A DNA stretch of 64,000 bases from Rebecca billardiae RCC1528 (taxonomy: Eukaryota > Protista > Haptophyta). The DNA lies in assembly GCA_965240325.2 (NCBI GenBank), contig OZ251226.1:1798001-1862000 (forward strand), in the 5' to 3' direction. Both the position numbers and the translations under genes were made by a program. Numbering within the stretch: position 1 is the first letter of the stretch; every line of letters begins with the position of its first letter. Below the pieces are notes generated by a model. It was given only the letters and a program-made list of their open reading frames with translations, was not told the origin of the DNA and did no database searches. Positions 1 through 64,000 of the stretch are shown piece after piece.

Positions 1-1
1 C

Positions 2-465
2 GCGCAGCAGCGGCCGTCGTCGCGCTATCTCGATGATTTTGAGGTGAAGGAGCAGTTGGGCTCTGGCGGTTTTGGGCAGGTGTACAAGGTGCGGAACCGG
101 CTGGACGGGCTGCTGTACGCGATCAAGGTGATCAAGCTGCGCGGCTCCTCCTCCTCCCCGCGCACGCGCAAGATCCTCCGCGAGGTCATGACCCTATCCC
201 GGCTGCACCACGAGAACGTGGTCCGCTACTTCCAAGCGTGGCTGGAGGACTCGGTGGAGTCGGTGCACGAGCGGCTGCAGGGGCCGCGCGGGAGGGCGGG
301 CGGAGAGGAGGGCGAGGAGGGGGAGAGCGAGGAGGAGGAGGAGGAGGAGGACGATGATGACGAGGAGGAGGAGGAGGAGGACGACGACGAGGACGACGAG
401 GACGACGAGGAGGACGACGACGACGATGACGATGACGACGACGACGATGACGACGACGACGACGA

Positions 466-500
<35 letters not shown>

Positions 501-2192
501 ACGTCTCGGCGCGGCTCGTGCGCGCCAAGCCGCGCGCACCGCCCGCGCGCCGCCCGCCGCAGCCGCGGCGGCAGCGCAGCCGGCGGCGCGCGCTGTACAT
601 CCAGATGGAGTACTGCCACCAGACCCTTGCCGACAAGATTGGCGCGGCGGGCGAGGGCGGGCTGGATGAGGACGAGGCGTGGCGGTTATTTCGTCAGATC
701 CTCGTCGGCGTCCACTTCGTGCACGCGAAGGGGATCGCGCACCGCGACCTGAAGCCGGCGAACATCTTCATCGACGCGGCGGGGAACATCAAGCTCGGCG
801 ACTTCGGGCTGGCTACCAACCTCGGCACCGCGCGCACCAGCCTCGGCGTCGGCGCGGCAGGCTGGGAGGAGGCGCGGGACGCTGCCGTCGCGTCTCTTGA
901 GCACAGCGCGATCGCGGAGGGACTCACGGCGGAGGGGGACGGCGACCCGACGCAGACGTCGATCGTGGGGACGGCGCTGTACATCGACCCGCACGCGCGG
1001 CGCGGGGGCGACGGCGCCGCCGGCGCGGGCGCCAGCGCCGACGCCGAGCGCGACGGCGGCGCCGGCGGCGCGGCGGCGGGCAGCACGCGCGTCTTATTGA
1101 AAGCGCTTGATATGTACGCGCTCGGGATTGTTCTCTTCGAACTGAACTCGAAGTTCGGCACGATGATGGAGCGGCACGTGACGCTGGTCGCGCTGCGGCA
1201 GACGGGCGAGCCGCCCGCCGACTTCGCCGAGCGCAGGCCGCGCCAGGCCGCCCTCGTCAAGCAGCTGCTGCACCCGTCGGCGCGCGCGCGGCCGAGCGCG
1301 CGCGACGTTTTAGCGAGTGCGCTGCTGCCGCCTGTACCGGAGGACGAGCGCACTCGGGACACGGTCCGGCTGCTGCTCTCGTCGCCGCACTCGCCGTACT
1401 TCGCGCAGCTGCTCGACGGGCTCTTCCACCCGCAGCGCGCCCAGCTGCCCCACGCGGGGCGCGTGCTCGGCGCCTCCGATTCGCTCGTCGGCCTCGGCGG
1501 CGGCTTGGCCGGCGCGCGCACCTCGGCTGCGGGGGTGGCAGGCGTGAGCGCGGCGGGCGGCGCGGCCGCGCTGCGCGAGAGCACGGCGATGCGCTGGCTC
1601 GTCGCGCGGATCGAGCGGATCTTCCAGCTGCACGGCGCGCTGCCGCACGAGCCGCCGCCGCTCGTCGCGCAGCCGGAGGCCGGCGAGAGCGCCGGCTTCG
1701 AATCGGACGGCGGTGCGGACAGCGTGGACGTGGCGTCGCTGCCGCCGACCGCGGCCGAGGGCGGCGCGGCCGCGGCCGGCGGCGGTGGCCGCGGCGGCGC
1801 GCGCGCGCGCGACGGCGCGGCGCGGCGCGAGGACGCGGAGACGGCGGTGCTGATGGAGTCGTCCGGCGCGCTCGTGCAGCTGCTCCACGACTCGCGCCAG
1901 GACCTGCCACGCCTCCTGAGCAGTTGGCCAGACGGGGTCGCACTCCGACGCTACTCTGTCGCGCGCACGTGGCGCTCGCGCCGCCGCCGCCGCTCGGAAG
2001 AGGTGGAGGTGGGGGCGAGCGTGGGCGTGGCCGCGCTCGACTCGGCGGTGCTCGCCGACTTCGACGTCATCAGCGCGCTCCCGGCCCCCGCGTTCGGCAC
2101 GCACCTCGCCACGGCCACCGCGGAGTGCATCCGAGTCGCGTATGCGTGTGTGTGCGAAGCCTTGCCGCCGCCGACGGATGCGGGCGGCGGCA

Positions 2193-2236
<44 letters not shown>

Positions 2237-3565
2237 TCGGGCGCGAGCGGGGAGCAGTCGGGCGCGGCGTTCGAGATCCTGCTCAACCACGGCGCGCTCG
2301 GCAGCGCCTTCTTCGACGCGTGCGGCATCCCGCCCGACGACGGCCGGCGCGCCGCCGTTTCACGCGCGCTGCTAGGCGGCGCGCCCGCCGCGCGCACGGC
2401 AGGCGGCGGCTCTCGGTTGGATCCGGAGCTCGCCCTGCGCGCGGCGGGCGGCGAGCAGGCGGTGGCCGATCGGCTGGCGAAGTACGCGTGCGCGCCGTGG
2501 CCGCCGTCCAAGCTCGACGACCTGTTCCTCTGGACCGCCTCCGCCGCGCCGCCGCGGAGCACGGGCGCGCCGCGCACGCGCGCGCGCTCGCAGCGCGCGG
2601 CGGGCGCGCTCGACGGCGCCCGATCCGAGCTCGCAGGCGTGCTTCGGGGCCTGGGGCAGATGGGCGTGGCGGTGGAGGAGGTGGTGCGGATCGCGCCGCT
2701 GCTGCCCGCGACGGCGCGCGCGTCGTTCGCCGAGGGCGAGCTGCGCTTCGACGTGCGCGCGCGCGGCTCGCGCCGCTCGCTCGCGCGCGGCGGCCGCGTC
2801 GCCCCCGCCGTGCTGCGCGGCCGTGTCGCCGTGGGCGCGTCAGTTGCGCTTCGGCCGCTGCTCGCGCACGCGCACGCGCTGCGCCGCGCCGCGTCGCGCG
2901 CGTCGGCGCACCCGGCGTCGGCGGGCCCCCCCGGCGCCGACCCGCTCGGCGTCGCCCTGGGCACCGTGGGCGCGGGGCCGCCCGTCGCCGACTGCGACGC
3001 GCTCGTCTGCTCGGTCGGCGCCGGGCTGCTTGCCGACCGCGTTAGCCTTGTGTCGGAGCTCTGGTCCGCGGGCGTGCGCGCGCGCTGCCTGTACACGGAG
3101 GACCCGACGTACCACGAGCAGCTGGCGTGGGCGCAGGCGCACCACGTGCCCTGCCTCGTCGTCATCCGCGAGGCCACGCGGCACAGCCGGCAGCTCAAGA
3201 TCAAGCACCTCGCCGCCGACCGCAAGTCGGAGCTCGACCTCGACCGGAGTGATGTTGCCCGGCACCTGCTCGCGCTCGCAGGCGCCGACGCGGCCGGCGG
3301 CGCGCCCGTGGGCCTGGGGACGGCCGGGCTGGCGGCGGGGAGCATCGGCGCGCACGCCGCGCCGAGCGCGATGCGCGAGCACTCGCAGGCCAGCGCGCTC
3401 GCCGGCGGCGCCGCCGGTGCCCTCGGCGCCTCGACTGGCGCCGAGCGGCACGCGCATGCGCCGTCGGGCGGAGCCGCCGGCGCCGGCGCCGCGCCGACGC
3501 CGGGCGTCGAGCGCCTCAACTTGCGGCAGGGGAAGCGCCGCGGCGGGGGGAAGCGCGACACGTGA
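2..3565 (+). CDS. GCN2: eIF2-alpha kinase GCN2 (5' end lies outside the window)
   Basis: Frame is open from base 2 (SRYLDDFEVKEQLGSGGFGQVYKVRNRLDG). Kinase motifs LYIQMEYC, HRDLKPANIF, KLGDFGLA. Followed by a degenerate HisRS-like region and a C-terminal anticodon-binding-like domain (VSELWSAGVRA...PCLVVI). Confidence 0.9.
307..497 (+). repeat. Coding GAG/GAC/GAT trinucleotide tract (poly-E/D kinase insert)
   Basis: About 60 nearly all acidic codons inside the GCN2 kinase insert. Confidence 0.9.
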
Positions 3566-3585
3566 AGCCTGGCGAGCGAATACGC

Positions 3586-4930
3586 GCGCGGCTCTGGTCA
3601 CTGTCCGGGACGTCCAGCAGGGGTGCATTTAACCATTTGGGGGGGTCTGGGGGGGGCTCCCCCCAGCCCATCGAAGGACCAAATACGCCTCAATTAGTCA
3701 ATAGGGGCCCAACTCGCCAGATTTGCATGGGCGCAGACTGCCGCAAATGCGGCGCTGGGCCGGAGCCGTGCAGCGGCGTCGATTGACAGCGTCAGCTGTG
3801 CGCCGCCTCGCGACGACCATGCGACGCCTCGCACAAAGCCCCGATATCGGCGCCTCCCTCGCGAGTCAAGACGTAGCGTAGTGCTGGATCGAGCGACGCA
3901 TCAGTGACCGCCGCCGCGGCCGCCGCACCTCGGCGCGCTCGCGAACTCGCTGAGCCGTCAGCCAAGCGCGAGCTCGTGCGCACGCCCGCGCCTCCGCGAG
4001 CTGACGGCACGGCCCGGGGTGCGAGCAGCTCGACGCCGACAGCGCGCAGCTCGCTCGAGTTGACGCGCAGCTTCTCGCCCGGCGGCGACTCCCAGTGCAC
4101 GAAGGTGCGCCCGGTCGGATCGTCGGCTGTGCGGTGCAGCCAGCGCCGCACGCAGATCACCGACTCGCCCTGGTCGAAGCGGGTGCCCTCGTACGTCTCG
4201 CGCCGCGCGAAGGTCTTCTCGATGGGAGAGCCCGAGCCATTGACGTCGCCCAGCTCGCACAGCCAGAAATGCCCCGGCCGGAGATGCGGCTCCTCCTCGG
4301 TCGACCACAGCTAAACCTAGGCGCAGCATCCCACTCCTTCCACCCCTGCGCGTGGAGCACGGCGGCAAAGCAGACGGGATTCAAATCGGCGTGCGAGTCG
4401 AGCTTGCCCAGCAGCTCGAGGAGCACGTCTTCCTCCGTGAAGCGCTTGTGAACGGTGCTGGCGGCAACCATGACGTGCTTCGGGCAACGGCAATCCGTAT
4501 GGCCAGGGCAAGCCAGGGTCACCGTGTACCTGCGCTCGTTGGGAGATGCGCGCGCATTGTCCCACCCACGCGAGCGCGTCAGCGAGCCCGTCGTCATCGG
4601 ATGGTCCTCTATCTGCTTGGCCAGCTGACGTCTCCGCGCGCCGGGCGCGGCTGCGACACCCGACATGGCCGCAGCTCACCGTTGGAGTCCGGGAACTTGA
4701 AAAAAAAAGTTCAGCACGATGGAGTCCTCCGTGTTCGACGTGACGACGCCTTCGAACACGTCGAGGCGTGAGAAGACGTCGATTACTTCGATGAGGACTA
4801 CGTTACTTCGTCCGCCGCCCCGGAGATCTTTCGATTGGTACCCTCATCGCTCCCTGGCTCCCAGGGGTTCGACTAAATGCACCCCCCCCATAGGGTCAGT
4901 GGACGTCCCTGACTGTGGCTGGAGCCGCGC
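3586..4930 (-). mobile_element. Putative internally deleted DNA transposon with imperfect TIRs
   Basis: 3586-3616 matches the reverse complement of 4900-4930 at 26/31. An inner perfect 12-bp IR is GGGGTGCATTTA (3620-3631) / TAAATGCACCCC (4874-4885). The interior holds two minus-strand coding fragments joined out of frame at about 4315. Confidence 0.55.
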
Positions 4931-6005
4931 CACGGTCGACTGTCGTCCCGTCGTCATGTTCATGATTTGCAGCGCGATGGCCCATGATGATCAACTGTGA
5001 TGACGATGTGAGTCGGGCTGAGTAGTGCCTGAAGTAGTGGCACGCGTGCGTGATCGCGGAATCTTATTACTGTCTTAGTGTCTTACTGACCGAGATCGAG
5101 TGACCGCGACGATATAACGAATAAGCCTAAAGGGCCGAGCCACTATAATTGTCAGGTTACTGTATACCCAGATCGCGCGGAGTTATTATAAAAACCCGCC
5201 ATCGTTTTGGTCAAAACTGGGCGCAAAGTCTGGTCTTTCTGCCGGCGGATCGCGTGATGGCAGAGGAGCACTGCAGCTGCGCCTTCTCCCCCGGGCGACC
5301 CGGCGCCAGCGGCGCGGCGCGCGCGCGGCTGCGACTCGGCGCTCGCGTTCGACCCGTACGACAGCCGCACCGGACTCGCTGCGCCCCTTGGCTCGCTTGC
5401 CCACCGAGCGCCGCGCGGACCTGGCATGCGGGCCGCGGGCCATGCCCAAGGTACCAAATACCAATCGTCATCAAATTTGTGCGACGCCGCTAGCGGCGAG
5501 GTTGGCACCGGCGACGAGTAGGATGGGTTCTTGACCTCCGCACGTCCCACGCGGAAGTCAAGAGCGCGTCGGAGCGGCCGGGGACCGCGACCTCGTCGCT
5601 GCCGCCGTCGCACAAATTCGCGCACGTCGGCCGTGGGCACGTCGCCGCACGATGGCGGCTGCCTGACAGTTATAGTGGCTTAACCCTTTAAGGATTATTA
5701 ATGCTGTACTAGCTGCTCTGTCGACGTACGCAGTGATGAGTCTAGTATAGTCCGAGTAAGTACTAAGAAGTCGGCCCTACTGTACAGCTTACCCCCGGTA
5801 CCCGTCTGTACCGCGCCCCGGACCTGCGCCGTGCGCGACAGGACACAGCAGGTCCCGCGGCGGTCAGATCAGCGCAGTACGTGAGTACGTTACCCGGCTG
5901 TGGGTCCGAGGCCGTGTCGCCGGGGCTGCGTGTGGCCCACTCCGCCCACTGCCGCACTGGCACCACTGATTAGGGCGCCGCCGAGGCGCGCTATATAGGC
6001 GGCTA

Positions 6006-6041
6006 TATATGACCGCGTTCCGCGGTCCTTCCGTAGAACCA
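6006..6041 (-). repeat. Dispersed hairpin motif next to a TA run (Helitron-3'-end-like), copy 1
   Basis: TATATGACCGCGTTCCGCGGTCCTTYCGTAGAACCA recurs at 36131-36166. It contains the 7-bp stem GACCGCG/CGCGGTC. Confidence 0.6.
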
Positions 6042-6199
6042 ACGCAGTTAGAGGCCCGCGGTGCACCCTCCGTCGGCCGTCGGCTGTCACTGTCAGTCTG
6101 ACATGTGTAACAGTTCGCCTGAGGACTGTCGCCGCGCGGGCCGCGCGCGGGGAAGCGGCCGCTGGGGCGGCGCGCGCGCGCAGGGCGAGAGGCGCCGCG

Positions 6200-7400
6200 C
6201 GGCGCGGGCCGGCGCGTGCGCGCGTGCGGGCGCACCTGCTTGAGGTGCTCGCGCTGCGCCATGCGCTCGACGACGGGCCGCTGGTCGCTCAGCCGGCGCG
6301 CCTCGTGCCGGCAGAGCGAGAGCGCGCGCCACTCGGCTGCCCTGGCCTGCCGCTGCGCAGCCGCGCACCGAGACCGAGCGAGCGGAGCTCGGGGTGGAAC
6401 GAGGCGAGCGGCGCGTCGCGCCTGCCGCGGCGCGTGCGCGCCTGCTCCACCGCGCCGCCGTGCTCGCCCGCCGCCTCCTCCGCCGCGTCGGCGGCCTCGA
6501 AGACGGCGGCGGCCAGCCAACGGCAGGCTCGGAGCCTGTGCGCGCTCCTGAACCGGCGCCGATCGCCTCGACGGCCGTCTACTCCGCACAGCTGGCTGCT
6601 CGAGCTGCTGCACGGGGCGTCGCGACGAGGGCGCCGCGCGCGCCCAGCGCGTCCGTCGCCGCGTCGCGCAGCGCGTCGCGCTCGGCGTCGCGCTTCGCCA
6701 GCTCGGCGCACAGCGCCTCCGCGCGCACGTGCTGGCATGCACGGCCTGTCTGTCAGTGTCTGTGTGCCTGTGACGCCGCCCATCTGCGCGCGCAGCTCGG
6801 CTGCAGCTCGGCTGCAGCTCGACGGCGGACTCGTCGCGGCTGGCGGCGAGGGTGCGCAACGCGTCGACGGCCGAGGCCTGCAGCCCGGTGATCGCCGCGT
6901 CGACGCGCGCGGCGCATTCCCAGCGCAGCTCCTCGCGCTACGTGGCCGCCGCTTGCGTGCAGCAGTGTCTTGCGAGCGTTCGGGACTGGCTGGCTGCTCG
7001 TCCTCACGCTGCTGCACCTCAGCGCCGCCGTCGACCGAGTTGAGGAGGAGCTCGCGCTCGGCGTCGAGGAGCGAGCTCGCGTGCTCGAGCTCGCCCTTCA
7101 GCTGCGCGAACTCCGGGCGCATCCGGCTCATCTCCGCTGCGTGCTCGGCGCGCTCACTCATCCTCGAAGCGTCCGAGCGACAAGCTCGTGAGCGTGCTCC
7201 GGACTCGGCTCGCCCTTGCGCGCTCCTCCTCGAGCGACGAACACGCCCGCGGGCAGGCTGTTGCCCGCCGCCTCCGCCGCGATCTCGCCGCCCCCGCCGC
7301 CGCGATCTCGTCGCGCATGCTTTGCAGCGGGGCGCTGTGGGCGCGCCGTCGGCACGGCCTGGCGACGGACCGGACCGAGCGAGACGCGCGCGACGCCTCG
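6200..7400 (-). pseudogene. Frameshifted coiled-coil protein fragment
   Basis: Coiled-coil-like peptides (MSERAEHAAEMSRMRPEFAQLKGELEHASSLLDAERELL; AAAVFEAADAAEEAAGEH) are spread over changing frames. Confidence 0.4.
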
Positions 7401-7842
7401 GGGAGAGCCGGAGCGGAGCGCGAGGGCGAGAGCAGAGCGCGAGGGGGAGACCAGCGGCCGGCCGGCTCCCGCCACCGCGCGCGCACCGCGGCGTACGCGG
7501 CGCCGACACGCACGTCCCCGGTCAGGGCGCCGCAGCGACGAAGCGAACGCGAACGAGCGAGCGAGCAGCTCGAGAGTCGAGGGCCGTCCGTGCTCGGTCG
7601 AATAAGTGAGCGTAGGGCGCGCGCCTGGCGGCTCCCAGTATCCAACTTATTGCGAATAGGTAGCAAAACTTGATCACTTCCAAGTGCCCGTGTATGGCCT
7701 ATGTTTCCAGCACCAAGTGATGCATCGGTAAATAACAGCGCGCCGCGCGCGCACGCAGTACGCCGACATGCAGTAGTTGAGGAGGACCCTGACCATGCAC
7801 ATCAACATGCACTTTCAAAAGGTTGCGCTTAGGCCCGGTTTG

Positions 7843-8057
7843 TAGGCGGGTAACTTGTTACGTTTTAACAAGCCGCCATAGGCGCCATTCAAAGAATCTC
7901 GTTTAACATTAGTGCACAGGCGGTTCATCCATCGAGGCAGGCGGGTAATATGGTTGAACAAGCGCTATTCAAAAGAATCTCTTTTAATATTATAGGGCGG
8001 TTCATCCATCGAGACAGGCGGGTAGGTGTTTAAACAAAGCGCTATTCAGAAGCATCT
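7843..8057. repeat. Degenerate ~80-bp tandem repeat (about 2.5 copies)
   Basis: ATTCAAA(A)GAATCTC...GGCGGTTCATCCATCGAGRCAGGCGGGTA...AACAA(A)GCGCTATTCA is repeated. Confidence 0.7.
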
Positions 8058-8615
8058 GGCCTCATAGCTGTTTTCGACCCAAAACAATCAAACGTCGCTC
8101 GGCAAACTCGTACTCCAGCAATCCAGCATACAAGAATGACAAAAATACTCACTTGTTTCACCCCCGGGGTATCTGATCCCACGTCCGCCCATCGACTTAT
8201 GCGGAATGGCGTGGGCGCGCTTATTTCGTCAAGCGCGTAGTTGCTAATGCAGAGCACTATGGGCCAACGTACCCCTCGAAAAAGCGAAAACTCACCCTCC
8301 AACACCCCTCAAAATCGTCCCCCGTCCCCTTTTCTTTGATCAAAAGATCTTTTTGACAACGTAGTGAGGGCCCCCGGCGGGGCTCCACGCTAAGCGCTCC
8401 GCCCTACACCGCGGGCCATAAAGTTCTCCGCGTATTCATTCATACTACAATCATACGGGCGGCGGCGCCGACTGCTAAATCACTAAATGTATATTATATT
8501 ATTATTATTGTCGTCGTTATATTACGTCAATCACCGTTATTATTAGTACTATATTGGGCTAAGCTGCGCGTGGAATCCGACGCGTCGCGTCGTCGGTTGT
8601 CGACGGTAACATATA

Positions 8616-10219
8616 TTAGCGGAGTTCTCGGAAATTACCACCGCCGCGGCCGGCGCCCAAGGCCGCCGCCACGCCGCCGCCGTAGCCCGCCGACGCCCTC
8701 CGCTTGCGAGCGTCGTTCGAGCGACGGCGCTGGTCGAACAGCACACACGCGCACACGACGAAGCCGAGGGCAACGACGGATGCGGCAAGGCCCAGGACGA
8801 GCTGCGCAATGGTCACACAGGCATCACGCGCGCACGGCATGAGTCCGGTGCACGCGCGCGCGCGGTGGCGCACGCGCGTGGCGCGGGCAGACACCCCAGG
8901 GCGCGCGTGCCCGCACGGCGCGTTCGGCGGCGCTCGCAGCTCCGTACCCCGTCCACCTTGTTGATTTTCTTCACCACCTCGACAGGAGGGGGCGAGGGGG
9001 GCAAGGGCGGGGACGGCGGCGGCGGTGCCGGCGGCGGAGGCGATGGCGGTGGCGGCGGCGGAGAGGGCGGCGGCGGCAAAGGTGGCGGCGGCGGTGGCGG
9101 TGACGGCGGCGGCGGGGGCGAGGGTGGGGGCGGAGAAGGCGGCGGGGGCGATGGCGGAGGCGGAGGCGGCGAGGGCGGTGGGGGCGATGGCGGAGGCGGG
9201 GGTGAGGGCGGCGGAGGCGATGGCGGCGGCGGTGGCGGTGACGGCGGTGGCGGCGACGGCGGTGGAGGCGATGGCGGCGGTGGCGGTGGCGGCGACGGCG
9301 GCGGAGTGGACGGCGGTGGCGGCGGCGATGGAGGTGGCGGCGATGGCGGCGGTGATGGTGGCGGAGGCGACGGTGGTGGCACGGGCGGCGGCGGGCTCGG
9401 CGGTGGTGAGGGGGGCGGTGGGGGCGGGGGCGACGGCGGCGGCGGGGGCGACGGCGGCGGAGGTGATGGCGGGGGCGGGGGCGACGGCGGCGGCGGCGGT
9501 GACGGTGGCGGCGGAGACGGCGGCGGCGGCGGTGACGGCGGCGGCGGGGGTGACGGCGGCGGCGGTGAGGGCGGCGGCGGCGGTGACGGTGGCGGCGGCG
9601 ATGGTGGCGGCGGCGGCGATGGCGGCGGTGGCGGCGATGGTGGCGGCGGCGATGGCGGCGGCGGCGGCGATGGCGGCGGCGGCGATGGCGGCGGCGGCGG
9701 CGATGGCGGCGGTGGCGGCGATGGGGGCGGCGGCGATGGAGGCGGAGGCGGCGATGGGGGCGGCGGCGATGGAGGCGGAGGCGGCGATGGCGGCGGCGGC
9801 GATGGCGGCGGAGGCGGCAACGGCGGCGGCGGCGACGGCGGCGGCGGCGGCGGCAATGGCGGCGGCGGCGACGGCGGCGGTGGCGGCGGAGGACGCGGGG
9901 ACGGCGGTGGGGGCGAGGGCGAGGGCGAGGGTGGCGGGCGCGGTGACGGCGGCGACGGCTGCACGGCAATCGGCGGCTCGGCGCCCTGCAGCTGCCGATG
10001 GGTCGATGCATGTCCTTGTGCCTCGGTGGCGTGCACTGCGTAAATGCACGCGCCCGCGCCCGATGCCGCCCCGGTCCCCACCGCGGCGGGTGCGTAGTTG
10101 ATAGCAGAAGGATCAGCGCACCCGGGTGAAGTCAGCGGGTATCCGTAGGCGGCTGCGACCAAGCAGGCGGCCATCGCGGCAGTAAAGCTGCCGGATCGCC
10201 CCGCGACCATCGTGCTCAT
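8616..10219 (-). CDS. Proline-rich (SPPPP, extensin-like) type I membrane glycoprotein; 1 intron (~8802-8956)
   Basis: Signal-like AAMAACLVAAAYG, GCADPSAINY motif and about 320 aa of SP3-5 repeats. A phase-0 GT..AG intron joins this to exon LVLGLAASVVALGFVVCACVLF (TM) plus a basic tail ending at stop 8616. Confidence 0.75.
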
Positions 10220-11379
10220 CACGCCTCTTCCCGCCGGAGACACGAGATGCCGATCCCGGGCCCGGAAGGGACGTTCACACGATTCTGACACTGCCAAGTG
10301 CCAACCCGCGCGTCCGCTTCCTGGGACGAGGGCGACCAGTTTTCGGGGTATGGGGGTACGTACTGGCAGTAGCTCGAAGCGGCGGGATCTCAGACTGCTC
10401 CGCCGTGCACCAAGCAACATGTTGCCCTTGTCAAGATGATGATAAACTGCTACAAAAGCGTGTCGACGACTGGCGACGGATGACGTGACCCATATTCAAT
10501 CTTGCATCTGTGGCTCCCAGAATGTTCTGCGCCGCCAAATTTATAGTAATATTCAAGATAGGAAAGTTCAGCCGGGGCTAGTGCGCCCAAGGGGAGAATC
10601 TGCACGCGTGCTACTCCCCTCGCCCACCCTGAAGGGCGCGTCGGGCGCACACAGTGCGGCCGTGCAAGTGCCCGTGGAGGCGGCGCGCTCGGCTGGGCAG
10701 GTGCTAGGGAGCACGTGTCGCCCTCCTACTCCGCGCGCCTTGCTTGCCGCCGCTTTCGCCGCGCATAAGACCAGCACGCAAGCGTGCCGGGCGCGTCCTG
10801 CGCCGCCGAGCAATCGGCTTGCGCACGTGGCAGCCGCCCGCGCATGCGTGGTGCGCGATCTGGTCGGCGCGGTCTGGTCGGCGCAAGTCGGTCGGGGCCA
10901 TCGGGCGAGGTTAGCACAATAGACGCGCGCCATGCCGCCTCGCACCGCCGCGCATGAGCCCGGTTGCACCCCCGGCCCTGGCAGCTGTTGAAGGATGCTG
11001 ATCGAGAGGGTGGCTCTCAGGACGCGACGCACGCGTGCGCGCTGGCCTGAGGCACGGCGAAAGCGGCGGCGAGCAAGGCGCGTGGCGTAGGAGGGCGACA
11101 CGTACTCCCTTACACCTGCCCAGCCGCGCGCGCCGCCTCCGCGAGCGCTTGTACGGCCACGGGAGCTCGCTCCGTGACCGATAGCGCGGCCCCACCACTC
11201 GTCGGCCCCCCAGGGCCGCCGGCGCCCAAGAAAGTTAGTCGCTGGAGGGAGGCCGCGCAGAGAGCGAGTGGCGAACAACCTCTGTCGCGCGCGCAGCTGG
11301 GAGTTGACAGCTTTTACCGCCCTTGCTGGGGCATTGATGGCTGACAATTCGGTTGCAGCCAACGCGCGAATACTCGCTA

Positions 11380-12157
11380 CAGGGGTCTCAACAATTAGCT
11401 GTATCTCTGTTTGTGCCGCTGGACAGGCATGTGTGCACTTGATTGCCTGGCTAGATGTGGTCTAGCACAGCCCACTCCCTGGCCATTCTGACGAGTGGGT
11501 GGCTGCTTGGCCAGCTCTCCATGCTGGGCTGTGGTGCCATCCAGAGTGCGCATGTGCAGCAGCCCAGGTGGGTGCAGCGAGGGGTGCGGCAGGCAGCAGT
11601 GGGTGGTCAGCTTGAAAATCCATGCAGGCCAGCCACCAGCAGCTAGGCTGCAGAGCTCTTGGCTGCACCAGCCCCACTCTAGCCCCCTCAAGTCGGGTGG
11701 CTGGCCACCCTCTGGGTGTGTCAGCGGGTGCTGCTGCTGGCCTCCCAGTGCAGGGGAGCTGACCCGACAGGTCCTTGCGCAGGTGGGGGTGCGGGATTGG
11801 GCACTGTGCCACAGCAGCTGCATCCCATGAGCTCCCCCCCAGGTGGCATGCAGCCCTCCCTAGGGGGTACCAGATCCACTGCCAAGCACAATTTAGGCCT
11901 GGTCTGTGTGGGCACACGGCCCGCGACCAGTGACGACAAGCCTGCGGCAGGATCTGGCCAGCTGCGACAGGCTGTACGCCTGCAGCAGTGTGACCTGCTG
12001 GTGTGCCCAACTCCAGCCCACGCGCGCTGGGGCTGACGCGCTGGGTCGAAACCGTCGTGCACGGGCCGTGGGGGCCGCCTGGATCAGCCCAGAGGGGCAG
12101 GGTGAGCAGTGGCATGCAGCTCAGTCAGAATGTGACGATTAATTGTTGAGACCCCTG
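11380..12157. mobile_element. Tc1/mariner-type MITE (778 bp)
   Basis: Perfect 18-bp TIR CAGGGGTCTCAACAATTA / TAATTGTTGAGACCCCTG. TA target duplication at 11378-79 and 12158-59. No transposase recognised. Confidence 0.9.
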
Positions 12158-13134
12158 TACATCGGACCGCACTACTGAGTAGCTACTGTACGGGCAACGG
12201 CGCTCGAGCTCTTCGGACTGAGAGTGAGTCTAACTGGAATCGAGCCAAGTAAGCCTGAGTAGCTTGGATGATGACGTGTGTACGGTCTCCATCGGGGTCG
12301 CATACTGTCGGCACCTGCCGGCCGGACGACGGGGCGGGGAGAGTTGCCCGCTCTCAAGTCTCAGCACCGAATGGCACCGATGCCACTTGGCAGTGACTCA
12401 CTCGGTGACTCGGTCTCGCCGACTCACTCGGATGCGCGCATGACGTATGTATACTTAGTTTCGTAACAAGCTGCTACGGATCCATCACTCATCGTCAGAC
12501 TACATCACTCATCATCTAATAAGTGTCCGAGTGACCGCGACACGGGTCGGCGAACTCTCATATATAATGACTAATCATTCACGCGACCGTACGCCGAGGC
12601 AGCAAGTAATTCGCCGGCGGCGCCACGATGACTCCCGTGCTGATGAACTCCATACCGCGTCCCGTGACCGTACCGGGTCTACGGATTACGGAGTACGGTC
12701 CGCCGCCGCTATAATTATTCCCGCGCCAACGTTATGAGTGGCGGGCAGCTGCGGCGCCTACTCGGCCTCACTCAGTGGGCTCAAATTGGCAGCCACTCTG
12801 AGTGCCCGCGGCGGCCCGCGGCGCGGGGGCGCCCGAGCCGGAGAGGAGTTACGCGCAGTGGCACCGCGTCTAAGTCACACACTCGTCACACGGTAGCTTG
12901 TCGAATATGTCCCGGCGGAGCGTCGGACCGCCACTCACGCACCCACGGGGCGGCTGACGGTCGGGCACAGTCGCAGACGGCCGCCACCATGGCGGCGGTC
13001 CGCTCGTCATCCATCCGAGCCGCCGCTTCACGCGGTCGTGACACTGCGAACTCCGACTCGGCGGGTCAAAGGCAGCCACGGCACTGGGCAGACGGCTGTG
13101 CAGCGCGTGGTAAGCGCCCGGCGCGGGCACTCGG

Positions 13135-13731
13135 TCACCGCGTATGTGGGGAGCCTGGTTTTGGACTGCTGCTGAGAGTGAGAGTAGGAGCGAGATGTGC
13201 AGGTTCAGACGATACCAGTCGAACAGAGAGCCCATTGTGCTCAGCGGCTGCCGCAAACAGCTCGTTGACAGCGAGGAGAAGGTGTGCAATCTCCAGTGCC
13301 TGGTGTCGTGCTATGAGCGCGAGCACAGCATCTGATGGCGACGAGACTCGAGGAGCATCGCGGTGACGAGCACCAGGCCGCCGCGCTTCTGTGAAAGCAG
13401 GCCCCGCGTAGCCCGAGGCCAGCCTGGCGGCGTATGCCAGGCGGAACTCGAGCCGTTCGATCGCCAATGCCTGCCGATGCACCAGAAAAGACCACGCGAG
13501 CCCCCCATCGTGCGGAAGTCTCCCGCGCGATGGAGGACTTGTGTGGTCCCCCATCCCTCGCCGCAACAGTCGGCGAGCATCGTGCACGCGCATCCGGCCG
13601 TTCTCCCTAAAGGAGACATCGTTGGACGGACTTGTGATGACGGAGGTGTTTATGCGCTTGATGAGCTCGTGGAAGACGTGGAGCACGGCGGCGCTCGGCA
13701 CGCCGCCGGCGAGCCGCGCGTCGACGAGCAT
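13135..13731 (-). CDS. Hypothetical protein, probably spliced
   Basis: ATG ORF with protein-like helical blocks (VLHVFHELIKRIN, ALAIERLEFRLAYAARL, ALEIAHLLLAVNELF). The last two follow CAG acceptors. Head-to-head with THUMPD1. Confidence 0.35.
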   Translation of the reverse strand: MLVDARLAGGVPSAAVLHVFHELIKRINTSVITSPSNDVSFRENGRMRVHDARRLLRRGMGDHTSPPSRGRLPHDGGLAWSFLVHRQALAIERLEFRLAYAARLASGYAGPAFTEARRPGARHRDAPRVSSPSDAVLALIARHQALEIAHLLLAVNELFAAAAEHNGLSVRLVSSEPAHLAPTLTLSSSPKPGSPHTR

Positions 13732-14013
13732 CGGCCGACGATTCTTCGGCGCCCCGCGGAGGCTTCAGACTGCACACAGGAACGACTGCGGCGGAGACGT
13801 GGAAATCGAGCAGCCCCGACCAACCGGCTGTTCGAACCCGGTCGTGCTATTGGCCGACGCTGTAGAAACAGAAAAAGGCGGGGATATTCTGCATCGTCGG
13901 AATGGGTAAGAACCATTGAGCCATCTTGCGAATCGTGTTCGAATGTGCCCACGGAAAAGCGTAACGAACTTCTTGGCGCGCGCCATCAAGGTCGCGACGT
14001 GGATACTGTAAGC

Positions 14014-15099
14014 ATGGCGGACTCGAAGCGCAAGCGGAAGAGCTGGCGTCCGCAGGGGCGCAAGCGGCCATCCCCGGAGTCGGACCTGCAGCTGGGCATG
14101 CGCGGTGTGCTCATCACGTGCGACACCCTCGCCGAGAGGAAGGCCATCCGCGAGGCGTTCTCGGCCCTTGGCGCGGCGTGGGAGGCACTTCTTGACAGCA
14201 GCGGTGCGCCTGCGCGCCGTGCCTAGCCCGGCGTGGAACGCGTCGCGTGCACGACGCCCGAGCGCGACTCACCGCCTCGTGGTGTACCCTTCCCGCAGAC
14301 AATGTGGTGGCGCCCCCGCCCGCCATTTCCGACCCCGCTGCCGACATCGCGCGTGAAGCTGCGGAGCTCGCGGAAGGGCGGCGCTTCTTTGTGGCCCAGT
14401 GCGCGCCGCGCGTCAGCCCGCGCGCGCACGCGCGCGCCGGCACGTGCTGACGCGTGCCGCGCGCATGCTCGCTGCTCGCACAGAACGGACGTTGCCGGCG
14501 TCGTGTTCGTGCGCGTCCCCAGCGAGATGCGCACCGCCGCGTCGCCCGACCTGCTCTCGCTCGTGAACAGCGTGTACGCGTCGACCATGTCTGGCGGGGA
14601 GCTGCTCACACGCTACATCTCGAGGCTCCTGCCGTGCCAGGAGGTCTGCCGGGCGGAGGCGGGGAGGATGGCCGCGTCCGTGGAGGAGGCCGTGCGCGCG
14701 CACTGCGCCGCCCGGGGCACGCCGCCTGCGACCTTCGCCATCCACTTCAAGCAGCGGCACAATGGCAACCTCGATCGGGACGCGGTGATCGCCGCCCTCG
14801 CTCAGGCGGTGAGCCGGGTCGTGCCCAAAGCCAAGGTGGACCTCGACGATCCGGAGCTGTGCGTGGCGGTGCAGGTGGTGCGCGCCATGTGCTGCGTGTG
14901 CGTCGTCGACCGATGGAAGGCCTTCCACAAGTACTCGGTGCGTGGGCTCCGTGAGCATCTCGCAGCAGCGGCCGAGGCTGCCCCTGCAAGCGCCGCCGCC
15001 GTCGCCGCCCAGGCTGCCGCACCGGGCGCGGCAGCGGGGGCCGCGCCGCTGTCACATCCTGATGAGCGCGCAGTCTCATCAGCGCCTGCCGGCGCCTAA
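14014..15099 (+). CDS. THUMPD1: THUMP domain protein THUMPD1/Tan1 (tRNA ac4C adaptor); 2 introns
   Basis: GMRGVLITCD..ERKAIREA; TRYISRLLP; TFAIHFKQRHNGNLDRD; KVDLDDPELCVAVQVV; FHKYSV. Introns at ~14204-14298 and ~14399-14483. Confidence 0.88.
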
Positions 15100-15792
15100 G
15101 TGCATCGATGAGTGATGTGGCTCACATGGGCTGTGCGCGCAGTGCACGCCGCAGCGACGCCTCGAGTCACGGGCCGCTGATCGGGCGACGGTCTGGCTCC
15201 AATTGCCCCGCTCACGCTGCCGCAAATGCCGGCCCAAGTGCGGGATCATCCGCGCCGACAGTCCGATGGCAACCGATGTCGATGACCCCAAATAATTCAG
15301 ACCCGATGACCGGCGGGTCCGCCCGGCCGCGATGGATCACGTACGGCGGCGCCGCCCGCCGCTGGAGTGAGTCTTGCGCGGCGCTGGCACCGCGGGCCCG
15401 GACCGCGCGGGTGATCCGCGTGCTGCCGCGGACCGTGAGACGGATATGATCCTAGCGGGCTAGCTAGTTCCTAGGCTGCGCCGTACGCGGCACGGACAGG
15501 GCATGCCCCGGGCATGATGGATAGGTATCCGGTTGATCCGCCAGGCTGTAGGCCTCAGCGCCACGCCGCGCCAAGTCGCGCGTACTCGACACTCGTGTGA
15601 GTCGTCGTCTGGAATCATCATTGCGCTGGGCGAAAACTGCCACATCAAAATAAATCGCGCGTCGTCGTCGACTATACGAATTCTATTAAAGACATCGTCG
15701 TCGTCGCCCAGGCGAAATGATATATGCCGATGAATAAATTCCCGAGCAGGCTTTGCGCGGCCTGCATCGGGCTGGCTTCCGACCGAGGCAGT

Positions 15793-16290
15793 ATGGCGCC
15801 TGCTCGCAAGCCCACCAGCGTGGCGCAAGCCATTCATGCTCGACGGGCCGCAGAGAAGCGCCGCCCGTCCATCATCCGTTGGCGACTGGTCACGAGCGCG
15901 TGCATCGTCTGTGCTCTGGCCGCAATGATCTATCGTTGGCTGCCTCGGCAAGTTTGCCCCGAAGAAGGAGAGATGGTCGGCCCGTGCCGACGCGGTGAGC
16001 GCCTCCCGTACATCGTTGACCTCGATGTCGAATGTTTCGGAGATGCGTGGACTCAGCATCGCGATACCGTTGCACAACGTGTCGGTGCCGACGACGGTAA
16101 GCAGCTTCCGCTGTGGCTTACGCCCCAGAACGCGAAGCTTCTCAAGGCAAACGCATGCGTCACTCAGATCAAGCGCGACTTCGAGTGCTCGCTGTGCTCG
16201 CAGCTGAATATGACGGCGACAGAGCCCGCCAGCGACAGTGCTGCAGGCGTGAGCGACGGCACGGCATCTGCAGAGGCTGCAGCTGCATAG
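15793..16290 (+). CDS. Small type II membrane protein with a peptidase inhibitor I9-like domain
   Basis: Basic N-terminus and TM (LVTSACIVCALAAMIY), then YIVDL...LWLTPQNAKLLKANACVTQIKRD, resembling the subtilisin propeptide pattern YIV...LT...L...V..IE.D. Confidence 0.5.
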   Translation: MAPARKPTSVAQAIHARRAAEKRRPSIIRWRLVTSACIVCALAAMIYRWLPRQVCPEEGEMVGPCRRGERLPYIVDLDVECFGDAWTQHRDTVAQRVGADDGKQLPLWLTPQNAKLLKANACVTQIKRDFECSLCSQLNMTATEPASDSAAGVSDGTASAEAAAA

Positions 16291-16503
16291 GCCACGGTGA
16301 TGCTGCAACGTGCAAGTCGTCAGGCAGACAACTCCCGTGCTTGGCACGCACCCGGAGTGCAGCCCCGGGTTGGACCGTGCGATCTTCGGAATGATCAGCA
16401 GTCGCGTCGTTAATAATCTCAATGTGATCTGGCGCGCGTCATTGGCGCTCCCAGTACCCGCTGTTCCGCGGGGCCTCAGTAGGGCGGAGTGAATTTTATA
16501 ATC

Positions 16504-16506
<3 letters not shown>

Positions 16507-16573
<67 letters not shown>
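16507..16573. repeat. (TA)n microsatellite
   Basis: Direct observation. Confidence 0.97.
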
Positions 16574-16576
<3 letters not shown>

Positions 16577-16778
16577 ATCGATGTCACTCATCTACTTGAG
16601 CCACTACTTCGTCAGCAGTCTATATTCGAATATACGACGACTATAATACTGACAGTATCGCTCATCATAAGATAAGCAGCCGTAAGTGACTTCCGCCGCC
16701 GCTGTGCTGCGGTACCAGCAGTGTCTATATTGCCACAGCGTAGTCGTAAGTCGGCACTCTGGTGCGTCGGACTCGCCA

Positions 16779-16892
16779 GTCTCGATCGTCACTCGACGGC
16801 AGCGCGTCGCGGGCGTGGTGCCGGTTACGGCACTCGTCTCGATCGTCACTCGACGGCAACGCGTCGCGGGCGTGGTGCCGGTTACGGCACTC
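16779..16892. repeat. 57-bp tandem duplication
   Basis: 16779-16835 and 16836-16892 differ by one base. Confidence 0.9.
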
Positions 16893-17230
16893 GGCAGGCT
16901 GAGGCTGCTCCGATGTCTGGCGCGGTCCGCGCCGTGATGACCTGATCTGAATCTGTCTTATTCGTCGTAGCAGTCCACTAGTCATCATGGCCGCCGCTGG
17001 ACGCCGCGGACAGTGGCCGCGACCGCTCAGCCTCACGGACACGGTCACGGGCTCCGGGAGTGCGGGTCCCGGGCCCGCCATGCGCCAATCAGCAACTGTC
17101 ATTACACTCGTCACCTAAATAAATAATAATATATAAGGGCAATAACTGATAATGCCGATGTGAACTATCAGTAGGGCTGACGGGCCCCGGGAGTGGGTCC
17201 GGCCCGATCTGCGCAATGTCACACTTGTCA

Positions 17231-19753
17231 TCACCAATAACTGTAACTATCGTCAGTAGGGGCTGTAGGGCTGACGGGCTGTGTCGCGTGAGTTACACGG
17301 CAGCCTGGTGGGGGGACGACGGGCACGACGCGCAGCAGCCCCTTTTCCGCGACATCCCCCAGATGGGCCCACAGACTCTCGCCAGTGAGCGCGTCCACGA
17401 CCACACGCTCGCCGCACTTGATGAGCACGGGATGATCACAATGATCTGGACCAAAGTCTGGGCGCCCCCACCCATCCGGAGCGCGGTGGGGCGGCCACAA
17501 GCGCCCGCCGCTGCTGAAGGCGGTGAAGTAGCCGCATGCGACGTACTCGGACTCATCTCCGGCCCCAGGCGCGTGCGGGTAGCTGATGACCTTCACACAC
17601 GGCAGCAGCCCGCTCGACCACATGCTTTCCTCGCCGAGCAGGATGGTCTGCAGCCGGGGGCAGTGCACGGGCCCCACGTAGGTGCCCTTTCCGAGGGACG
17701 TGCAGTCGAGCAGCTCGAGTGACGGCGAGCGAATCGTCACGGGCTCGTCGGATTCGAAGCTCAGCTCGAGCGTGCGCAGCCGCGGCAGGTGCGGGAGTGA
17801 CTCCTCCAGCAGTGACACGATCTCAAAGCTCACACGGTCTGCGATCGGGCTTTTAGCCTTCCATACGGCCCCCCTGCAGTTGGTGATGCGCAGCCGGTGC
17901 AGCTGCTGCAGCGTGCTCAGCGCGTGCACGGCCTGGGCGTCCGCGGCGAACACTTCCATGCCCGCGACGCCGCAGATGTCGAGCTCGCACAGCACGGGAG
18001 CGCGGCTTGCGAGATCCGCGAGCAAGCTGGGCGGGCGGGCGCACAGCGTGAGCATGCGCACCGCGTGCGGCCCACACAGCCGTGCGAACCGGCTCGCAGC
18101 CGCCACGGCAGGCGGCATGCCTGGCTCCGGCAGGTCGATGTAACCGCGCATGCACCCCCGTCGGATATCGCTCACCCCATCGAGGCACACCGGCTCCGCC
18201 CAGCTGCTCATCCCCACGGCGGCGCTCGCGCGCCCGCAGATCTGCAGCTGCGGTGCCCCGTGCAGCACGAGCTCTGCGCGCCGCAGACCGCCCAGCTCGC
18301 ACCGCTCGAGCAGCCAGCCGAGCAGCCCGGCCTCGGCCTTGCCGAAGCGGATGCGCAGGTGCTGGATGCGCGCGCGCACGCGGCCGAGGTGGAGCAGAAA
18401 GTGCAGACCGTCGGCCGAGTGCACGGCGAAGAAGTCGGCGATCGGCCACGCGCACGGCTGTAGGCCGGCACGCCGGAGCTGCGTGCACGCTCCGGTCGCG
18501 CGCACCGCGGCGGTGGGCGAGTCACACAGCGCGAGCACGAGCGCGAGCAGCTTGGTGCTCAGGCTGAGGAGCGTGGCACCGGCAGGCGGAGCCACCTCGG
18601 CAGCAGCCAACGCCGGCGCCTCCGCAGCGGCCGGCGGAGCCACCTCAGCAGTGGCCGGCGCGGCCGACTGCGCGGTGGCCGGCGCCGCCGCGGGCGCGGC
18701 CGCCTCGACGCTCCAGTGGCCGGAGCGCCAGCGGACGAGCTCGCCGTGCACGCGCACGGTGGCCCAACCGCCCGGCTGGTGCGCAGCCACAACGCGCGCG
18801 CGCACGCCGTTGAGCGCGCGCCGTTTAGCCCCGATGCCGCGCAGGACGACAGCGGCGCCATCTGACACCCTAGTGGGGCGCCCGCCCGCCGGCCGCTCGC
18901 GCGCGGCGCGCCGAGCGCGCAGCACCGTCGCGCGGGAGCTATCGCGAAGCCCGGCGGGCCGCGCGCCGCGCACGGCAGCGGTCGAAGGCGAAGCTGTGCT
19001 CGGCATAGCGCGAGCGAGATCAACGACGCGGTCGAGGTTGGTCGGTCTCTCGCGGTCTGCGAGCGAGCCACCAGGCACTGTACAGTACTGGGTAGAGGTG
19101 GCGTGCTCGCGCTCGTACTCCTCGAGCTCGTGCCGCGAGCGCGCCGCGAGCTGCTTCGCCTGCTTGTGCAGCTGCTCCTCGTGCGCCAGCCGCCGCTTCT
19201 CCAGCTCGCCGTAGTTGTCGAGGCACGAGTATTGCTCGAGCTCGAATCCCTCCAGGTCAGGCAGGATGGTGGCGATGAGCCGGTCGAAGTTGGCGTCGGG
19301 GCGGAGCGAGCGCCGCGTCGCCACGTGCCGCCTGCACGACGGGCACTCCTGCGCCGCGCGCGCGCCGGCGAGCGCAGGCGTGCGCGCCACGCGTGAGCGA
19401 GCCCGGCGCGCGGAGATCCGTGCGCGCTGGTGGCGCGCGCACCTTCTTGCCCTGGCGGAGGCACTTCTCGATGCAGTCATGGCAGAAGCGATGCAGGCAC
19501 TTCGTCGTCACGGCGTTCTTGAGGATTCTGTGCGCGGCGCCCGCTCGAGGCGCGCGTCAGCAGCGCGGCGTGGCGCGCTGTGCGCCTCGTGCCGCGCGCG
19601 CGTGCGCGTGCGCGCGCACCCGAGGCAGACGGGGCACGAGAGGTCGGCGGCGAGGCTGCTCACGGGGAGCGTGGTCTCGTCCTTCTCATCGCAGATGATC
19701 GGGTACGGCGCGTTGGCTCCCACGGGCACTTCGCCCGGCCCATGGCGGGCCAT
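17231..19753 (-). CDS. RING1/RNF2-like C3HC4 RING fused to SH3/KOW-like, F-box-like and LRR regions; introns 19528-19619 and 19349-19442
   Basis: Spliced N-terminus [66 protein letters not shown] follows the RING1A/B signature. The open frame continues to LLSLSTKLLALVLALC...ACTQLRR (F-box-like) and LxxLxL repeats. Confidence 0.75.
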
Positions 19754-19840
19754 CACCTTGATGAACAGCTCTCCTAATAAGCAAGGGGTCCGTTTAATTA
19801 AACCAACCAGCCGTCCAGATCCTGCGGACGATTTAACTAA

Positions 19841-21517
19841 ATTCCCCTATAACGGGCTCCGGGTGACGGAGACTGGCGGCCGAAGCCTCCAGCCCTACCC
19901 TGGCCATTTAAAAAACTGTGCCCTGGCGGGCGGGGGGGTCGGCGGGCCGTGCCAGTGCTGTCGCAATGTATCCTCTGCGGGTTCGCGTCTTTCCACATTC
20001 GCTCGTGGCCGTGGGTGACGGACAGTCGAGTGCAAGGACCAGTGACACGTGAAGTTGGCTCCCCGACGCGTACAAGTCTCAGTAGTCTGTACTCTTATGC
20101 GCATCAGCGAGGCCCACACCCACGAGGGAATGTGCAGCACGCGGGGCGGGGCGGGTAGCCCGTTACTCCGCGCGAGCGCGGGTACGCGATGTATGTGCCG
20201 CATCTCGACCGCGATGGCGTAATCGAGCGCCTCATTCGCCGCCGACGAAGCCGCCAGAGTAGATCGTGTGCATGTCCTCCTGCCGCCAGCCGAGAGCGGT
20301 CGTCGCGAGGATGCTTGTCGATGTCGGCTCCAGGCATGATGGGCTCGGCGCAGGTCGCGTTGACGTCGTACACGGCCACCACGCTGAGCACGAGCGCGTT
20401 GACGTTCGCGCGGTCGTCGCTCTTCGCATCTTCGACAGGTCTGGCGCTCGCGTGCTCGGCGGCACGAGGAGCTGTTGGTTGTGCGCGCGCGCGCGCACAG
20501 CGACAGCGTGTGCCACTCGCGATCGAGAGTGGGCAAGCGCTGCTCACGCGAGCACACGAATCGCAGCGCATCCGTCACCGGCGTGACGACTTCCGCCTCG
20601 TCCCGCAGCGCCTGCGCCATGGACGAGGCCATGGCGCGGCGATGTTGCATGCTCGACGTTTCATCTCTCTGCGGATGGCATCACGGGCTTGTCTGTGTCG
20701 CGCTGCGGCGAGGGTCGCCAACTCGCGATGACACGGTTGCTGCCACGGCGACAGACCCGGGAGGTGCGTCCGCTGCGCGTCGTACGCCGTTGGCGCTGCG
20801 CTTCCGTCGCATTGGTCACCGTCGACGCCATGCAGGCCGGACGTGGGCTTCGGCTGAGGGACCGGACCGCGAGCAATGACTGAGTCCGGTGCGCGGATTC
20901 CGGCGATCGAGTTCAGCAGGCCGCGCCAAATCTTGCGTCGCGTGCGATGGCGCTTCCCGCCCGCGAGACGCCTCGTGATGAGGGCCGTTTTGCACCGAGC
21001 CCGACGCGCGGCGGTGAATCGAGCGAGGCGGCCATCGTGCGCAGCGCTTGATGCTATGGCCGGTGCGAGCTTTCGACGTGCACGTCGGGCGAGGATCGCC
21101 CCAGGTCGCACGATCGTGTCGACGCGCCGAGCGTACCGCTCCAAACGCGTCGATTTAGCCCCCGTTCGACCTGCACGCGAGACGACGAGGGCAGCAAACG
21201 CGAATCGGGCGAAAATACGTCTCGGCAATCCTCGCGCGATGTCCGCGCCGGCGTTGGATTTGGCGCGCGCCGCCCACGCGCTCCGCGCCATGGCCGACCC
21301 ATTTTTCGGCCGAGCGTCCCCAGTGGGAGCTGCGAGGGCGCCCGGTAGTGAGCGAAGCGATTTTCTTTTCTTGGCGAGGCGATTTTATTTTTCTTTTTCT
21401 TTTTCTTATCTTTTTCCCGGGCACTACAAGGGGCGGACCTACGGCCCGCCATTCCCCTTTATAACGGGCTCCGGGTGATCAGACTGGCGGCCGAAGCCTC
21501 CAGCCCTACCCTGGCCA
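19841..21517. mobile_element. 1.7-kb segment bounded by ~66-bp direct repeats, containing decayed coding fragments
   Basis: 19841-19906 and 21451-21517 are near-identical (ATTCCCC..TATAACGGGCTCCGGGTGA..AGACTGGCGGCCGAAGCCTCCAGCCCTACCCTGGCCA). Confidence 0.55.
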
Positions 21518-22866
21518 GCCCCCAACCAACCACCACCCTCACCCCGCCCCCAACCAAGATTGTACCAGTACTTTATTCTAGTCTCCCGTAACGGTCGAGC
21601 ACCCTCTGCGAGGGGAGAGCGATCCGCCGGCCGTTACAGCAGGGCCATTATCATAGAAGGCTGTAGCATAATAGAAATGAAGCCGAGCTACTAAAGTAGC
21701 TACTGAGTACTGACCTAACTACAATAGCAGAGCAGAACCTACCCAGGCAGGCAGGTCCGCCAGCCGTCCGCGTAGCGCGGCGGGCAGGCCTGGGGTAGTG
21801 GGGTTTGACTGAAGCTAGCTAGGTGGCACGTGTCAGTCATCGTCACTACAAGTGCGTTCTGCACAGCAGGCTGGCAATCACGTGCAGCACCATCGCCGAC
21901 ACACACGTGATCCGTCTGCGCTGAGCGATCGAGGCACTGGCACAGACGACGGTTGCGGCAGCCACAGAGAACACGAGCACAATGAGCAGTAACGCGTGCG
22001 AGGAAGGGAGGTAATGTGCTCAACCCTTCCGCGTGCTAACACGCCATCCTTTCCGCGCAAGCAAAAGGCATGGGGGGATGCACAGAGAACACTCGAGCAA
22101 GATCAGCAGCAACGCGTGCATCAATGAAACGCTGCAATGTGCGCGTGTTGCGAATGCAATCAACCCTTTCCGTGCGGCGCGCACGTATAGCAAGCAACCG
22201 GCACGAGCACGGCGCACATGCGCGCAAGGGGCAAACCAGGGCGCTTCGTGCTTGCGAGCCTTCGGCGGGTGTACAGATAACGTACAATAATCGTACATTT
22301 TACTGAGAATAAAAGACGACGCACACAGCTCAGGCGAGATTGACGCCAATGATATCAAGCTGCCCATGAAGCCGTCACCGATGGTAGCGCCGTCGGAAGA
22401 TTCATTCAGCCGTCCGCGTGCGAGGCCTGGATGAGGGCAGCAGCAGCCTCGTGGCGGCGCGCCAGCGCCCGTCGTCCTCGCCCCACCCGCATCGTCGTCC
22501 ACAAAGTGTCGTCGTCCACAGCATCAATATGGTATCGACTACGTAACTCGTGTCGTCATGAAAACGACACGACATGCTCTTTTGGCTTTTTTGCTAGGCA
22601 CCAAGGCTGCTTGCTGCGCTCGCAGCTGAGCAGATTTGAGCACCCAGCTACACTCGAACACGTGTACCTTTGTATATTTACATATGGATGTAAACTCCGA
22701 TCAGTGCGCGAGATCAGAGGTGGCACTGTCCTATCGTTTCACTCACTGGGATGGATCACTCTTGGCCGCACATCGGGGCATCGTGCAGATGGCGCTGCTG
22801 GTTGGATTGTATCGACCCCGAGGGCACAGGTGCAAGCATCTCCGCTCGGCTCGCTGGAGGCCAGCT

Positions 22867-23403
22867 TCACGTGAGGCCGTTCTCGAGCATCTTCTTGTGC
22901 GTCCACTCGAGAAGCTGCTCCCATTCTGGGCTCGAGATCAGTTCCTTGAGCTTTTGCGTCTTGCGTCGCTCGCCATCTGTTTCACACCGCGAGAGGGCCT
23001 CCGCGTGGTCAGTCGCGTTCACGATGGTGAATCGTTTGGATTTGAAGAACGCTGTCAGCTGCGCCAGATCGTCTGCACTCGCAAAGCACAAAAGCCAGAT
23101 CGCCGATCCAGCTGGGTCAGTCCGCGTGATGCCGAGTTTGCAGTTGACGACTGTGATCGTGCACGTCTCTGGGCGAATTCCTCCCATGGAGGCGATCAAC
23201 CAGCCGTCCTCAGAGCGGCCGACACTGAGGGAGATGCCCACGCCACTCGCGCATGCGCTCCATCCAAGGATGTCGGCGAACGGGTTTGGGACGAGCTCCA
23301 TGAGGTCGCGCGTGCGCGGAGATACGTACATCTCCGCGAAAGATGCGCGCGCCGTCTTGAGGAGGGCAAAGTCGCGCGTCTCTCGAGCTGTGCCGTGAGC
23401 CAT
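22867..23403 (-). CDS. Hypothetical protein, candidate REC114/PHS1-like (alternative start 23505)
   Basis: Intronless ORF. A beta-rich region ends in IWLLCFASADDLAQLTAFFKSK (PH-fold-like last strand plus helix). The C-terminal amphipathic helix is KLKELISSPEWEQLLEWTHKKMLENG. Confidence 0.45.
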   Translation of the reverse strand: MAHGTARETRDFALLKTARASFAEMYVSPRTRDLMELVPNPFADILGWSACASGVGISLSVGRSEDGWLIASMGGIRPETCTITVVNCKLGITRTDPAGSAIWLLCFASADDLAQLTAFFKSKRFTIVNATDHAEALSRCETDGERRKTQKLKELISSPEWEQLLEWTHKKMLENGLT

Positions 23404-23556
23404 CACCGTCGCGGACCGCGGGAGGACGTTGCTGACGGAGTGTGCACTGGCTCGCGCGCAGCGGCCGCTGCGACCGAGGACCAACGAGTCCGGCACATTC
23501 AACATGCTGAGGAGCGCGCAAAATAAGTATCCGGACGAGACGGCGGAGATGATCAG

Positions 23557-24317
23557 ATGACCGGCTTTGTCGCAAGCACGGCCGACTTGCCGCAACGCGC
23601 AACTCCCACCGTGATGACTGCCGCTTGCGCCAGCGTGTTTGTCGCGGTCACGGCTGCCGCCGTGGCTCCGCGCAGTAGTGCCATCGCCACGCGCGGCCAC
23701 TCTGCGTCGCTCCGAAGCGTCTTCGCTCGCCGCCAGGCGTTCGTCACCATTGGGGGTCTCCTGCTCGGCACGGTCGCGCAGCCGGCCCTTGCAAAGAACT
23801 CGGGCGGGAGCGATGGCGCGTGGGCGGCGCATGAGGGCCCCTTCTCCGACGAGGACTTCAAGGGCTTCTCGACGACTTCATCGGGCCTCGGGTACAAGAT
23901 CGTCGAGGAGGGCTACGGCGTCAAGCCGAATGCCGGCCAGGGGATCAAGGCCCACTATTCAGGCTACCTGCTGAACGGCGCCAAGTTTGACTCCTCCTAC
24001 GATCGCCGCAGCCCGCTGGGCTTCAACGTTGGCACCGGCCGTGTGATCAAGGGCTGGGACGAGGCCCTGGTGGACATGAAGGTTGGCGAGAAGCGGGTGC
24101 GCTGCTGCACGCAGGCCTCGGGATGTGCGCACATGCCCGCCTTGCTCACCCGCTTACTCCGCGCCCCACGCCTTTCCCCGCGCTGTGGCCTGCGGCACTT
24201 CCGCGACAGGTGCTGAAGATCCCGCCTTCGTTGGGGTACGGCAGCCGTGGCGCTGGCCCAATCCCACCCGAGTCGACGCTCGTATTCTTCGTCGAGCTGG
24301 TCGCGATCACTGGCTGA
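23557..24317 (+). CDS. FKBP-type peptidyl-prolyl isomerase, thylakoid lumen; intron ~24097-24209 (alternative start 23614)
   Basis: HYSGYLLNGAKFDSSYDR, VGTGRVIKGWDEAL, IPPSLGYGSRGAGPIPPESTLVFFVELV. Twin-Arg Tat-like signal ARRQAF...QPALA. Confidence 0.92.
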
Positions 24318-25055
24318 ATCGCAGATCACTTTGTTGGGGTGTGACTCCCCGCTGGATTCGGACTTGCGCCAGTGCATCAGCTACAATGGGCCTCGGCGGA
24401 CGGCGGTCCCTGGTGCTCTGCCTCTCGCCCCTTGGATGTGTGCGTGCTCGATCTGCGGCCATTCTCACTTCCATGGTGGAGGATGACTCCGAGTCTGGGC
24501 CTGAGGCGGCAGCCGATCTGACCGCCTGCACGACCTGGCATCGCCGGATTACGTTGGCAGGTCCGACCGCGGCCGCGGCCGCGCGAGCTCACCGCCTCTC
24601 GTCACCGCGTCACGGACAGTGCGCGACGGCCGCAGGAAGCATTATGATGATACGTATACAGTACTGTATAGCATCATCAGTGATTCTCATCAGTCATATC
24701 ATCGCGCGTCGTCGTCGTCATCATATCATCATATAAATTATTATAGTTATATATTATTATCGTCATACTGTCTGCGGTATACATCATACAGTATATGAAT
24801 CAGGAGACTACCCGCGTCGTCCTACCTGTGTCGTTAAATCATATAGAATGAGTATGCCCGTATGCGGTGATCCAGACGGCGCCACGGTGACGGTCCGCGG
24901 ACGGTGCCCGTCGGTGGCTTACTCCTGGGAATGCATCAGCTACTTCTAGCGCCATGCCGCTAAGATTACTAGTGACTACTACTACGACGACACTGCTCGA
25001 CAGTGTGAGTGTCAATGACAACGCCTCAACGGCCCAACGGGCAGTCTGAGTCAGG

Positions 25056-26501
25056 TCAAGGCAGTGACAGTGCGTGCGGCGCGGCGCCGTCGTCAGCGGC
25101 ATCAGCCGGTGCTGGTGCAGCGTGGGACACTACCGCCTGTGGCGGTGGCGCGCACTGCGCGAGAGGGTTGGGAATGCCAAAGTCCTCCAGACCGGCGGGC
25201 GACACGGCCCAGCCCGCGAGCGGTCCCGACGGTTCTTCGAGCAGCGCTCGCTTGGCGTCCTGGTAGGCGCGCGCCGCGCGCTTCAGTCTGCCGTAGGCCC
25301 ATTGTGGCTCAGGGCCAAACGTCGCAGCAAGACTCGACGGCAGGCCTGTGCTGCGTTGCAAAGAGACGCACAGGTCGGCAAACTGCCGGAGGTACGCCAG
25401 CTTGCTGATCCGGCTTCGATGCGCGTCGGTGAGCTTGCGCTTCCCCGCACCGAGGCGCAGACCGCGCACCCCGTTCACCGCCTCGGTCGGACGGTCGCGC
25501 GCATCCGATGCGCACCAGTTGACACTGTTGGTCGACGCCGTTCTGCCCGGTGGTGCGGCGGCATCCAAGGCGACCCTGTGAGCGCTCCAGCGCGCCTCGA
25601 GCTCGTCCGCAGCATCGGCCACTGGCGGGCCCGTGGACGCGCGCCGAACCATTACCGCCATGTTCTCAGCAGCAGCGTACGGGCTCGGCGGCGGGGAGGC
25701 CGGCGCGGGAGTACACGCGGTGCCACGCCAGCAAGCGCGCTCGACGGCAGATGCATCGCATCGGCCGGCGACGACGAGCGCGGCCGGGCGTACGGGCTCG
25801 AGAAGGTGCGTGAGCAACGCGCCCTGCAGCCCCAGCACGGCCCAACGCGCGACCTTATCCGAGCACGACATGCTGCGCGTGTGCTCGCCCCGCCCAGGCT
25901 TGCGGCGCACACCGCTGGGCGGCGGAGGCGGTGACGTTGGCCGGTGCACAGCTTCGGACACGTCCCCCATCGCGCGCCTGTTGCGCTTCGGCGATGGCGC
26001 CTGAGGCCAAGTTTCAAAGGAGTCGCCGAGGCGCGCACCGGGCTCGCTGCCCGCCTCCGCCGGAGCAGCAGCGCACCCGCAGGGGCATGCACTCGTGAAG
26101 ATGCATGCGCGCAGCCCGCGACGTAGCCGCCACGGTGCAACGCCCGCACCGCCTGTGGGCTCGAGCACCGAGCTCTCGCCGACGGTGGCCGAACGCAACT
26201 GCTCGATGAGAAACCGTCGGAATGCGCGGCGAGCACACACCTCCGCATGCCCATCACGCAGTCGCCAGCCCGCAGTGTCCGCGTCTGCTGCACTCTGCGT
26301 CATGCACTTGGTGCCGGTCGCCAAAGATACAACTCGGGCCTGCGGCTGCTGGCCGTCGTCGTGCTCGGGGAGGAGGAGCACAGCTGCCACGATCGTCCAC
26401 TCGTCCGCGTTGGGCTTGCCTGTTGGAGGCAGCGCCTCGAACTGCGCCAGGCAAGCACGCTCGACGAGCTCTGCGAGCCGTGCGTCCACCCTCGCCGCCA
26501 T
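25056..26501 (-). CDS. ADAT1: tRNA-specific adenosine deaminase 1
   Basis: [58 protein letters not shown]. No dsRBD. Confidence 0.88.
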
Positions 26502-26873
26502 CGTGATGCATGCGACAGTTTTATTCGCGGTTTCGTTCGATCAGCAAATATTTCTGCTTCTGATGGCGCGCCAAACGCATCAAGCAGATTTATGAGCCTC
26601 GCGGAACTTTCCCCAGCACTAGCAGGCAGTGTCAGCTGTACAGACGTCATCAACGCGGTGTCTGACCATCAGCTTCGTTTGCAATGGGACGGACGTGCTG
26701 CTGTGGTAGCTTATCACTGTAGTCACGCAATGCTGCGCCCGGTCGTGACTCGTGTCTCGTGTGCGCGTGCGAGCAGCGGGCCGCGCCGAGCTGCCAGAAA
26801 CTGACTGAAACTTGAAAGCTGGCCGGACGCCGCAGCAACAGCCCACCACATGCGGCACATGCGGCCCGGCTCG

Positions 26874-29800
26874 TCAGCTATCCATCGCGCGGCCGACAGT
26901 GCCCGACAGCTCGTCGAAGGTCTTCTGCTTCTTACTGCCGGCAAAGTACCCCGCGAAGACCTTCGCATCGATCTCGACGTGCGCGTCGCACGGGATGAGC
27001 TCCTGCGCGACGGCGGGGGCGGCGGGGCGGCGGGGCGGGCGGCCGGGCGCGCGCCGCGGCTCAGTGCCGCGTGCGCTTCGAGCTCGCCCGACGGGTGGCG
27101 GGCGCGCGGAGCACACCTCGGGGATATCCACGCGCTCGTCGATCACGATCCCGCTCTCCGTCACCGCGTCGTACTTCATGTTGGACATGGAGATGAAGCG
27201 GTGGATGCGCGTGACGCCCAGCCTGGCGCGGCGGCACGGCGCGCGGCGCGGCGGCGCCGAGGGCGAGCGGTCAGCTCGGCGGGTGGCGGTGGCGTGCGCG
27301 TGGGCGCTCTCCCGGGCGGCACACACGCCGGCGGGCGCGGCGCCGGCGACCACGCGAGCGCCCCGGCTCTCCGCGCGCGCACCAGTGCAGCGGGTCGGGC
27401 ATCAGCTCCTGGAAGCGCACATCCTGCACGCCCGCGACGTCCTCGGTTCGCTTGAAGTACTGCTGCGCAGTGTCGCCGCCCTGCTGCCGCTTGCGCGCGT
27501 TGTACACCATGAACTTGGTCACCTCGCCGAGCGCGCGGCCCTCCTTGCGGTTGTACACGATCACGCCCGCGCCGCCCGCCTGCGCCGTCGCGATGCACTC
27601 CTCGATCCCGTGGAAGAGGTACGGGCGGCACGTGCAGATGTCGGAGCCGAACACGTCGGAGCCGTTGCACTCGTCGTGCACGCGCACGGTGAGCGTCTTC
27701 GACTCGTCCGGGATGGTCTGCGGGTCGCCGAAGATGTAGATGGTGCAGCCGCCGATGGGCGGGAGGAAGACCTGCAGGTCGGTCCGCGTGATCAGCTCGG
27801 GGTACATCCCGCCCGTGTGCTCGAACAGCGCCTGCCGCAGCGCGAGCTCGGTCAGGCCGAAGCGCTTGGCGATGCCTGGCAGGTACCACACGGGCTCGAC
27901 CGCGCACTTGACGCCGTGCACGACGCCGTCGGCAGTGAGCACCTTGCCGTCCGCCTTGAGCCGCTTGGTCTCGAGGGCCTCGCGGATCTCGGCGATCGCG
28001 AGCGTCGCCTGCGAGATCGCGATCGACGGCTGCAGATCGATCCCCCTCCGCGCCGCCGACGGAAACGCCGTGCCCGCGCACGCGCCCCAGGGGTCGATGG
28101 AGACGATCTTCTCGCGCGACGCCCACGAGGGGTACGGGCCGATGCGCACCATCGGCTCGGTGGCGCGCAGGTCGAGCGGCCGGCCCGCGGGGCACAGGCC
28201 CTTGGCCACCGCGACGGCGCGGTGCACGACGTTCGCGCCCGCGTGGCAGCCAATCGCGTTGCGGTACTGCGGCTTGGACAGCGTCGCGACCACGGGGCCG
28301 CGCGCCTCGGCCGTTTCCTCGCCCCACTTGATGCCGACCGGATCGGCGGAGTACAGCTTCGGGTGCGAGGTGAGGACCGAGTAGTGCTTCGGCCGCTGCG
28401 CGGTGGAGGAGTGGGGCGGGGAGCTCGCGCCGCCGATGCCACCGCCGCCTCTCGGCGCGCCGTCCGCGTGCGCGCCGACCGCGCCCGCCGCCGCCGCGGT
28501 CGCCGAGCCGGCGGTCGTCGCCGTGCCGCCGCCACCGCCGGCCGCCGCGCCAGCCGATGGCCCGTGCGCGCCGTGCAGGAGGAGGTCGCCCTCGGTGGAG
28601 CGGCGCTTCTCGAGGCGCTGGCCCTCCTGCGCGTCCACCTCCACCTTCGCCTGCGTCGAGAGCCGCTCCTTTGGCAGTGCCACGCGCTCGCCGACCGTGA
28701 TCCCGGCGCCGACGATCGCCTCGTACTTCGTCTCGGACTCTGAGACGAACTCGTCGACGTGCGTGACGCCCAGCCAGTGCAGCACGTCGGGCGCGAGCTC
28801 GTGCAGCCGCTGGTCCGCGAGGCCGGCGACGCGCTCCGCCTCGGAGAAGTACGCCTCCACCGAGTCCCCCTTCCGCTTGCGCGCGTTGTACACCATGAAC
28901 TTAGTCACCTCGCCGAGCGCGTTCCCTTCCTGCCGCGTGTAGATGATGATGCCCGCGCCGCCCGCCTGCGCCGTCTCGATGCACCGCTCGATGCCGAACA
29001 GCAGCGAGGTGCGGCACGTCGAGCGGTCGGAGCCGAAGATGTCCGAGTCCCCCGACTCGTCGTGCAGGCGTACAGTAAGCTTCTTCGACCTGTCCGTGAG
29101 AGTGCTCACGTCGCCGATCATGTACACCTGCACCCGCGCACGGCGGGAAGGCGGCGGCGCGTGGGCGCGGCGGTCAGCGGCCACGCGCGCACACGAGCGC
29201 GCGCGCAGTGATCGACGGCCAGCTCGTCGCGCGCGCAGCATCACGCACCGTCAGCCCGTTGATCGGCGGCAAGAAGAGCTTGATGTCTGGCCGCGTGATC
29301 AGCTCAGGGTACATCCCGCCTGTCTCCTCGTGCAGCGCGCGGCGGAGCTCGGTCTCGTCGGTGCGCATCCGCTCGGCGACGCCGGGCAGGTACCACACGG
29401 GCTCGACCGCCGTCTTCGTCACCACCACGTGCCCGGACTCGGAGATCACCTGCCCGTCCTGCTTGACGCGCCCCTCCTTGATCGCAGTCTTGATCTCGGG
29501 GATGTCGAGGTGCGAGCGCGTGATCGCGATGGTGGGGCGCAGGTCGAGCTCGCCGCGGGAGAGCTCGTCGGCGAAGATGCCCTGCGCGAGGTGGCCCCAC
29601 GGGTCGAGCGACACGATACGCTTCGGATCCGACCACGCCGGCAGCGGGCCCTCCAGAAACATCTTGCCCGGCAGTGTGTTTGTGAAGTCGGGCCGGAAGT
29701 TGCGGTCGAGCCCCGACTTGGCGAGAGCAAGGGCGCGATAGATGGTGTACGTGCCGCTGTGAGAGCCGATGGCATTTCGCTTGCCCGGCTCGCTCACTGT

Positions 29801-30027
29801 GGCGATCACCGGGCCCTGCGCGGCGCGCGAGTCGACGCGCGCGGGAGGGGAATCCGCGCGACTCGTCAGCGCGAGGTGACGCCGGCTGCAGCCACGCGGC
29901 GGGGCCGACAGCGTACCCGCTCCCTTGGGTCCTGGGCACCCCACTTCACCGGTACCGGCTCGACACCGAACTGGCAAGGGTGCGTTGTCAGCTTGATGCA
30001 GTGCGCGGTGGATGGATGCAGCGACAT
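26874..30027 (-). CDS. Tandemly doubled Urg1/URC1-type GTP cyclohydrolase II-like protein (GTP_CH_N + cyclohydrolase, x2); 4 introns
   Basis: Two copies of RNAIGxHxG...IVSxDPWG...AVEPVWYLPG...TGGMYPELITR...EGxALGEVTKFMVYNARKR. Copy 2 has RVHDECNGSDVFGSDICTC. Introns at ~29817-29915, 29129-29248, 27223-27382 and 27003-27116. The start codon is uncertain. Confidence 0.88.
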
Positions 30028-30297
30028 CAGGCCGGCGCCGATGTCCAGCGGCGAGCGGCGGCGGCCGTCAGTGTGATGACGGTTCAAGGGAGCGATGATT
30101 GTCGAATCTCATCGAACGGTCGGGCCACTGCGGGCTGGCTGCGGCGCTGCGCAGAGAAAGTTGGCTCGAATTCGTCGAGTTCAGGAGTAACGCGACCCGG
30201 ATTTCCGCCGCAGTACACCGGAATGTGACCCGCGCCTTCAGTCTGTACGTAGCTAGTTAGTACGACACGATCCGCCACAGCGCGGAGTCTCATTGAC

Positions 30298-30352
30298 TAC
30301 AGTTTACTATGCTTTAACGTACGCACACTTGGTTAAGGCGTGATTGACGCCA
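30298..30352. repeat. Dispersed ~55-bp element, copy 1
   Basis: TACAGTTTACTATGMTTTAACGT(AC)GCACACTTGGTTAAGGCGTGATTRACGCCA, also at 32942-32994. Confidence 0.85.
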
Positions 30353-31546
30353 GTGAGTCGAGACCCGACCGGCGAGGCCACTACTCACAGTCCGACTACG
30401 CGCGGACGGTCTTGCCATATAAGCCCGTGATAGGCTGATATTAGTGATAAGGCATACACGGTATGACGGCGTCCGAGGGCTGTAAGCTACCTGCCGTCGG
30501 ACGCGTCACGGTCCAGTCCTCCAATAGGCCCTAGGACCTTCGCTTAATCTCGGATAATCTCAGTCCGACTAGTCAGCTGAAGCAGGGCCAGCGGCCCCTA
30601 TTAGTATTAATATATTGACACTGCCGCCAGGCGCGCCCTGTAAGACTCTATGCCTACTAAGTGACCGAAAGCCCCGGCGCGTGCCGGTAACTTGGGCCAG
30701 CTCTGAGCTCAGCATAAGCAGGCCCCGATCCGGTCCGATCTAGCTAGCTAAGTAGTAAGTAGCTAGTAGTTACACGGTCACTCGGATGCATTGACAGTCG
30801 TCTAACAGCATATAGTATAGCCTGACTGTTATTAAGTCGTACGGTTTATTATTGTCGAATGTCGGGCAAGCTGAATGACGACCGGGCTGTCCGCGAGATT
30901 CGTGGTGCAGCAGGGGGCTGAGACTGCAGGCCGCGCTCGCCCGACGCCCCCGTCCGGCCCCGGGCTCCGCAACCGGCCACCGGCCACCGGGCCGCTCGCC
31001 TCGCCGCGGGGCCCTCGGGCTCGGTCAGGGCTCAGGCGGACCGCATCAGTCATTGACGACAGCATAGCACTTAGCAGTTTAAAATCAGTCTGATTTAGAC
31101 AGTCCGGGCGCGTATTCGTCTCGTTATATTAATAATCATACACGTAACACGCGCACTGAGCCGTTACCGCAGTGAAGTGATTATTAAAAATTATTACACT
31201 GACGACGATCTGCTCGGGCCCCCCTGATGGGGCGCCGCGATAAGCGCGGCCGCCGGCCGCGGCGCCGAAATCAGCATAGCACATGCTGCGCACCGTATAT
31301 ATATATATTCTCCGCTGTTATCATCGAATCGAAGCCCTGCGCATAGCAGCCTGCTGGTGTCTGCGCCCTGCGGTGAAGCCCGGAGGGTGTACACGCATCC
31401 GCATGCAGCCAACCAGGCATCTGAGTCCAGGGTCTGAGCAGCGACCGATGTTGCGAGGTGCCGCCCGCAGTCACACAAATTGAGGCCGAGCGTGATTTGA
31501 GTGGACCGAAAATTGGAGTAACCGGACGCGGTGTGCACAACTTGGG

Positions 31547-32811
31547 TCAGTCGGCCTTCTCGTGCTCCTCGTCCTCGTCGTCTGAGTCTCCCTCGTACTC
31601 ATCGCGCCCCGCTTCGTGCCCCTTCCCAGGCGCGAAGATCAGCTTGTACGCGATGCGCAGTAGCAGGTAAAGCCACCACACGTGCATCAGGCACAGCGCG
31701 AGCAGCAGGTAAATGAACGCGTAGCATTGGCCCACCACGTACAGCGGCTGGCTGATGCACTTATCCTCGAAGTACACGAAGAAGCCGTCGACGATGCACG
31801 AGTAGACGATGCGCAGCGGCAGCTGATACACACGGAACCAGACCCAGCTCACAAGGTTGACGACAAACATGATCTCCACGACGAACAGCCGCGACGGGCC
31901 CTGCGGCACACGCGCGCCGGCGCGCGGCGACAGCGCCCGCCCGGATGCTCAGCAGGCGCACGCGCAGCTCGCGGCGAAGAGGCGGGCGGGGGTGGCCTCC
32001 AAGACGCGCGCGCCCCGCCGCGCGCGCGCACACCTCGAGCTTCAGGTAGTTCGACATCTTGAGCATGTCGATCGCGATGTCCGAGATGTCGTGCACGTAC
32101 AGCACCGTCACGCCGATCTTTTGGAAGCCAAACGACCACGAGAGCAGGATGAGCGCGATGGTGACGATGTGGTGCAGGTACCTGCGCGGAGGTGGGGGGC
32201 GCGGGGCGGCGTGGGCACGCGGGCGACGGCTCATGCCTCCTCGGCGCACGCGGACGGCCACCGCCGCCGAGCGCAAGTGCGGGTGTGCCATGCACCGCTC
32301 GCGTGCCGCGAGGCGCGTGCCGGCGCGCGCGTGCGTGCGCGCACATGAGCGCATAGTCCTTGTGGCGTGCCTCTAGGAAGTGGTGGCTGAAGCACGTGAT
32401 CACCCAGATGGCTAGCTGGACCAGGTACAGCGCCTGCGTGATCGTCTTCTCCGGCGGCTGCTTCAAGTAGTTCTCGAAGCACGAGGAAGGGTTGGAGTAC
32501 CACGTCTCACCAGCGAGCACCCGTAGTTCCAGCAGCGTCATGGACACGTGGATGAGGAGCTGCCAGGTCTGATCCCCAAACTTGCGCGCATTCATCTTGT
32601 TCGCGCCGCACGCGCGCGCCACGGCGCGCCCCATGTACTTGGACAGGTTGAGCACACCCAGCACCGCGAGCATCGCCATCGGGAGCAGCACGATGGCGTG
32701 GTGATTGCCAATCGTCTCGTCGCGGAGGACAAAGTATGTCCAGACGCACTCGGCCAGGTAGGCAGCCGTGCAGACTGTCGCCACCACCGGCGACACCTTC
32801 ACCTTCCCCAT
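31547..32811 (-). CDS. Ceramide synthase (Lag1/TLC domain); 2 introns
   Basis: Lag1 motif RHKDYALMYLHHIVTIALILLSW...GVTVLYVHDISD, KFGDQTWQ, and an acidic C-tail DEYEGDSDDEDEE. Confidence 0.9.
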
Positions 32812-32941
32812 CGTGCCGCCAGCGCTGCGCCGCGCGAGCCCGGAGAGGTGTGCGCGGCCTTTCGCCGGGCCAATGAACGCTGCTCGCTCGCAGCGGCGAC
32901 CTCCCGCGCGCTGCAATTTCCCAGTGGTCGCGACGATGGCG

Positions 32942-32994
32942 TACAGTTTACTATGATTTAACGTGCACACTTGGTTAAGGCGTGATTAACGCCA
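32942..32994. repeat. Dispersed ~55-bp element, copy 2
   Basis: Near-identical to 30298-30352. Confidence 0.85.
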
Positions 32995-33530
32995 TCCAAC
33001 ACTGCACAAAGACACCAGTACCCCCATAGTCGGATCTTTTTCTTTTTCTTTTGATCGCGACCCGGCCCACGCCGCCGGGCGGATGGGACAGGCGAGGCTG
33101 GCGCGCCGACAGCCGGCACTTTCAGCTAGGCGGCCCACCGTTGGCTCCTGAGACTACGACGAATTCCTACGCTTGGATTGACATGTCCACCGGCGAACGC
33201 CGTCATCAAGCAGCCAGAGCCGGCCACCCGTGCTGCAATGATTGGTAACGCGACTGCCGCCCGGCCCGCCCGCGGCCGCGCTCCGACGCGCTGCCACGCC
33301 GTCCCACAGACACAGTGCATCATGATCTTCAATCAGGCACGTGCGTCGCCCACCTCGGACCGTCGCACGCGCCGCACCCAGTTGCGAGCGATGTCCGCAG
33401 GCCCTTCGACCACCAGCCTGCCGACCACCAGCCTGCCGATCTCGTGCGGTTGAAGAAAGCCATTCCGGAGCACAGCGCGTGCACTGGAGCGGATGGCGCA
33501 CCCGCACGGGCCGAAGGGACGGACACGGTC

Positions 33531-33752
33531 TCAGTTGTAGTACAGCTCCAGGCCCATGCCATCGTGGATCTCGTAGTCCTCGAGGGTGATGTGATCCTTG
33601 TAGATCGTGTACCATTTCTGTATCCGCAGCTTCTCCGGGCGAGTGCCGATCTGCGCGGCGAGAAGCTTTTTCAGATCGCCGATCGTGTCCTCCGGGTTGC
33701 ACTTCACCCGCACCTTCTTGCCCAGCCGGTCGTTGCAGATCACCTCAATCAT
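33531..33752 (-). CDS. UBL5: Ubiquitin-like protein 5 (Hub1)
   Basis: 73-aa [30 protein letters not shown]...[11 protein letters not shown]. Confidence 0.97.
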
Positions 33753-33977
33753 GGCCTGCGGCGCTCGGCCCCGCCTGCTTTCCGCGCCGGCGGAGGCAAG
33801 ACGCGTCCACGAGAGGCGGCGGCTGGTCAGGACCTCCGCTGCAGGTGCGTTGGACAGGTGCTTTGAGCTGGCACGATGGCTGCCGAGTTCGTTGGCAGCC
33901 ATCGTTGACGGGACAAGTCTGGCCGCGGTGGACGTGCTCTCGTTTGCTGCGTTGGGGCGCGAGCTCAACTCGCGACG

Positions 33978-36056
33978 ATGGGTGGCGCGCCGCGCGTGAG
34001 CGTGGAGCCGGGACGAGCGGCGCATGACGTGCTCAGGCTCAGCTGCGATGCTCTGGGCTGGACCCTCGTGCCGGCCGCGGCGGCTGACGCCGATGTGCTG
34101 TGGGTGGCGGGCCACTCGGAGCTGCTGCGCGTCAAGCACTTGCTGCGCCGCGCGTCGCAGCGCGTGTCGCTGCTGCCAGGCGCCGCGGAGGTGTGCGCCA
34201 AGGTGGAATTCGCCACGCTGATGAACCGCGCCGCGCTCCTCTTCCCGGAGCGCTACGCGCCGTTCTGGCCCGAGACGTTTGCGCTGCCGGACGACCGCGC
34301 CGCGCTCGAGCGCTACCTGCACGGCTCGCGCGGCACGCGCTGGGTGATCGTCAAGCCCGACGGCGGCTCGCAGGGCGACGGCATCTTCCTCTCGAGCTCG
34401 ATGGCGGACATCGACACGCGCCTCTCGCGCCGACCCTCGCAGCGCGTGGTCGTGCAGCGGTACATTGCGCCGCACACGCTCGGCGCGAGCCTCGGCCGCG
34501 GCGGGAGCAAGTGGGACTCGAGAGTGTTCGTGCTGGTGACGAGCGTCGAGCCGCTCGAGGTGCACGTGGCGCACGAGGGCCTCGCGCGCGTGTGCGTCGA
34601 GCGGTACATGCCCCCGACCAAGGACAACGCGCGCGCCGTCTGCGCGCACTTAACTAACTACTCGCTCAACAAGCTACATGAAGGGTTTGAGCCGAGCGCG
34701 GGCGCAGAGGATGGCGCGAGTGGGCACAAGCGCGCGCTGTCGGCCGTGCTGCGCGAGCTGGCGGCGGGGGGCGGCGGCGGCGGCGCGCGCGGCGCGGAGC
34801 ACGGCTTCTCGGAGGCGGGCTTTTGGCGCGGCGTCCACCGCCTCGTCGGCGCCACCCTCGCCGCGCTGCTGCCCAGCCTGCGCGACGCGCACGCCGTCGC
34901 CGCTCGCGAGATGCAGCTGGGCACGGGCGCGAGCGGAGGTGGCACGGCGGCGAGCGCGCGCCGCCTCGGCCCTCGCACGTGCTTCCACGTGCTCGGCTTC
35001 GACGTGATGCTCGACCGGCACATGCAGCCGCACCTGCTCGAGGTGAACGCCAGCCCTTCGCTCGCGATCGACTCGATCGAGCCTCTGAGCGCGGACGAGC
35101 TGCTCGACGGTGGCGGCATCGCCGCCTACCTCGGCGCCGCCGCCGCAGCGGGCGCTGCACCTGCCAAGGGCCCCAGCGCCGCCGCCTCCGCAGCGGGCGC
35201 TGCTGCCGAGCGCGGCAAGGGCGGCGGCGGCACGGGCGGCGGCACGGGCGGCGGCAAGGGCGGCAGCAGGGGCAGCAGCGAGCACTCGCTCTCCAGGCCC
35301 GGCGCCGAGCGGCGCGAGCAGGCGCGGCTCGCTGAGGGCGTGTGCGTGTGCATGGCGGGCGCGGGCCGGCCGCACAGGCACGCGCAGTCGGCGGTGGACG
35401 CGCACGTGAAGCGGGGCGTGACGAGCGGCGCGCTGCGGCTCGCGCTTGCGAGGCGGCGGCGCGGCCGCGCCGCCGAGCCGCCACGGGACGGCGAGGAGGC
35501 GAGCGGTGAGAACGAAGCGCCGCCCGCTCGCGCGCGAGCCGCCGCGCCCGCGCCGTACGTGCCCCTTGACACGGATGCGGCGGCGCTGGGCGACTTTGCT
35601 CTCCTCACGGACACGGCGCGCGCCGAGTTCGACGCGGCCGCCGCGCACCGCGACGTGCTCAGCTCGTCCGCGTTCAGCCGTTGGGCGCGCGCGGCGCAGC
35701 TCGACGCCGACGGGCTCACGACCGCAGACGCCGACATCATCTTCACGCGCGTCCGCGCCCAGAGCCGCGGCGGCGAGGTGCGCTTCGGCGAGTTCATCAG
35801 CCTGATCCTCGCCGTCTCCGAGCGCTGCTACGGCACGCGCGCGAGTGCGCGCGAGCGCGCGCAGCTCGTGCTCGAGCGCGCGGCCAAGTGCCGTGCGCGA
35901 CGCCAGCGGCAATGCGAGGCGCGGCCGCTCAGCGAGCGCGTGGACGCGCTCATCGGCGCGCTCGCACAGGAGGCGGCCGTGGAGGCCGCCGCCGAGCAGG
36001 CACCGCCGCCGCAAGCCATCGGCCCTTCTCACTCTCAGGCGCTGGGTCGCTGCTGA
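33978..36056 (+). CDS. Tubulin-tyrosine ligase-like protein (polyglutamylase type, TTLL6/7/11-like)
   Basis: [61 protein letters not shown]...[12 protein letters not shown]. Confidence 0.9.
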
Positions 36057-36106
36057 CAGCGACGAGTAGTACTCTAAGCTAGTAGTCAGTTAGTAGTACT
36101 GTTAGT

Positions 36107-36166
36107 AGTATATATATATATATATATATATATATGACCGCGTTCCGCGGTCCTTTCGTAGAACCA
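36107..36166. repeat. (TA)n plus hairpin motif, copy 2
   Basis: TA run followed by GACCGCGTTCCGCGGTCCTTTCGTAGAACCA, matching 6006-6041. Confidence 0.7.
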
Positions 36167-37251
36167 TTATTGAACCAACTACGTAGTTTACTCACTAGTT
36201 TAGTGAGTACGGCTCGGTGCCGACTCTACAGCTTAGACGAGTCGGTACTGTCCGAGTATACGTGAAGTCATCGCGTCAATCAGCTGCGCTGCCTCCTTCC
36301 TAATCCTATCCCTATCTAGATCGGCGTGCGCTGATCATCGCTGACGGACCACTGACGGCTGAGGCGCACGGTCACCGTTGGCCCGGGGCCGGAGGTGATC
36401 TGCGAGTGATCCACGCACTCACCAGTCACGGGTGCACAGGTCTTGTGGCTCGTCGTCCGTCGTCGTTGTCGTCGTTGGAGCCCGATGACGTCGTCAAGCG
36501 CATACCTTTTCTCAGCGCGGCCGCGTGCAGCACGCATCTCGCAGACTCTGATTCTGCGAGTGGCAGCCGCCATCCCCTGATCCGCCGCCAAGCGCCTGGC
36601 GGCAAGCTTCACAACATGCAGTCGCCGCTGCCAGCAGCTCATCGATCGCGGGCGATCCCCGCATGTGGTGGGTGCGCGAGGCCCATGCCGCACGCACCGC
36701 TGCCGCGCGCTCACTGCTGCGCGCAGCCGCGGCCGTCCGCCTTGCGTCCCTCCTCCTGCGTCGCGTCGCCCTGCACCGGGTCGATGGGCTCGCGCGTGGG
36801 AACGTTGTCCTCGGCGTTGTCGTCCTTGACGGAGATCTGCAACACTGGCGGCGGCAGCGCGGTCGTGAGGATGGCGGCCGCCTTCTCGTCGATCGTGCCG
36901 GGGAGGAACTCCATGTCGAGCCTCACAAAGAGGTTCGTTCCCCCCCCCACGGACGGGGACGGTGATCGTGAGGATGGCGGCCGCCTCGGCGAGCGGCGGT
37001 AATGTAATACTCAAGAGTACTTGTACACCGTAGTCATAGACTCATAGGCTTGCCGTGAGTGGCAAATCATTACGAACGAAGTACCCAGCCGTCCACCCTC
37101 GGCCAATCAGAGTGTCTTCGCTGGCAACTTTCTGCTCGCGGCGACGAAATGTCGAGCCTGGCCGGGGCGTGCAAACGGCCCCCTCCCCCGCTTTGAGCTG
37201 TGCCGAGGAAGCCTTCCCGCCGCTCCCGAACGCGTGAAGGACCCCAACGTC

Positions 37252-37672
37252 ATGTCGCACGTAATGTCGCAGAACATCATCCCGCTCGTCTTGGGCGGCG
37301 CCACGGCGGTCTCCATAGGCCTGTATTTCGGTGGGAGCGGCTCCACTGCCTCGTCGGCCCCGAAGCACAACCAGCTCAACCGCCGCAACTCGGACCTCGC
37401 GATGTCAGCCGAAGGTGCCGCAATGCGCAGGGCCGCCAAGGCCGAGGGCCACGGCGGCAAGGCGATCCTCCACAACCGAACGTTGTCGGGTGGCATTCCT
37501 GACATCGGCTCAGCCCACCCATCGAGTCTCGACGAGGCGACGCGCGAGGTGACGTACTGGTGTGTGCTCACCTCCGCGCGCTCGTCCCCCGCCCCATCCC
37601 CCCTTTTATGTCCGAATCATCTGCGCGCTCACGTGCACACCGCCGCGACCCTGCACCCGCAGGTTTGCTTAG
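37252..37672 (+). CDS. Small hypothetical protein with N-terminal TM; intron ~37560-37662
   Basis: MSQNIIPLVLGGATAVSIGLYFGG... A GT..CGCAG intron gives the ending VTYWFA*. Confidence 0.5.
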
Positions 37673-38198
37673 CTGCATGGCAGCGGCTTGCACAGCCATA
37701 TGATGCACCGCGTGTTCTGCTCGTCACGTCTCCTTTGGGCCTGCTCCGCCAAGTCCGCCCGCCACTCCGGGGCAGACGACGCGGCGTCCGTCGCCGCGCC
37801 GGCGGCCGAGGACCTGATGCGAGGCTGCTTCCCTCCGACTTTTGCTCTCTGTGTGTCCACCTCGCACACGTGCAGCACGCTGCGATGTGGAATGACTTAC
37901 AGTGTGATTGTTCTGTGTTGTCGTGACGTATTAAGCTTTGTCACTCCCGGTCACGGCACACGGGCAATCCAGCCGGTCCATATTCCGCCGCTCGGAGAGT
38001 CGGAGACGGCAATTAGATGACCCCGCCGGTCATTTTCTCCGGTTTCGCCGTTTCGGCGGTTTGCGCACCCGGCCGGCCGGGGACGTCCGGGCGCTCGGGC
38101 GATGAGAATCTCCGGGCTTCGTTCGGCCTGGACGGACATGTGATTGTCAAGCACGGGCGCGCGGCGTCCACGACTCAGACCGCGTCGGGGAGGCAGCC

Positions 38199-40202
38199 AT
38201 GCTCGTCAAGGCGGTGGAGCCCGGCAGCACGACCTTCCTGCAGTCGATCGGCTGCCTGTGGGTGGCCGTCGGGCTGACGATCTCGCTGCAGGCCGTCGGC
38301 GTGCCGCCCTTCATCGCGCTCCTCGCCTCGCTCCCGCTCTGGGCCACATGGGTGTACATCTCCATCCCGCTGAGCGTGATGGTGACCAACCTGATGTACC
38401 TGTGCGTCGACCTCTTCTTCCGCGACATCACGAGCCGGAACACGTTCAAGGTGCCGACCAAGGCCCCCGTCCTCTTCGTCTGCGCGCCGCACTCCAACCA
38501 GCTGCTCGACCCCATCGTCGTGATGCGCACGTGCCCGCGGCGCGCGGGCTTCCTCTGCGCGTCCAAGACGATGCGCATGCGCGTCGCGGGCGCGATCGCG
38601 AAGGCGCTCGACTCGATCCCGGTCGAGCGCGCGCAGGACCTGAAGCGCACGGGCCCGGGCTCGCTCGAGCTGCGCGACGGCCTCGCGCTGGGCACGGGCA
38701 CGCGCTTCCGCGCGGACGTGCAGCCGCGCGATCGGCTCGAGGTGGGCGGCCACGAGTACGTGGTCGTGGAGGTGGTGTCGGACACGGAGGCGCGCGTGCG
38801 CCCGGCGAGCGCGAGGCCGGGCGACGCCGTCGCCGAGCCGCCCCCGCCCGCGTGCCCGCCCTCCCCGTACGTCCTCGTGCCGCACGTCGACTCCACGTCG
38901 CTGTATGAGAACGTGTTCGAGCGGCTCGGCGCGTCCGAGTGCGTCGGCATCTTCCCGGAGGGCGGCTCGCACGACCGGACGGAGCTGCTGCCGCTCAAGA
39001 TGGGCGTGTCGATCATGGCGCTCGGCGCCGCGTCGCGCTTCCCCGGCGTCCCGCTGCGCATCGTCCCCGTCGGCCTGCACTACTTCAAGGGCCACCGCTT
39101 CCGAGGCTCAGTACTGGTCGACTATGGCGAGCCGTTTGCCGTGCCGCCCGAGCTGATCGTGCAGTACGAGGCGGGCGGCGTGGAGATGCAGGCGGCGTGC
39201 CAGCGGCTGCTCGAGGTGGTGCACCAGGCCATGTCGTCCGTCACCATCTCCGCCCCCGACTACGGCACCCTCGAGCTCTTCTGGATGATGCGCCGGCTGC
39301 ACCAGCAGAAGACCGTCGAGGAGACCGGCCAGCGGCCGACGCTCGAGCAGCAGGTCGCGCTCACCAAGGCGTTCTCCGAGGGGTACGACCGGCTGCGCGA
39401 CCGGCCGGGGACGGTGCGGCTGCAGGAGCTCGTCGCGACGTACAACACGCAGCTCCGCCTCTTCGGCCTCAAGGACTACCACGTCGAGGCCGGCACGCAC
39501 CTCCGGCGGCGCACGCTCGCGCGCGCCGCGCTGCTCTCGATCCGGATGCTCTTCAACGGCCTCGTCGCGTTCCCCGGACTGTGCCTCGGGCTGCCGCTGC
39601 TCGTCGCGACGCGCGTGGTCTCGTCGCGCGAGCGGCGCAAGGCGCTCAAGTCGTCCACCGTCAAGATCCACGCGCGCGACGTCATCGCCACGTACAAAAT
39701 ACTCATCTCGCTCGTGATGACGCCGCTGCTGCACGTGATCTACACGTCTCTCGCGTGGTACCTGCACTCGCAGGCGGCGGCGGTGTGCTACTTCTTCTTC
39801 TCGCCGTTCGTGTGCTGGGGCGCGGTGCGCTGCGCCGAGTCGTCGCGGCTGGCGTACCGCGAGGCGTGGGCCACGCTCTCCGCCGTCGTGCTCCCGAGCG
39901 GCCGCGTCAAGCTGCGCGAGCTCAGGCAGGAGGTGAAGGCGGGAGTGCTCTCGCTCGTCGACGACATGGGCGGCCCGCGCGCGGGCGCGGCCGCGGCCGC
40001 GGCGGAGGCGAGCGTCGCCGCGAGCCACTCCGAGCCGCCCGAGCAGTGGGCGGAGCTGTGCGAGACGCTGCGGGCCGAGTCGCTGCGCCAGCGCCGCTCG
40101 GCCGTCTCCGAGCGCGAGGCCAGGGCCGCTGTGGCCAAGCAGGCCTCGGGCGGCAGCGACCTGAGCGAGCTGCGCGAGATCACCGCGCAGCACCAGTTTT
40201 GA
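38199..40202 (+). CDS. Glycerol-3-phosphate/DHAP acyltransferase (Sct1/Gpt2 type)
   Basis: APHSNQLLDP (HX4D), IPVERAQD, IFPEGGSHDRTELLPLK, IVPVGLHYF..HRFR, C-terminal TMs. Confidence 0.9.
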   Translation: MLVKAVEPGSTTFLQSIGCLWVAVGLTISLQAVGVPPFIALLASLPLWATWVYISIPLSVMVTNLMYLCVDLFFRDITSRNTFKVPTKAPVLFVCAPHSNQLLDPIVVMRTCPRRAGFLCASKTMRMRVAGAIAKALDSIPVERAQDLKRTGPGSLELRDGLALGTGTRFRADVQPRDRLEVGGHEYVVVEVVSDTEARVRPASARPGDAVAEPPPPACPPSPYVLVPHVDSTSLYENVFERLGASECVGIFPEGGSHDRTELLPLKMGVSIMALGAASRFPGVPLRIVPVGLHYFKGHRFRGSVLVDYGEPFAVPPELIVQYEAGGVEMQAACQRLLEVVHQAMSSVTISAPDYGTLELFWMMRRLHQQKTVEETGQRPTLEQQVALTKAFSEGYDRLRDRPGTVRLQELVATYNTQLRLFGLKDYHVEAGTHLRRRTLARAALLSIRMLFNGLVAFPGLCLGLPLLVATRVVSSRERRKALKSSTVKIHARDVIATYKILISLVMTPLLHVIYTSLAWYLHSQAAAVCYFFFSPFVCWGAVRCAESSRLAYREAWATLSAVVLPSGRVKLRELRQEVKAGVLSLVDDMGGPRAGAAAAAAEASVAASHSEPPEQWAELCETLRAESLRQRRSAVSEREARAAVAKQASGGSDLSELREITAQHQF

Positions 40203-40520
40203 TACGACGAATGATCACGTCTGATAATGTGGACGTTCTGCGCGGTCGGCACTGGTAGAATGATGATGCTCGACCGTCGGTCGAGGTGATCACGAATGTC
40301 AGGCGACGATACTGGCGGGAGATGCCAGGCGGATGCGCGTCACGCATCCCTCCCCCGCCAGGCTAAAAGTGCGGCCGGTTCCGGACCGGAATGACCATCC
40401 CGGACGGGATAGATCATAGATGACGAAATCTGAACCAGGAGGAGTGGGCGGACGGTCGGAAGCCCCGCGGACGCGACCGCCGATCGTCGCCTCCTCGCCG
40501 ATCGGCGCCCAGACCGCCCG

Positions 40521-42719
40521 ATGAGCATACAATTGGCGAGGCGCAGCGCGCGCGTCGAGAGCGACGTCGCTCGCTTCCCGCCCTTTGCAAAGCTCGATCT
40601 CGCGCACGCGCCACCGACGAAGGTCGAGGGCAAGCCGCGAGAGAACGTGGCCGAGCGCGACGCGCGTATGTGCTGCTTTGCGGCTCGTGACGTTGACGCT
40701 GGCCGACTCCGGCACCTGTACGACAGCCTGCTGCAGCCCGCGGTGCCAACGCTGATCTCGCATCCGGAGCCGACTCGCGCGCCCCTTCTTGTGTCTCTCG
40801 ACCCGCAAGGCACCCTGCGCGCCGCGCTCGATGCGGCACTCGCAGCGCGCGATGCTCGCGAGCTGTGGACGCTGTGCGAGCACGCGCAGCTCGCGTACGA
40901 CAGGCGCATCGTGCACGTGGATACCGAGTACACGAGCTGGTGGCTCTCGAGCTCGCCCATGCGCGAGGGCGGCGTGGCGGAGGTGCTCGACCGGTCTCGC
41001 GCAGACGCGGCGCCGCTCGACCTCGACGGCGCGAGTGGCGCCGCGCGGAAGAAGCGACGCAGCGCCGCGGCGGCTGTGGCGACGGTCAAGGAGGAGGAGG
41101 AGGAGCCGTCCGCCATGGCCAAGCGCAAGCGACGCGCCTCGGCCGCCGCGCGACTCGACGTCGACACGCCGCCTGCGGTCGAGGCACCGCCCGCAGCTGC
41201 CGTCCCGCCCAGATCAGGCGGGAAGCAGGCGGAGGCGGCACAGCAGCCCGCCCGGGCGCGCGCGGCAACGCCGACCGAGACGGCGGCTGCGCCACAGCGC
41301 GACGCGGCGAGGGTGGCCGAGCCGACGGTCGCGGTCAGCTCGAAGGCTGAGCGGAAACGCGAGGAGGAGATGGCGGCAAAGGCACTCGCTCTGGCGGAGG
41401 CGCACACTGCGCGCTTGCGGGAGGAGTTCTCTCAGGCGGCGGACGCAGAGATCTCGCTCAAGCGAGGGACTAGCAGACACGAAAGGGCGGACGCAAAGTT
41501 GACACGCAAGCTCAAGGAATCGGAACAGGCGAGAGATCCCGAGGCAGAAGCAGCCGCGCACCACCATGCACCTCTGCTCAGGCACCTGTCCCACGCCGCG
41601 TGGCGCCGCGCGCGGGAGCTTGGCGCTGAGCTGCCCGCGTGGGCGTCATTTCTGCGAGCCGACGTGCCAGCGGTGGAGGAGCAGGGCGCAGCCACGTCGC
41701 TCGCGCGCGGGCCGTCCCTCATGGCGGAGCTCGAGGCGGAGATCGAGCACTTCGCCGACAAGTTCCGCACTCCTCGGCTCAGCCTGCGTGCGTTGGAGAC
41801 TGGCGGGATGGGGTCTGCGCTGTGTGAGGCGGCTGCTGCACTCTGCGCGCTGCTTGCCGCCGAGCAGCTGCCCGCTGACGAGCGCCGCGAGCTCATAGCC
41901 GTCGTCGTGAAGCTCGCCGTACCTCTGAAATATGAGATGTCAGTCTTGCACGACATCGATTTCCCCGGCAGCATCGACTCGAGAAATAGGAGCCGAGATC
42001 GCGGTACCGACGTCGGTGCAGCACAGCTCGTGCGAGCGATGCGCGGCTGCTGCCTGGCGCTCAAGTGCTGTGTGTTCTGCGGCGAGATGAAGTGGCTCGG
42101 CAAGGCGCACGCAGGTGCTGCTGCCTCGCTCACACGCATCGCACGCAACGCAGGCGCTGCGCGCTGGGCGATGGGATCGGCTGCGTACGCCCTCGAAGAA
42201 ATCTCGTGCGTTTTCACCAGCTACTGGAGGTGTATGGACTTGATGGACCAATACTACGAGCCCACGTCCAAGCGCGGCGATCAATCGTCATGGAGCTTTG
42301 ATGACCATCCAGAGAGCGTCGTGGGGCATGCGCTTGCGGCGCTATGCGTCCTGTTCACGGATGAGGACGCGCCACTGGTGGAACGCGTCGCGGCTGCGGA
42401 GGCTGCCGGCATGCACTTGCCAAGACACTTGCTCAGCGACGACATTCGTGAGCGTGTCCTCGACGGTGGAGACCTGATTGAGGAAAGCGAACTCGACGAT
42501 CTTGACTTTGTGCTGACGAGGTGGGAGCACGCACGGGGTGACGCTGAGGAGCTTGCTCGCGAACTCGATCTCGCTCGCAAAGCCTTCAGGGCCAGAGGCA
42601 CGAGCGCCGCCAAGAGCGCGGCTCTACCGCCAATTGAATTGTGCAAAGCTGCGTCAAGCCTTCTCTTCCGTCTTGACACGGCAAGGCGCGTTCTCTCGCG
42701 GGAACATGATGATGAATAA
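40521..42719 (+). CDS. Hypothetical protein, paralog A (helical C-terminal domain)
   Basis: Intact 732-aa ORF; duplicate at 46246-48531. Confidence 0.7.
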   Translation: MSIQLARRSARVESDVARFPPFAKLDLAHAPPTKVEGKPRENVAERDARMCCFAARDVDAGRLRHLYDSLLQPAVPTLISHPEPTRAPLLVSLDPQGTLRAALDAALAARDARELWTLCEHAQLAYDRRIVHVDTEYTSWWLSSSPMREGGVAEVLDRSRADAAPLDLDGASGAARKKRRSAAAAVATVKEEEEEPSAMAKRKRRASAAARLDVDTPPAVEAPPAAAVPPRSGGKQAEAAQQPARARAATPTETAAAPQRDAARVAEPTVAVSSKAERKREEEMAAKALALAEAHTARLREEFSQAADAEISLKRGTSRHERADAKLTRKLKESEQARDPEAEAAAHHHAPLLRHLSHAAWRRARELGAELPAWASFLRADVPAVEEQGAATSLARGPSLMAELEAEIEHFADKFRTPRLSLRALETGGMGSALCEAAAALCALLAAEQLPADERRELIAVVVKLAVPLKYEMSVLHDIDFPGSIDSRNRSRDRGTDVGAAQLVRAMRGCCLALKCCVFCGEMKWLGKAHAGAAASLTRIARNAGAARWAMGSAAYALEEISCVFTSYWRCMDLMDQYYEPTSKRGDQSSWSFDDHPESVVGHALAALCVLFTDEDAPLVERVAAAEAAGMHLPRHLLSDDIRERVLDGGDLIEESELDDLDFVLTRWEHARGDAEELARELDLARKAFRARGTSAAKSAALPPIELCKAASSLLFRLDTARRVLSREHDDE

Positions 42720-42798
42720 TCGTCGTCGGACGACGACGCGCGCGCGCGATATGACGACGATGATCGCGATATCGCGATTAAATAATGCTGTAGCTTAA

Positions 42799-42960
42799 TT
42801 ATGGCCCGCAGTGCAGGGCGGTCAGAGCGCGCCGCAGCGAGTTAGGTGGAGCCCGCTCCGCGGGCACTAACCACGTTTAAAAAAGATCTTTGCAGACGAC
42901 TTTGATCAAAGAAAAAAGGGACGGGGGACGATTTTCAGGGTTGGAGGAGACCGAGTTTTG
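42799..42960 (+). repeat. Transposon-terminus-like repeat, inverted homolog of 8290-8420
   Basis: Shares TTATGGCCCGCRGTGYAGGGCGG and TTTGATCAAAGAAAAARGGGACGGGGGACGATTTT with the reverse complement of 8290-8420. Confidence 0.75.
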
Positions 42961-43125
42961 AATTTTGAGACCCCCGCCTTTATAGCGCATGCGTTAGGCA
43001 CGAAATCGGATCCTAGTCATAGTGGCCGCCTAGTGAGTTAATTGACGCGGCGGCACGTCCAGGCGGCCAAACTTCATACTAGTCGTAAAGGCGCCGCCCG
43101 GTCCGGGGTCGGGGGTACCATATGA

Positions 43126-45026
43126 CAGGTGGGCCCACAGCCATTAAAAAATGAAAACACGCAATCTCTCTGGCTTTTTCGGACCGCAGCCGTGCTCTTT
43201 TCCTCGCGCTGAAGTCCCTTTTTCCAGGCCGCCGACTCCCGGTCCGGGAAGCCGATCGATCGCGAAAACGATGACCGGGATGGACCTGTGCGCGTCGTCA
43301 GCGCGTTGTCCGCCGCGCTTGCCCGCCTGCCATGCGAGGCACGCTGCGCCGCACGCCCGTGGCATGCTGCGTAGCCTTCTGGAACGAGCCATGCGAACGG
43401 TTCATGCCTGGGTCATCTTCCCGGTCTGCCATCTCTCGCCGACAGTCGCGCGTTCAAACACGGGAACAGCTTTGGGGATTGTAATGCGTGCACAACGCGA
43501 GCTTGGGACACCCGTGAACGAACTGGGACACTCCGGGACGTTACTGGGACAGCATCTGCATGGTGTCCTGGCAATGCCCAGCTACTTCTGCGGCCCTGCG
43601 GAGGCCCGCCTCGTCGGTCAGGTCCCCGGAAGTCTGTGCGGTGTGACCGAACGCTGTGGCTGTTCACACGATCGTGGGCACTTGGGGAAGGATCTGATGG
43701 TCAAACAGCGGTCAAAGCGGATGCGTGTGCCGTCTGTCACCTCCCCGGCCTCGACTCAACTCTCAGTGCCGACGCTCCTCAGGTGTTTGGAAGCTACGAG
43801 CCACTTGGAGGGCCTCGAGCCACACGATTGCACGAGGTCGGGCTGCGCGTCGAGCCGGGTAGATTGCAGCTGATGCGCTTGTTGAGCCCTGTCATGGCTC
43901 TACGCGTACCTCAAGAGCCTAGCTACTCCCCCGCGCGGCCGCACAGCAGTCGCCCCGCCTCTGCTTGGTCATCCGCTGTGCGCCGTGCTCGCTGCGGACA
44001 GTACAGTTGATCCGTTCAACAGTGATTTAAGCCCTTCGTGAGCCTGCCCGAGCACGTTGGCGGCGCCACCGACGCCGGTGCACGGTCAGCAGGCGTACCA
44101 GCTTACCAGTGAGCCATATCTTGCCCTGCTGCCACGCAGGAAGCGGTGATGAGTGCACATCGCTACGCGCGCGCACACCACGGCGAGCCAGCTCGGCGCT
44201 GCGACGAAGCGGCCGTTGCGCACAGTTAGGCAGAGGACGGTCCAGCTGAGGACAGCTCGGACACAGCTTGGTCGCAGTGTAGAGCAACGGTTAGGTCGGG
44301 GCACGAGAAAAGGCGTTCGATGCATAGCAGTGCCTGCCTTGAACGCCACAGATGAGCTCTCGACGAACCTTGTCGGCCGTGTTTACGCTGCGGGCTGCTG
44401 GATGGGCCGGTGGGCCCGGCGCCGCGTGCACCACTCCTGCTTGCCTTGACCACGGCGGGCGGGCTGGCGCCGCGACTCGGTGCGGCTCAATCTTTGCCCA
44501 CGGCTCCTTAAGACTCATCCTTCGAGGGTAGAAGGGTTGGAAAAATTCTTAGGTGTCACATGCACGCCGTACGGCTGCTACGAGAGCAGTCTGAAACAGT
44601 CTGAAATACTATGGCAGCCATGCTGATCAGCATGGCGGTGTATATGTAACGCACGGGTATAACGGTCGTTATCCCGTATTCTCAGAGTGCCCATATACGC
44701 CGTATATGTGACAATGAGTGTGCATGCTGCTGAAGACCTATGATCAGCTCATCAAAGTGCTATATCAAAGTGACGTCTGTCGACCCTATATATCACGTTT
44801 AAGACGCCCGTTACATGGTCGTTACATTGGTCACAGGCCATTTCCAATAAGTAAATAGGGTCACCGTTACGCCCTATATTTACAGCATGTACCACTGGTT
44901 TTTTTACCAGGCAGGCCAGGGGCCATCTCATGGGGCTGGAATCCAGCTCGAGACGAAAGTAAACACCGCGCTATGAGCTCGCGCTCTGCGCCACTATAAT
45001 CCCACAGTAGCCAGTGGGCCCACCTA
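43126..45026. mobile_element. Putative hAT-like non-autonomous element
   Basis: IR CAGGTGGGCCCAC / GTGGGCCCACCTA. CATATG lies on both flanks (imperfect 8-bp TSD). CGTTAC/GTAACG motifs repeat at 44640-44870. No convincing ORF. Confidence 0.45.
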
Positions 45027-45240
45027 CATATGTGGCATGTGCACCGCCAATCCCAGTGGGCTGCACTGGGCCGCCACTGTTATTGCTAGCTGTCTCAATA
45101 AAGTGCCCTTCGCATCATTCTGCCGGCCCCCACCGCCAGGCCCCACGTCGGACCTGTAAGTTACTAACTTGTTACTTGGAGCTGAACAACTGAATAACAA
45201 GTACAGTCCTTGGGCGGATCAGGATGCCACCAGCAGCACC

Positions 45241-46137
45241 TCATGCAGCCACGAACGGGTTGGTGGCGAGCCACGCGTCCAGGTCCTTGAGACCCGGAGC
45301 CAGGCGCACACCAAGCTCGCGCTTGCCGCCCGGCCCGTAGTAGGTATGCTTCATGAAGAAGTCGTACATCTCCCCGATCTCCTCAGCGCCGGGGAAGCCC
45401 TGCGCCTTGACCTGCTCGATGGTGAGCTCGTGGAAGGCGGCCTTCTTACCCGCAGCTACCATCTTGTCGACAAGCTCCTGCGGGTAGAAGTGGTCGGCCG
45501 CGCACGGCACGAGCAGACCGTCGTACTTGTGCGGGTTGGCAAAGAGTGCAGCGACGACGAGCCCCGTGTCGCTTACATCGTACGCTGTGATGGGCATGTT
45601 GGGGAACGCAAACATGGTGACTCCGTCGACCTCCCGGGAGAACATGAGCAGGTTCTGATAATAGAAGGCCGGCGATGGGAACGTGAGCGTCTCGAACTTG
45701 CTCTTGATGGACATGGCGTACTCCTGCACCTTCGCCTTGTCCGTGAAGTGAGCGACTTTGAGCGTGCCGCCACTGATCTTCTCGCAGTTCGCGAGCGAGG
45801 AGAACTGCACGTGCTTCACCCCGGCTGCGGCGGCTGCGTCGATCAGCGCCGTGCCCTGTGCGAGCTCCTTGCCCATGGACGCCGGGTCCCAGAAGTTTGT
45901 CACGATGTACGCGCCCCACGCGCCGTCAAAGACGCCGGTGCCCTTGGCAAACGTCGACGCGTCGTTCGAGTCAGCCGCGACGACTGTGACGCCGGTCTTT
46001 GCAGCTAGCTTCCGCGCCTTCTCAGTCTGGGTGTCACGCGTGACCGCGCGCACCTCGAATCCCGCGTCGACCAGCGCAGTGAGCACTGAGCCGCCCTGCG
46101 CGCCGGTCGCCCCGAAGACCGTGACCAGGTTCGGCAT
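45241..46137 (-). CDS. NmrA-family atypical SDR (NMRAL1-like)
   Basis: MPNLVTVFGATGAQGGSV, VRAVTRD, VTNFWD, QGTALIDAAAAAGVKH, HFTDKAKV, FYYQN. Confidence 0.92.
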   Translation of the reverse strand: MPNLVTVFGATGAQGGSVLTALVDAGFEVRAVTRDTQTEKARKLAAKTGVTVVAADSNDASTFAKGTGVFDGAWGAYIVTNFWDPASMGKELAQGTALIDAAAAAGVKHVQFSSLANCEKISGGTLKVAHFTDKAKVQEYAMSIKSKFETLTFPSPAFYYQNLLMFSREVDGVTMFAFPNMPITAYDVSDTGLVVAALFANPHKYDGLLVPCAADHFYPQELVDKMVAAGKKAAFHELTIEQVKAQGFPGAEEIGEMYDFFMKHTYYGPGGKRELGVRLAPGLKDLDAWLATNPFVAA

Positions 46138-46245
46138 GGTTCGGCTGTCTTGACAGTCGGCGTTCAGAATCGGGCGCAAATTTCGCTGTGATGGACGGAC
46201 GCAAGCGATCGTCGCCTCCTCGCCGATCGGCGCCCAGACCGCCCG

Positions 46246-48531
46246 ATGAGCACACAATTGGCGAGGCGCAGCGCGCGCGTCGAGAGCGACGTCGCTCGCT
46301 TCCCGCCCTTTGCAAAGCTCGATCTCGCGCACGCGCCACCGACGAAGGTCGAGGGCAAGGCGCGAGAGAACGTGGCCGAGCGCGACGCGCGTGTGTGCTG
46401 CTTTGCGGCTCGTGACGTTGACGCTGGCCGACTCCGGCACCTGTACGACAGCCTGCTGCAGCCCGCGGTGCCAACGCTGATCTCGCACACAGAGCCGACT
46501 CGCGCGCCCCCTCTCGTGTCTCTCGACCCGCAAGGCACCCTGCGCGCCGCGCTCGATGCGGCACTCGCAGCGCGCGATGCTCGCGAGCTGTGGACGCTGT
46601 GCGAGCACGCGCAGCTCGCGTACGACATGCGCATCGTGCACGTGGATACCGAGTACACGAGCTGGTGGCTCTCGAGCTCGCCCATGCGCGAGGGCGGTGT
46701 GGCGGAGGTGCTCGACCGGTCTCGCGCGGACGCGGCGCCACTCGACCTCGACGGCGCGAGTGGCGCCGCGCGGAAGAAGCGACGCAGCGCCGCGGCGGCT
46801 GTGGCGACGGTCAAGGAGGAGGAGGAGGAGCCGTCCGCCACGGCCATGCGCAAGCGACGCGCCTCCGCCGCCGCGCGACTCGACGTCGACACGCCGCCTG
46901 CGGCCGAGGCACCGCCCGCAGCTGCCGTCCCGCCCAGATCAGGTGGGAAGCAGGCGGAGGCGGCACAGCAGCCCGCCCGGGCGCGCGCGGCAACGCCGAC
47001 CACGACGGAGGCTGCACGCAAGCGCGACGCGGCGAGGGTGGCCGAGCCGACAGTCGCGGCCAGCTCGACGGCTGAGCGGAAGCGCGAGGAGGAGATGGCG
47101 GCAAAGGCACTCGCTCTGGCCGAGGCGCACACTTCGCGCTTGCGGACGGAGTTGTCTCGGGCAGAGCGCGCCGAGCGCTCGCTCGAGCGTGGGAGTAGCG
47201 GACAAAGCGCGGCCGCTACAACGAGACGCAACCTCAAGAAGAGCGTGGAGGAGGCGAAAGATGCCGAGACGGAAGCAGCCGCGCACCGACAGGCACAGTT
47301 GCTCAGGCACCTGTCCCGCGCCGCGTGGCGCCGCGCGCGGGAGCTTGGCGCTGAGCTGCCCGCGTGGGCGTCATTTCTGCGAGCCGACGTGCCAGCGGTG
47401 GAGGAGCAGGGCGCAGCCACGTCGCTCGAGCGCGGGCCGTCCCTCATGGCGGAGCTCGAGGCGGAGATCGAGCACTTCGCCGACAAGTTCCGCACTCCTC
47501 GGCTCAGCCTGCGTGCGTTGGAGACTGGCGGGATGGGGTCTGCGCTGTGTGAGGCGGCTGCTGCACTCTGCGCGCTGCTTGCCGCCGAGCAGCTGCCCCT
47601 TGACGAGCGCCGCGAGCTCATCTACGTCGTCTGGAGGCTCGCCGGACCTGCGGAACTTCAGATGGCACTGTTGCCCGACGTCTATGAGCGCAGCATCAAG
47701 TCGAGCAGAAACGGGAGAGATCTCCGTACCGACGTCGGTACCGCACAGCTCGTGCGAGCGATGCACGGCTGCTGCCTGGCCCTCACGTGCTGCGTGTTCT
47801 GCGGCGAGATGAAGTGGCTCGGCAAGACGCACGCAGGTGCTGCTGCCTCGCTCGCTCGCATCGCACGCAACGGAGGTGCTGCGCGCTGGGCGATGGGATC
47901 GGCTGCGTACGCCCTCAACGACATCTTGCTCGATGAGGACCCCAGCTACTACTCAGGGTGTATGAACTTGTTGAACAAATACTACATGCCCACGTCCAAG
48001 CGCGGCAATACATCCTCGTCATGGAGTGACCATCCAGAGAGCGTCGTGGGACATGCGCTTGAGGCGCTATGCGTCCTGTTCACGGATGAGGACGCGCCGC
48101 TGGTGGAACGCGTCGCCGCTGCGGAGGCTGCTGGCATGCACGTGCGTCGCGAGGACTGTGAGAGAGACCTCCAGGGAGGGTCGCTCACAGAACAGGAACG
48201 CGACGCTCTTTCCCTTGTGCTGACGAGGTGGGAGCACGCACGTGGTGACGCCGAGGAGCTTGCTCGCGAACTCGATCGCGCCTACAAAGCTCATCACAGG
48301 GCCAGAGGAATGAGCGCCTCAAAGAGAGCGGCGCTTCCGCCGTATGAGTTGTGCAAAGCTGCGTCGAGCCTTGTCCACCACGACGATTCCCGGGTGGGAG
48401 GGGCGGACATTTTGGAGAAGTTCGAATCGGCGGTTTCCGTCCCGATCTCTATTTCACAAAGCTACTCGCGGTACCGTCGGAGTAATGTAAGTACGTATTT
48501 CGCGCGGGTGCAAATCATTAGTGGCACTTGA
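46246..48531 (+). CDS. Hypothetical protein, paralog B
   Basis: Intact 761-aa ORF, collinear with 40521-42719. Confidence 0.7.
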   Translation: MSTQLARRSARVESDVARFPPFAKLDLAHAPPTKVEGKARENVAERDARVCCFAARDVDAGRLRHLYDSLLQPAVPTLISHTEPTRAPPLVSLDPQGTLRAALDAALAARDARELWTLCEHAQLAYDMRIVHVDTEYTSWWLSSSPMREGGVAEVLDRSRADAAPLDLDGASGAARKKRRSAAAAVATVKEEEEEPSATAMRKRRASAAARLDVDTPPAAEAPPAAAVPPRSGGKQAEAAQQPARARAATPTTTEAARKRDAARVAEPTVAASSTAERKREEEMAAKALALAEAHTSRLRTELSRAERAERSLERGSSGQSAAATTRRNLKKSVEEAKDAETEAAAHRQAQLLRHLSRAAWRRARELGAELPAWASFLRADVPAVEEQGAATSLERGPSLMAELEAEIEHFADKFRTPRLSLRALETGGMGSALCEAAAALCALLAAEQLPLDERRELIYVVWRLAGPAELQMALLPDVYERSIKSSRNGRDLRTDVGTAQLVRAMHGCCLALTCCVFCGEMKWLGKTHAGAAASLARIARNGGAARWAMGSAAYALNDILLDEDPSYYSGCMNLLNKYYMPTSKRGNTSSSWSDHPESVVGHALEALCVLFTDEDAPLVERVAAAEAAGMHVRREDCERDLQGGSLTEQERDALSLVLTRWEHARGDAEELARELDRAYKAHHRARGMSASKRAALPPYELCKAASSLVHHDDSRVGGADILEKFESAVSVPISISQSYSRYRRSNVSTYFARVQIISGT

Positions 48532-49589
48532 TGAAGTCGTTCCTTCAATTCCTCGAATCACCTCCGCCCGCCCTATTCACCTACCCCTCGACCTTCGCGT
48601 TCCACAAGGAGCGTCCCGGCAAAGGGCGCCCCGGCGCGAGAGCCGCTGCCAAAGCCTCGGTAGTCGGCGGGCAGTGGGCTGGGTCTCGGCGGACGGGTGC
48701 GAGTCGAGTCAGGGCCGCGCGGGGGCCGAACGGGCGGGGGAGAGACGCGGCGTCCATGGCGTATTCGCGTGCGCGCATGGATTGCTCGAACCGCCCGAGG
48801 TAGTGTGCGCCACATGTGCGTGCAGACGGCACGACGCCGCGCGAGTCAGCCAGACTGTGAGCTCGTGGTGCTCGCGCCACACGGCGCCCGCGCTGCCCAA
48901 GCAGTGTGCGCCGGAGGAGAAGAGGAAGCTGGCGTGGGTGTCAGAATGTACGCGCGAATGCACCGAGCCCAACGCACGCATCCGCGCACGCATCCCCTTG
49001 TCTGTGACTTTGTTCACTCCGGCGGCTCAGGCCGCCGATGCGTGCCAAGTGAGGTTGCCGTCGCTGCGCCCACATCGCAAGATCGTCTTGGTCCATCGTG
49101 CTCGCGACTACCCACTGCTTGGCCCGTGATGTAGCGTAGACGACTGCTCGCCGGCTCTGGCACTCGCCGGGTCCATGCGACGGCCGGGTGCGGCGCGCCA
49201 CGCGGCCGAGTGGACGGCCCGGGCAGCGGGGCCACGCCGGTGGCCCGCGCAGCGCTCGCGCACACCGCGTGCGTGCCGCAGCGCCGCGTACGGGCACCAC
49301 TGCGCTCGCGGCTGGGCGCAGTGCAGCTAGCGGTCTGCCTTATTCTAGCACTCGCTACACACGGCCTGCTCCCTAGACTTGATGGCATCTGAAATGGTGC
49401 TGGAAGTCGAGCGTCCACACCGGCGTGCCGGCAGACGCTCGTTGCGGTCAGGTGTTGCGCGGGCGCAAGCCGTTGGCAGCTAGAACCCAGCTGACCTCGC
49501 GGACGCTGTGTTGCTCTCGCCAGCTGCCGAGCACGTGCCCTTGCTTGATCGCCGTGAGAGACGCGATCGCGAAGAAGTCTCAGCCGGCG

Positions 49590-49945
49590 CCGCAGAGCGG
49601 CAAGCGGCACATGAGATAGGAGCTCGAGCTCGCGCAGCCAACACACTGGCGGTCCTCAGCAACGAGGCCGATGGCAGTGACGTCGAGCGCGCTGGCCTCG
49701 ACCTGGATATCGGTCCGCTTGGTCGCGTCCACGGCTCGGTAGTGCGCTGCGACGCGCGTGAGCAGCCTCCCGAAGATCGCCGCGTGCTGCTGCTCGCGGA
49801 TGTGGGGGACGGGTCACTGGGGTTGGACGGACCACAGGATCTTGCTGTACCGCGCGACGAGGGTGGGCACAGCCTCCGCCGGCGGGCGGTGCAGCTTCGC
49901 GCTGTGCTAGATGGCAACGATGGCAACGTGGTGATGTACTGATTA
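49590..49945 (-). pseudogene. Decayed coding fragment of unknown origin
   Basis: Protein-like frame (AVPTLVARYSKILWSVQPQ*PVPHIREQQHAAIFGRLLTRVAAHYRAVDATKRTDIQV) interrupted by stops. Confidence 0.3.
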
Positions 49946-50664
49946 AACTGCGAGCGCGGCAGCCCGCAGCAACGCTTGGATTCGACGCACGCCAAGCGTG
50001 TCACGCCGATGCTGCGTGGGCGTGCCGCGCGCGGCGCGCGCTGCGCCCCCGCGCCTTGCTCGGGGCAGCGGGGCTCGCGCGCCGCGCCCGGAGTTGTATA
50101 TTTATGCCTGCTGACTTGGCCTCGCCCCCGCGCGCGCCACCGCCCGCGCTGTCGCGCCGTCCGGCCCAGCACGCGCGCAGGTGATGGCGACGATCGGCCT
50201 GCCGCACAACGTCCAGTTCTACAAGTCGCAGGGCACACGGTACGATGGCTTCCGCGAGGCGTTGCTAACGGGCCGCGACGTGTTCGTGCAGTACGTGATG
50301 CCGTGGGTCAGACATCCGCAGAGCTGGGTGTCGGTCGGCTGCAGCACCGTGCGCGACGTCGAGTGTGTGTGTGCTCGGGCACATCAAGGCCTGCGGTGCG
50401 CGCGCGCTGCAGCCGTGCCACCGGCCCCGCGCGCGCCCGCCATGCGGGCGGTGTGGGCGGTGTGTGCGCCTGCCCTGCGCCGCGCCGCTCGCCCCGCCGC
50501 CTTCTCTCCAACCGCCGCCTGACGTTGAGGCAGCTCCCGCCCTGATCCTCCCCTCCCTCCCCGAGCCTCCTTCCGCCGCCCGGGCCGGGGGCCCCCGGGG
50601 CGCGGCCGATCGAGAACTGGGCAGGCAGATTGAAAGGCGGCTTGTTCAAGCCGCTGGAGTTGTA

Positions 50665-51283
50665 TTGATGGTGCAAGAAAACCTAGAGCCCCGGCCCAGC
50701 GCGGGAAGCGGCGACACCGCCCTGCGGCGTGGTTCGCCCCGCGCTTGTGGGGGCTAGCGGCTTGCGCATCGCCATCGGAGGAAGTTCTTGGCGCCTGTGG
50801 GATGCTCGTGAAGTGCGTTTGCCCGCGCGAGCACGCGAGGGGTGCATTCCTCTCGCTCGCCTCGCGCCGGCGCGCGTGCGTGCGCTCGTTCGGAACAGCA
50901 TGTTGAACCCCGCGATCACGACCGCGTGAAGCCCACGCACGTGACATTGTGCCGGATGACAGGGCGCCTGGGGCCGGGCAAGTATACTACGGATGCATAC
51001 GTCGGGATGACATCGTATGCCACCCTCGCTAGTGCACCGAATGCCCCTGATGTGCTGTCCCGCGTGCATCACGACCGTCCGCGTGCCGTCGTCGAGAGTG
51101 ACCCACCCAACTTCAGACTGCAATATTAGGTCCCAGGGTGATGCTCAGGTCCCCGGGGGTGTTGGGCCTGTATCATGGTGTCAGGGAGACCCAGAATGAC
51201 TTATTCGCCGGATGGCCATCATACCGCTGAGACCTAATATACCCGTGTAACGGTCGGGGCTCTAGGTTTTCTTGCACCATCAA
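50665..51283. mobile_element. Tc1/mariner-type MITE (619 bp)
   Basis: Perfect 29-bp TIR TTGATGGTGCAAGAAAACCTAGAGCCCCG / CGGGGCTCTAGGTTTTCTTGCACCATCAA. TA TSD at 50663-64 and 51284-85. Confidence 0.9.
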
Positions 51284-51589
51284 TATCCTACCAAAGGAGC
51301 CGCCTCTTTAACAATCGGGTTGTTTAGGGTTCAGGCTGGTGCCTTTTAAATGCGGGTACGGACAGTCGTTTGAGATTCTCACGAAAATGACCGCCGTCCC
51401 CGTGGGGGAATCGTCGTGGTGTTTCGTCTTGACGAGGCAAGGGACATTCTCTCGCAAGAATATGACGACTCGTCAGCTACCGTTGATGACGATGATTAAT
51501 ATGTAACAGTCGTCGTATCAACAGCAGCAGCGCACAGACATCTATCACTACCGTACTGACACTCTGAGCAGACTTTGACTAGAGTCGAC

Positions 51590-52381
51590 CTACAGCTGCT
51601 GCCGTGACTTGGCTGCTGCATCAGCTGCTGTCGCATAGGACTGACGTAGCCATTGGACGCCCGCCACCGGGTACGCACTGTACGGCGGCGGCGGCGCGCT
51701 GGGCGCCCCGTCGCCACCCGCCGCGGTCGTGGGCCGCGCCTCGTCCGCGCCTGACCCCACCACCTCGCCGGCAGCCGGCTCCTGGAGCTGCGTGCGCTGG
51801 CGACGAATGCGCATCGCGCGGCGCACCGCCGTGCCCATGAGCATGAGGCAGAGGAGTGCGAGCGCAAGAGCGGAGACAAAGAGCGCGCCCACGAGGAGGA
51901 GCACGATGACGATCTCCTCCGCCAGCGAGACCACCGGGTTGCAGAGCGCGCCCGTGCCCGCGCTCGACGCGGCGCGCAGCGTCGCCTTCACAGCATGCAC
52001 GCCCAGGGCAACAGTCGCTCCGAGCGCGAGTGTTCCCGTGGTGGCGGCGGGCGGCGAGTCGGCTTGAAGCGTGGGTGCTGCGAGCGCGATAGCGCCCGCC
52101 GCCGCATGCACCGGGACGAGCAGGACGTGCGCGGCGTGGTCCAGCATCGGCACCTTGTCGATCACAAACTCCAGCACGTACGCCAGCGCGAGCGAGACTG
52201 CCGCGCCTTGGCCGCCGAGCCAGGCGGTAACCTGGGCGTCGTCGATGGGAAGGCCGGAGTTTTGGTGCGCAAGGCAGACCACGAGCAGCGGCAGTGTCGC
52301 GCGTACGCCGGACGTCGTGCACCCCACTATACCGATGGCGATGAGCTCGAGCTCGCTGCGCGTCGGACCATCATCCGACAT
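51590..52381 (-). CDS. DUF4126-family membrane protein
   Basis: SGVRATLPLL...WL...LEFVIDKVPMLDH...AAAGA...KATLRAAS...NPVVSLAEE fits the DUF4126 pattern. Intronless. Confidence 0.8.
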   Translation of the reverse strand: MSDDGPTRSELELIAIGIVGCTTSGVRATLPLLVVCLAHQNSGLPIDDAQVTAWLGGQGAAVSLALAYVLEFVIDKVPMLDHAAHVLLVPVHAAAGAIALAAPTLQADSPPAATTGTLALGATVALGVHAVKATLRAASSAGTGALCNPVVSLAEEIVIVLLLVGALFVSALALALLCLMLMGTAVRRAMRIRRQRTQLQEPAAGEVVGSGADEARPTTAAGGDGAPSAPPPPYSAYPVAGVQWLRQSYATAADAAAKSRQQL

Positions 52382-52670
52382 CGTCGGCGATGTGATGAAA
52401 CACGACGATTCAGACCACCGTATCGCGCGTAACCGTACTACTACTACTACAACAGTACTTCAGTAGTAGTAGTAAGTAGCCCGTAACGGACTTACGTTTC
52501 CCGTGTACTAAGATCATCAGTGTCGCCCAACTGTTAGTGTTACTGTGTGGCGTGCACGTGTTCGTGGAGCCCATACGACCCTCGTCCCGGACCCGGTCGC
52601 CGCACGCACGGAAGCAGCTCGCCGCAGTGAGCGCGCGTCTGCACGACGAGCATGCAGGCTCGACCCCGGC

Positions 52671-55600
52671 TCATCCTCTGTCGGGCGACGCGGCCCCGCC
52701 GCCGAGCGCGACGTCCGCGCCGTCCTCCTCAGCGAGCACGTCCTCGAAGCCGAGGATGGTCTCGGCAAACTCGCCGGCGCCGAGGGTCTCCGGCAGCACG
52801 TCGTCGACGTCCACTTTGCCCGTGAGCGCCTTCAGGCACTTCTCGAGGTCGTCGCGACTCAACGCTTCGCCTGCGACCCGAGGCGCGCCGCGCGCGCGCG
52901 CAGCCACACCGCGCGCGTGAGCGCCACTCCGAGGCGCGCGAGCGCGCGGCGGCACGGCGCTTGGCGTGGCGCGCGGTCGCACGCACGCACCGAGGTTCTC
53001 GAGCGAGTAGAGGAGATGCTCCCTGCTCACCTTGCCGCCGAGCTCGTCGTCCCCCTCGTTCATCAGGTTGAGCGCCTTGAACGCCTCCTCGATGTGCTCC
53101 TTGCCCACGCCAAACACGGGCCGGTGGTTGACGTACACTGCGAGAGGCGCGCCGCGCCGAGCGCGCGTTTGTGCGCCGCAAGCAAGCGTGTCTCGTCCGC
53201 GGTCGCGTCGCGCGCGCGCGGTCGCGGTCGCTCGCTCGGGCACGCGCGGGGTGTGGCGGTGCGGCGCGCACGTCGGATGAAGTCGTCAAAGTCGATGTCG
53301 TGCACCAGCTCGCCCGTCTGCACCACCTTCATGTGCGACGCCTCGAGCATCATGTACTCCACATCCTTCTCGGACGGGTAGAAGCCAAGCGCTCGGACGA
53401 GGTTGGGCAGCTCGGCGAGCGGGACCACGCCGGTGATCTGGCGCGGCAGCTTGGTGTCCTCGCCCTGCGCGCGGAGCTGCGCGTAGTAGAAGTAGTCGAC
53501 GATCTCCTGCACGAACGCGCCCTCGCGCCCGCCCTCGAGCAGCTCCATGAACGGCCCCACCGCCGCCTCGCCCTCGAGCTCGGGCGCGCGCAGCCCGGCC
53601 GTGTGAATCCGCGTCATGTGCACGCACAGGTCGCTGCCGCCCGCGGTGAACATCCAGCGCCCGTCCCACGAGATGCCCATCGCCGAGATCTCGCCGGCGT
53701 GCGCGATCGCGCCCATCGTCTTGTGCGGGCTCCCGTCGAGCGGCAGCTGCACCAGCCCCGTCACCTTCTCGCGCGTCGCGTACGCCACGTACCGCGGCTC
53801 GTCCTCCGAGCCTCCCGGCTCTCTGGGCACGAGCACGAGCGCGCTCGGAGGCCCGCCGTGCGTGGGCGCGAGCAGCGTCGAGCGCACGGCGCGCGACTTG
53901 GGCTCGTACACGCGGAACTTGAACTGGTCGTTGGCGATGAGGATCGAGCGGTCCACCCCGCACGCCCCGCCGTGCGAGTGCCACATGCACGCCGTCGGCA
54001 CGCTGAGCTGCTCGATCTTGACGGACGAGCGGAGCACGATGCCGCCCGTCACCGACGAGCGCGCGAGGTCGTACAGGACGACTGTGCGGTCCTGCGCGAT
54101 CGAGACGAGCTCGGGCGTGTCGTCCGCGCTCGCGCCGAACTGCAGGTCGGTGATCGGCTTGTAGTGCGCGTTGTGCTTCCCCAGGTACACCCACTCCTTC
54201 GGCTTCGACTCGTCGTCGTCCTTGGGCGCCCACTTGTACACGGCGACGCACCGCTCGACGTCGGCGGTCGCAAAGTAGGCCACGTCGTGCGAGAAGCCAA
54301 TCTTGGTGATGACGTCCTTCGAGTGGCGGAAGGTGGCGACCTCCTCGAGCGTGGCGCCGCTGAGCACCTTGAGCGTGCCGTTCGTGAACCCCGCCGCGAG
54401 GTACTTCCCCTTCGGGTCGAACGCCAGCGCCGAGCCGAGCAGCCGGTCGAAAAGGCGCATGAGCAGGATCTTGGGCTCGTCGTAGTCCCACAGCTGGAGT
54501 GTGCCCGAGTAGCCAGAGATGGCAAAGCGCGGCAGCGACGGGTGGAGCGCGAGGCCGTGGACGGGGGCGTCGTTGCCCTGCACGAGGAGCGTGCCGCGCC
54601 GCTCCGCCTCCTCCAGCTCGTCGAACAGCCGCGCCGAGCACGAGATGATCAGCGCGTTCGCCGTGCCGATGATGAAATCAGGGCAGCGCAGCGTGCCCGC
54701 CGCCGCGGTCATCTCGGTGTAGGTCATGTTGCCCGGGCCGAGCGCAAACGAGAGGGAGACGATCGAGCCGGCATCGAGGTCCTCGAACCACGCGACGACG
54801 CGGAACTCGAAGTCGAAGAAGCGCACGTGCCCGTCCGCGCCGCCCGTCACGATGAACCGGTCGAGCAGCGCGATGTGGTTGATGGCGCTGCCGTGGTGCA
54901 TGCGCACCACCTTGACGGCGCGCCGGTCGGCCGACGAGACCTCGGGCAGCACCACCTGGTCCCAGAGCACGACCTCGCCGTCGGTGGTGGCGGAGATCGC
55001 GCGCGTGGTGCCCGGCAGCAGGTGCGAGACCGTGAAGTCGCCGACGGGCTGCTTGAAGTCCCGCTGGCTCATCGGCGGCGAGTAGTACTGCAGGCCCTCC
55101 GCGTCGAGCGCCCAGAAGACGACGCGCTTGTCGCCGTTCGAAATCAGCTCGGACGGGTCGTCCAGGTTGAACCGCACGGTCTTCTGGAAGTCGCCGACGG
55201 CGACCTCGGCGCTGGTCGAGGGGCCGTCGTCGTCCGTCATCCAGTGCCACACCGAGATGATCTGCGGCGTGTCGCCGTCCGCCTCGCGGCTGAGCGTCAC
55301 GATCTGCTTGCCGTCGGCCGAGATGTCCATCGCCACCACGCCGTTCACGTGCGGCCGAACGACCGTCTTGACGGCGAGCGCGCTGTACGAGTCCCAGACG
55401 ACGAGCATGGGCTCGGGCCCCACGTCGGCGGTGACGATCCACCGCTTGTCCGCCGAGACGCAGCACGAGCTGATCTCGTTCGCGTGCCCCTGCAGCAGGC
55501 GCTGCGTCTTGTTGGCCGTGTCGTAGATCACGCCGTTGTTGCTCGCCGTGTAGAAGATCGCCTGCGCGGCGCAGGTCGGGGCGGCAGCGCGGCGGGATGC

Positions 55601-55911
55601 GGCAGAGGGGCCGCGTGGGCGTCAATGCCGTTCGCTTCGCGCGAGCCTCCGCGGGCGCAGCGGCAGGGGGCGCGCGAGAGGCCCCGCGGCCGCACGCACC
55701 TGCCGGTGCTCATCCGTCAGGCTGTGCACGCCGCCCGGGATGTCCTTGTTGAAGCCAAAGACCCAGTGCAGGGCCTGCACGCCGCGGCGGCACAAGGAGG
55801 GGCGCGTGTGACTCAGCCAACTGGGCGGGGACGCGCCCGCCGTCGGTCCAGCACGCGCGAGCCGCAGCGCACCAAGGCATCCGTCTCATCCGGCGAGGGG
55901 TCGTCCGCCAT
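52671..55911 (-). CDS. CFAP251: Cilia- and flagella-associated protein 251 (WDR66), multi-exon
   Basis: LHWVFGFNKD, QRLLQGHANEISSCCVSADKRWIVTAD, WD40 repeats, LLEGGREG..FVQEIVDYFYYAQLRAQG, ALGFYPSE, YVNHRPVFG (EF-hand-like tail). Confidence 0.9.
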
Positions 55912-56064
55912 CACTGCAGTCGTTGAAACGACTCGGGTCAGCCCAGCAGCGCGTTTTCAAAAAGACGCGACGACGAAAAGAAAAGCGCGGAAAATAAAGC
56001 CACGGATTTTTCGGCGCGCTTTTCCAAAGGGGAAATATAAATTGCACCCGCGGCAGGCGGCAGC

Positions 56065-56575
56065 ATGGCGCACCTTCTCAACCCGCGGACTCTGCCCAAG
56101 GTGCTCGCGCAGGCGAACTCCGACGGGATCGCGACAACCATGTGCGTGCACGATGCCAGCACGCGCTGCGCGCGTACCCGGTGCTGCGGCATGCTTCCTG
56201 CGCGCTGCTCGCCGGCTGCGCACCCACAGACCCAGCGCGCATCCCCGCCACCATTTCCGCAGGCTCGTGGACCACACTGGGACTCTGATCGCGTTCAGCG
56301 GTGAGCACGCGGAGGAGGAGGTCACACGCGTGGCGGCGATCGCGAGTAACGTCTGGCGTTGCCACGGTACGACAGCTGAGAGCCTTCCCGGGGCTGGCAG
56401 GCTAGCGTTTGTGCACATTGCCATGGAGAAGGCGCAGCTGGGCGTGTGCGCCTCGAGCGACTACATGGTGGTTTGCCATGCCTCCACAACCACGCCGCCC
56501 GGCTATCTAAAGGCGCGCACACAGGCGGTGGCGGGGCAGCTGCAGCCGGCGCTCTCTCAGGTATCGAGAAGCTAG
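56065..56575 (+). CDS. LAMTOR2: Ragulator subunit LAMTOR2 (roadblock); intron ~56142-56262
   Basis: LLNPRTLPKVLAQANSDGIATTMLVDHTGTLIAFSG...AAIASNVW...GYLKARTQAVAGQLQPAL. Confidence 0.88.
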
Positions 56576-57252
56576 GCCGCGCGGCCGAAGAAGGACCTTG
56601 TCCGGTGCAAGCTCAGCACCGCGACAGGTCGGCGGCACGGGTGGTGCTGCAGCACCGCTGTCCGGGCCGCTGGGCCGGCCAGTCCAATGCGCCGTGCCGA
56701 GACGATCATGGGCACACGGCCAAAGGCGCTGTGAGGAAGGCCGATGTCATCGTCGGTGTTCGACCCGTCGAGCGGCAAGTACGGGTGCAAGTGCCAGCTG
56801 GCTCTGCCCTGAATCATGTCCGAGCGGCGACTGCGGGCGCCGGAGGGGCGCCCGCGCCGCGGTCGCTCAGGGGCCAGTTGCGATGAGTAAAAATATGTGA
56901 ACTGACGGTATCATCGCGCGTGATCCTTGCTGACGTAATAAGCAGCTACGTATTGTCGTCAGACTATATGATGCATGACATGATGACTTGGAGTGGCAGC
57001 TGCTAGGCGCGCGCCGCCCTAACGGGCAGCCTAACCGTCACCGTGTCGGACCGCGCTCACGGCGCCCGCGGGCGCGGCCCACTGGCCACTGGCACCGTCG
57101 GGGTCTGGGAGCGGCTGGGCCTGCCGTCTGCCCGCGGGCCGGCTGCCAGCTACGGCCTGCGACGCCCGGCCGGGCCGGCGAGGACAGTAGCCTGTACTAG
57201 TCTGCTCGTAGTAGTTGCGCGGTGTATTCGTTGTGGGCGGACTGTGTGTGCG

Positions 57253-57427
<175 letters not shown>

Positions 57428-57899
57428 CGAACGAATAGCCATAATCAGCCAACATCGCTAGTGACTCCGTTTCGATAGAGTCATAGGCCAGATCCGCAGA
57501 TCGATAATAACTATTATTTAAAGTCCCAGTGTCATAGTTTCTTTACTAAAATATTATTAGTCGGAGCAGTCATCGCCGTTCTCGCCGTTATTAGCGCGCT
57601 ACATTATACGAGCGCGCGCGGTGGCCGTAAGCATATGATTCATGACGAGTGCGCTGCATGCTACTCATGCATGCTGACGATGTCGACGATTGTCATACTC
57701 GTAGCGGCTGTCGTAGTTATAGCAGCTTATGAGTTATTACGTTCCGGGTTATTATTCAATTCATTGTCAAAGACGCCGCGACAGTACATGCAACATGTCG
57801 TCCCAGAGTGAGAGTTCATAAGCGCGCACCATCGGCCATGCGCCGGCACCGCAGGCAATGTGCAGTCTGACTGAATGTGCAGACGCCATACGATGGCGA

Positions 57900-60206
57900 T
57901 TACACGCCAGACTTGAGGAGGACCATGCCATCGTCGCGCGCCGGAAGCGCAATCGGCTCGGCAAGCCAAGTCGAGCGCGTCTCCGGCGGCAGGTGGGCCA
58001 GCACGGGCGCGTCGTCGCCGTTCAGCGGCTCGTCCTTCAGCAGAGCGCGGCCAAACCACAGGCCGGTCTCACGCCAGATCCGCTCGGCATCCGCGGGCTT
58101 GTAGACCGCGTAGAGCGCGTCGCGTACCTTCTTGGCACTCTTGCAGCGGCCGGCGCCATCGAAGAGCGCATCCGCCATGGCGCACCCGTCGCTGGGCAGC
58201 AAGGAGAATCGCAGCTTGAGCGTGCCGTTCCAGTTCAGACCGATAGGGCTGTACGCGAAGAGGTGGACATACGGCTGCAGCATCCAGCCGGCAGCCAGAT
58301 CTTGCGTAGCGAGCTTGCGGTTCAGAGCGCCAATGCGGCTGACGCCTTTCGCAATCTGCGACCACACCTGCTGCATGGGCGCCGACGTAAGGCCTTTCCG
58401 CGGTATGCCGTGGATGCGCTGCAGCGTTGGGCCGAAGAAGCGGACAAAGGCGATGTCAAAGTCCGTCTCGGACGCGATGCCCCATCGCGGCTGCTCGACG
58501 TCGACCGACATGTCGACGAGCACGATCGTCCGCAGCGGCGAGAGGCGAGCGCGCATGACCAGCCCGTAGATCTCGGAGAGATGCGTCCGCGCCCACTCGG
58601 CCACAACCTCACGAAAGCCATCGTTTGCGCTCATCGACGCCGACGACCGCGTGCCGTCGTCGTGCTGTGCGAGGCTGGCGCACTCGTGGCGGTGGCCGGC
58701 CTTCCAGTGCTTGCGCTGGCACTCGGCCGAGCAGTACGTCGTCACCAAGCACCCCTTGCATCGCTTGCGCTCGGACGGAAGGAGCAACTGGTGGCACGCC
58801 TGGCAGCTGTCGCAGACACCACCCAACTGCGGCAACTTGAACTTGGCGCCGCCGAGCGTCGCCTCTGCGTCCGGCGGGCGGAGTCGTATCGCTGCGAGCG
58901 CCGAGCGCAGCAGCGCAGCCGCCCGGTCGCTGATGGGCGGCGCGCTGCTGAGCGCGCGCTCGAGCGCGGCACCCATCTCCTCGGGTGAGCTGCCGAGCGC
59001 CGTGTTCTTGCCGAAAAAGAGCTTGCTCATTTTCTGCGCACCCTCATCTTCGTGGCCGAGGTAGTACGGCTGCCCGAGCGCTACGATCAGCTTATCGGCA
59101 GACTCGCGCGCGTCGCGCCAGACAGCTTGCTGCCAGTCGGCGGCACGCGCCCACTCGGCGCGCTCGAGCAGTGCGGGCTGAAAGTCATCCGCCGTCGCCT
59201 CCGCACGCGCGAGCTGAAGCACCGCGGCCGCGAGGCCGCCCGCTTTGACCACGCGGTCAGGCACGATCCTGGTGAGCACACCCAGCAGGTTAAACGCGCA
59301 GCAGCGCGACGCGCGCGTTGCCTCCTTCTGCTCGAGGTGCTCAACCGCCGTCTGCCAGGACGCGGGAGCACACGGCCCAAAGACGGGCGCGCGCGCGGCG
59401 GACACGCATGCCGCCTCGAGCTCCCCCTCGAGTAAAGCAGAAGCAGCGGCGATGGTGGCTCGCAGGTGAGCATCCCCATCCGCGCGCTCGCCTGCCGATG
59501 GCGAGTGCGCCTCGCCGCGCGCGTGATTGAACACAAGCGTTGCAAGCGCGCGCATGGCCATCGCTGGCAAATGCGGCGTGCGCTTTGCGAGCGCCTGATC
59601 TTGGATCATGCCGCAGAGCGGCTCGAGCACGTCAGCGTTGAGAAGGAGCGGCGCGAGCTCGGCTGACGTAGAGCAGAAGCTCACGTGCTTGATGGCCGTC
59701 GTCCGATCACACTCGTGCTCCTCGGTGCCACGCCGCGCGAAGCGCGCTGCGCGTGTGGCGAAGGCGCGGATGCCCGCCGCAAACGCTCCATCCGCCGGCG
59801 CGTGCGCCATCGCGCGACTGATGACGTCGAGGTCATCCCAGCCTGCGAAGCGAAACACGCACGTCGCTGGCACCGACACCATCGTATCGTAGCGCATGTC
59901 CGCGACCGCGTCCGCGTCTTGCTCATCCAGGTACCAGCGCAAGCTGGGGAACACATCGTAGCGGCCGTCGCGCAGCGGCAAGGCGAGAGTCACCAGATGC
60001 CCACGCACGCGCTCGTCGACCTCGTCGCCGAGAATGAGCGCGGGCAGGCCAGTGCAACCGACTGCATGCATGGTGTCGTCTCGCTTGGCGAAGGCTAAAG
60101 GGGCGCGCGGGCGCCGTCGTCCGTTGTCGTGATGAGAAGAGCGTGTGGGTATGGCCAGGCGCGACGCAGGCTGAAGCGAACTTTCAATTCGCTCGGCTCC
60201 TCGCAT
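57900..60206 (-). CDS. MYND zinc-finger protein with ARM-like helical region (start may be 60071)
   Basis: CQACHQ...RCKGCLVTTYCSAECQRKHWKAGHRHEC. Confidence 0.8.
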   Translation of the reverse strand: MRGAERIESSLQPASRLAIPTRSSHHDNGRRRPRAPLAFAKRDDTMHAVGCTGLPALILGDEVDERVRGHLVTLALPLRDGRYDVFPSLRWYLDEQDADAVADMRYDTMVSVPATCVFRFAGWDDLDVISRAMAHAPADGAFAAGIRAFATRAARFARRGTEEHECDRTTAIKHVSFCSTSAELAPLLLNADVLEPLCGMIQDQALAKRTPHLPAMAMRALATLVFNHARGEAHSPSAGERADGDAHLRATIAAASALLEGELEAACVSAARAPVFGPCAPASWQTAVEHLEQKEATRASRCCAFNLLGVLTRIVPDRVVKAGGLAAAVLQLARAEATADDFQPALLERAEWARAADWQQAVWRDARESADKLIVALGQPYYLGHEDEGAQKMSKLFFGKNTALGSSPEEMGAALERALSSAPPISDRAAALLRSALAAIRLRPPDAEATLGGAKFKLPQLGGVCDSCQACHQLLLPSERKRCKGCLVTTYCSAECQRKHWKAGHRHECASLAQHDDGTRSSASMSANDGFREVVAEWARTHLSEIYGLVMRARLSPLRTIVLVDMSVDVEQPRWGIASETDFDIAFVRFFGPTLQRIHGIPRKGLTSAPMQQVWSQIAKGVSRIGALNRKLATQDLAAGWMLQPYVHLFAYSPIGLNWNGTLKLRFSLLPSDGCAMADALFDGAGRCKSAKKVRDALYAVYKPADAERIWRETGLWFGRALLKDEPLNGDDAPVLAHLPPETRSTWLAEPIALPARDDGMVLLKSGV

Positions 60207-60991
60207 TGGTCAACAACAAATGTGTCCTGTACTCATGATTCTAATTGTAGCAGCCACCAATAGGAGCGGCGAATCCACGCAGACAAATTGGATCCGGCCC
60301 CGGACAGGATCTGTTCGCGCGCGAAGTGCCAAGCCGCTCCGTTTTCCCGCGCGCGCGCTGAGTCGGCCACATCGACCATTGGGTTTTTAAATAAATAATT
60401 AAAACATCGAGCATCGATGATGACGCTGGCCACTGCGCTGCGCAGCTCGCATGGACCGCTGCTGTGTTCCCCGCCACTGGCCACTCTCACTGACAATGAC
60501 AATAATCACTATAACTTAGAAGGCTCACAGTGGCGCGCGCATGCTCCGGGTCCGCGCTAGGCCAGACCGCCAGAGTGATTTAAAAGTGAAGTACTCCCGT
60601 TGGCTCAGACTCCAGTGAGGTCTCTGGCCCCGGTCGGGCCTGAGGCTGAGCGCGCGGACCGTCCCGGCCGCCTCACCGCCGTTGGCCTGTCAGAATAAAC
60701 GTGAGACGTCGTACGACTCAATCACTCCCGACGGCCGACTGGGCGACTGGCCTGACGACTGGCCGAGACCCGACGGCAGGGCTGTGAGGGCAACGGCTTG
60801 GGAGCCAGCCGCAGCCGTATCATGGCTCGTCAGTCCGCGAGTAATCGTGGATTCGTGGGATTTCCGAAACAAAGTCGGCAGGCCGGGTCCGCCTGCAAGC
60901 ACGGGAAATCGGCCTGATCTGCGAGAAGCCAGCCAGCCTCGGCGCGAGCAGCCATGCGGCCGCGGGTGGTGTGCGGCGCGCAGCAGGTGGC

Positions 60992-61588
60992 TCAATCCTC
61001 CAGATCCTGGGCTTCCGCGCGGAGCTCGCTCAGGGCCTCGTTCAGCTCAGCGGTGATCTCGTTGACCTTGGTCGCCAGCGCGGCAGCGTCGGCCTTGAGC
61101 TCAGCATCGGCTTCGAACTGCGCGGAGGAGACGCGCTGCCGCGCGCTCTGCAGCTGCAGCACCCTCTCGAGCCGCGATGCCTCGAGCTTATTGACGCCCT
61201 CAAGCATCTGCGCGAGTGGAGACTGGCCACTGTCGCGAAGGCGCGCACACATCGCGTCTGCGGTGGCTCCGAGGGTGGAGAAGTGTTGCTTGATGCGCTC
61301 AACAAGAGTTGAGTATGCGCCCGGGTCTGCCAAGGTCACTGCCGTCTCGAAGCCATCCTCCAGTGCGCGGTGCAGCGCGACGCGGTCTTGGCTGATGCCG
61401 CTCAGGAATGCGGCGATGACCTTTGTCGGCGTGATGTCGCCCGTGACGGCATCCACGCCGACCGACGGGGCGAAACCATCGTTCAGGGCCCACTGCCCCT
61501 TGGCAACGGGCTCGCTGTGCTCTCCACCGCGCGCCGGCACACTCAGCGTGACGGCTGCACGCGTGACTGCTCCTCGTCCGTCCGCCAT
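60992..61588 (-). CDS. REX1-B-like DNA repair protein
   Basis: FL...QDRVALHRALEDGF...YSTLVERIKQHF...LAQMLEGVNKLEASRL...ELNEALSELRAE fits the REX1B/C19orf60 pattern. Confidence 0.65.
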   Translation of the reverse strand: MADGRGAVTRAAVTLSVPARGGEHSEPVAKGQWALNDGFAPSVGVDAVTGDITPTKVIAAFLSGISQDRVALHRALEDGFETAVTLADPGAYSTLVERIKQHFSTLGATADAMCARLRDSGQSPLAQMLEGVNKLEASRLERVLQLQSARQRVSSAQFEADAELKADAAALATKVNEITAELNEALSELRAEAQDLED

Positions 61589-61770
61589 GTTTGAGTTGGT
61601 TGCTTCTTCGTGCGTTCCAGCGCTTCCACCCGCCGGCTTCGGGCGGGACTTCGTCATCATTTTGTCGGCCGCTCGCCCGTGCATTTCGGGCGACGAAGCC
61701 GCGAAGCGCGAGCTCGCGCCCGGACGACAGTGCTTCCGATGCGCTCGGAATCAGGGGGCTTTGCTGCACG

Positions 61771-63048
61771 ATGTCGTCGCCGATCGAAGACAACGACGTG
61801 GCGACGGAGTGCACGCTCGTGCGCGCGGATGGGTGCCGCGTGCACCTCATCGGCACGTGCCACCTCTCCGATGATGCAGCACGGCTGACGGGAGACACCA
61901 TCCGAGCCCTGCGACCGCAGACAGTCGTCATCGAACTGTGCGATGAGCGGCGTGAGATGCTGCACCGCCCGCCTGTGGGCCAACCGGATGACTCAGCGGA
62001 CGACACCGCCGAGACGTCGCTCCGCTCCCCCGGGGCGGCCATGGGCGCAGTGTTGCTCAACTGGACCGAGCTCATCTCGGTGATGTACGCGTCCTTCGAG
62101 ACGCTCACGCAGCGCAACACGGGCGCTGAGTTTGCCGAGGCGCTCGAGGCGGCCGAGGAGGTCGGCGCTCGCGTCGTGCTCGGCGATCGGCGGGCGAGTG
62201 TGACCACGAGCCGCATGCAGCGGCTCGTTCCGCTTCGAGAGCTGCTTCTCGACGTGCACCTGCTCCAGTACGACCACTCCGCGCAGCAGGCAATACGGCG
62301 CGCGCGCACGCTCGAGGGCTGCATCTCGCGCGCGGATGCGCTGCAGCTGCGGGCCGCGCCTGCGTGCGCCACGGGCGCGGCGGAGCCGGCGCACTCGGCC
62401 GATGGCGCGGTCGCGCCCGCCGCGGGGTTGGCCGACGAGCTCCGTGCGCTGCGCGCCTCGATCGCTGACGCGCACCGCACCTCGCTCGCCGATGCCGTCG
62501 ACGGCGTCGTGTGGCGCGTGCTGCGCAAGTTCTGGCGCAAGGAGCTGATTGACGAAACCGACAAGGAGACGCTGCGCTGGGCGATGGACCGGCTCGGGCT
62601 GATCGACCCGCTCGCCGAGGCGCCGTTCCCGGGCACGATGCGGCGCATCCTCGTGCACGAGCGCGACCAGCTCCTCGCCGACTCGCTCGCGCGCGCCCGC
62701 GGGCCGGTCGTCGTGGGCGTGGTGGGCAAGGCGCACGTGTCGGGCATCGAGCGCGCCTTCCGCGAAGGGATCGAGCCTGCCGAGCAGCTGGACGGGTACC
62801 TGCACACGCCGCCGTGGCAGCCACGCCCGTGGCACGCGGGCGCGGCGGCGGCGCTGGCCGGCGCGGCGTTCGGCTGCGTGCGCTCGCGCGCCTTCCGCCG
62901 CTCGGTGGGCGTCACCGCGGCGGGGCTTGGCGTGGGCCTGGCGTGGCTCAACTACGAGGTGCGCGACCGCATGCGCTTCTTCGAGCACAGCCAGCGGCAG
63001 CTCTCCTCGCGGGCGGCAGTCGCGCGCACGATCGACGCGCACGAGTGA
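61771..63048 (+). CDS. TRABD: TraB domain-containing protein
   Basis: VHLIGTCHLS, RPQTVVIELCDER, GAEF, VLGDR, LVHERDQLLA, VVGVVGKAHVSGI, C-terminal hydrophobic tail. Confidence 0.88.
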   Translation: MSSPIEDNDVATECTLVRADGCRVHLIGTCHLSDDAARLTGDTIRALRPQTVVIELCDERREMLHRPPVGQPDDSADDTAETSLRSPGAAMGAVLLNWTELISVMYASFETLTQRNTGAEFAEALEAAEEVGARVVLGDRRASVTTSRMQRLVPLRELLLDVHLLQYDHSAQQAIRRARTLEGCISRADALQLRAAPACATGAAEPAHSADGAVAPAAGLADELRALRASIADAHRTSLADAVDGVVWRVLRKFWRKELIDETDKETLRWAMDRLGLIDPLAEAPFPGTMRRILVHERDQLLADSLARARGPVVVGVVGKAHVSGIERAFREGIEPAEQLDGYLHTPPWQPRPWHAGAAAALAGAAFGCVRSRAFRRSVGVTAAGLGVGLAWLNYEVRDRMRFFEHSQRQLSSRAAVARTIDAHE

Positions 63049-64000
63049 GCGAGGCATCTCGTCTGGCCGCGCTGAGCGCGTAGGCCTCACGGCGAGCGCG
63101 AGCCGCAGCCGCCGTAGCCAGCAGGCGGCTGCGCCAGAAGCTACCGCGTACGAGTAGTTAGTATGAGCAGCTAGCTACTGGCTACGCCGCGCGGTGTCGT
63201 CGCCATGACCGCCATGGCGCCCCCCATGCCGGACTGCAGCTAGCTTTTGGTCCGACGCGCCGTCGTCAGCTTTTACGCGCGTGTGACTCACGCGGAGTCG
63301 GACTGATCACCGAGCAGACCGGAGTTGAGTAGTACGACTATATAGTCGTTATCATCGACGATATGAAACCGTACCGCGGCCTACTGGTACTCAGTAGTAG
63401 CTAACCATTGTACAGCCCAGACGAGTCAGAGTGCCAGTCGTGACTCGTGACGAGTTGACTTATTAGCAGCAGTGCTATTAGCAGTCGAGTGACGTAACGC
63501 GGCAGGCGCCCGCCGGCCGCGCCCGGCCGAGTTCACGGACATATATATCACATCATATATAACGAGCCCGATATGTACCCGATCGAGGCCGAGGGTCAGG
63601 CCTCAGGCCGGGAGTTCGAGCGTGTGATGCAGGCGCAGCTGTGAGCTGGGCCAGCTGGGCCACAGGCCAGGGACATCTAGTCAGCCTCAGACGTACGTAG
63701 TATTAAGTATACATCCCGACGACTAAAATCTAAATATTCGTCATTTTAAAATCTGTATCAGTGATGCATGAGTTACATGCAATAATAACTATATGTCATA
63801 ATCATTCGCGGCACGGTCTCCGAGATCGGGACACTGATAGTACCGTTGAAGTCCGAGTGAACTCACATCATCAGCAGCATAAGTAAGATCGAGTCGACGA
63901 TAGTAGTCGTTAATATAAAGTATTCAATAAATACGATTATAATGGATATGACTACGTCGTCTTTCTTGGCGGCCGGCAGGCCCGGCAGCATGCGCGCTCG

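Follow-up and report, generated by a model that had tools for sequence, protein, structure and literature searches.

The 64,000-nt stretch of Rebecca billardiae RCC1528 DNA that we analyzed (the window, to which all positions refer) contains two related genes on its forward strand. Copy A (40521-42719, + strand) encodes an intact protein of 732 aa with the ancestral C-terminus, and its start and end are those of P0001, a 764-aa homolog. Copy B lies within an ORF at 46246-48531 (+ strand, 761 aa), but only codons 1-710 (46246-48375, 2130 nt) belong to the gene; the final 51 codons of the ORF are read-through into a transposon. The proteins of the two ORFs are 82% identical, and at the DNA level homology extends over 40481-42665 in A and 46206-48375 in B, with 89.5% identity. 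As a preliminary description made from the sequence alone had proposed, the duplication begins just upstream of the ATG: homology starts 40 nt 5′ of both start codons (at 40481 and 46206) with a leader (40481-40520, + strand) that is common to all copies and identical at 40 of 40 positions between A and B. The same description was right that long tracts are nearly identical even at silent sites (2-3 differences in 41580-41870, for example), and our A/B alignment contains both the three peptide pairs that it quoted and the divergent block that it placed at ~41410-41560. The A/B indels are in frame, as it had also stated, 8 out of 8 being multiples of 3. Spurious ORFs in GC-rich DNA are ruled out by the homolog that begins and ends at the same points, the conserved-tract dN/dS below 1, the in-frame indels, and a GC3 that exceeds GC2 (0.76 vs 0.53 in copy A). 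Two haplotypes misassembled in tandem are ruled out as well: the flanks differ, an NmrA-like gene and repeats intervene, the transposon is present in B only, and there is a third copy at a distance of 280 kb.

The two genes had originally been described as a local pair of intact ORFs. Both long + strand ORFs exist and their paralogy is real, but copy B breaks off after codon 710, where a 3046-nt element is inserted, and there are further copies, a full-length C and a partial D. The element in copy B (48376-51421) has 43-nt inverted ends; its canonical form is 2425 nt long, and here it holds a nested 619-nt MITE (50665-51283) that has 34-nt inverted ends, TA on both flanks and many genomic copies. 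The transposon itself occurs in at least 12 genomic copies at 98-100% identity, with the same ends in all of them and without target-site duplication. On its far side lies what was originally the end of copy B, its final 25 codons with the stop (51422-51499, + strand), in frame with codon 710. This tail is 79% identical, without indels, to 42666-42712 of copy A (47 nt), and the translations begin FRLDEARDIL... in B and FRLDTARRVL... in A. The element is not a spliceosomal intron, as its ends are CACCAC...GTGGTG rather than GT...AG. Because the transposon in B matches other genomic copies at 100% identity, the disruption is very recent; the transposon is currently active, and copy B has only just been split. 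The transposon-like elements previously noted between the copies are indeed there, in the form of repeats that include an abundant 1.9-kb element (~43127-45027) with at least 30 genomic copies that are 90-98% identical; a first look gave 1265 candidates. A Pfam search with the ORFs of the copy B transposon and of this 1.9-kb repeat found no transposase and no domain match. The intervening NmrA-like oxidoreductase gene (45241-46152, − strand; PF05368, E = 6e-53) is arranged head to head with copy B across a 93-nt spacer.

Copy C, the full-length third copy, keeps a single frame over 714 codons. Its two stops, at codon 667 and codon 710, both fall within the last 7% of the gene. The 3′ flank of C is essentially unique DNA with no match to the B transposon or to the A and B tails, which rules out a transposon at the same site. 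Copy D is partial, lies on another contig and forms an in-frame fusion with an RCC1 gene; its dS from A, B and C is 0.08-0.13. A search of the genome at the DNA level for further copies or patch donors returned only A-D and two weak matches. None of the A, B and C proteins is present in a collection of 15 billion proteins, where two other proteins of the same species (P0002 and P0008) are found. The family is turning over: B is split by a transposon, C has two stops, and D is chimeric. A poly(A) remnant, which would have pointed to a retrocopy origin, is absent at both 3′ ends, and the sharp, gene-sized limits of the homology are better explained by limits of conversion together with the transposon insertion.

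The proteins comprise two modules. The N-terminal conserved module (40521-41060, + strand) spans ~170 aa around the core LR.AL..A...DARELWTLC and is found at 7 loci of the genome, and also in the proteins P0002-P0007 and P0009. The C-terminal helical domain of ~230 aa (42006-42716, + strand) is common to a second subfamily, aligning with L030, L034, L035 and L037 at 25-30% identity with 26 invariant columns; it is an undescribed domain, predicted to be all-helical, with 5-6 conserved blocks and variable linkers between them. The modules are connected by a basic/acidic linker containing NLS-like runs (KKRR and KRKRR), followed by a long helical (coiled-coil-like) segment. The suggestion that the family is undescribed held up: Pfam and PDB searches were blank (in Pfam, no family matched A or B at E ≤0.1, and there was no NB-ARC, TIR, LRR or similar), and only 10 relatives were found among 1.84 billion representative proteins, the named ones coming from Pavlovales haptophytes. 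A, B, C and the partial D belong to a small lineage-restricted gene family, probably a pavlovophyte one, and the two modules are new in the modest sense that neither Pfam nor PDB has a counterpart and that relatives among those representatives are very few. P0001, an unnamed protein from a Logan assembly, is a full-length homolog with 49% identity that shares the start, end and block structure, but it belongs to another organism, and its patches, which contain insertions of 12-15 aa, cannot be aligned with those of copies A to C.

Two hypothetical proteins of Pavlovales sp. CCMP2436, KAJ1616399.1 (P0003) and KAJ1616763.1 (P0006, an “armadillo-type protein”), have the N-module with its LDxxGxLRxA and DARELWTLC core at 31-36% identity, but where A, B and C have the C-domain, these two have LRR (PF13516) and ARM (PF00514) repeats, respectively. 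Since the N-module is thus also found joined to LRR, ARM and further interaction domains, it is a candidate lineage-specific adaptor domain. The arrangement resembles that of F-box-like adaptor families, in that a small module at the N-terminus is paired with one of several alternative interaction domains (LRR, ARM and the C-domain, plus RCC1 in the D chimera), but the likeness is one of architecture only, A, B and the N-module having no F-box, BTB or SOCS-box signature. An F-box motif (PF00646, PF12937) was found neither in A or B nor in the P0008-type paralogs, and the sole match, in the RCC1 gene fused to D, was sub-threshold (E = 0.0038). The eye-catching TPDLVAAILRHLP motif of the P0008-type subfamily received no Pfam support as an F-box even at E up to 5. 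Our guess is that these proteins serve as nuclear scaffolds or adaptors, with the N-module docking to common machinery and the C-domain binding partners.

AlphaFold2 models of the full-length protein (4 sequences) and of residues 350-732 (7 sequences) were both all-helical, with pLDDT values of 39.9 and 42.6. In these low-confidence models, the divergent patches appear to overlap predicted inter-helix loops (10-19 residues) and the adjacent helix ends. The nearest ESM-feature clusters were SYO1-TPR, HEATR5A, RTP1, BAF250_C, UNC45 and ZER1, with scores of at most 0.90, a range in which chance matches are common. The all-helical prediction and these clusters may hint at a likeness to ARM/HEAT/TPR alpha-solenoids, although the A and B proteins have no Pfam repeat match and no PDB sequence match.

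The patches lie at residues 303-352, 460-502, 556-602, 631-674 and 683-715, irregular positions that do not bear out the periodic spacing first proposed. For rate and mosaic tests, the three full-length sequences (A, B and C) were used. The divergent “coiled-coil” block (41427-41576, + strand), in which A differs whereas B and C are alike, has 32 consecutive A-unique sites, a dS of 0.41 for A-B vs 0.07 for B-C, and a dN/dS of ~0.85. In patches P1-P3, all three copies differ from one another. P1 (residues 460-502; 41898-42026, + strand) is the sole patch with dN/dS above 1, its values being 1.1-3.7 by most methods (2.3-3.7 for A-B and 2.4-3.3 or more for B-C) with a best p of 0.012, uncorrected and from 42 codons. 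Its silent differences at same-amino-acid codons are few (1/18, 3/16 and 1/11), and the equivalent site in homologs has an indel of at least 15 aa. P2 (residues 556-602; 42186-42326, + strand) has a dN/dS of ~1 and is variable and indel-bearing in distant paralogs, and P3 (residues 631-674; 42411-42542, + strand) has a dS of at least 0.7 with dN/dS of 0.15-0.98. By maximum likelihood (ML), P1, P2 and P3 pooled give a dN/dS of 0.87-1.2; the conserved tracts give 0.37-0.62 in all three pairs, B-C included. The preliminary description had named positive selection as a general driver of the patches, and had itself taken a patch dN/dS at or below 1 as counting against this; with the pooled ratio near 1, P3 below it, and only P1 above it on weak statistics, the selection claim largely fails. 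In P0001 and four distant paralogs, the patches correspond to indel-rich, unalignable linkers. Their substitutions comprise 49 transitions and 99 transversions (21 and 14 in the conserved tracts), and the adenine-specific pattern of a diversity-generating retroelement was not seen, all six substitution classes being present and the three copies mutually different. We infer that the patches are fast-evolving loops.

Gene conversion, the other process originally suggested, is better borne out, by the clustering of site patterns and by a silent divergence that is 5-10 times higher in the patches. The A/B/C site patterns form 160 runs vs 219.6 ± 8.4 expected, the longest run being 32 (both p<1e-4; 10,000 permutations): B = C over 41400-41560, and there is a C-unique run at ~41690-41800. 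Patch dS is 0.3-0.65 (0.41-0.64 by ML) vs 0.05-0.08 in the conserved tracts. A and B differ synonymously at 22 of 83 sites in the patches vs 16 of 350 in the conserved tracts (Fisher p = 2.5e-8), and even among codons for the same amino acid, 18-32% are silently different in P1, P2 and P3 together vs 3.4-5.6% in the conserved tracts (p ~2e-6 to 4e-5). Upstream, the flanks of A and B match only at the random level, and those of A and C are ~60% identical with indels, adjoining coding sequence that is ~95% identical. The contrast in silent rates, the clustered site patterns and the nearly unalignable flanks together argue for concerted evolution by gene conversion. The conserved tracts are also richer in GC (GC 0.72 and GC3 0.81, with 0.57-0.60 and 0.68-0.71 in the patches), as expected if conversion is GC-biased. 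The distant C-domain paralogs were rejected as patch donors, being merely 25-30% identical.

The mosaic therefore probably reflects gene conversion that erased differences outside fast-evolving loops, leaving a set of homogenised orphan genes. The duplicates would be fairly old, given a silent divergence of ~0.3-0.6 in the patches and tail and flanks that can hardly be aligned. Repeated intrachromosomal gene conversion would then have re-homogenised ~70% of the coding sequence to a dS of ~0.05, with purifying selection (dN/dS ~0.4-0.5) acting on the homogenised blocks, while the linker patches would have escaped homogenisation and, like other loops, drifted at close to neutral speed while gaining in-frame indels. 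Two features of the patches fit this account poorly. In P1, amino-acid divergence is at its highest and silent divergence is near background, a combination that “old and unconverted” alone does not predict, and the survival of ~130-nt patches amid frequently converted tracts may need selection against homogenisation.

Both features would be accommodated by a recognition surface under diversifying selection, in which the patches are ligand-contact loops kept different and conversion homogenises the scaffold alone. The A-B and B-C ratios of P1 and its few silent changes, the persistence of short patches between converted tracts, the distinctness of all three copies in P1-P3, the fact that every A/B indel is in frame, and the occurrence of the N-module elsewhere with LRR and ARM recognition repeats all agree with such a surface, but we consider it unlikely. 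Selection on amino acids fails to explain the strong divergence of truly silent sites in P2, P3, P4 and the coiled-coil block; moreover, the pooled patch dN/dS is ~1 and that of P3 lower, the P1 p-value is an uncorrected one from 42 codons, the patches fall on indel-prone linkers of distant homologs, and of the three full-length copies only A is undamaged. No domain, context or literature ties the family to immunity or virus recognition, and nothing solid speaks for a variable receptor of the immune type. It would take a considerable stretch to propose that the DARELWTLC module is a pavlovophyte-specific adaptor coupling the C-domain, LRR or ARM repeats to common machinery, with P1 a specificity loop kept diverse by selection against homogenisation; if true, this would be a new lineage-specific variable-recognition system.

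Two further observations strain the conversion account from another side. D is on another contig and yet only 0.08-0.13 in dS from A, B and C, implying either that D is a young secondary copy or that the whole family is younger than assumed; and the transversion-rich patches hint that another mutational or selective process is at work, or that the patches are misaligned. Conversion could be dispensed with if the copies were young duplicates (dS ~0.05-0.1) in which indel-associated error-prone repair or replication slippage had raised patch mutation in lower-GC linker DNA, a reading that suits the low dS of D (~0.1), the confinement of all indels to the patches, their unusual spectrum and their lower GC. 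Young duplicates should, however, have similar flanks, and these show ~50-60% identity all the way to -40 nt; the 47-nt tail of B is 21% diverged without a single indel; and the long single-pattern runs (B = C, and C-unique) need tract exchange, not hotspots alone. We find this reading very improbable. Equally improbable is birth-and-death decay, with A alone functional, B and C young and neutrally drifting pseudogenes, and the patches the places of weakest constraint: the transposon in B, the two stops in C, the patch dN/dS of ~1 and the absence of the A, B and C proteins from a collection that holds P0002 and P0008 would suit it, but the conserved tracts are constrained in all pairs, even B-C, B and C have zero frameshifts in 710-717 codons, the disruption of B is very recent, and both stops of C are at the end of the gene.

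Homogenisation by conversion, our preferred reading, has precedent: in tandem multigene families, ectopic gene conversion drives concerted evolution and leaves behind divergent islands that escape it. The genes described here share with such families the nearby paralogs, mosaic site patterns, low-dS tracts beside diverged islands, diverged flanks and GC-richer homogenised tracts, but they belong to an undescribed protein family, number only 3-4 copies, and have islands without sign of functional selection. Their evolutionary pattern is ordinary, consisting of concerted evolution, fast loops and turnover, and is of value mostly as a clear-cut example from an algal lineage that has been little studied. 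With the transposon in copy B come, in addition, a dated insertion and an allele with a naturally truncated C-terminus.

The window, which lies within contig C8 of the 72-Mb, 41-contig genome that we searched, is GC-rich eukaryotic DNA (GC 0.57–0.77). It carries two neighbouring paralogs on the forward strand, copy A (40521–42719, 732 aa) and copy B (46246–48531, 761 aa as read through), whose proteins are 82% identical. At the DNA level, 40481–42665 in A matches 46206–48375 in B at 89.5% identity, and this homology begins 40 nt 5′ of both ATGs, in agreement with the preliminary description of a pair duplicated from just upstream of the start codon. Divergent patches are interspersed with near-identical stretches, and all eight indels between A and B are multiples of three. 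That description was largely right, and its three peptide pairs recur exactly in our protein alignment, but the patches are not periodic: they fall at aa 303–352, 460–502 (P1), 556–602 (P2), 631–674 (P3) and 683–715 (P4). Nor is the family confined to the local pair, real though that is, as it also includes a third full-length copy, C, and a partial fourth, D. The A and B ORFs are real coding sequence, given that GC3 exceeds GC2 (0.76–0.77 vs. 0.53–0.55), that an unnamed 764-aa homolog from a Logan assembly (P0001, 49% identity) has the same start and end, and that dN/dS in the conserved tracts is 0.37–0.62.

Evolutionary comparisons rest on the three full-length sequences A, B and C, and we delimited patches by nucleotide variability among them, which keeps the dN/dS ratio unbiased. 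In ML estimates, dS is 0.05–0.08 and dN/dS 0.37–0.47 for the conserved tracts vs. 0.41–0.64 and 0.87–1.18 for P1, P2 and P3 together, and NG86 estimates agree. Silent differences between A and B occupy 22 of 83 sites in patches vs. 16 of 350 in conserved tracts (p = 2.5e-8), and among codons for the same amino acid, 18–32% differ silently in P1–P3 vs. 3.4–5.6% in conserved tracts (p ~2e-6 to 4e-5). Site patterns among the three copies are clustered (160 runs vs. 219.6 ± 8.4 expected; longest run 32; both p<1e-4): across 41400–41560 B equals C and A differs, and at ~41690–41800 C differs from the other two. Divergence is much greater in the flanks than in the coding tracts (upstream, A/B is at random level and A/C ~60% identical with indels), and GC is 0.72 in conserved tracts vs. 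0.57–0.60 in patches. The silent-rate contrast, clustered patterns, diverged flanks and GC contrast together give the picture expected of conversion in oldish duplicates. Gene conversion combined with fast-evolving loops is probably the best explanation of the mosaic: A, B and C would be moderately old duplicates whose conserved blocks have been re-homogenised again and again, with short divergent islands escaping homogenisation and loops evolving fast. The earlier suggestion that conversion is involved is thus supported by the clustered site patterns and the raised silent divergence in patches. Mosaic evolution is a phenomenon of known kind. The substitutions in patches are oddly transversion-rich (49 transitions vs. 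99 transversions).

Positive selection, also proposed at the outset as a driver of the patches, is not demonstrable: dN/dS is below 1 in P3 and P4 and about 1 in the coiled-coil block and P2. P1 alone exceeds 1 consistently, and only there is silent change at same-amino-acid codons at background level (1/18, 3/16 and 1/11). However, P1 spans 42 codons with a best p of 0.012, uncorrected, its silent rate has a confidence interval that takes in the level of the other patches, and the counterparts of P1–P3 in P0001 and four distant paralogs are unalignable, indel-rich linkers. Diversifying selection seems unlikely even for P1, the one patch where it could apply. The immune- or recognition-receptor reading finds no support. 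In two AlphaFold2 models, both low-confidence, the patches overlap 10–19-residue loops and helix ends.

The third copy, C, is on the same contig, 280 kb from the pair. It shows 86% identity and stays in a single frame through 714 codons, but has stops at codons 667 and 710. Copy D, on contig C37 (L027:1726–4116, minus strand), comprises codons 1–282 of the family and nothing beyond them. Its reading frame, open for 797 codons in all, passes into a gene for RCC1 repeats (PF00415, E = 6e-62), which also has a weak F-box-like match. The dN/dS of D against A, B and C is 0.45–0.7. D may represent a chimera, or else family sequence that by accident inserted in frame 5′ of the RCC1 gene's own ATG.

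It had been suggested that the family could be undescribed, and our searches bear this out: Pfam had no match for A, B or P0001, profile searches of PDB sequences gave nothing significant, a word-based search returned only P0001 from 5.8 billion proteins, and a full HMMER profile search returned 10 proteins from 1.84 billion representatives. Seven of these have only the N-terminal ~170 aa (N-module) in common with the family and two others only the C-terminal ~230 aa (C-domain). Two of the seven, from Pavlovales sp. CCMP2436, bear LRR repeats (P0003, KAJ1616399.1) and ARM repeats (P0006, KAJ1616763.1). Within this genome, 7 loci carry the N-module, and the C-domain is present in A, B, C and the four distant paralogs L030, L034, L035 and L036/L037. 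These four paralogs (L030:1543–3414, plus; L034:1348–3834, L035:1387–3270 and L037:7–2562, minus) form a second subfamily, 43–57% identical to P0008 (the L030 product, 99.8% identity), that shares only the C-domain with A. Because N-module and C-domain each occur separately in other proteins, we conclude that the protein is modular, with a new N-module, a basic/acidic linker, a long helix and a new helical C-domain. These modules are new but narrowly distributed; their domain combinations suggest an adaptor or scaffold role, and the nearest families by ESM features (ARM/HEAT/TPR, scores ≤0.90) are leads only. Two proteins of this same genome, P0002 (by eye identical to the L005 ORF) and P0008, are present in Logan assemblies, in which no product or fragment of A, B or C occurs; either assemblies collapse at paralogs or these genes are poorly expressed or covered. 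The second subfamily also has a conserved N-terminal TPDL(V/A)AAI...L motif, F-box-like by eye but without Pfam support. On contig C17, a 1413-codon open frame (L029:1595–5833, minus), with no Pfam match, has a diverged N-module core and, beyond it, low-complexity sequence rich in Q/P and in Ala.

Of the two ORFs originally called intact, both are present, but copy B is split by a transposon. Its codons 1–710 stop exactly at 48375, where a 3046-nt element begins (48376–51421), bounded by 43-nt inverted repeats, CACCACGACGAT...ATCGTCGTGGTG, at 48376–48418 and 51379–51421. Directly after its right end, 51422–51468 matches the last 47 coding nt of A (42666–42712) at 79% identity. The displaced tail of B (51422–51499, FRLDEARDIL...DDDD-stop; FRLDTARRVL...DDE-stop in A) is in frame, so the end of the "761-aa ORF" is read-through into the element. 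The transposon has a canonical length of 2425 nt and at least 12 genomic copies at 98–100% identity (this one, L008 and L010–L019), with identical ends in all of them, and it looks currently active. None of the 12 insertions compared has a target-site duplication, an uncommon state for a transposon with inverted repeats; Pfam matched no domain in the element's ORFs. Nested inside the copy in B is a 619-nt MITE (50665–51283; 30–34-nt inverted ends, TA on both sides), which has many copies genome-wide at 91–100% identity.

Transposable-element-like sequence had also been noted between A and B, and we confirmed it as an abundant 1.9-kb repeat (~43127–45027) with at least 30 copies at 90–98% identity among the matches listed and 1265 first-look candidates in the genome. 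Between A and B there is also an NmrA-like oxidoreductase gene (45241–46152, minus strand), head to head with copy B; the 93 nt between the start codons and this layout suggest a shared bidirectional promoter. A shorter second repeat at 42795–42975 is common to 8287–8421 of the window and the 3′ flank of copy C. A 667-aa acyltransferase ORF (38199–40202) precedes A and has a GC3 of 0.98.
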